NCBI GenBank assembly: GCA_000320545.1
Contig: ADNK01000255.1
Span: 55,480-119,479 of the forward strand
Direction of reading: 5' to 3'
DNA: 64,000 bases
Source: Bigelowiella natans CCMP2755
Lineage: Eukaryota; Protista; Cercozoa
Numbering within the stretch: the stretch's first letter is position 1; every line of letters begins with the position of its first letter. The position numbers were made by a program, and so were the translations under genes. Under the pieces are notes generated by a model. The model worked only from the letters and a program-made list of their open reading frames with translations. It had not been told where the DNA came from and did not search any database. Below, piece after piece: positions 1-64,000 of this stretch.

Positions 1-1846
1 GATTCTTAAAATGATACGCGCCCTGAGAGCATCATATCGGATAGTCATCTGTTGCGTGAGATGGTTGCGGAGCAGCATAATTTTCCATCATCACAATCTC
101 TGCACGCATACGTTTATTTATGTTGTGATCATCGTCATTCGTCATCCATCATTAGGTGTTCTGTATCGCGGACAACATCGGGGTACTTTCGGAGAACAAG
201 CCGGTCATCTCTAACTCCTCTCGCGCAGCCGCCTCTGGCAAACAAAAAAGGCTGCTCGCGACAACGTTTTCAGTCAGCATTGCTTTCGCGTTTAACGCAG
301 TTCAGCCCTTTTTTATTTATACTAAGCTCGTTGCTGCTTTTGAAGGGACATTAGTTCTTCATGAAAGAGGGGGGGGGGGGGGGGGGGGGGGGGTCTTGTT
401 GCTCGGTAGGGTTCATGAAAAGATTCCCCCGTAAGATGAGTTGTGTACATCAACAGCTTCTACGGCACTTGCTATTCGTGGAGCCTCCTCACATTCCAAG
501 GGTTGTGGTCATTGCCATTGCTATCCTTTGCCGTCGTTTTTCGTTGTCAGCTTATTACTTTTATCGTTATATCATTATTACCATCGTTATTCTGATTAAA
601 TTATTGCTTTCGCATTCTCACTTCCAGGAGCAGAAGGCACGGATGATGGCGATGATGCAGCATGATGATGACCAGCCTCGCGAGCAGCATCTTCATCATA
701 CCCATCACCATCATTCTGGTAATAGAGTACATCATCAAGATCATCATCATCATCATCATCATCAACTTCATTATCCCTTCAAACGCAACATCTCCACAGC
801 AGTCCACCATCTCTCATCAGCGTCATCGTGGCATTGTGCCTATGCACACCATCGGCCACGTGTTAACTACTACTACTACTACTACTATAACAACAACAAC
901 AACAACTACTACTACTACCACAACGCATGTGGGAGAACGTCATTCTCATCATCTTGCTACTGGTGATACAGATAGGAAGTTATCGCCCACAGAAGAGTCG
1001 CTCAGCATCAACGGAGGAGGAGAAGGAAGAGGAGGAGAGGGATCGGATACGACAATGATGATGACGAAGCTAAGAGGCAGCATCACTGCAGACGTGGCCA
1101 TTAACATCGGTCCTGGGATGATATCGACTTCGCAATTGATCCCAGAAGAGGGAAAGAGCGTGGGCGAGCCTACCATATCACCAACAGGGTAACATATATG
1201 CTTGACGAGGATGGGTGGATGGGTTCTTTGATTCTACGAGAAGGAGGAGGAGGGGGAGGAGGAGGAGGAGGAAAGAAGCCTCATGCTGCTTATTATGTGC
1301 TGATGCTGGATGATTGATGCTGTGGTAAAATCACAACAGGGGAGATGATGATACACCCCAGAGGCTGTTGGAGAGAGATATAGGTCCTTATCAAGTAGTA
1401 TCTTTTATCTGCTCAATCACACTGATTATAATATGCATATTGCGTGTATTTTCGCAATATCACCGACTTGAAGAAGCCATAATACGACAAAACCGCTACA
1501 TCATTAGCGAGTCGCACAGACTGCGAGGAGAGCAAGGAGCGCATGGCGACCATCTCGGTGCTAAAACATATTATTGTTGTCTTATCTGCAAGAAGGGGGA
1601 GGGGGGGGGGTCAGGATTTGGCCACGTATTGGATGATACTGGAATAACGACAGCGATGATGATAATGCGGATGCAAAAGGCTGACTACGAGAGTAGAGAA
1701 AAGATGAAAATACAGAATTGCTTTCTTTCCTGATAACAGCACCATGATCATCTTTCCTCTTCTCAGGAGGCAAGAGGAGGGGAGCCTTGGTCAGTGGAAA
1801 TCATCGATTTTATCCGCGACATCACCAATTCACAGGTGTGTATCTG

Positions 1847-1887
<41 letters not shown>

Positions 1888-2088
1888 CAGCATGCACGAG
1901 ATGACGGCCATAGGAATGCATCAGATGTATTTAAAAATGCATTCTCCATCATCATGCCTTTTAGCCCTTCTCCTCCCGAAATTTTCAACAAATTCTTCTT
2001 CATCATCATCATCATCATCGATCCTGGTTATCAGATCGTGTTTGAGGGTGATGGGCAGGCGCATCTGGCCAACCTGAAGCCTATAGGT

Positions 2089-2130
<42 letters not shown>

Positions 2131-2294
2131 AGTAGCTTTACATATCATATAGAAATAACATATCTCTTGCATAATGTATGCACTATCAGGTCTCGCGGCG
2201 CTTTTGAACACTCAGGTGGTAGTAGTAGCAGTTTCGAAGCACAAAACATGTACAATGTAGCACACAGGCAATGAGAAACACGCAATATACAGAA

Positions 2295-2334
<40 letters not shown>

Positions 2335-2988
2335 TGCATGCATACAACATTCAAAATGGGGGCTGCTGTAACAACAATGATAGTGCACGTGCGTCGCGAA
2401 CGAAAACCGTGGTGTTTACTACTTCAACGGGCCTCTGCAGAGGGTATCATTTCCATTCATTATTATTATCATTCGTAGTAGAAGCAGTAGTAGCGATAGT
2501 AGCAGTAGCCGAAGCTTTCCTGTGGGACGATAAGTAGTAATAGCGTAATCATGATAAACAAAGTACCAGAGAAGATGGCCAGATACTATTGAAAGACCCG
2601 CAGCGGCTACATCTGTGCATTGTGTTGCGATTATGAGTTCCGTCGCAAATACAGGCAATCTTGAGGGCATGGAAGGAGAGTGAAAGCGAACGGGAGTCGG
2701 GAGGTCATAGTTGAGATAAATTGCGCCTCTCTACCATCATTCCAACAAAAGGACGCTTGTATTGCTTGGAATTGCATTTCTCGTTTGCAGCCCGCACCCA
2801 TGTCGCAATGATACGAATGTGATGAAGGTGATGATGACGATGATGAAGGTTATGATGACAGTATCTGCCATGTGTTCAGATGAAGCTGCTGCTCGGTTTG
2901 TGAGAGCTGCGGAGGAAATTCGTAGAAGAATTACAGAGGTACCTACCACGTTGTTGTTGTTGTTGTTGTTGTTGTATATATTGTGTAA

Positions 2989-3026
<38 letters not shown>

Positions 3027-5029
3027 CTCTCTGTATCTTTCATTCCTCACGATCATTCTTCTTTTTGATAACACCTCCCTCCCCTTTCAGGACCATCACA
3101 CGCTCTATGATGAGGCGGAAACGGTTGAAACTTCACTCTCCTTCTCCTTCTTCTCCTTCTTATCTTTCTTCTCTCTCTCCCTCTCCCTCTCTCCTTCTCT
3201 CTCGCTCCGCAAGCTCAGCTTTTGATATTCCTGACCAAACCTTAATTTAACTGATATTATGTGGAATAGACCAACTGGGGGAGGAGGAGGAGGAGGAGGA
3301 GGAGGAGGAGGAGGGGGAAGCAGTACTATCAGTAGCAGCAGCAGCATCGTCACCAGCACAAAGCGGAGGAATGAACCCTCCCCCTCCCCCCCCCATCAGC
3401 AGCAGCACCACCACCAGCACATCGTGGAGGACATTGTGCATCCATGCTTATGTGAACTTGGCAATCTGGTAGTAGTAGGGTTAGCTCTAATATGTAATAA
3501 CTTGTTGTAAGAATGCATGGAGACTACGACGATGATGATAGTGGTGATGATGATACAACGACCAACTCACTGTCATCACCAACCTTTCCCCATTCAGGTC
3601 GGATTCAACGTGGCCCAAAGTGAGCTTGGGGGGGGGGGGGGGGGGGTATAAAAGCTCGACGGAGGAGGAGGAGATAGCTTTGGTTTTACATCCGCTTACT
3701 CGATAACAGATATAGCGATGATGATGTGTTGAGAGTTGGGTTGTTGAGAGCCTTCTGTTGATGAAATCGAAATTACAGCTGATCTTTGTCCAACAAATAC
3801 GGCACCATTACCTACGATCATCACGGAATAAAAATCCATCAGTATCCGCAATAGGGCGTTTCAGTGCGTTGATTATTTTGGATGTCGTCTCCTTTCTCTC
3901 TCTGTGCACAATTATCAGCGAGGCGTATGCACAAGATTCTTGACCGGTACTCGACCTCCAGACTTCGGGTGCGGTTGAGGAAAGAGACTGCCTCGCCATG
4001 ATGATGATGATGATGATGATGGTGATGGTGATGATAATGATGATGATGATGATGATGATGATGATGGTGGTGGTGATGATGATGATGGTGATGCTGATGA
4101 TGAATGTGATGATTGACAACGTGTACATGCACGATTTTGTGCGGATTTTCAATCTAGCTGACGAGGAAGGAAGAAGATGCAGGAGGGCAATTCACAGCAG
4201 ACGACACAGACGTATCATCGATGACATCTATCCTCATCTGCGACCGCCTCGAGGCCAAACGTAATATATCCTGAATACGCACGTCCATAATCCTCTCTCT
4301 TCTCTCACATAAGAGGAAGGGTTGTAATCCGACTGAGAACATACTGATGAAATATCATGATGGATGATGATGATGATGATGATGATGATGCTGATGATGA
4401 TGCTGCTGCTGATGATGATGATGATGACAGTGATCCAATAACAAGATGGCTTAAACTTTGCATTTGATATTTGAAGAATCGTCCACAACAACTTCGTTGC
4501 TTTCCGAGTTGAGAAGAGAATGAAGTTGTGCTGATGAAGCCATCCTACACGTGTCTTTCCCCCATTCCACGCACATACACACACACACCCCTTCTCTCCA
4601 GCATATCGTCGTTTCTCATCGCATTGCGTGCTCCATACTCAACGAATATGTTGTTCTGGTAGACTTCGGCAATATCACGGCTTCTTCATCTGGTATATAC
4701 CTTAACACGCGACGATGAAGCAGTACTTCAAAGCATGCACACGCGCACGCAAAAAACGGAGAAAAATACGGGAAAGGGAGGGGGGAGACATCTACCGTAG
4801 GCTTCGTTACATCTTCATGTTTTCACGTCGTATCAGGGTCAAAGAAGGCGAAAGGGAAGAAAGCGTACAGCAACTACAAGTAATTCTCACGTGGAGAGAT
4901 AACAACCCAGATCATAAACCAGATAACAAAATAGTGATCGTACAATCGCGCATACAAGAACGCTGCTCACATGCACGCTTTTGCTGCAGATATGCGAGGA
5001 AGCTAAGGCGGGAGGATAAGATACGACGT

Positions 5030-5077
<48 letters not shown>

Positions 5078-5115
5078 TGTCAAAGCACAAAACACACACA
5101 CGCACACACACACGC

Positions 5116-5158
<43 letters not shown>

Positions 5159-5217
5159 TACATACACAGGGGCTCCACGAAACGTGCAACTGCTGACACG
5201 CGGAGACCCAGATATCG

Positions 5218-5252
<35 letters not shown>

Positions 5253-5310
5253 CCATATTATCAACAATATCACCTTCGACTCGAATTACGAAATTAAAAT
5301 GTCAATATAT

Positions 5311-5354
<44 letters not shown>

Positions 5355-5405
5355 TATTATACATAGGTGCTCGATAAGTGCACGGAGTACTGGGACGGTA
5401 AAAAT

Positions 5406-5449
<44 letters not shown>

Positions 5450-6352
5450 TTTTCTCTCCATACGTATGGGTGTGTATTGTGTATGTGAATTTGTATTTGT
5501 ATGTGTGAATTGAAGTAGCTCTTTCTTTGCGTTGAGAATTGTGAACGGCGGTTTTATTCCCTCCCCCTCTTCTGTTGAAGGCAAGGAAATCAAGCCAATT
5601 CAAGACAACTTTAAGAAGAAACTCCTGGTATATTTACACATGATGATGATGATGATGGTGATGATGTTGATTTTGCTCCGATAATTAATATTGATGACAA
5701 GAAACTCAATGTTGAGGGAAATGTCACCTTGGCAATTAGTAACGATGATAATGATGATAATGATGATGATGAAGAAGATGATGATGATGATGATCAGGAA
5801 ATCTGCACTCATTGGAGGAACGAAGCCTTGCAGATAATCGCCTTTGCATACACGTAAGAAGTTATAGAGCTAGTTCAACTCGAAGAATAGCAGTAGCAAC
5901 AACCGACAACGGCATTCTATTGTAGACATTGTTGATAATACCGATTATGTGGATTGCGGTGATAACGATGATGATGATGATGATGATGATGAAATTGCGG
6001 CATCAATCCTGTTAGCACTGAATTGACGACTGCTTCTATATTGTGCTGCAAAATCTGCCCATTTATCAAAGCCCTGTAAGTCCCTCGGTCACCAGCGAAA
6101 TCGTCGGCGGGTACGGCATCTCATCAGATTGAAATTGCGTGAATGCTTGCAAACCAATCACGATTCTCCTCCGTCACGCTCTGATTTGGAGAGAATAATT
6201 ATCGTCGGTCTTTGCCTCGCCATTACGATATTTCGCCGTTGTATCATCATCATTGTTTTCTTCTTCTTTTATTCTCACGAATGAATAGCAATTAAAGATT
6301 GCTGGTAGTACTTTATGCGCCCTCTTTCAAACATATTGTGCTCTATATATAT

Positions 6353-6392
<40 letters not shown>

Positions 6393-6579
6393 ACCTTCCT
6401 TTCCTCCTCCTCCTCCTCCTCCTCCCCCTCCTCGTCCCTTCTATTTGTTAAGCTACAAAACGAGTAGTCGTTCTGAGCCTGCATTAAGGCATATCGTCGA
6501 GCTAGGTGGGGGTGGATGATAGTGGTGGTGCTGAGTTGTAGCATTGCATTTTTAATTGTACTACCATACTTTTCAAAGC

Positions 6580-6623
<44 letters not shown>

Positions 6624-6676
6624 CCACACGCTATACATATACATATACACTCTCACTGCAAGAAGCGTACCAATTA

Positions 6677-6711
<35 letters not shown>

Positions 6712-7647
6712 ATATATGATGCTCTTTCTCCTCTTTCTCCCAATCCGCCATTGCTACCTCTCTCTTCTAACTTGTTGCAGAGGTTGAGGCGAAGGACAAC
6801 AAGGGCGACTTCACGGTGAGAGAGATAAGACAGCAAATATAACGACGGTCGCCATTGATGGAAGTATTTTAAGGCAGCAGCTCTTACCTTGCCACCGTCT
6901 CCCACTCTTTCCCTTCTCTCACCCCTCCCCCCTCCCCTCCACAGATACATCGCAGCGTGAACGCTGCTTTGAACCCATCCATCTCCAGAGCAAGAGGGAG
7001 AGGGGCGGCTCTAAGGAAGAGGGAGAAGAAAACGCGCCAGCTCTCTGCCCCCCCCCTCTCCTCATCATCCATTCCCATGCTACGCTTTGAGCGGGATGTG
7101 CTCGGAAAGCAGATTCTTCTTGGACTTCTGGCAAGGGGCGTTCAGCCGAAGGTGGGGAAGTATATAAATGCGTGCGATTTGTGAGTGTGTGTGTGTGTGT
7201 GTGTGCGTGCGTGCGTTGTGTGTGGGTGTCCTTCAATGGTCTCTATGATGTTTCAATTTATCAGGTGGAGGCGCCCTCGTTTGTAGAGCTACTTATGAAA
7301 TCGGGGATTCGGTGAGGAGAACGAGCAGAGAGTAGTATCATTTAATACAAAGGGGATGGATGGATGGATGGATGGATGGATGGGGAAGAGAAGAGAAGGC
7401 AGAGGGATGAGAGGAGAAATGCCTGATGGTCTCCCAAAGAACGCACACGCAACACATTGTTCGTGCCGATTTGAGACTCATTTCTCTAATTATTCTCTAG
7501 AAATTTATGGCACTGACTATTGTAAATTTATTCATAAAAGCAATGATGATAACAATGACGTTGTTGCTGTTTCTGCTGGGTAGCTTCGTATACATGTCGC
7601 GGGATGGCCCGATCAAAGCTAAGGCGTTAGCACGATGTACACCACGG

Positions 7648-7694
<47 letters not shown>

Positions 7695-8874
7695 GTATGC
7701 ACATTGAAATACGGTCAAAGATGTCTATCTTGGCATGACTGGCGTTGTGTGCAATGACACCATCGTCGAGTTCTGAAGCATCAGTCGCACAACATCTATT
7801 ATGATATCATTATTTATTATTATTATTATTATTGTTGTTATTATTATTATTATTTGCATAGCGTTGGGATTATTCACGGACTGGAACGCCCACATCTCAC
7901 TCAAAGACAAGATGAACAGCGACGAGCCCCCGGTGATTGATCGAGAAATAGACAGATAACTTCCTGCAGGAGGCAACGATGATTGTTGTCTTCTGACGTG
8001 AGAGTTGTGCATACGTAATCCCTATCATTGCTACGCATTCAGTGTTGTTAAGAGACGTGTTTGCTTGCTTCCCCTCTTCTACATGCAGGTGGAGGGCATT
8101 TCCAAGCTCCCGTGTGGCGTCAGCGCGGTAGTACGGGGAAGAGGAGGAGGAGGAGGAGGAATGTTGTTGTTGTTGTTGTTGTTGTTGATGATGATGATGA
8201 TGTAGAACACACAGACGATGATTACACGAATTAGAATACAGTGCGTGGGCGTGTGTGTGCTGTGTGTACACCAAAATGTCGTGAAGTTCTGTTCCTGTTC
8301 TCAGTCGGTGAGGATGAATTGTCATGTTGCTTCTTCTGCTGTTTACCTCTCCCCCCCTCCCCCACACCCCTCTCTCCCCCTCTCTGTCTCTTCCTTGCGC
8401 ATTGTCTCACTGTTCTCTTCTTCCTATCAACTACGATCCCCCAAGATTCGAAATCATTTGGAAGAAGTCGACGACGTCCCTTTACTGGTGTGGTTAGATT
8501 ATCATCAGCATCATCATTATCATCGTCATTATCATCATCATTATCATCATCATCAGCAGCATCAGCATCATCATCGTGATAGACATATGAAAAGAGTCTC
8601 AGTGTGTCGTGGTCTATTGTGAGGAAGAGAAGTTAACACATTACCCGACGATGATCGAAAAGGTTTCACTCTTTACCGACTGCGAGTCTCCGAGTATGAA
8701 GGAGATGATCAAGATCTACCAGGTCGCCAGCGTGTGAAAATGTGTGCGTGTGTGTGCGCGTGTGTGTAATGCTGTTCCCCAACATTCCGACAACCTTATT
8801 TTCAGGAGAATGGAGAGAGTGTTCTGTGCTTAAGTAAGTCATCTGCTCAATATTTAACATTTACATTTAACACA

Positions 8875-8911
<37 letters not shown>

Positions 8912-9783
8912 TCACACACGCACACACACACACCACTGTGTTGTCTGCCTGTACCAACACCTTCATCGTTACCCCCCCCCCCCCCCCCTCCCCAATTGTT
9001 GACTCGCGATGTCCCTTTCACAATGCATGCATGCATGCATGCATACATGTGCACAACGAACAGGCAGCGCGCTTTCAGTGAACGACCTCTCTGTGGCGGC
9101 TCAGGTGCGAAGAACAGCAGATGGATTAGCATGTATGAGGCATTACTCGTCGTCGATAATGAGCGGTGTTCAAATTTCCTTGCAGGCTGATCTGGCGATC
9201 TCGCTCGAGCCCCTCCCCCTGCGCACGTGCGCGTTTGAAGTCAAAGCGAGAAAGGTGGATGCGGCGGGCATGATTTACTACGCCTCGCCGATGATGATGT
9301 CCCTCTCTCGCGCCATCAACACGATCCCGTCTGCGTTTGCCTTTGAGGAGAAGACAACTCTACAAGAGCTTTTTTGGATAATCTCGATGACGAGGAGGTG
9401 GGTAGCAGCACGATTGCTACTACTAATGTTGTTTTTTACTTGCAACTGCGGGTAACATGCCAGCGGTGCTGCTGCTGCTGATGCTGCTGCTGATGATGAT
9501 GATGATATTTATACTGATGTATGGTGATGAGGAGGTGTGTGCGTGTGTATGTATGTGTTCGTGTTTGTGTTATACCTCTGTGTGAGCTGCTCGATTAAAG
9601 ACGTTCCTTTCATCTTCTTCATATTGTTGTTTTGTTATTACTCCAAGTTACCTTCGCAATCTCACACAATGCGCTGGTAATAGCCCACCAACAAACGCCG
9701 CTTATCTCCATAGAGTGTATACGATGCAAATTCATTGTGATCATGGATGATTATATGCGTGTATTTGTGTATTTATGATTTGC

Positions 9784-9834
<51 letters not shown>

Positions 9835-10121
9835 AGTATGTGTGTGCGTGTGTGCTTGTGCTCTGTCAAATATGGCGGCGCATATATATGTAACATGTAG
9901 CATATAATGTGATCTTCGTTCACAAACCCTACCCACTCGCCACTCATATCAATACCCTGATATTCATGTGATTAAACGTCTGTAACCACTGAGTATCCGT
10001 TGTTTTACTGCTCCTGCTCGTTGTTGTTCTGCTAGGTTTCTTTGCCGCAGGATGCCTCACGTGAGATGTTACTAGGCACAATATTACCAAACACAAAGGA
10101 CACCCTATCATAGCTCACTCA

Positions 10122-10153
<32 letters not shown>

Positions 10154-10258
10154 AAATGATGGAAAAGATGGTGCTTTTTTTTCCCCAGTACGATGCAATC
10201 TATATTATACAATCTATGTATTTCTTGTATTGCCCGCATTTCATTTGTTCGTTTTCTC

Positions 10259-10302
<44 letters not shown>

Positions 10303-10436
10303 ACTCGCTCCTTCTCAGGATCTTCTTCTCAATGCTCCTGAGCAATGTGTGCGGGACTCCGCCGCCGTTTATTGGCTATCACATATTGTGGCTGCTGTGG
10401 GTGAGTGCGTTCATGTGTGGGGGAGAGAGAAAGAGA

Positions 10437-10472
<36 letters not shown>

Positions 10473-10554
10473 ATGATGTTCCTATGTACTTCATTCAGCA
10501 TCCATTCAAATATGGACCTGCCCCATCACCAAAAATGTGGGATACGCGTTGGTT

Positions 10555-10590
<36 letters not shown>

Positions 10591-10969
10591 AACACAAACT
10601 GTGTTTCATCAAAGTCATTCCTCATCATCGTCATCGCTACTGTTGTCGTTTGATATCTCAGATAATCCTACCACTACTCTCTGGGTCGCTTTTCTTCACT
10701 TCTGTTAGGATGCAGGTAATGGTATAACGCACAGGTGGAAAGATGAAGATATTGCTCGATGCTGCTTCCTCCTCCTCCTCCACTGATTAAGGTCCTTTGG
10801 TACTTTGTGTGCTGCTGGTCAGAGCCTTGGAGACTTTGCTTTCAAGAACACGGAGCATTTCCAGGACATCAACAGGATATTCACCTACTACTTGCTGCGA
10901 TTTGCACCTGTAGTTGGATGGTAGTGCCTCATTTAAAATAAATGCAAGTCTTTGCCTCTCTCCCCCCCC

Positions 10970-11014
<45 letters not shown>

Positions 11015-12638
11015 ATCTGTTTATGTGGTTGTGCGCGTGAGTGTGCTTATTTTCCTCTCATCGATACAGGTTTCTTGCGACGTACCTTGTGACATTGCAT
11101 TTAAGGTGATAATGGTATCGATATTACTGGTGATGAGAAAGATAATGCTGCCGATATTTGTCGGTTGTTGCTTGGATGCCATGCCGCTGAAAAGCTATGG
11201 TAAAACGAAAACAATGCGAGATATCTAAGGCTCCTATTATCTGCTTGTATCCTCCTCCTCCTCCATTTTCTTCTTCTTCTTCGCCATCTTCGCCAGGGAC
11301 GATGGGGAGTCGGATATATCCGATCATTTCTACTGGAAGGCTACCGAGACTAGTAAACTTCTCTTTGCCAGAAACATTTCCTAGCGATGAGTAGAGAGGC
11401 AGTGCGTTGTCATTGTGTATGGAAGAACCAACGTCGGCGAAGAATAGGCAGAATGTAGTTTTACGGCTCTTTCTTTGAATTCATGCTCGGTATCATTAGC
11501 ATTACTGCTGCGGTGATTATTTGTCACCGCTAGCAGAACAGACATCTGATCGAGACGTTTTGGATCCATTTTTTCGCAAAAGAAGGTTCTAATCTTGTTG
11601 GGGACGTTGCGTTCGAATCTAAGATGACCCGAGCTCAGGTGCACAGACGCATGCCTAATCGAGACGACCCCTACGTTCAGTAGCATTGATAGCGATGAGA
11701 TCTATAATATTATCTGCCATCGGATGTGCGTGCAGTGTCGTATTTTGTGTTGTTGAGGTGTTGCTGCAATACTTTGCATGTCATTTAACAGTTGTCATCG
11801 TGTTTGTGTTTGTGGAATGGGCATCCTTCAGGCCTTTTCGTCGTTCATTCTAACATGCTCCCTTGTGGTCGCATCCATGTCATTCCTCTACCGGTGCTGC
11901 ATTGATCTCACAAATAATGCATGTTGCAGTCTAGTTAAATGACATATATGTGTATATGATACACTCGCAATCATTTGGTAAACAATCTATAATCACGTCT
12001 TTCTCCATTTCTGTATTCCTGCATCTACGACGATTGTGGCGACGGTTCTCTTTGTCTTCTGTCCTCCTCCAGATACGCTCATTCATGCTTCCTCTGCTAC
12101 TACTACTACTACTACTACTACTACTAACTACTTCTACTCCCACCGAATCCTAAACAACTCACCGATTTCCTATGTAGTCATGCAAGTATCTTTCGAAGCA
12201 ACCTCAGCCAGCAGCGAATGTGGATCCTTTGCGCGCTGGTGGCCATCGTGTTGCAGCTATTCTTCACATTTGGTGTCGCGCCGAACGCATTTGAAGGGCT
12301 TCCACACTTCTACTGGTCTTTATGTATATAAATCTATATCATATTATGTTTATGTTTGTGTTTGTGTATAGAATCCCATCGAAAACATCCTCTGTTTGCA
12401 TTTAGAAAACACTGAGGAACGTACATGTTGATTTCGTTTTATACCATCGTTCGGGACTACATTGATTCCTTCTTTACCACCACGATTTTCCATCATTAGG
12501 ATCTTGTTAATGATGCCATTGACCGTTCTTCTCGTGGACGAGCTGGCTAAGCAGCATGATCTTAAGCTCTTCACATTGTTCCAGAGACGCGCTAAATTAA
12601 TGTTTGATACCCTTCTCGGCATGCACAGTCCTAAGTGA
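1..12638 (+). CDS. TMEM94: TMEM94-like P-type-ATPase-related ER membrane protein; many small exons, 5' end probably outside the window
   Basis: Spliced exons give FVYMSRDGPIKAKALA..ALGLFTDWNAHISL (about 7580-7930), GISKLPCGVSA-IRNHLEEVDDVPLL-VSLFTDCESPSMKEMIKIYQ-ENGESVLCLGSALSVNDLSVAAQADLAISLEPLP (about 8090-9220) and C-terminal LVDELAKQHDLKLFTLFQRRAKLMFDTLLGMHSPK* (stop 12636-12638). These match recalled TMEM94 motifs. Exons before about 7000 are less certain. Confidence 0.85.
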
Positions 12639-13376
12639 GTACAAAAGAAAAGATCGTGAAAGTTGTATTCATAGCCTACATGTTCATAGCCTATATGCGA
12701 TTAAATTCGTCTTTCGAGTGTCTACAGCACATATGAGTCTTAGGTTGCGACGCACCGTCGCACCGTGCATCGCACATGAATGAATCAACATAAGCTGCAT
12801 GTAGATGATTGCTGCATCTACAAAAGGCATGCTCGTACCACGCAACGTGCACAGCACAGACTACGTATACACGCTAAGTCTGCTAGCCTTATTATGTAGT
12901 GCACAGTTACAAATAATCACAATATCATCATCAACGCTGTAGTCACAACTTTGCAAAGCTACATATTAGGATGACGCTTGAAAAATCTGAAACATTCGAT
13001 TCATATCGCGTGCATCCGTCTCATATTATCACTCACTGTGTGCGTGCAGCTATATATACGCTGGCCAGTCTTTATAGGGATATGTATGGCCGCACGCTCA
13101 TACATCAATATCTGAAGTCTCTTCGTGTAATAAATAATATGTGAGGAATAGAAGTATTTTTTTGTTTTTGTATTTTGAGCTATGCAAGAATAATTAGATA
13201 TGTGCATAACTAGCGCTAGTAGCGCGGATAAAAATGCAAGCAAAAATTCTTAATTTATACAGCTTGCTGATTCTTACAAGATAATACAAAATGTGATTTA
13301 AATGTGGAGAGCAATTCTTTCATTCTCCGCTAATCCTACGACTTAAACTATATACGACGTCGCCGTGCTACTTGAC

Positions 13377-13787
13377 CTATCTAAAAAAGTGGTTTCGGGC
13401 TAAAATCTTGACCCTCTCATTAAATGAAGAAGAATTTATCGGGGTATTTTTAAGGTAGAAAGGGTTCATGGCCACTTTGATGTAGAGCTTATATAGATCG
13501 TTAAAGAACTGCTTTATTGAGTTCTCGTCCTGTCCAAGTTGATGGAGCAGCATAAATTTTATGTGGCCCGCAGTTACATAAGCGGAGACCGGCATGTTGT
13601 TGAACCGATCTATTTCCTTCATGTACATGTTTGTTGTATTCCAAATCTTTTCGTCAAGTGAATCCAAGGCCTGATGGACGATGAATTGCAACTGGTTCTC
13701 GGGTACGCGTGCGAGAGCTCCTGAGGCTGGGAGCTTCGTTTCATAGATCAAAACATCCCCCTTAGCGACGATCGCAAGATACCCCAT
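13377..13787 (-). CDS. TRAPPC2: Sedlin / TRAPP complex subunit 2, intronless, 136 aa from ATG 13787
   Basis: MGYLAIVAKGDVLIYE..QFIVHQALDSLDEKIWNTTNMYMKEIDRFNNMPVSAYVTAGHIKFMLLH..LYIKVAMNPFY is a typical sedlin sequence. Confidence 0.93.
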   Translation of the reverse strand: MGYLAIVAKGDVLIYETKLPASGALARVPENQLQFIVHQALDSLDEKIWNTTNMYMKEIDRFNNMPVSAYVTAGHIKFMLLHQLGQDENSIKQFFNDLYKLYIKVAMNPFYLKNTPINSSSFNERVKILARNHFFR

Positions 13788-14366
13788 TTCCTGGTCTCGT
13801 TCGCTGTAAGTGTGCCGACTGACGAAGTTCTTTAGATAATCTCCTTCCTCCTTCTTTGCTGTCCGGTGGGGGGTGGAATTAAATCGGAACTCAGATCGGA
13901 ATGCAGATCCGCATCCAAAAAGAAGACCCTTCCAGATCAAATCATAAACGGGCTATAGCTCAAAAGTACCTAAGACAAAGGATCTTCTCGTGTCGCCAAT
14001 CGACGATCCGCTGAGGTTTATTGCATTTGACTGGCATTCGAGAAGGTTTTTGGGCTGACTTAAATTTTGCATGCATTGGCCCTGTCTCTGTATGGTGCGA
14101 CAAGACCCAATACCATCTTATTCTAGTATTTATATATATTCAGTACATTTGCATTCCATCGGGAAGTTCGAAACTGCAGATAACCGAATCAAGTACTCGT
14201 ATCCGCAGCAGATACAGCAGGGTTCACTTGTCGCAGGTAAAAAAAATAGGTAGTTTTTGGGGAATCGCTTAGATTTTTGTGCAACTTTTCATCATCATAG
14301 TGGCAAGAGAGGGCCTACCCAGGTGGAGCAGCTGCCCGCGAACAAGCGAGGCCAGCTACGCGCACC

Positions 14367-16322
14367 ATGCTCGTGTGGAAGAATAAAGGAGCGGAGGGTT
14401 TCCTTGAAAAAAAGGGGTTAGTGAACTGGACAAAGCGCCGGTTCATCTTTCAAGTTGATGGGGAGAATTCATTCCTGAGATACTTTAACCAAGGCGGTGG
14501 CACGAAGGGTGAAATCCAGGCTAGTGATATTCTCTCTGTGGAATCGTATATTCTAAGTCGAAAGCACAGAGCTTTCAAGATCTTTTCCAAATCCGATGTA
14601 TGGCTGCTGAGAGGCGACACGGAAGAAGATGCAAGAAGGTATCAAGGCTCGATCGGTGTGAATATCGTCAATCACTTCATCTTCTTTCGTGTTCACTATT
14701 TCATCGCGAAGTATTCTAGGCAAGCGGTAGGTGACAAAGTCTTTACATAGGGTTGTATGTGTGTAGGTGGATGGGGCTCTTGTATCCATTCTGCCAAAAA
14801 TTCTCCAATGTGGATATCGTGCGACGGTCCATTTTAGCTTTCGGCATCGAATATCCGGATATGATCACGGTTAAGATAATTGTTTATTTTGTGTAGCTGA
14901 ACTGGTCGCTTGTACACGATGTTCTGGCCACCTGCAGCCAAAAATATATGAGTCTCCGATACCATCTGTCGTCTAACTCTTGGCTTTGTATTCATAGTTG
15001 TCCAAGTTGATGACAAGGCGAACGTATAAAAAGGGGGAGTGTATCTTCAAGGGCGGTAACATGTCATCAAAATAGATTAAACGAAATCTCTCAACTGCAC
15101 GTTCGCAGTTACCTAATTTTGTTCGGACTCTCTTCCATCTCATCATCCCCCTCCCTCTGTTTAACCCTAACCAGGCAATATCGCCGACTGCTGCTTATTT
15201 CTCAAGAGAGGACATGTGGGGTTGTATAGTAACGAGGATGATGGCAAGGGTGATGGCAAGAAGATAGGAGAGTTAGTCAATGTTCAAAGGCCGTATACGA
15301 TGCTCGGAGAATCCGTTTTAATGGTAATGAATCGAAAAGATATCAGAGTATGAGATGATGCGTTCCCCACTGCTACTGGGACGCAATCCACATTTTTTTT
15401 CCCCCTCATTCCTGTTTTTTGATGGTAAGTGTCGAGCTATTCTTTTCATAAACTTATTACCACTGTGATGAGCGTTGATAAATTCGATACAATGAAGCCA
15501 TTGGTATTAGCATGTGTACATGTAACACATTGGTAAGAAATACCTTGATGTTATGGAACAGGATAAAGCCACGGCGGAAACTCTGACGACACGAGCCGAA
15601 GTAGATGTAGAAGCACTTATTGTACCGAAGAAGAAAATAGAAATCTTCAAGGACGACCACATGGAGGTGGGTATTGAAGCAAGCACCAACGACATCTTCA
15701 TTTTCCTTCTCGAAAACCTTCGAAAGAATCTGGCTTTAGAAGGATGTTGAAGGGGACACACCACACACACACACAGAGACACAGACACGAAAGATAGAGA
15801 GAGAGAGAGAGAGAGAAAGGGAAGGGGGAGAAAATTAGAGGAGAAAAGAGAGAATACAGCAAGGCGATCTTGCATCATCTTCCTTCTATGAATCTATTAC
15901 TGCGCTGCTGTTGTTCTCTGTGTCCATTTTCTTCTTCTTCTTCTTCTTCTTCTTCTTCTTCTTCTTCTTCTTCTTCTCAACCTTAGGCTGTACGGCTGGT
16001 AAGCAACCTCATGGGGTCGAAAGGTGTCGTGAAGGAGCTCAAGAAGGTGCAGCGCTACTGCCCATATCGTCATCACAAACTATCAACATTACAATCATCC
16101 TTTGTACCTGCAATTTTTTAGCAAAGGGGCCTGCTGCTTTCTCATTTATTGATGTATTTGATAACACTCTTCCTTTCTTCCCTCTACTATAGATTGATTT
16201 CCTGTCGACAATGTCGGACAAGCAGCTAAGCATCTTGATGCACGGAGTTCAGTACAAGGTGTGGTGGTGGAGACGACTATGTTGCTGCTACATCATCATT
16301 TCCTGGAATGTATTCTCGTTAT

Positions 16323-16375
<53 letters not shown>

Positions 16376-17887
16376 TCTCCTCCTCTTTCTCTGTCTTCCT
16401 CTTTACGTGGGCCTTTGTGTTACAGACTCACGAGGATGCGTGCCTGATCTTATAGATAATTCTTTATTTACTCCTGTCTCTCATCAGGCGGTCCACAAGG
16501 ACGAAGTTGTATTCTACGAAGGTAAAAACCACACCCCCCCGACTAATACTCGCTTATAACCCGCAATTCTCATCCCTTTCGTCGATGTTCACCATTATTA
16601 TCACCGACTGCTGCTACTACTTCCACTGCCATTCCGCTAGGGCAAGTCGGAGACGGGTTTTACATCGTCTACTCGGGGTGTGTAGAAGTGATGAAGTTCT
16701 CAGAGGAGAAAAACGAGCGCTTTGGTGCTGGGGACGTCGTTAGGCTAAACAGGATCAGGCCGGGTGGCTGGTTTGGAGAAATAGGTATTGTTATCGCTAA
16801 TAATGCGACGGGTCATTTATCGCGCCCTCCTCTTTTGATAATACTTCGATTCTAATACGTTATTATTTAATTAACGGAGATTTACAATGCCGATGGCCTT
16901 TGTGCTGCAGTATGTTTCTGCTATGCCTTGCGAAGTGACCAATTTTCTGTGACGAAACTTTGATGTTTGACAAATCCGATTTCTCAGTAGCCTCTGTGAC
17001 ATATATCTATAATCCTTCTCTCTCTTCAGCATTGTGCATGGATATGGATAGAACAGCTACGGTCATTGCTGTGGAGTCCAGCCTACTCATGATGATTAGC
17101 AGGGTAGGTCTACTACACACACGCACGCACGCACACCACTACACTTCTCCGTGTGAAGGAGGAAGAAGTCATAGTGACGTCTTTCATGTATCCTTCCGAG
17201 TATATAACAAGGGGCTGGGTTATTAAAATTGTATCAAATTGCACCGCAAAGCAACTATACTCTGTGACAGGATTCCTTTCGAGCGTTTCTCCAGGCTGCC
17301 AACATGGATGTCAACGAAGTGATGCGCAAGCGCATTATCCAGGTGTTGTTTCTGCCGCTTTCTGCTCCTTAGACCTGTTCCGTAATCTTCTTGATCCTCC
17401 AAGCATTTGCATGCTATCTTTGCTCTTGTAATCACATTCTTCCTCTCATCGTTTGCGACTCTTCCCTGCCTTGGTGTTGCTTTCCTGCATTCTCCTTCGA
17501 TCTCCTCGGCCTGGACTCGTACGATTGTACCTGCTATCAAATCTCCCCCATCCTCGGCCAAAAACATGGCGGAACCACACTTAGAGCTTCAAGGCGTTCC
17601 GCATCCCTTTCTTCGAGGCGATCCCCGAGTCCAAGTACGTGGACCTTGCTCGCGACTGCAAACTGGAGCAATTCGACGCGCACGAGGTTATTTGCGTCGA
17701 CGTCCAATAGAACATCGGACGACGACAACTAGCGCAAAATTAGAGAGGGGGGGAGAGCGCGAGAGAGGGGGGGAGGGGGGGGGGGTGGATGGTGATGAAG
17801 AAGAGTTGGGAAGAATACACGTGCCGTGGCCAGAGTGAATTCTATTCCGTTACTCCTGCTAAGCTTCTAAGCATTTCATGTTTTCTT

Positions 17888-17934
<47 letters not shown>

Positions 17935-18691
17935 CTTCCTGCTACTGCTGCTGCATAGGTGATCTTCGCCGAGGGTGAGCCTGGAGATCGGTTTTACATC
18001 ATATCACGTGGCCAGGTTTCTGTGAGGCGAGATGGGGTAATAACGTGAATAGAAGCAGCAGCAGCATTAAGTGTACGGCTGGTGACGAAAGTCCATTTAT
18101 CTTTTTTCTGCGCATTTTTCTTCTATACTCTTATCGCATGATATCCACAGAAAACTACACGCACGTACCATTGGAGTGAGTGAGTGAGAGTGTGCGTGAG
18201 TGCGTGTATTTCACATATGATCTAACTCCGATAAAGCCACCTGCCTAAATCTCCTTTCGCAAATCCCCCTTCTTACTTCTTCATCTTCTTCTTCTTCTTT
18301 TCCTTCTCCTTTTCCTTCCCTCCCCTGCAGAAGGAGATTGCGCGATTAGGGACCGGTCGGTATTTTGGTGAAGTGTCACTGGTTATCGAGGGCTGCGACC
18401 GCACAGCAACGTGCATAGCCACTAAGAAGTCGAGTGCGTACACGAATATGATTACCTTATCTTGATTAATTTCCAACATATGCACACGAGCAAAAATTGC
18501 CATGTTAATCTGGTGGAAAGAACAACAAGCCTGCTGTTTGGGGCTTCCATCCTATCCTGATTTCCCTCCTCCTTATGCTCGTCTCCCCTTTTTGCAGCGT
18601 TGATGTCCATGGATAAGGAGAACTTTCGGGGTTTCTTTGAAAATACTCCCGAGGCTCTTGCAGACGTTGAGATCAAGATAGCAGGCCCAAA

Positions 18692-18735
<44 letters not shown>

Positions 18736-18854
18736 AACTGTGGTGGTGGAGGTGACGACGATCATCGGGACGATGATAACAGTTAATATTATCGTAGCTC
18801 CTCCTCCTCTCACTCATTGTGATGTCTCATCATATTGGTGGTTAGTGGTTATGT

Positions 18855-18889
<35 letters not shown>

Positions 18890-19431
18890 TAGGGTCCAGA
18901 TAAGGTCGATAATATATCACCCGAAGGCGCTTAATCTCTTCACAGCTTACCTGCAGAGTCAATGGGCATCAGAAAGCATCGAGTTCTGGATAGAGGTAAT
19001 TATCATGTAGGATCATTTGTGGGCACAGCATTTGCGTTGAAAACAATAGCAAAGGAGCGGAGAGAAAAGAAGAAGAACAGATATTGACACTGGGGAAAAC
19101 TACCAACTAGTACAGAAATGCATGCCTTTTTGTCATCTTCTGGTTGAACTTGGAGCACAGAATGTGAATCCGTGTTCAGAGCATTGGGAAAAGGAGTTTC
19201 GCTTTCATAAGAGCGTCAATCTGATTCGTCCCTGATTATTCCTATGTTGTGCCTCACAGTGCCGAAGGTTTCGCAAGTCTTCGGAGACACAGCAACTGAC
19301 AGGCAGCCAGCTGCAGTACCTCGCCACCAAAATCATCGACAAGTATATTAAGAGCGGCTCTGACAAGAAGATCAACATTTCGGCCAACATGCAAAAGTTG
19401 ATCCTGGAAAGGGTATTCATTTTCACCAGAC

Positions 19432-19473
<42 letters not shown>

Positions 19474-20112
19474 TCCACCCTCTTTGTTTTGTGAGGGTGT
19501 ACGCGTGTGTTGTACTGCTCATCTGGGTACCTTATATTAAATTTACATAGGTTTTTTGTTTCTACTTTTGTTAGTGCTTTCGTTATCAAACTTTCCTCTT
19601 ATTTCTCCTTCATTATCATCGCCAATTTCATATAATAATCGTTATCATATAAATTCCAGTGGGAGAAGAAGGAAATAGATGAAACACTATTTTTGCAAGC
19701 GGAGACGGAAGTAGTGATCTTGCTTGACCGTGACAAGTTCACAGCCTTTAAGGTGCAGTGCTCGTTCCCTTTCAAATACTCACCTGCTAGTTACATGTGT
19801 TGTCCCTTTTGTTGACTCCTTTTCTGTCACCCTTCTTAGCAAACAGATGCGTTCAAGAAGTTTCTCTCGGAGCAGGAGGGCTACGGGGAGACGCCGATCA
19901 CCCCGCGCATTGGCGAGACTCAATCGGCGAAGAACAAGAGGTTGATACGGAGGGGTGGTAGCATGCTTGGGAGTATCCGCAGAGGTATCCATTCCATAAA
20001 AGATGGGCCGACTCCTCGGTCCCCACCTTCTCGAGTTACTAGCGCGATGAGCGTTCATAGCGATTTAGGCACGGAATGTAGCAGCCTTAGGGACCTTCCA
20101 CAACTTGAGTAA
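14367..20112 (+). CDS. Multi-exon signalling protein: PH domain, two cyclic-nucleotide-binding domains, RGS domain
   Basis: PH: EGFLEKKGLVNWTKRRF..WLLRGDTEEDA. cNMP1: GDGFYIVYSGCVEV..GGWFGEI..DRTATVIA. cNMP2: VIFAEGEPGDRFYIISRGQVSV..RYFGEVSLVIEGCDRTATCIA. RGS: LFTAYLQSQWASESIEFW..KIIDKYIKSGSDKKINISA..FLQAETEVVILLDRDKFTAFK. Stop TAA at 20110-20112. Confidence 0.88.
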
Positions 20113-21131
20113 TAGCACATGGGTACGAAGGAGCTTGACACAAAGAACAATAGCACAGGTGTTCTACAAGGGAGTGTGGTGCTTGATAGAGACATGGTAA
20201 CAAATCACAAGTGTATGTTATTGCATAAGTCTCTTTCAAGCTATCAATGATGTCAATGCTATCAATGTTACGATACGTATACATCGATGCGAGCTGTATT
20301 TGCGCATGCGTAGACACATACACACTGGACATTGTGGGATGTGACAATGCACGTACATGGCCTTGATGATTGCAACATTAATTATGCTTAGCTCCACCAT
20401 GTAATATGATATTTATAAAATGTCGTCGTACGTATGGTCGCAACATTCGGATGTGCATGCACGGTGCGGATGCAAGAGGTCATGCGATACACATATAGAT
20501 ATACGTCGCGGCATTTATAGTGCACAGCTACATGAGCATAATGACACTGACAAATGAAAAGATTAAATCACTTCATTACATCCGTCGCATACGTCACGGA
20601 TGAACAAAGCATGCGTACTGTGGAAGCACATGTATAAGCTCCACCACAGACAATCAAAAGTATTTAGTATCATGATGAAATATGTATATTTCAAACTGAT
20701 TCCGTTTGCACGTCTCAAGGCAGCATGTTGTCGCTACATGCAGAGCCTTTACTTTTAAACAATACGGCACAGCTACAATCATTGTAGAAAGTAGTGCATG
20801 CCTCTCTGAATACTACGTTCTGAGTCTAGCTTTGCGTGATGCACTCGATCACAAAGATGATGAAATAGTTTATATGCCATTATCACCGTATCCGTGTAGA
20901 AAGCGTGGCCGCTACCGGAGGGAATTTCACGATTATTACTATCGCACCCATACCGGTTATTACTAATGCCGATCGGTTTCGCTTAGAACACATCATATAC
21001 AGGCATTTTTTGAATTTAAAATTATATCTAATTCTATTCTGCGGGGACTGAATTGCCCTCAAGACTGTCGTCGAAGTGTTTCATCCGGGTTTACCATTAT
21101 ATGACAAATATGATTATGACAACAATAATCG

Positions 21132-21703
21132 CTATTCCAATGCTTCCACCACAGACAGGGACAACGTATTCTATGCGGTTTAGAGGAGAAAATGGGTGGT
21201 TATCATGTAGCAGGATTGAATTAGAAAAGGATTATATTTTACTTGCATATCAAATAAACTCGTCCCAACAGTATTCGCGATCCTCTTTCGTAAAGCCACA
21301 GCAAATGTCGCCTAAAATTCGTTTGACGAATTTAACGCTCTTTCTACAAAAGCTTGCAGTTTGATCCCTCACAACACTTTTCACATACCCTCTTCCTTCT
21401 CTCCCGGGCCATTGCTGGCTTCAGTTGCAACATCGATGAGATGCTCGTCCCCGTTGAAGGTCTAGAGAGATCAGAGGACAATGAAAGCAGACGAAATATA
21501 AACCAAAACAAAAAATAACAGAGATGGAGACATCGCTGTGGCTCATAGCACCGAAGGCAGGAAAAGTACCTGGCGAGGCCGTATAGAGCCCATAAGGAGG
21601 AGTCGTCGTCGTCTTCCTCGATTGACTGTGCAGCTGGGGAGCACACTTTTTTGGAGATACGTTTTGCATGGGTTTTACCTACCTGCGACAACATCCATGT
21701 CAT
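21132..21703 (-). CDS. Possible small spliced gene, unknown product
   Basis: In-phase GT-AG joins give QSIEEDDDDSSLWALYGLAR|PSTGTSISSMLQLKPAMARERRKR|ATFAVALRKRIANTVGTSLFDMQ|NTLSLSVVEALE*. No homology recognised and the start is uncertain. Confidence 0.3.
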
Positions 21704-21797
21704 GTCGCATGATGAAGACGCTTATTTGGAGAGATGTTTTGTGCTGGTTTTACCGACCTGCGACAGCATCCAAGTCATGTCGCATGGTGGAGACCCT
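21650..21797. repeat. Two diverged tandem copies (about 75 bp), each containing TGCGACA..(12 nt)..TGTCGCA
   Basis: ggttttacctacctgcgacaacatccatgtcatgtcgcatgatgaagac versus ggttttaccgacctgcgacagcatccaagtcatgtcgcatggtggagac. Confidence 0.8.
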
Positions 21798-22370
21798 GTT
21801 TCCTCCAAACTCAACAATGCCGTACCTGGAAGTCGCTAGTTTTTGCTGGCGTTCAATTTGCCGCTACAATTGCTAATGCAGTTCTTCATCACGTTTGTTT
21901 GTTTGTTTGACCGCTATCAATAGAAAATACTTCATTCGTTCAAGGCAAATGATGACCGATGCGTGTTCAAATTTGCAGTCACGCATGACTGATCGTCGAC
22001 CGCTGTGATCATCGTGCATGCCGGCATGCGCTGTGTGCGTGCGTGCATGCATGACTAGATGATGGAAGCTTCTCATTGCTGTTGGACCCTTGCATGACAT
22101 GCATGCTACTGCACATCAATCACAGGGCGCGGTACGATGAGTAGGTGCATGACACACATCATGTAACCTCACTCAAGCGACATTTCGCAAAGCAGCTACC
22201 TAGGCTATCCTGTCTTACAAACAGCTAGCTAGGTCACCCTGTCGCATGGCTGTCACAATCGCTATGTGTCCAAACTGGCAACGTCTCTATTCCCAAGGAA
22301 AATAGAGAATTTATTTGCTACCTCATGTACATTGAATGCAAACGCACTGTATAAGGGGACATCATATCTC

Positions 22371-24741
22371 TTAGCTACCAATCGCTTGGAGTTTTTCTAA
22401 GTCTTTGACTGTGCGATCGATGGCATCATCCGCATCATCGTCTTCGTCCGGAAAATCATCGTCCCCATACACCTTTTGATACGAGCATACGAAGTAGACG
22501 TGCAAGGCAAAAACAAAGTCTCATCAAAACACTTTAGAATCATTTTCAGCAACTTTATCTGAATTACGATGTCACTAGATTCGTCATCTCGTTCTGGGAA
22601 AACTCCTTGCGACTAAGCAACAAAACAAATTAGCGAAACCAAGGCCTTAGCTTCCATACAATAATTCATGTTTATTTGCATTCTGGCCTGCAATCTATTT
22701 CCGCAAGTTACAATTGACGACACGCACATATAAATACCTTCAGATACGCTATAGCGTGAGGAATTGCATTGTCCTTCACCTGACGGAGGGTAAGCCAACA
22801 TCAGAAGAGCGATCGATAATGAAAGCAACGGTAGGAACGAGGGACTTAGTACACATGCACATGCACATGCACATACACAGATAGAGAGAAAAGGGTGCGG
22901 GGAAGAAGAAAGAACCGCTAACCTTGAGTGGGTACGCGTTAATGGACGCATTGAGCGGAACCTGTCGATAATATATGTCAGAAGATTAAGAGCAATTTTT
23001 CAGCTACTCATTTATCCACCCACGGATGTAACACAATTTACGAACATGTTATTAAGAATGTGTGTGTGTGTGTGTGTGTGTGCGTGCGTGCGTGTGCATG
23101 TGTATGATAATCTAAGTTGATACGACTAGCAGCTTTAATAGATAGCAAGAGCAGTCAGTATTCATCCCTACAACAACAACAACCTCTCCCATCGCCACTG
23201 TCTCGTTCGAACCCTTCACGACTATAGAGTCTAGTCCCGTCTTAAAGTTCAGAAAATCACCAACACACCGACTCAGAGGGAGATATTCAAGACTTTACGT
23301 TGCAGTCCGCTTACAACTACCCACGACTACAATATACTTCAACACTTTCTCCAGCTACCTACCTGGTCGCAGACGTATTGCATCCACTTTTCCGCGGAGA
23401 CCTTGTCCGTCTTTTCCGCAGGCACGTGCGCCAATATGGCGAGCCTCTCGAGACCTATGATGCAGAGGATTTGAGAGGACCTTAGAGGAGAAGAAACAGC
23501 AGCTCGGAGGTGCTAATGGATGTGTGCATGAAGGAAATAGATAGATAGCCAGTTGAGGTTCATATGTGAAAAACAAGTAAGGAGTACCTGCTGAGAAGAG
23601 CATTTTACCAACACTTCCTGCCCCACCGACGCTCTCGAGCATGGCAGGATTTACATCTGATTTAAACCCGAAAATTAGAGGGAAGAGGTTACCAATATTC
23701 GGCAAAATAAGAGAACAAATCATATGCATATGTATATAATTTATATTATATCAATTGATGCGCGCCGTGTGGTGACTTCGATATTGCTATTGCCTTTGTT
23801 CATGGACTTCAAAGACTCGAGCATCAAGTCGAACTCTCCCTGTAGGAATTGTTAACACCGATAAAAAAAAAACTAATCAGAAGAATAAGTCCAGAGAGAC
23901 CAATTGCCCCTAGAAATGACGCTGTGTCCCTAACAATGTCTCTAAACAAGGATATGTCGGATTATGGAAACAAAATCGAGGAAACGTTTATTCAGATCTT
24001 ACGTTGCACTGGTCGAGTGAAGTACAGAAAAATTCCATACCTATAAATAACATGTTAATTTCCGTGAAAGCGACGATCCGATGAGCAAAATCGAAATATG
24101 TATCAAGAATTTTGACCGCCCATCTCCGCCATTCCGATGAGGTCTTGACCCTTCTTGCCCCCTTCTTTTCGGACAGCCTTGAGAAGCTTTTCTCTTTCCC
24201 TGATTTCCCAACGATTCGCAATTTTGTGGGTACGAGAAAATATGATGGTGAAGTGAAGCAGTATCTCAACTATGGCCGTACTTACTTGCTCTGCTTCTTT
24301 ATATCTGCGCTCTCTTTGCCTGGTACTTCATTACCGTTCGGTTGACCTCCATTACCACCTCGCAGCCTAATTTTTGTCACATAGGAAAGGTCGGGGTTAC
24401 GCGCATCCAATGAGAAACATATGTAGCGTTGTTCTTCCCCTATCTTATCCCCTTCCCTTCCATTTCGCTTGCTGTCAGAACCTTGCAAGAAAGCGATATT
24501 GACTTGCGCCGGGGGTTCGTTCCAGACCGTGCCGTCGGCATCGGGGTCCTGAAAATGTTGCAGGAAGAATTGCCGTTAGCACAGCACGGGTGCGTACAGC
24601 CATCTCTTCACCTCTCTCAGCGTAGTAGGCAGGCTCTTTCGATAGGTAACGGCTGTGAAAACTGGCTGATTTGGTAGCCGGCACCACTAGGGCCAGAGTA
24701 GCAAGAAGAGCGACGCCACGACGCGCTCGTGGATCCTGCAT
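22371..24741 (-). CDS. Conserved hypothetical protist protein (EGGKKGQDLIG..MGG.EFFC family) with an N-terminal signal-peptide-like leader
   Basis: Exons: MQDPRARRGVALLATLALVVPA..|DPDADG..KIRLRGG..DIKKQSK|AVRKEGGKKGQDLIGMAEMG|GMEFFCTSLDQCN|..GGAGSVGKMLFSAG|..AHVPAEKTDKVSAEKWMQYVCDQ|..VPLNASINAYPLK|VKDNAIPHAIAYLK|SQGVFPERDDESSDI|VYGDDDFPDEDDD..QAIGS*. Confidence 0.8.
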
Positions 24742-25145
24742 GTCGGTCTCTTCTGTGCAGCGGGATTGTTCGATTCTCTTCGGAAAGAAACATATCCAGC
24801 TAAAGCCGGAGAAAGTTGCGCAATTCCTCCTCCTTTCATCATTTACGACATGATATATCATTTGTCGCATATTCATTTATCATGGCGATGAAGTAATCGC
24901 CGCCTGCACAGTCCCGGCTCTCATGCGAAAAATATAGGCGACTTCCCAATTAGTCTGACTCAGACTCAAAAGCCCCTTTCCCGAAGAATTAGAGTGCACA
25001 CAGTTGTGAAAAAGATCGGAGACTTTCGGGATTCTCACGAAAGTATTCAAAATAATTTTTTTAGTAGTGTCGTCTGTGATATTTGTCCTGTAATTATATT
25101 TCCTTTATGTTCTAAATATGTGTGGTAGATCTTAGAAACGAAACA

Positions 25146-25625
25146 ATGGCTCCGAGTCGCCTTCGGACACCCCCCTTCCTTCCGCTCATCCTGATCCTTG
25201 TAATGGTCGCCCCAGGAACCAGATCGCACACATCATCTTCGGGTCATTAGGATTTATTCTAATTAGACGGAAAATGCAGCCCAGTAAATGGGAATTTAAT
25301 TCTAAATTCGATGAAAAATAAACACTGTAGGTACGCTCCGAAATGCGGTTCCAAGGCACCGGTTGGCATGTGCTGGGCAGATTAGACTTTCACGAAATAG
25401 GCTCACACAAAGAGCACAAGATATTCCACGGACTCCGCTTGCCAATCATCCAGTTAGTCAACAAACCTTCACGAATTCGGCACATGTGAATTGTCTGAAA
25501 TAGTTTCTACCATGATGAGATGAATGAAGGAATGCATGGGGGCATCACTAAGGGAATATTAACCAGAGACGTAGGGTTTGATGGTGAAAATTTTCGATTA
25601 TGACAATATTTGGTTTTGGTTTTGG

Positions 25626-25666
<41 letters not shown>

Positions 25667-26908
25667 TGTGTGCCCCTGCTTGTGTTTAGGAAAAGATGTC
25701 GAGTGGAAATAATGAGGCTATGACAGCCAGCCAGGAACAACTGAAGATTCACTCGAACGTGGAGGTGGAACGAGAAATGCAACCGCAAATGCAAGCATCA
25801 AGAGATCCTCTACGAAATCATCCGGTTGGGTGCACCACTCGCTTTTTTAAGAAGTGAAATTATTCCTAACCATCTGTCTGTGTGTCTGTAGGAGAGAACA
25901 GCTCCTAGAAAGGATATGGATCTTCTGTTTGAGGTGTTGATTTTGTTGTTTATACTCGATACAGATCCTTATATATGTGTTTGAACATACACCTCACACA
26001 GAGTCAATCGGAAGTCCAAGAGCTCCTGGAGCGACGGCAGCAAGTGAAGCAGCTTGAGCAGGAGCTGAGACAGAACGTCAAGGACTTAAGGGTATTGAGA
26101 AAGAGAGGATGATGCTGACATATAGATGATGTGCGAATATAAATAATATGCGAGTAAGATTTCAAAAAATAATCGGTATTTGGCATTACTTGAAAATAAT
26201 GAAAATTTAAACTATGATTATGTTGGTTGATAACGCCTTCGTAATGCAATGCCGGGGTTCCTTCCGAATATTAACAATCAATTTATTACACCAGAGACAT
26301 GATTACGGGGTAAAACTGAAAGAATATATGCGTCATGCAACCGACACGGGAAGCCCTGAATTCCAGATCGCCCGCATGACGCAGCGTATACGGCAGCTTG
26401 TGGGGCACATGGAGAGAAACCGGAAAGATTTGCATTCCAGGTTAGAATATGGATGGTGATGAGTAGGGATGTTCGCAGTAAACAGTAATTAAGAGTCACA
26501 CCCCCTCTTTCTTTTCTGCCACTCCATCACACATTTAATTTTAACAGACGAGGGTTAGAGATGATTGTCCAGGACAGGAGAAGGATGCTCAAGTATCTCC
26601 GTACAACCAACTTGGAGTCGTACAAGCAATTATGTGAGGCTCTTGGCATTCGAGACCGTGTCCCGCCCACACCAACATATCCAGGTAATAATAGCATACA
26701 CAGCGCTATTACGGAACGAAGGAGCTGTGGCTCTGAAATGACCAGAACGTAAAATATGTGTCTCATCCCCCCCCCCCCCCCCCCCTCTCTCTCTCCCTCT
26801 CTCTCCCTCTCTCCCCGTCTTGCAGCGGTAGGTCGGCGATACGGAATTAATTCTGGAAGGCAGGAGAAGTTGAAGAATTCCAATAGACCGATTGGAATGC
26901 CTTTTTGA
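25146..26908 (+). CDS. rps15: Bacterial/organellar-type ribosomal protein S15 with a bipartite leader (probably plastid-targeted)
   Basis: RHATDTGSPEFQIARMTQRIRQLVGHMERNRKDLHSR|RGLEMIVQDRRRMLKYLRTTNLESYKQLCEALGIR. Exon 1 is MAPSRLRTPPFLPLILILVMVAPG, followed by an Arg-rich segment. Stop TGA at 26906-26908. Confidence 0.9.
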
Positions 26909-28724
26909 GGATTTAGAGAGCGGTGGCTAGACTGCCATACATATGCGAACTTAAAAAAACAACATCCAGTCATATCAAGTCTTCGGCGGCTACTGTTACT
27001 TAGATCTCGACCGTCGGCAATATATATTTTTCCACATTAAAAGTAGTACATAGTGGTACAATCCAGTCTTCTGTAAAAATGAATCATTTTATTCAATTAT
27101 AAAAGCAAATATGAGCAGGAAATAACATAAATCATGGACAGCTTGATAGTTGTGCATACGTCTACACTAAACTACATTGTTACTACATCGATGAAGAACC
27201 CAGTAAGGAGCTGTCTTCTTAGAATGTAAGTTTTGAAGCATTTAATTTAAATCAAAGATTATGTAATTCGTACAGCTGAAACATATATGCTCTGATTCCT
27301 CATATGTCAATGTTAAACATCATACTCACATGTGTGTACATGTGATGCATGCAGCTACGCGGATTAAAACATGATCCTAATGGCTATGCATGTGCGATGA
27401 ACTGTAGAATATTGCGCGGACACGTACGTGTGGTAAAATTGTCAACATCACATGCGCAGTTGTTCTAGCTACGATGCGCATCTGGGCCATGTACAGTGTA
27501 AGACGGATGTAATAATGAATTATAGAATCAATTAAATTTGTTCAATGTGGTAGTCATCCTCATGTAGCTAGCTAGCTAGCTGTGCAATGCAGCGGCTACA
27601 GCGTGTGCACGCTATCTGCAATGCTGTCGCTTGTACTTGTGCTAGCAGTTCACAGGTGTTGCTAGGCTTGCACGTGTAGACATTTTTGTGCGAATATTGA
27701 TCATGGATCAATGCATGCATCTACATTGCATTCGGCGTATAGCGTGCACACGTACTGTTGTGCATCATCTAATGACCAAATTTGTGCATTTGGCGTTCTA
27801 CTAGTGTAGCTAGCTAGCATACTAGCTAGATAGCTAGATCGAGTGTGTTGAGTCCGTGCATTTGTATATTTGTTTGCGTGCATGAAGGCAATGCAATGCG
27901 ATGAAAGTACACAATCCATGTGCAAGCAGAAATGGCTCTGATGTATTGACTACGCTAGCACAGAGTGCAACGTGCACTGCAGAGCCAACGTGTGTGACAC
28001 AGTGACACAGCTACTGTGCTTAGCTAGTTATAGTTAGTGCGCCAAGTTGCATTGCGACAGGACCGCTGTGTACAGTGCGGGCTAGCAGGGCATCGCTGTG
28101 TAGATCTGTCCGCAACAATGTCGTCCGCATGAGATTGTGTGCACTGATGGACTGTGTCCATGTGCATCAGGATACATGCACAAGCAGCAAAATGTCATTT
28201 GCCAATTTTTTTTGGTTCAGGTGGTGCATTCTGGAATTGACCACTGCATGTGGGCGAGAACATGAACCAAAATGCAATGCACTAAACAGGGTTCATTTGA
28301 TCGTCAACTTTGCGCTGCATTCTTGCGTCATCACGGTGGACACACATGATGTGCATGCCTACAGACTTGTGTGCCTAGTGCCTGCGTGTGCGCCAATGCG
28401 ATTGTCGATGTCCGTGCGAGATGCGATGCGATCGACACGCCCACGCACACAGACGCATGTCCACATCGACGCTAGTGAGGATCTGTTCAAGATCAGAGAT
28501 GTGCCCAGTAGAAGATTGCCTCATTGGGGATTCAACAGGAACAGGTGAACAATGCCGAGAGCTAGCATAGAGAAGACATTAGATCCCATGAAAGTCGAAG
28601 GGGTTCAATCCCATGAAAAGATCCAAAAACACCCTGAAACCCACTAGAGCAGATAACAATAAGCTGCACATGATGAGCACAACGCATTAGTTGTGATACA
28701 CATTACATGTGTAGCGACGATGAC

Positions 28725-28730
28725 AAAAAA
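28725..28730 (-). terminator. T6 run directly after the last tRNA of cassette A (Pol III-type terminator)
   Basis: Minus strand reads ...GTGCCCCC TTTTTT. It is the only run of 4 or more T in the cassette's transcribed strand. Confidence 0.7.
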
Positions 28731-28801
28731 GGGGGCACCGTGGAATCGAACCACGGTCTCTACCGTCCAAAGGTAGGATACTACCACTATACTAGTGCCC
28801 C
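28731..28801 (-). tRNA. trnP-UGG: tRNA-Pro(UGG), atypical (A37), cassette A
   Basis: GGGGCAC TA GTAT AGTGGTA GTAT C CTACC TT TGG AC GGTAG AGAC CGTGG TTCGATT CCACG GTGCCCC C; full cloverleaf. Confidence 0.88.
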
Positions 28802-28816
28802 TATCGAGCTATCGAG

Positions 28817-28890
28817 CGCCACCGTTCGGATTTGAACCGAAATCTTTGCCCTTACAAGGGGCATGCTCTTGCCAATTAAGCTACAATGGC
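28817..28890 (-). tRNA. trnT-UGU: tRNA-Thr(UGU), cassette A
   Basis: GCCATTG TA GCTT..GAGC A TGCCC CT TGT AA GGGCA AAGAT TTCGG TTCAAAT CCGAA CGGTGGC G. Confidence 0.9.
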
Positions 28891-28895
28891 GTATG

Positions 28896-28969
28896 AAGAA
28901 ACGATAGGACTCGAACCTATAACCTTCGGGATTGTAATCCGATGCTCTGACCAATTGAGCTACATTTCC
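28896..28969 (-). tRNA. tRNA with ACA anticodon (nominally Cys), U73, A31.C39 mismatch, cassette A
   Basis: GGAAATG TA GCTC AATTGGTCA GAGC A TCGGA TT ACA AT CCCGA AGGTT ATAGG TTCGAGT CCTAT CGTTTCT T. Confidence 0.75.
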
Positions 28970-28976
28970 GAACAGA

Positions 28977-29047
28977 GGGGGCACCGTGGAATCGAACCAC
29001 GGTCTCTACCATCCTAAGGTAGGATACTACCACTATACTAGTGCCCC
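28977..29047 (-). tRNA. trnP-AGG: tRNA-Pro(AGG), atypical (A37), cassette A
   Basis: Same body as Pro(UGG); anticodon loop TT AGG AT. Confidence 0.88.
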
Positions 29048-29050
29048 ATC

Positions 29051-29123
29051 TTGCGATGAATGGATTCGAACCATTAACCTTCGGGATATGAGCCCGACGC
29101 GCTTCCAATTGCGCCACATCGCA
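29051..29123 (-). tRNA. trnM-CAU: Initiator-like tRNA-Met(CAU) of bacterial/organellar style, cassette A
   Basis: TGCGATG TG GCGC AATTGGAA GCGC G TCGGG CT CAT AT CCCGA AGGTT AATGG TTCGAAT CCATT CATCGCA A. Has three G-C pairs in the anticodon stem, U1-A72 and a TTC T-loop. Confidence 0.9.
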
Positions 29124-29285
29124 CTGAATCGTGTTTCTCTTGCAAAGTGTGGAGCTTTCTCCGCACTCCCATCCCTCACTCTGGAAGCGTGAAAGCTTCC
29201 TCACGCATGGAGTATGAGTTTCCCAGAAAGTTCAAGGATCAAACTTAGAATGGACTGAGTTGCGACAACCTTTATCCATGTCGCA
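29124..29285 (-). promoter_or_regulatory. Conserved 5' leader/upstream element of tRNA cassette A (homologous to 48416-48576)
   Basis: Shared hairpin GTGTGGAG-CTTT-CTCCGCAC (29147-29166), a 37-nt box (29207-29243) identical at 36/37 to 48498-48534, and a CGACAACCTTT..ATGTCGCA element. Confidence 0.65.
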
Positions 29286-29504
29286 ATGAATTTAAGGCCT
29301 GTGATGCATTCCGATAGATCTACGAGTAATATTCACGATTGCAATGGATCGAACGTAGGCCATTCACAGGGTGAAATGACGGAATGATGTTGTCGCAGAG
29401 CAAAATTAGAGTAAGAAAAAAGCAGGAGATTTAAGAGCACACCAAACGCTTCCTGGAAGTTTCATCTGGGGCACAGGGGGGGTTGGGGAACCCTCCTGTT
29501 TATT

Positions 29505-31598
29505 ATGTACACTGCAGAGGGTTGGATCATTTCCGACAGGTAATGACAATGGCAAAGTGATATTGCCTTCTGTGAAGTCAAACAAAAATCCAGCTTGCTA
29601 CCCACTCTGATTGCTCCGCTCGTGTGTGTGTTGATGTTAATGTAGTGTGAAGCTGTTCGTCGTAGGCGTGATCAGCGGAATATGCTTTCTGGAATTACAC
29701 CAATATCCTTTGTATATGGTCGAAACTTAGATGATGAATTTTGATTTTCATTTGAGTTCCAAGAGTCTATTATGCTGTACTGCCTCTGCTCTCCTCTTCG
29801 CTTTCTCCTCACCCACTTCTATGGTCTTCGGAATTGTCGTTCAACGTGAGTGATGCTATATCGCTTTGTATATAGAAAGGAAAGCGCACTCTTCATTGGC
29901 TCAATTTCTTCTGCGGATGCACACTAATTGCGATGCTCATAAATATCCACGGGTTGTGATAGAAGGCTAACACAACTGTAACTAGGATGTAGCTGTAACT
30001 AGGATGTAGCAGTTGCAGTGCTTTTCATACCGATATCATTGCAGAAAACATACGTTTTGAATTAATTCAGACTACTGGGTATGGGCTGGCAATCGTTTCT
30101 CGTATTTTCAGATCTCGCAGTCATTTTGTTGTCGCTTGAAGGGCTCTATATCACGTAGAGATACCACACACACACACACACACGGACAGAAAACAAGCTA
30201 TGTTAAAGACATAGACATCTGCTCATAAAAACCATTAAAAAAATTTGTGGTGTATATGTGTCGATAATTGTTTTTGTGTATGTGGTTAATAGTGTGCGTG
30301 TACCCTTCCCGGATGTGTAATCTTTCTTTCGTTGTTCCCCCCCCCTCTTCGCTTACCTACAGATATCTCATCCTGACAACGCTACTCGTATCTAGCGTTC
30401 TTCTTCGACTACGCGGAAGCAGGGATATACTCCCAAATGAGAAATCTATTAATATAATGTAGGACGTTATTATGCTATTTCCCTTGTCAAAAGAACCTCT
30501 CATAAGTAGTATAGGAGTGGAGAAAGGAACGAATGATTCATGAACTTATTATTCTAACCAGGTACATATCCGCTACAGCCATCTTCTTAGTCTGCCATGT
30601 TCTCAGCGTCACTATGACCCTCGTCAAGGACGACTATCGTTGGTCTTCGATTCGTCATATTGCAACAGTCGTGCTGCTCATCTTCACAGCAATGACGAAT
30701 TCACTTCTCGTGCTCCAAATCAAGAAAATACTCTCAGGGAGAAGTGTGGCGATGGAAGGTCAGCAAGGAGGGGGTTGTAGAATGACGAGAAAGTATATAT
30801 TATCAGGCACCTCATACAAATGTTGCTGCTGCTGCTGCTCCTGCTGTGTAGTTATAAATTGAGATGTTTTGAAGATGAAAGGGAAGAGAGTGTTTTATGC
30901 CGGAATGTTTCTCATATACCATCCTTTACATTCTGTTCTAGAAGTATGAGCACACCTCCCTCCTATCTGTGCTGCTGCTATCAGGAAAGGCATCAGACTC
31001 GGACGATGAGAGTGAAGACACAATGGTGGTTGACACCGAGAAGGCCATTCAGAAACGTCTTAACATTCTGCTCTGCATCTATATTCCTGTAAGGCTCGAG
31101 CACAAAAAACGCAAGTGATGCGAAATGATGGTGTTGGCGAGGTTCATAAGCATGGAAATATCTGTTGGACACACACAAACAGAAATCTGTATACAGAGTA
31201 TATAGAGTTTCTCTTTGTTTCTTACATCTACGAAACACGGAACTGATTTGTGCTGCACGCAAACATATAAGTTACGTTGTCATCCCCACAGATTTCCCTC
31301 CTCGGCACCATGTCTGGTGTCATTCTGCTCTACGATGCGGTAAATCAAAGCACCGATGACCTTCATTATCGAAATTAGTTGAAGCCTTTTAGGACTCTTT
31401 CCATCATCCTTGCAGCTTGTTGGAAAACTTTCAATCCCAGAGAGGATGCCTTCACACCATTGCTGCCCTTGATGATGTATAATAGGTTGCTGAGGATGAA
31501 AGATACAGCAGCGTCATTGTTAGTGCAAACGCCCAATATTCCCCTCTCTACGACTTCGTAGGGTGAGATGTTGGAGATACAAAAAAGGATATTAAATA

Positions 31599-31644
<46 letters not shown>

Positions 31645-31901
31645 TATGAGAGCACGTCGGAAAATGTTACATCATGACTGCATCACCTTGCAGCACTTTT
31701 TCATCTTCAATGTTATCCGTTATCAAATAGGTTCTGGAGTTTAATCTTTACGTACGCATTCTTCGTTTACTACTCGTACATACCCATCCAACTATCAACT
31801 TCAACTCCGCTTTGCTGCTGCTGCTACGCGCGGCGAGGACAATACATATCGGATTCACATAGGAATTCATCCTCCTCCGCATCTTCTTGGGTATACTATG
31901 A
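29505..31901 (+). CDS. Multi-exon multi-pass membrane protein, possibly 7TM/GPCR-like; ends approximate
   Basis: A series of GT-AG exons with hydrophobic helices: LFVVGVISGICFLEL, HWLNFFCGCTLIAMLINIHG, WQSFLVFSDLAVILLSLEGLYIT, YISATAIFLVCHVLSVTMTLV..IATVVLLIFTAMTNSLLVLQIKK, KRLNILLCIYIP|ISLLGTMSGVILLY. No family motif recognised. Confidence 0.6.
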
Positions 31902-32024
31902 TGGAGAACTAGGTAGTACTGACTTACAAGTTAAGTGGCAGTCGCAGAGCATTGACCCATTTAGTTCTGAAGGCGTTTCGGGTATGCAATCCTAAAGTGA
32001 CAAGAACAACTGATATTGCAAGAG

Positions 32025-32062
<38 letters not shown>

Positions 32063-32884
32063 CTAGGCGACATGCATGGATGTAGATGTAGTCTGGTATC
32101 ATTGCGATGCGCATCAAAATGGTTATCTCTCCCAAGTAGGCCTACTTGCCTAGCTAGCTAGAGCCCTAGAGCTGAAGACAACATTCAACAACTTAATTTA
32201 ACACGTGCTACCGTGCACAACACTAGCTCTGGAGCTCTTGTCGTACTAGCGTACGTGGATGGTAGGAATTTCAGCACAACAATGCATGTCTAGATCAATA
32301 GTAAATGAATTGCTAGATTGGCTACGTACGTACGCGCTACGTATATACGCGTGCACGCATGGTCATACGCACATGCAGTTATTATATATAATAGACATAT
32401 TACGTACATTCTATAGCATATGTGCTGTAGCTGCAGCATTGCAAAAGCTACCTTAATAGGATGACGACAATTGAAAATTTTTATACATAAATAGCATGTC
32501 CATTACATCTCATATACATGCAGAAGTGTTCGACTTTCATGCAATTAAGTATATTATCATCATTAGTCGCACGTGGTATGTCATCGCGCGCCGGTCACAC
32601 ATGCACGTGCTCACTAGCTCATCAAACCGATGAAACATACGATTGCTTGCTGTGCTCCTATGATATCTAGATGTACGTCGTAGCCGAATACAAAGTCGAT
32701 GGAACAGCATCCCACATTATTAGCCTATAGCATTGTATGAGATAATAATGTATAACAATAGCAAGTCGTCATCATCATCACTTTTTATTTCACCATGCTG
32801 TATGTGGATGAGCGATTCGGCATCGTCATAATATCCCCACAGTCTGCGCTCGGCGGGCCTTTAATCGATGCTGCGACTATGAGG

Positions 32885-37615
<4,731 letters not shown>

Positions 37616-38323
37616 CTCTCTGAGTTGAAAAGAATTGTTTGACAAAGACAATCTACTGTGATGTGAAAGGAAGTCTCTCATTTATTTGCCCAAAATGGAT
37701 CTCCGTTAAATGTACAAGTTCGTATTGAATATCTCCATTCGCGTAACTAGTTCGAAATGGCTTCACAGAGGGGGGGTTGAACCGTTTGCGTGAGAAAATC
37801 GAATTATTGTACAAATACCAACAGCAAATCGGCAACTACGACATCAAAATTCAAGCGATTTTAATAGTAAAATGAACGGCTTCCCCCACACCTTCTGGTG
37901 GCAAAAGTAGGGTTCCAGAAGTGATTAGCTGGATTACCGTTTTTCCCAGCGAATAGCTGATCTCCAATAATCTCTGGAATCATGATCATGCTGTGCGTGC
38001 TCCTGGATACATCAATTACAATGCTGCGACAATCTCCTTTGCTCATATTTTTGTGAAAGAAGAGGGATTTTAGGCAACTACGAGTGGGTCACGAATTAGG
38101 TAGCGGTTTGCCTCCGTAGTCCACCCAACAAACGAATTACCTAAAGAGCATCTTGAACTTATTTCTTCGGCTTTCCGCGGGTCTGAGTTGGTAGTGAGCA
38201 AAAACTGCTTGCTCCACACCAACATTTTCGCGCCATGGGTTTCAGGCGTCATTCCCAGATGTTTCCGGTGCATATTTTGATCTAGATTCCGAGCATTTTC
38301 ACACTTTCCAAAGGCTTTCCACT

Positions 38324-39639
38324 ATGGCTTCTCTTGCTAGGAAGTTCATCAGTAACGTCCCCCCCCCCCCCCCCCTTCTTCCCCTCCCTCGTGTTGTTCA
38401 TATTGATGAACACTATCCATCGAAATTTCCTTTTAGTACGGGGAGGGTGGAGGTCGTTACCTTTGACGTAGAAATGGTGAAGAAATGCTGCATGGGGGGG
38501 GGGGGGGGGTTGAAGTGCTTTTCGCCTCTATGTCCGTTCCAACTGCTCCTACCCCAATCTGGGGGGGGGTTCATTTCTTTGATTGGTGGCCTCACATTAT
38601 TAAGGTTAGTGACAAATGCATTCTTATTACATGGTGTTTGGCAGGCTCCATCAACAACCCAAAGACGGGGATTAGGACTGTGCACTTCTGGGGGCCGGTA
38701 TGCATTGATCACTATCACTTATTAGGCGGTGGGGGAGGATGGGAAAGAGATGTGCGAGGCTAAATATACGTACCATTGGCAATTGTTAGGTTGCAAACTG
38801 GGGCCTAGTTGTAGCCGCTGTTTCCGATGCCTTCAACAAGGGACCCGAGGTCTGCTGACAGCATAAGATGATGATCGATCATGATGATGATGATGATGAT
38901 AATGATAATGATGATGATGTCAATGCGTAGGTACACCTTGCTAATTAAATCGGATACTATTTCGGGGTTCTATTACGTATACGCGCGTGTGTATGTGTGT
39001 GTGTATGTGTATGTTTATATGTGTGTGTTGTGTGCTGACAGGTGATCTCGGTGCCGATGACCTCCTCCCTGTGCATATACTCGGCGCTCTTCATGAGATT
39101 TGCGTGGCTGGTGCAGGTGCGTGTGCACGAAGAATTAGGGGAAATAGAGGCGATGAGGACATGGCACACAGCAATAGCCATAATAAATGCGTCCTGTCGT
39201 ATCAAAGCACAGATGATGTCGTGAACGTCTTCTTATCAAAGTATGTGAGTTCGGAAAGAATCTGACCCTCCCCTCGATGTCATGTGATGTGTCAAACGAT
39301 GTTCAGCCCAGAAACTATCTACTTTTCGCCTGCCATTTCTTCAACGAAGGAGCCCAGGTCAGACACTGGTGTTGTTGCAGTATTACCTACCAATGGCCAA
39401 ACGACACCTTTGTTGTTGTGTGGCCCCCCCCCCCCCCCCCCCCCCCTCTCTCTCTCTCTCTCACTTTCATTGTCTCCATCATCATCATCAGCAGCAGCAG
39501 CATCATCCCATCATCCTTGTAGGATTTATTTATTCACCAACAAGTCTATCCATAAAAGATGATTAGTTTAAAATATGATCCTCCCTCTTTTGTGCTTGCT
39601 TGCTGTGTTCTACTGCTGCTGCTTCTGCATTATTATTAT

Positions 39640-39675
<36 letters not shown>

Positions 39676-40310
39676 CATCGATGTAGCTTACGCAGCTGTA
39701 CCGAGGTATGAAGTACGAGGCGGAGCAAAAGGTATATACACAACTTCGATGTGTGTGTTGAGGCGTCAGAGGGATGTTGTATCTATCTATTTTTTTGTAT
39801 TCGTTCATTATATTGTGAGGGAATAGTAATCTATCATTCTTCCCTGTATGCACGAAAAGCTCAAACATCACGAGGAGTGTGCACATTTTTTGATTTTTAA
39901 GGCTCTACAAGAAGCACGTGAAGCTAATGAACCGTCTTCAAAACCGTCTTCTTCGTCAGCATCTGTGAGTTTGAGAATAATGCTGCTACTGCTGCTGCTC
40001 GTAGTAATGATGATCAAAATGAAAATGATGATAAGTTAAAAATGCTGTCCATTCACAAACACACACACACACACACACACAACGTTTAAAACATTTATAT
40101 AGCTAACGCTAACACAATATGCAGGATATTGGACAGCAGGTGGCTTTTCTGTCTCCCATTGGGCAATCCCTACAGGTATGGATGAATCAAAGAGGAGAGA
40201 GAGAGAGAGAATCCACCTTTCGAGTTTGTTTTCTTTCACTTGCAGCAGCCACAGTCATCACCACAGCGTTTCTTCTACGTTCAACACACGGATACAGCTA
40301 ATATTTGTAT

Positions 40311-40372
<62 letters not shown>

Positions 40373-40762
40373 TTGGCATGTTTCCTCCTCCCCCCTTTCT
40401 CCAGAGTGCTGCAATGAGATTGCCATTACCAGAAGGGGTCAGTCGATAAATATTGCACTACTACTAATTAGTCTGGCACTTGCTTGTAGTAAAGACAATA
40501 GAAGAAGAAGATGTTGAAGATGAGAGCAGGAATAACCAAATGATGTCAAGGAAATCGACGATGACTTCAGCAAACCTTATCTTGCTTTTTGATGCTGCTG
40601 CTATGAACGTATAATATACTCCACTTCCATCCGTCCTCATCATCGTCATCGTCCTCACCTACACGAAACACCACCTCAGGCCAAAGCATTCCTTGCACAT
40701 CCTGCAGGCCCCTTCACAATTCACTTCTGGGCCCCAACATGGAAGGTAGTACTTGCAACCCA

Positions 40763-40799
<37 letters not shown>

Positions 40800-40859
40800 C
40801 CACCCCAGAGAAGATAGGACAACGCCATTGTCTAAATGCTTCATATTCCAACGTTGATA

Positions 40860-40893
<34 letters not shown>

Positions 40894-40955
40894 CGGTGGT
40901 GGTGGTGGTAGTAGTAGAGGTAGTAGCCGAATCTGGCATCTTTGTGGGGAGAACG

Positions 40956-40995
<40 letters not shown>

Positions 40996-41048
40996 TAAAT
41001 TCTTGTAACGAATGTCGCTTATCCCCCCTGATCCAATTTGAGCGCTCA

Positions 41049-41084
<36 letters not shown>

Positions 41085-42193
41085 GGATGTTGTCGATATC
41101 GAACCTGATGGACTATGACAGGCCTGTGGATAAGGTGTGTATGCTCCTCTTACCAATACTACTGCTTTATATGTATCAGAATATGCTCTTTCCCTATCTC
41201 CCTCTCTCCCTCTCTCCCTTTTTCCTTCCTTATGTATTCGCATATGTGCGTGTGTGCGAGTCTTTCTTGTTGCTGTCTTCTTCTTCGGCCTCCTCCGTTT
41301 ATCTCCTCCGCCCCCCCCCCCTCTTTCTCATTCTCTTTCAGGTGAGTACTATGCAGCAGTCGGCTCTTTGCGCTACAGGGTTCATCTGGTCAAGGTAGTA
41401 GATGGTAGAAGTAGTAGTAAGATAGTAGGTCCTTCCTTGATACAACATCAAACGTACATAGCAGTTTGAACAAGAGCGCTTCTGTCTCTGTCTGCTGTAT
41501 CTTTGTGTAAGTGTGTATGGTGTATTTGATCCCGTGCAAAGACCGTAAACTGTACTTATGCCATCAGCTGTGCGGGGATCTATTCTCATAATCGTCACCA
41601 TCATCATCATCATCTTCCTCCTCCTCCTCCTCCTCCTCCTCCTCCTCCCCCTCCTTTACATAGGTACTCTCTGGTGATTGTTCCCGTGAATTACAACCTC
41701 TTTGCTGTGAATATCAGGTAGGGGGAGGAAAAGTGATGTGTATGCGTGTTTGAGAGAGAGCGAGAGGGGAGGAGGAGGAGGAGGAGGAGGAGGAGGAGGA
41801 GAGAATAGCTCCTCAATCGTAGAATAAATCAACAATTTCACCTTTCCTATAATATGACAACGGTTTGAAAATACGGATGATTTTAGTCGCGCGACGGGGC
41901 TCTGGAGATTATTATCTCCAGTAGCTCCTTCGTAGGAGTGATGTTCTATACTCTGTTTTGAATGCGTGTTCTCATACATTACTTTTCTAATATTCTCAAT
42001 GTGAGAGTTGTGTATGTTTGTACGTGTGAGAGATATATACAACATATACCACACACGTACATGCGTGACGATGATCTGTATTATTTCATCATCAGCTTGG
42101 CTGTTACTGGCACTTACCATCTTACACGAAAGGTAATCGCTGCGTAGTACGATATATGTCTATTTCCTGCTACTTGCTTCTCTCCCATTTATT

Positions 42194-42244
<51 letters not shown>

Positions 42245-42344
42245 GCGTGTAGTTACACACTTATTTTACCAACAATCTCTCCATCATTTATAGCTTTATC
42301 ACGATTTCGGCAAGAAGAAGGAGAAGAAGGAGGGGGAAGAGTAA
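38324..42344 (+). CDS. MPC1/MPC2: Mitochondrial pyruvate carrier: MPC1-like and MPC2-like units in tandem, apparently one gene
   Basis: Unit 1: TVHFWGP|VANWGLVVAAVSDAFNKGPE|VISVPMTSSLCIYSALFMRFAWLVQ|PRNYLLFACHFFNEGAQ. Unit 2: AFLAHPAGPFTIHFWAPTWK|WMLSISNLMDYDRPVDK|VSTMQQSALCATGFIWSR|YSLVIVPVNYNLFAVNI. Stop TAA at 42342-42344. Confidence 0.88.
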
Positions 42345-42822
42345 GCAGGAGAATAATGTCCCGATAAGGAGCAATCACTGCTGCGACTTGCCGTAAAATA
42401 TTATGGGGAAGACGGACTTCAATCACGTCACCATCTGTGCACGATGAGCGTCGTTGGAATTGCTAGTATTCGTTCATGGGGATTCACCGATGATTCGTGG
42501 AGAGTAGTAACAACTCCCACATCATCCTCCCGCCCTGTATCTTGTAAACCGCTAGCAACATGCACGGTAATCAGTCGTCCTGCGAGCTGCTACTGCTGCT
42601 GCTGCTTCCGTGCAATGAGTTTCGATGTTTTATTTCTATTGTGTTAAGATTAAGAACGCATATTCGTACGTGCGTGCATATGTGAGTGGCGAATATGCAT
42701 GTATCTGCTAGCTAGGTATGCGCGCGCGTGTTTTGTTCTCTATGTGCATGCGCATGCACGTACATGTTGTTACATGTGAGACGGATGTAATGAGTTGTTG
42801 ATTAAATCTTTTCCATTGTAAT

Positions 42823-43277
42823 ATCCTAATGTAGCTGCTGTACGCTGTACGTACCATGCTAGCATGCTGTATATATCGTAGCCAAAGCGCTGACATTGCA
42901 TCGGTTTGCCACTTCCACTAATGTGTGTTTTGTGTGCAATAAAATGTCATAAGCATTCATCTCGCATGCGTGTCGTAACGCGTTAAGAACACGTAATTTT
43001 GAGTACTTTTAATTCAGTTGTCGTTAGATGTCTAGCTAGTCTCGTAGTAATCTCTGTCTAGTTGTCCACAGGGCCATTTTATAATTTGTTGATTCCTTAG
43101 TCTTAATAGACACACGGTCATATATATAGAGTCAACCGATGATAGATCTAGATCGAGATATTTAATGTCGTCCTTGCAAATACGCTACCTCATGCTTTTT
43201 GCGAGCTAGTGTAGATATCCATAGCAGGCATGTGCTCTAGTGCTGAGCTGTGTCCTAATCCTAGGTGACTACTACTA

Positions 43278-43311
<34 letters not shown>

Positions 43312-43377
43312 GCTACTACATATGACACTACTGCATAATGTGTGCGTAGGGCTAGTGCATCATAAATGCTGTATACA

Positions 43378-43419
<42 letters not shown>

Positions 43420-43442
43420 GCTTTGGACAGCTACATTAGGAT
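42823..43442. mobile_element. Possible degenerate MITE-like element with a 15-bp perfect inverted repeat
   Basis: ATCCTAATGTAGCTG (42823-42837) and CAGCTACATTAGGAT (43428-43442). No clear target-site duplication. Confidence 0.35.
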
Positions 43443-43474
43443 GACAATATTGCTCTCAATGTAATCATTTCCTT

Positions 43475-44414
43475 TCATCTGTCCCGATCTATCCTCAAAT
43501 CGATAATTTTGAGTCTACTCTTTCTCCATGCGTGCATGCGCCTGCAGATCTTGCTTCTCCGCAGCAGCCACATTTTCATAGTTGTGCCGACTGCTGCTCC
43601 AGCTTGCGAGTCTAACAACGTCAAAGTATCATCCCCTTTTACACGCATCGCAAAAAGGCAGGCAGGCTTCGATAGAGTTACTGCAGGGCCGCCCCAGGTC
43701 ATAATATAGGCCTGCCTAACTTCGGTTCTCTTCCAGTTCCACACGTGGATCATGGTAACACGGGATACGACCGTTGCTTGCCAGGCTACATGCGCGCGAC
43801 GACGGATTCTGATGATGATTTGATCATAAATAAATAAAATAAGATACAGAGAGCCCGATGTGACGAGGGAAAGGATGATGTGTATGTGATAGGAAGTAAT
43901 GGTCACGATGCTACTCGTTATGCACCTTTCAACTCCGTTCCATGCCTTCCAACTAAATGTCTCTGAGACGTAAACAAAAAACTAAGGTTAGAAGGATTTC
44001 TCACTGAACCCCCTCTACTCTGCGTGTGGCTGAATATTCTTTCTCGGGTGTACCGCGGCATTTGAAAGCATCATCGATATACCTCCTACGTCTGAAACGA
44101 TGGAAACATTGACGTGCGGCTCTAGTGTTGGAGTGCGGGCAGAAGTCCCCTCTACTAAATCCCCCCTACTACAATTCAACCCCCCCCTTCCCGCTGCGCT
44201 TCCCCCCCTAAGTCTCTTTTCCGACGAATATTTACCCTGAGCACTATTTTTTGGGAGAAACTCCGATTGCAGACGTAGCAATTAAATCGATACGGCGAGC
44301 GACTATGGCTTCGTGAATGAATCTAAACCGGATCAAGTTACAGCCCATCATATATACACAACTACTGAATGAAGAACATCCGTGTGCGCACACACACACG
44401 CACACACTTATAAA

Positions 44415-44464
<50 letters not shown>

Positions 44465-44592
44465 ACATTTGAAGATAATACCGCGAGGCCGGACTGATAC
44501 TTGAACTTCCTCGTACAATTCGGATGCTTGCATACATATGGATAATGTCCGTCCTTCTTGTCCCTCTTTTTCTCCTTTTTCTCGTCTGGATG

Positions 44593-44633
<41 letters not shown>

Positions 44634-46204
44634 ACATAAATGAGAGTGCTCCAACAATCAAAGTATTCCAGTTTGTAAGGAAATAGTAGCCTTAGTAGGC
44701 CTGTAGCGCACCTTCAGCTTCTGCTTGAAGTGACGATCTATTCATCGTATCTTTCCCATATAGATCCGAGTGCATCAAAGCAATATGCTCCTAACAATGG
44801 TAGCCATCAGCAGCATATGAATCACTGAATGAGCTTTGTAACAGCACAAAGGAGGCAAAAAAAGACGTGGGTGAGAATGTGAAGAGGAGATACTTGCCTT
44901 AAGGTTTTTTAGATGCCTGTAGGACTTGTTGCACGCTTTACATATAGCTGAAGCCTTGCTTGCGTGTACGTACATGTGCACCTAAAGGTAAGAACAAATA
45001 AATGAAGAAAGAGGAAGAAGGGATCAAGTAGGAATGAATGAGAAGAAGCCCTCAGTACTTTTCCCATGAGGCATTTCCTCCATGTATTGCTAGCGGCAAA
45101 CAAAGTAAATATGATGAAAATCGGTGCCACTCTAGAATCATAATCTCATCGCACGTTTAAGTTCGAGCTTGTCAAGAACTTCTGCGCGCATTTCGGGCAC
45201 GAGAATGGTCGCTTTCCGGTGTGGAGATGCAGATGAACGCGCATATTTATGCGAGTCGCACCACATTCCATACACTTATTCTTGCCGTCACAATGAACCT
45301 AGAGAGATAATATGTCGGAGGCTGCACAAAATCATTTTTCATTAAATGGTGAATAACATACCTTGGCAAGTTTGAGAGATTTGCACTTCGCGCTGCAAAC
45401 GGGACAGAAATGGCTATCTCTCGTTTCTTGAAGTGTGGTGTTACCGAGCGTCTTTACAGTGTTTTTGTTGTTGTTACTGCTGCTGCTGCTAACTTTAAGT
45501 GACCCTTCCTCCTCTCTGGAACGAAATTTTTTCAACGGGTGTCTTTGCGATCGGCCTTTGAGCTTATAATCACTCCCATAAGTTGTTAAGTTTGGATGGT
45601 GAGTTATGTTCGTTGAATCAGCAGCGTAGTTGTCGAGGGTGTGCAATCGAAGGATGTGTTGCTGGAAGTATACGCACAATGATATTATAAGATGGTCAAA
45701 TGCGGTTTGAATAAGACAACGAGCATATGGGAAACAACAGTATTGTGGAATTCTGAGTCATGGATTCATTCAATGGGGTTGGAAGAGGGAAAATAAAGAC
45801 GGCCTCTGCTCTACGATTGAAATATGGAGTTAATACCCTGACAGTTTGCTTCGATTGGAATGCAAGTCCACAGATTACGCATTTGAACAGCATGGAGAAC
45901 GACCCGCTTGGAATTTCAACCCCCGTCCCTCCTCCACCACCTCCTTCTAACCGGCGTCTCTGCTGCCGCATCCCCCCTCACCACTCCTGCATCCTACTTA
46001 CCACAAGACCAAACCATTTAGTGTGTAGTTTGTACACATCTTAAAGGCATAAATTCGCACAAGCCACAAAATGAAGAAGATGCAACCGTGCTCCTCGTTC
46101 CTGGCCGAAGAAGAAAGAGACCCTCCTCTCGGAGGAGAGGGCAGGGCGTCCTCTGCTTTCTGATGTAAATCAGCAAAATTCTCAGGAAACCAAGGCCATT
46201 CCAT
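43475..46204 (-). CDS. C2H2 zinc-finger protein, probable transcription factor
   Basis: Exon 1 MEWPWFPENFADLHQ. Fingers: FKCVICGLAFQSKQTV, HFCPVCSAKCKSLKLAK|VH, KCMECGATRINMRVHLHLHTGKRPFSCPKCAQKFLTSSNLN, ICKACNKSYRHLKNLK|EHIALMH. Confidence 0.82.
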
Positions 46205-46459
46205 CTTCAGTTAGCATGCAATTTATTGTCGCTCAACTGAAACCGATACGAACGACGAAAATCTGTTGCATTTTTAGAATACGACATGATCGTAGGGTTG
46301 GGAGCTGGGAGCTGCGAACTTACAATTTATTATTGCGACAATCAATTCTTCACGTCGCTGTTGCATCATGCATTTCATTTAACATGTGCGACAAATCACC
46401 TTCTTCTTTCCGGAAGGCGTCCGGAGCTGTAGTCTGGAGCGTCCAACTCCGAAAGCATT

Positions 46460-46975
46460 AAGGCCGCAGGACTTTTCCACAAAGCATCTTCTCGTACGCT
46501 TTCTTTATCGCATTGCTGAAGTAGTAGTTCTTCCCTGTCGCATCTGATAAGGCCAGGAGGGAGCGGAACAGTGTTCGGGTTTGGACAAGAATTCGAACGA
46601 GTTTAGCGAATTCCTCTCCTCGGAGATGATCTACGCCATAGGCTGATAATCATCGAAGATGTCCTCTTATCCTCCGGAAGCGAACCAGGTTCAACGTCCC
46701 GTTGACAGAAGGATATTTTACCACCAATAAATGAAGCACTAGTCTCTTTTGGAGCATTGATCGTAACGGTACATATCTTATCGCTTCGTAAAGACCGGCA
46801 ATGCAAACATCTGGTTCTCAAACAAGAGGACTAGCAAGTAGGAGAAATTCGACAGGTAGGTAGTCCGAAAGATTAGTTTTCGTCCCCATGTTCGCGAGGA
46901 AGATGCCGTGAGAGCGAATCGTCTCGCAATTCAGACGGTAGTAGACTGTGATAAAGTAGTTGATGCACTGTAGGA
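46460..46975. other. Microsatellite-free coding-like block, strand unresolved
   Basis: Plausible frames on both strands: minus GVDHLRGEEFAKLVRILVQTRTLFRSLLALSDATGKNYYFSNAIKKAYEKML, plus ISFRPHVREEDAVRANRLAIQTVVDCDKVVDAL*. Confidence 0.3.
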
Positions 46976-47775
46976 TTACACAGTGAACATTGAGTATTAA
47001 TTTTGACTAAATGTATTCATTTTACACAAAAATCACATCTGCATGCATCTCTGTAGATGAATGTAGGCACATGTAGAATGTTTTGTTTTCCACACAAACA
47101 TTGAGTTTGCGCAAGGCTCAAGAGCAGTGTGAAGGAGATGAAATGTCACTGCTTTCTGTCATCTGCATGGCACTGCGCCGACAAATGGGAACATCATGTT
47201 TGAATGACCCCAATCGCAACTTTCATGTGCACCGTTGTCGCTGTCAATTTGCGCCCGCGCTGTTGCAGGTGTTAGCCAACTGTTTTGCATGTGCATGCTT
47301 GCGTCCACACCATCACACAAATGAGACAGAATGTCCGCCGCTTGTGTGCTTGTGGCAAATCTGTGCAGCTGCTTCCAGCAAGTCCCCAGCAGCTGCTAGC
47401 ATCACTCTCCACTCGGGTTTCGAAGAAGGGAAGTGCTCAACAATGAACATGAACAAATTGTTTGCGGTCATTGACCTGATGAAGAGCAGAAGAGGGTTGA
47501 CGATGACACACGCGTTTGCAAGGTGTTGGGGAAAAGTGAAACAAATTGAGCAGGAAACGAGGCAAGGATCTGGCGAATCAGATGAAAACCATCATGAGAA
47601 TTGAACATTCCTACAAACTCATGTGGCAAATGCTACGAGATACACAATCATTTTGACAATTGGATGCATCAACAGCGATCTGTTTCAATACATTAACGCT
47701 TAGTAAAAATTGGAAAAATTCAAATTGGAAAGATTCAAAACATCAGATCTAGAGCAGATAGTTCCAAATTGTGAC

Positions 47776-47780
47776 AAAAA
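47776..47780 (-). terminator. T5 run directly after the last tRNA of cassette B
   Basis: Minus strand reads ...GTGCCCCC TTTTT GTCA, the same context as cassette A. Confidence 0.7.
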
Positions 47781-47851
47781 GGGGGCACCGTGGAATCGAA
47801 CCACGGTCTCTACCGTCCAAAGGTAGGATACTACCACTATACTAGTGCCCC
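47781..47851 (-). tRNA. trnP-UGG: tRNA-Pro(UGG), A37, cassette B
   Basis: Identical to 28731-28801. Confidence 0.88.
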
Positions 47852-47858
47852 TATTGAG

Positions 47859-47932
47859 AGCCACCGTTCGGATTTGAACCGAAATCTTTGCCCTTACGAG
47901 GGGCATGCTCTTGCCAATTAAGCTACAATGGC
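47859..47932 (-). tRNA. trnT-CGU: tRNA-Thr(CGU), cassette B
   Basis: Same body as the cassette A Thr, but the loop is CT CGT AA and the discriminator is U73. Confidence 0.9.
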
Positions 47933-47937
47933 GCATG

Positions 47938-48011
47938 AGGAAACGATAGGACTCGAACCTATAACCTTCGGGATTGTAATCCGATGCTCTGACCAATTGA
48001 GCCACATTTCC
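47938..48011 (-). tRNA. tRNA with ACA anticodon (nominally Cys), cassette B
   Basis: GGAAATG TG GCTC AATTGGTCA GAGC A TCGGA TT ACA AT CCCGA AGGTT ATAGG TTCGAGT CCTAT CGTTTCC T. Confidence 0.75.
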
Positions 48012-48018
48012 GAACAGA

Positions 48019-48089
48019 GGGGGCACCGTGGAATCGAACCACGGTCTCTACCATCCTAAGGTAGGATACTACCACTATACTAGTGCCCC
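48019..48089 (-). tRNA. trnP-AGG: tRNA-Pro(AGG), A37, cassette B
   Basis: Identical to 28977-29047. Confidence 0.88.
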
Positions 48090-48095
48090 ATCTTG

Positions 48096-48139
48096 CGAGA
48101 ACGGCAGGACTTGAACTTACAATCTCGTGCTACGTTCTC
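48096..48139 (-). pseudogene. Armless tRNA-like unit: acceptor stem plus T-arm, D and anticodon arms missing
   Basis: GAGAACG TA GC ACGAGATT GTAAG TTCAAGT CCTGC CGTTCTC G; perfect 7-bp acceptor stem. Confidence 0.7.
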
Positions 48140-48144
48140 TGATG

Positions 48145-48229
48145 AGATAGTGACAGGATTTGAACCTGCTAGGGCTGAGCCCCCACCGGTGTTCTAAGCC
48201 GGGCTGCATACCAAATGCAGTTCACTACC
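48145..48229 (-). tRNA. trnS-AGA: Class II tRNA-Ser(AGA), atypical
   Basis: GGTAGTG AA CTGCAT TTGGT ATGCAG C CCGGC TT AGA AC ACCGG, long variable arm, GCAGG TTCAAAT CCTGT CACTATC T. Has A8, a 6-bp D-stem, C31.A39 mismatch and U73. Confidence 0.72.
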
Positions 48230-48245
48230 GGAATGGTGTTAGCTG

Positions 48246-48317
48246 CGACTCTACTCGGATTTGAACCGAGGTCTCCCCGTAGACAGCGGGGTATCCATAC
48301 CACTGGACCATAGAGCC
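48246..48317 (-). tRNA. trnD-GUC: tRNA-Asp(GUC), atypical U37
   Basis: GGCTCTA TG GTCC AGTGGTAT GGAT A CCCCG CT GTC TA CGGGG AGAC CTCGG TTCAAAT CCGAG TAGAGTC G (G73). Confidence 0.87.
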
Positions 48318-48342
48318 AAGGGAGGCTTGAGCTTTTAGCTCA

Positions 48343-48415
48343 TTGCGATGAATGGATTCGAACCATTAACCTTCGGGATATGAGCCCGACGCGCTTCCGA
48401 TTGTGCCACATCGCA
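48343..48415 (-). tRNA. trnM-CAU: Initiator-like tRNA-Met(CAU), bacterial/organellar style, cassette B
   Basis: Differs from the cassette A copy by two D-arm substitutions, one creating a D-stem mismatch. Confidence 0.85.
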
Positions 48416-48576
48416 CTGAATCGTGCTTCTCTTGCACTTCTCTTGCACAGTGTGGAGCTTTCTCCGCACTCTCACCCCTCGTCCGGACGCTCCTCGGATG
48501 GAGTATGAGTTTCCCAGAAAGTTCGAGGATCAAAGTTTGGAGCTAGGCGTAACGACAACCTTTCGAGAATGTCGCA
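48416..48576 (-). promoter_or_regulatory. Conserved 5' leader/upstream element of tRNA cassette B
   Basis: Homologous to 29124-29285: hairpin at 48450-48469, 37-nt box at 48498-48534, local 11-nt duplication CTTCTCTTGCA. Confidence 0.65.
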
Positions 48577-49310
48577 CTTGTAAGAAGCAGGGACATGTCA
48601 AAGAAAATTTGTTTCTTCGACTCGAAGTGAGTCGTTGAGAAGGACGTGGTCATTGTCTACCTGCGACAAACATAGGAGGTTGTCGCAATTGCAAAATGGA
48701 TGGATCCTTCCCAGAACACACCTCAGCGGAAAGAAAGAAAGGTTTGGGTGCATCATCATTGGGCAGGCAAAAGGGAGAAGGTCAACCTGTTTATTAGATC
48801 CGAGTACTCGAGATAGGAACGACATACTTTCAAAAGGGAGAAAGAATTCTTAGAAAGGTAGAAATAGGGTCTAAAATAAGGTTGACTTGCAACCTTTCAG
48901 GAAGCATTCTGGCATTTTCTCAAACACCTTTTGAAAGATTTCGATATTCTCAGATAGGTAGAGTAGTTAAATTCAGAGGGAAAGAACATTGCATAGAGGC
49001 TGGTTTTAATGATCACGTGTACCTTTCCGAGGCAATAGAAAGCCCTCTGATTCAATATTGGACTCTTCCGAAGTGTCTTCAGACCGAAAGGGACAGATGA
49101 AGCGGATCATACATATTTGTGAAGCAATCACTGTCCCTTTTGGACAATTTCATGCTCATACGATCATAACGATACCAGCCATTTGAGAGGACTGGTCTTC
49201 TAATATTGTAATCCAGGAGATAACGGAATTTCGGAGGACTAGGTTATTTGGCGATATTTATAGTCACGTCGATTGTCTTCCAAGCCAGTGCTACCCCACA
49301 TTGAAAACCA

Positions 49311-51754
49311 ATGGAGAGCTTAGCAAAGCTCGCGAAATCAAGTGGCAGTAGTGGCTCTACAGGTTCCAAACAGCCGCTTTCTGTTGGATTCAACCAGGAT
49401 AAAAGGTACCTGTGCTACAAACAGCTACATTTTCTCATATTGTTGTCTGCATAATGTCACTATCATCACCATCGTTATTGTCCTACTACCACGATCATCA
49501 TTACAATCGTCAATATCAGCCTCATCACGGTCGGAGGCTCACGGGGCTTTCGGATTTATCGATGCAACCCATTTAAGAAGTGCTTCCAAGCAGGTGGGTC
49601 TGCATATATCCCCGTTCTCCCTCACTTACCACACAATCCTTCGCCTCAGTTTCCATTCATATTTGAGGCAAATGAGCAGTCTCTTATGCAGATAATTAAC
49701 TTCGCATACCTAATTGAAAAGTCTCCTAATCTTTGGCAAAATTCTGATTTCACTACTAGCTCACGGCAGCATAAAAATTGTGGAAATGCTATTCTCCACC
49801 AGCCTTGTGGCACTGGTTAGTGATTTATACACAAGTAGAGAAGATATACAGACATATTCTATTTGACCCGCTCCCTCTTAATATCTTTCGATCTTCTTTC
49901 AAACCCTGCACATCAGTGAGATGCTGTAGCAAGTCGTTTCTCCCCCTTAATCACCAATATGTTCTTCGTCGTCTTTATCATCGTTATCATCAAAACTTTA
50001 TTCTTATCAAATCAGGTTGGCGCGGGCAAGCAGCCTGCGTTTTCTCCGCGGCGTATACGGCTATACAATACGACAACCAACGAGGTGACTATGAAAGCTA
50101 CCTCTATGTTGTCTTCTCATGAGTTCTAACCTTCTTTTAACTCTTTCCATCCATAACACTATCTAAGTTTTTCTGCGAGCTGGACTTCGCAACAACAGTC
50201 CTGAACGTCAAGATGAATAGCAAGAGGTGATCTTCTTGTGTGCAGGCATACGTCGCATTCTCCCCAATCACCTCATTTGACAGCACTAAACACTGACGAT
50301 GTTCCGTGATGGATATTTCATCATCCTTCTAAAGAGTATTCCTCGACGTATACTTCTGTTCTATTTTTGTGCAGGCTAGTGGCAGTTCTTGAAAACAAGA
50401 TTCACATATTTGACTTGAAGAAGTCTCTCCACATCCTACATACCCTACGGACCCCGTCCAACCCCAAGGGTGTCATTGCGCTATCGAGCAATGTGAAGAA
50501 CGGTTTCATGGCGCTTCCAGGTCACGAGTCCAAGGGTGAGATACTCGTCTACGACGTCATCAATCTGCAGGTTAATAACTGTGAGGAGGAATGAGGAAGA
50601 GAAGGGAATGGTGTAGGGGGATCACCACATCTCAGCACCATTCTTATAAGCCATAGCAATTAATAAATCAGCTTTGGAAGCATAATCATTCAGCCGTCTC
50701 ATAATGAAACACGCACACCTATTATTGTAACTAGGTTCAATCCTCAATCAATGCCTGTAACAATCCGATCCAGAAGCTTAGCATGAATAATGAAGGTACC
50801 CTTTTAGCAGCAGCCTCGACTCAGGTGGGAAACATATAATGCTTGTCATCGAACCACTACACTTTAGCTGGAGGGACACCTATGAAGCAGGACAGAACAG
50901 TCCTGCGCTGCTGCTATTGTTTTAGTGCGTTTCACCACCATTACTTTCATCTATCTTTTTCTCGTAGGGTACTGTAATACGGGTTTTCTCGATTCCTGGG
51001 GGAACGAAGCTCTATACCTTTAGAAGGGGCAGGTAAAATAGTCTGCTGTTGTACACAAAACAGTGTTGTGAATAGTACTGGGTGGAGGGGGGGGGGGGGT
51101 TACGGTTGCACGTGAAGACTCTTGGTCGTCCATCGCATCGATCGATCATAGATAATGCTTCTTACATGATTTGTCTTATCGTCTTCTGGTTGGTTCTTTG
51201 CTTTTGTCATATTCTTTGCATAATCCCCGTCTTACAGCTATCCAGTAACCATACACTCCATCGCATTCAGCTTTAACTCTACTCACATTGCCGTGTCGAG
51301 GTGTGTGTATTTTTTGAAATAGTACGCATTTTGTTTTATGTTTGTGCATATATGCCGTGAGTATGACGTGTGCTATGTAGTTCTGTAAATTGCAATAACG
51401 ATCCAATGAGATCTTTCTCTCTCCCGTGCTTTTCAAGAGTAAACAGTGACATAATAACACGAATAACTACGTATTCAGCTCATCGCGCACGATTCATATT
51501 TTCGGGTTGTCTTCCGAGTCAAAGAAAAGACCGAAGCTAAAGAGCAAGGCCTCGGCGTCCTCGTCATCATCGTCGTCGTCTGCAGCGGCGGCCGTCGTCT
51601 CGTCTGCATCCTCGTCAGCAGCGTCCGCATCTTCAGCTATTGCAAGCTACCTACCGAACTTGCTCAGCGACATCGTGGAGCCTGGCCGCCATTTCGCCTT
51701 CGTGAATCTCAAGGACTCTTCGGACCATACTGTGGTTGGGTTCGGCCAGAACAA

Positions 51755-51785
<31 letters not shown>

Positions 51786-52133
51786 AAGACGAGTAGGCGC
51801 AAGAGCAGGGAAGAGAAGGACGATCATGAGGAGGAGGAGGAGGAGGAGGAGGAGGAGGAGGAGACGCTGCAGTTACTCGTGCTAAGCTCTCAAGGGCACT
51901 TAAGCAAGTACACGGTTCCTGGAAACGGTGGTGAGTGCAAGCTCGGTATGGAGTTTCCCCTTACCGAGAAGCCAGATGAAGAAATGGGAGTCAAGATCCA
52001 TGGCAAGGGGGCAGCACAAACTCTGTTCCACGTGCAGTACGACTACCGAACGGCGGGAGCTGCATCAGGAGGAGGAAATAGCGACAACAGCAGTGAGGCA
52101 CGAGTAGAGCGTGTAGCTGTTGGAGATGGGAAG

Positions 52134-52170
<37 letters not shown>

Positions 52171-52379
52171 GCGACAACACCACTGCGTCAAAGACGAATT
52201 CGGTGTTCAGCCTCGAGGACGTCTTTGCTTCCACGGGGGATGACCACGAGGAGGAAAATGATAGGAAGGAAAATGTAGCAGCCCAGACGACTAAAATACC
52301 TAATTATGTCGACGATGAGTGTACAAAACCGCAGCAGAACATCGAACCTGATATCCTCATAGAAAGTTTGCCAAAGTGA
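49311..52379 (+). CDS. ATG18: ATG18/WIPI PROPPIN WD40 autophagy protein
   Basis: LSVGFNQDK, VGAGKQPAFSPRRIRLYNTTTNE|VFCELDFATTVLNVKMNSKR|LVAVLENKIHIFDL, GTLLAAASTQ|GTVIRVFSIPGGTKLYTFRRG (FRRG phosphoinositide motif), GRHFAFVNL, LLVLSSQGHLSKY. Confidence 0.94.
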
Positions 52380-53005
52380 GAAGGCGAGAATCTTGTTGGG
52401 CATTGTACAGTGCAATATTTATTAAGATCATATGGTCTAAGGAAGATGATGAATTAATTACGTTTTCAGGATACATGGCATTCATAGAATGAAATAAATC
52501 ATGTAATGTCCGCCAACTTTTAAACTGGCTGTTGTTCGTTGCATTATTCTAGTATTGCTTGACGTATACTTCTAGACTTGTGCGCGTGATGCCGCGCTTC
52601 TTGTGATCATATATCAAATTCTTTGAGACGTGCGCACATCGAAAGCAGGAAAAAAAGTGTTGCATATACCTGCATCAAACGTGATCATGTGTGCCATGTG
52701 CACACCAGAGTCAGCCATGTTGGCATGCATGCTGACACGGGATACCAACACATCTAGACATCACTAGATTACGACAATGAAATCGATGTGCCTACAGCAC
52801 CACATTTTTAACAATATTACATGTTTCAGATCATTTGATTTAGCATGATGATGCCGCGCGAGTCGCAAGCGCCGATTTTGTCATGCGCGTGCACACATTA
52901 TGAGCAAGACCCACGCATGTGCTAAACTGTAGATGCAATGGTCATGATATTGCTGATCGATGCCATGTCCGTTACAAGCAGGTGCATCATCATCATGTTC
53001 CCTCA

Positions 53006-53042
<37 letters not shown>

Positions 53043-53241
53043 ATGTGTGTGTGTGTGCTCATTTTTCCACAGCGCGTTTGTTTATGAAGCCACTTGGACT
53101 TATACTGCTAGCAATCATTTGCAGCCCGGGCTAGATGAGAAATGGAAGGGCGGTTGATTCGAAATGATGAGCGTGCTCTTATAACTTGGTGATAATGTGG
53201 AATGCTAACAATCTTATTTGGCATAGAGGGAGTCTCATTCA

Positions 53242-64000: not shown

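Follow-up and report, generated by a model that had tools for sequence, protein, structure and literature searches.

In eukaryotes, adenosine at the wobble position of the anticodon (A34) is thought to be excluded from tRNAs that serve split codon boxes: once deaminated to inosine (I34), it would misread the A-ending codon of a two-codon box, which in the case of the cysteine box is UGA and would mean stop suppression (PMC5372738). The eukaryotic deaminase ADAT2/3 picks its tRNAs by shape and A34, independent of sequence (PMC9643335). Predicted genes with this anticodon in this codon box are already documented. The cow carries 157 Cys(ACA) genes beside 353 Cys(GCA) genes, for which the authors raise the same questions of expression and editing as arise here (PMC5372738), a tRNA-Cys-ACA is reported in Schistosoma japonicum (PMC2770079), and Cys(ACA), at 0.002% of tRNA genes, ranks with the rarest anticodons of bacteria (PMC13092985). 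The ACA gene of Bigelowiella natans analyzed here joins this already documented class of predicted "prohibited" Cys(ACA) genes. We read it, with a probability of roughly 0.6, as a tolerated mutant that is carried along, weak or inactive, in a duplicated tRNA array; the best explanation makes its product neither a code change nor a dedicated UGA reader.

The window, by which we mean the whole stretch of DNA that was analyzed (64,000 nt of contig ADNK01000255.1), is intron-rich eukaryotic nuclear DNA with abundant microsatellites. Exon-sized pieces match kinesin motor, PROPPIN, DHHC palmitoyltransferase, cNMP-binding, and PH domains in Pfam, and one ORF, encoding sedlin, is complete, its nearest non-self relatives being marine transcriptome sequences (71% identity) and an Amorphochlora amoebiformis entry (69%). 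ARAGORN identifies 12 tRNA genes in the window, every one on the minus strand and in two groups, here called cassettes A and B; neither a tRNA outside the two cassettes nor a Cys(GCA) gene was found by ARAGORN and Rfam within these 64,000 nt. The features of both cassettes are given below in their order from the leader to the terminal T-run.

28725-29290, minus strand: cassette A, with a conserved leader, five tRNA genes, and T6 (ARAGORN, sequence, alignment of A and B)
29124-29290, minus strand: leader, cassette A
29051-29123, minus strand: Met(CAT), cassette A
28977-29047, minus strand: Pro(AGG), cassette A
28896-28969, minus strand: ACA-anticodon tRNA gene, copy A (ARAGORN; Rfam, 64.4 bits; sequence)
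28817-28890, minus strand: Thr(TGT), cassette A
28731-28801, minus strand: Pro(TGG), cassette A
28725-28730, minus strand: T6 run, end of cassette A
47776-48580, minus strand: cassette B, with a leader, seven tRNA genes plus a remnant, and T5 (ARAGORN, sequence, alignment of A and B)
48416-48580, minus strand: leader, cassette B
48343-48415, minus strand: Met, cassette B
48246-48317, minus strand: Asp(GTC), cassette B
48144-48229, minus strand: Ser(AGA), cassette B
48094-48143, minus strand: dead tRNA remnant of 50 nt, cassette B (sequence; no ARAGORN or Rfam call)
48019-48089, minus strand: Pro(AGG), cassette B
47938-48011, minus strand: ACA-anticodon tRNA gene, copy B (ARAGORN; Rfam, 65.5 bits; alignment)
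47859-47932, minus strand: Thr(CGT), cassette B
47781-47851, minus strand: Pro(TGG), cassette B
47776-47780, minus strand: T5 run, end of cassette B

Both cassettes are organized as compact units. The gaps between their tRNAs are 3 to 15 nt, the A and B boxes are intact, and a single T-run terminator directly follows the last Pro gene of each; the T6 of cassette A is the only run of at least four T on the transcribed strand within 28650-29400. A common strand, short spacers, the lack of an internal T4, a terminal T-run, and A and B boxes are together the marks of a polycistronic Pol III-type unit, and the simplest reading is that each cassette would be transcribed as one Pol III-type precursor and cut into tRNAs. 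Given the leader, the A and B boxes, the short spacers, and the one T-run, the ACA gene is probably cotranscribed and excised with its neighbors. The leader upstream of Met consists of two well-conserved blocks around a segment of ~40 nt, which differs in sequence between A and B yet is palindromic in both. Tandem duplications are found in cassette B (11 nt) and in the Thr-Pro spacer of cassette A (8 nt; CTCGATAG).

The motif TGCGACAWY occurs 11 times in the window compared to 2.4 expected, a number that no shuffle attained. Its sites include 29261-29269, 29389-29397, 48568-48576, 48679-48687, 53797, 54484, 58457, and 58502. It is present in both orientations upstream of cassette A, on the transcribed strand together with an imperfect inverted copy upstream of cassette B, and also in two spacers that separate divergently oriented genes. 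It might serve as a general promoter element.

A viral, bacterial, or organellar source of the cassettes was considered and rejected. Exact-pattern scans of viral contigs and prokaryotic genomes returned no relatives of the tRNAs or of the cassettes, C73 of the Pro genes is the eukaryotic base, and A34 as found in Pro(AGG) and Ser(AGA) is of the eukaryote type, which argues against such an origin. Orthologous cassettes were not found in metagenomes either: one scan was empty, and the other gave 120 loci with only a D-arm word in common. A spurious ORF that runs through the cassette tRNAs has no match in the predicted-protein collection, and no recorded contig was found to encode the identical sedlin product.

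The ACA gene itself has the architecture of an intact tRNA. ARAGORN calls tRNA-Cys(aca) at 28895-28969 and 47937-48011 (both minus strand) in the 64,000-nt window, and the Rfam model RF00005, with a gathering score of 29, matches 28896-28969 and 47938-48011 on the same strand with 64.4 and 65.5 bits, so that the two genes rank second and fourth among the eleven Rfam tRNA matches in the window. Each copy is 74 nt long. Its acceptor stem of 7 bp has G1.U72 in copy A and G1:C72 in copy B, and U8 is followed by a D stem of 4 bp with a 9-nt D loop containing G18 G19. The anticodon arm is TCGGA/TTACAAT/CCCGA in both copies, the variable region measures 5 nt, and the T stem of 5 bp is closed by the T loop TTCGAGT. 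The score above the Rfam threshold, stems of 7/4/5/5 bp, and the complete set of invariants (U8, A14, G18 G19, U33, G53 T54 T55 C56, A58, and C61) are those of an elongator cloverleaf. The anticodon loop reads U32 U33 A34 C35 A36 A37 U38, the anticodon lying at 28935-28933 in copy A and 47977-47975 in copy B, and its center stays ACA whether the loop is counted as 7 or 9 nt.

The one blemish of the fold is in the anticodon stem, where A31 faces C39 (28938 and 28930 in copy A); this is the sole non-pair that cmscan flags in the ACA tRNA, and the pair 27:43 is an intact U:A. The sequence-only reading had described this loop, U73, and the A31.C39 mismatch, and the minus-strand sequence bears out all three in both copies. 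The arm is predicted to fold with -2.7 kcal/mol into a 4-bp stem and a 9-nt loop, compared to -5.4 kcal/mol for the Met anticodon arm and -5.2 to -6.5 kcal/mol for ACA variants in which 31:39 is paired. A34, the base on which ADAT2/3 acts, is carried by an arm whose predicted stem of 4 bp and loop of 9 nt result from A31.C39, and ACA lies outside the seven or eight isoacceptor families known for I34, in the Cys/stop/Trp box (PMC5372738).

With regard to the amino acid, the discriminator is T (U73) at 28896 and 47938, and neither gene encodes CCA. CysRS recognizes its tRNA mainly by U73 together with the GCA anticodon. The ACA gene has the Cys-type U73 and, in both copies, A34 C35 A36 instead of the Cys-type G34 C35 A36. 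Because C35, A36, and U73 are all there and inosine resembles G, any amino acid that the tRNA may receive is most likely to be cysteine. The base at 73, which had been taken for the Cys discriminator, is present as described and yet is not diagnostic, since U73 is also found in the cassette Ser(AGA) and in the Thr of cassette B.

This lack of specificity favors another ancestry, in which the body of the tRNA would come from a Met-like gene, from Arg(ACG) by G36-to-A, or from Trp(CCA), and its product would be uncharged, mischarged, or nontranslational. We consider such an origin improbable. The cassette Met gene is the closest sequence to the ACA gene in the window (70% identity), and the resemblance of their anticodon arms that had been pointed out earlier holds, in the form of an identical 13-nt stretch that begins at loop positions 37-38, takes in the 3' strand of the anticodon stem as well as the variable region, and ends with the first T-stem base; a G36-to-A change in Arg(ACG), for its part, would explain A34 without any unusual step. 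Derivation from the neighboring Met gene was nonetheless rejected: the loop would have to change three times or more to turn CAT into ACA, and the differences between the T stems are compensated, suggesting that the two genes are old paralogues and not a recent copy. Eukaryotic Arg and Trp tRNAs have G or A at position 73. Arg(ACG) and Trp(CCA), each a single step away from ACA, agree less well with U73, and the combination of U73, C35, and A36 points most simply to Cys.

Alignment of the two cassettes shows that they are homologous from the leader to the T-run, with unrelated flanks. Just two positions separate the ACA copies: position 9 is A in copy A and G in copy B, and position 72 is T in A and C in B, both structure-neutral changes. 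A34 and A31.C39 are common to the two copies within homologous cassettes and therefore predate the duplication, which makes them one ancestral event that was then duplicated and not two independent ones. Conservation of ACA in both cassettes, to which the sequence-only reading had pointed, is accordingly correct as an observation, while the two copies do not count as independent instances of it. The five shared tRNAs differ between A and B at 5 of 362 sites and the interspersed spacers plus 3' leader at 5 of 63 sites; the 5' leader differs at 23 to 34%, and the flanks are random. Taken together, the shared tRNAs have changed less than the spacers (Fisher p = 0.0085), so that selection or gene conversion acts on the tRNA block. 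The ACA gene alone (2/74) is more conserved than the fast-evolving leader (p = 0.0002) and is not significantly different from its adjacent spacers (2/74 versus 5/63, p = 0.25), and on these counts the case for constraint on the ACA gene in particular is weak. Transitions account for 9 of the 11 listed A/B differences.

The Asp-Ser-remnant block, which cassette A lacks, is bounded in B by two TCGCAA repeats, so that cassette A seems to have come from a B-like ancestor by deletion. The 3' end of the remnant (TCGCAA) is also the 3' end of Met, and this match likely marks the breakpoints of the deletion that would have yielded cassette A.

Other members of the cassettes show damage or odd features as well. 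The remnant keeps both acceptor strands and the T arm, has lost the D and anticodon arms by deletion, and has a T stem broken by two unpaired transitions. A purine is almost universal at tRNA position 37, and Asp(GTC) has U37, a pyrimidine adjoining the anticodon. Ser(AGA), which shows U73 and a C31.A39 mismatch and whose 6-bp D stem carries a short loop, scores 44.7 bits against the tRNA-Sec model, just below the gathering score of 47. The Met gene of cassette B has acquired an A12.C23 mismatch in its D stem after the duplication. In both cassettes, the Met tRNA combines initiator-like features (U1:A72, and an anticodon stem whose three lowest pairs are G:C) with an elongator-like T loop (T54 and T60). 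The Thr genes differ at the wobble base (28856 versus 47898), being TGT in A and CGT in B and hence different isoacceptors, and their discriminator is G in cassette A and U in cassette B. Uncompensated A.C oppositions thus recur: A12.C23 in the Met of B, C31.A39 in Ser(AGA), and A31.C39 in the ACA gene. Transitions in stems lead to G.U pairs or A.C mismatches, and a G34-to-A change in a GCA anticodon would be the same kind of event. The overall pattern suggests a redundant gene family under relaxed per-copy constraint, of which the ACA gene would be a weakened member.

A simple history can be proposed on this basis. The ACA anticodon would most simply derive from a Cys(GCA)-type gene with U73 by a G34-to-A transition, and A31.C39 would be a second transition-type defect. 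Both would have arisen once, in one member of a multi-tRNA unit, and been copied when the unit was duplicated. The gene may then persist as a passenger of little or no activity, its anticodon stem being in effect reduced to 4 bp with a 9-nt loop. The i6A37 modification needs an A36-A37-A38 context, and the ACA tRNA, which has U38, would lack the A38 required, in a family whose constraint appears relaxed. If the tRNA matures at all, ADAT2/3 would edit A34 to I34, the product could be charged with cysteine through U73, C35, A36, and a G-like I34, and it would then decode UGU and UGC, with inefficient I.A reading of UGA. Cysteine charging, I34 editing, and slight UGA read-through of a matured ACA tRNA are plausible but unsupported. 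A remodeled or inactive tRNA had already been offered as the alternative to a UGA reader, and with several cassette members damaged, it is the better fit of the two.

Several observations count against the passenger reading. The ACA gene is the second-highest-scoring cassette tRNA and keeps every invariant nucleotide, both substitutions since the duplication preserve structure, the spacers have diverged more than the tRNA block, and expression is likely because the gene would be cotranscribed with evidently useful Pro and Thr genes. The same facts, together with U73, C35, and A36 in an intact cloverleaf, the position inside an apparently single transcription unit, and the status of any A34 tRNA as cognate for ADAT2/3 (PMC9643335), would agree with a working minor Cys isoacceptor that reads UGU through A34, or UGU and UGC through I34, its background UGA read-through being tolerated. 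This possibility is the main rival, though we regard it as rather doubtful: A31.C39 weakens the anticodon arm, A38 is missing for i6A37, such a tRNA would be redundant with any normal Cys(GCA), neighboring cassette members are decaying, and the conservation of the ACA gene itself is not significant. A tolerated, weak or inactive mutant remains the reading that we prefer.

The proposal that attracted attention to this locus was that the ACA tRNA might read UGA. Its chemistry is sound, given that I34 can pair with A, that Cys tRNAs converted from A34 to I34 would suppress stops (PMC5372738), and that A34 is the feature ADAT2/3 looks for (PMC9643335). The window lends it no support: taking TGA as sense extends no recognizable exon among the handful of intron-split genes there. 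A comparison of ORF lengths across all stop-codon schemes showed neither a signal of a code change nor long ORFs in the window, and a change of the genetic code was rejected on these two grounds; the one complete gene in the window, that for sedlin, stops at TAG. A dedicated or regulated UGA-to-Cys reader, whose I34 form would place cysteine at UGA in the role of a natural suppressor or of a back-up at selenocysteine codons, is in our estimate very unlikely. Known short-stem UGA readers lose the pair 27:43 and not 31:39 (PMC13092985), so a mechanism of the Blastocrithidia type was rejected here, and an in-frame TGA aligned to Cys would be equally expected of selenoproteins. Furthermore, I.A is the weakest of the inosine pairs and must compete with eRF1. 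The full chain, from expression of the ACA tRNA through its deamination to ICA and its charging with cysteine, by which it would act as a genome-encoded, inosine-based UGA-to-Cys decoder, has in our judgment a very slim chance of being right. If true, it would be a route of UGA reading not yet described, and the decoder could be a natural suppressor that the cell tolerates or could supply cysteine in place of selenocysteine at UGA when selenium is scarce.

How, then, does this locus compare with the known systems? The Cys(ACA) genes of cow and S. japonicum share with it the anticodon and the codon box, are likewise high-scoring predictions, and presumably coexist with G34 genes. The gene described here differs from them in that it is not dispersed or repeat derived and lies inside a compact multi-tRNA unit, and in having the A31.C39 mismatch. 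Its transcription would be tied to that of useful neighbors, because the unit shares a leader and one terminator. The canonical I34 tRNAs (Thr, Ala, Pro, Ser, Leu, Ile, Val, and Arg), to which Pro(AGG) and Ser(AGA) of the present cassettes belong, also carry A34 in a standard cloverleaf; however, they serve four-codon boxes or the Ile box with its three codons, in which no harm comes from reading the A-ending codon, whereas in the split box of ACA that codon is UGA. Trp(CCA) of Blastocrithidia and Condylostoma and the UCA suppressors resemble the ACA tRNA in pairing an anticodon near-cognate to UGA with an effectively 4-bp stem, but it is the top pair 27:43 that is unpinned in Trp(CCA) (PMC13092985) and the loop-proximal pair 31:39 that is mismatched in the ACA tRNA.

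As for the array, the Arg-Asp dimers of yeast, the Ser-Met dimers of fission yeast, and the tRNA clusters of some algae, compared on the basis of general knowledge and PMC13578239, show the same spacers of a few nucleotides, single orientation, and single terminal T-run. The present units are distinguished from them by their five to seven tRNAs, a conserved leader of ~160 nt, and their dispersal as whole units. If the ACA gene proves silent or inactive, it would illustrate how redundant tRNA arrays carry damaged members. Because it is wired into an array with evidently useful Pro and Thr genes, this ACA gene makes a cleaner natural test case for A34 in a split codon box than the repeat-derived copies of large genomes.
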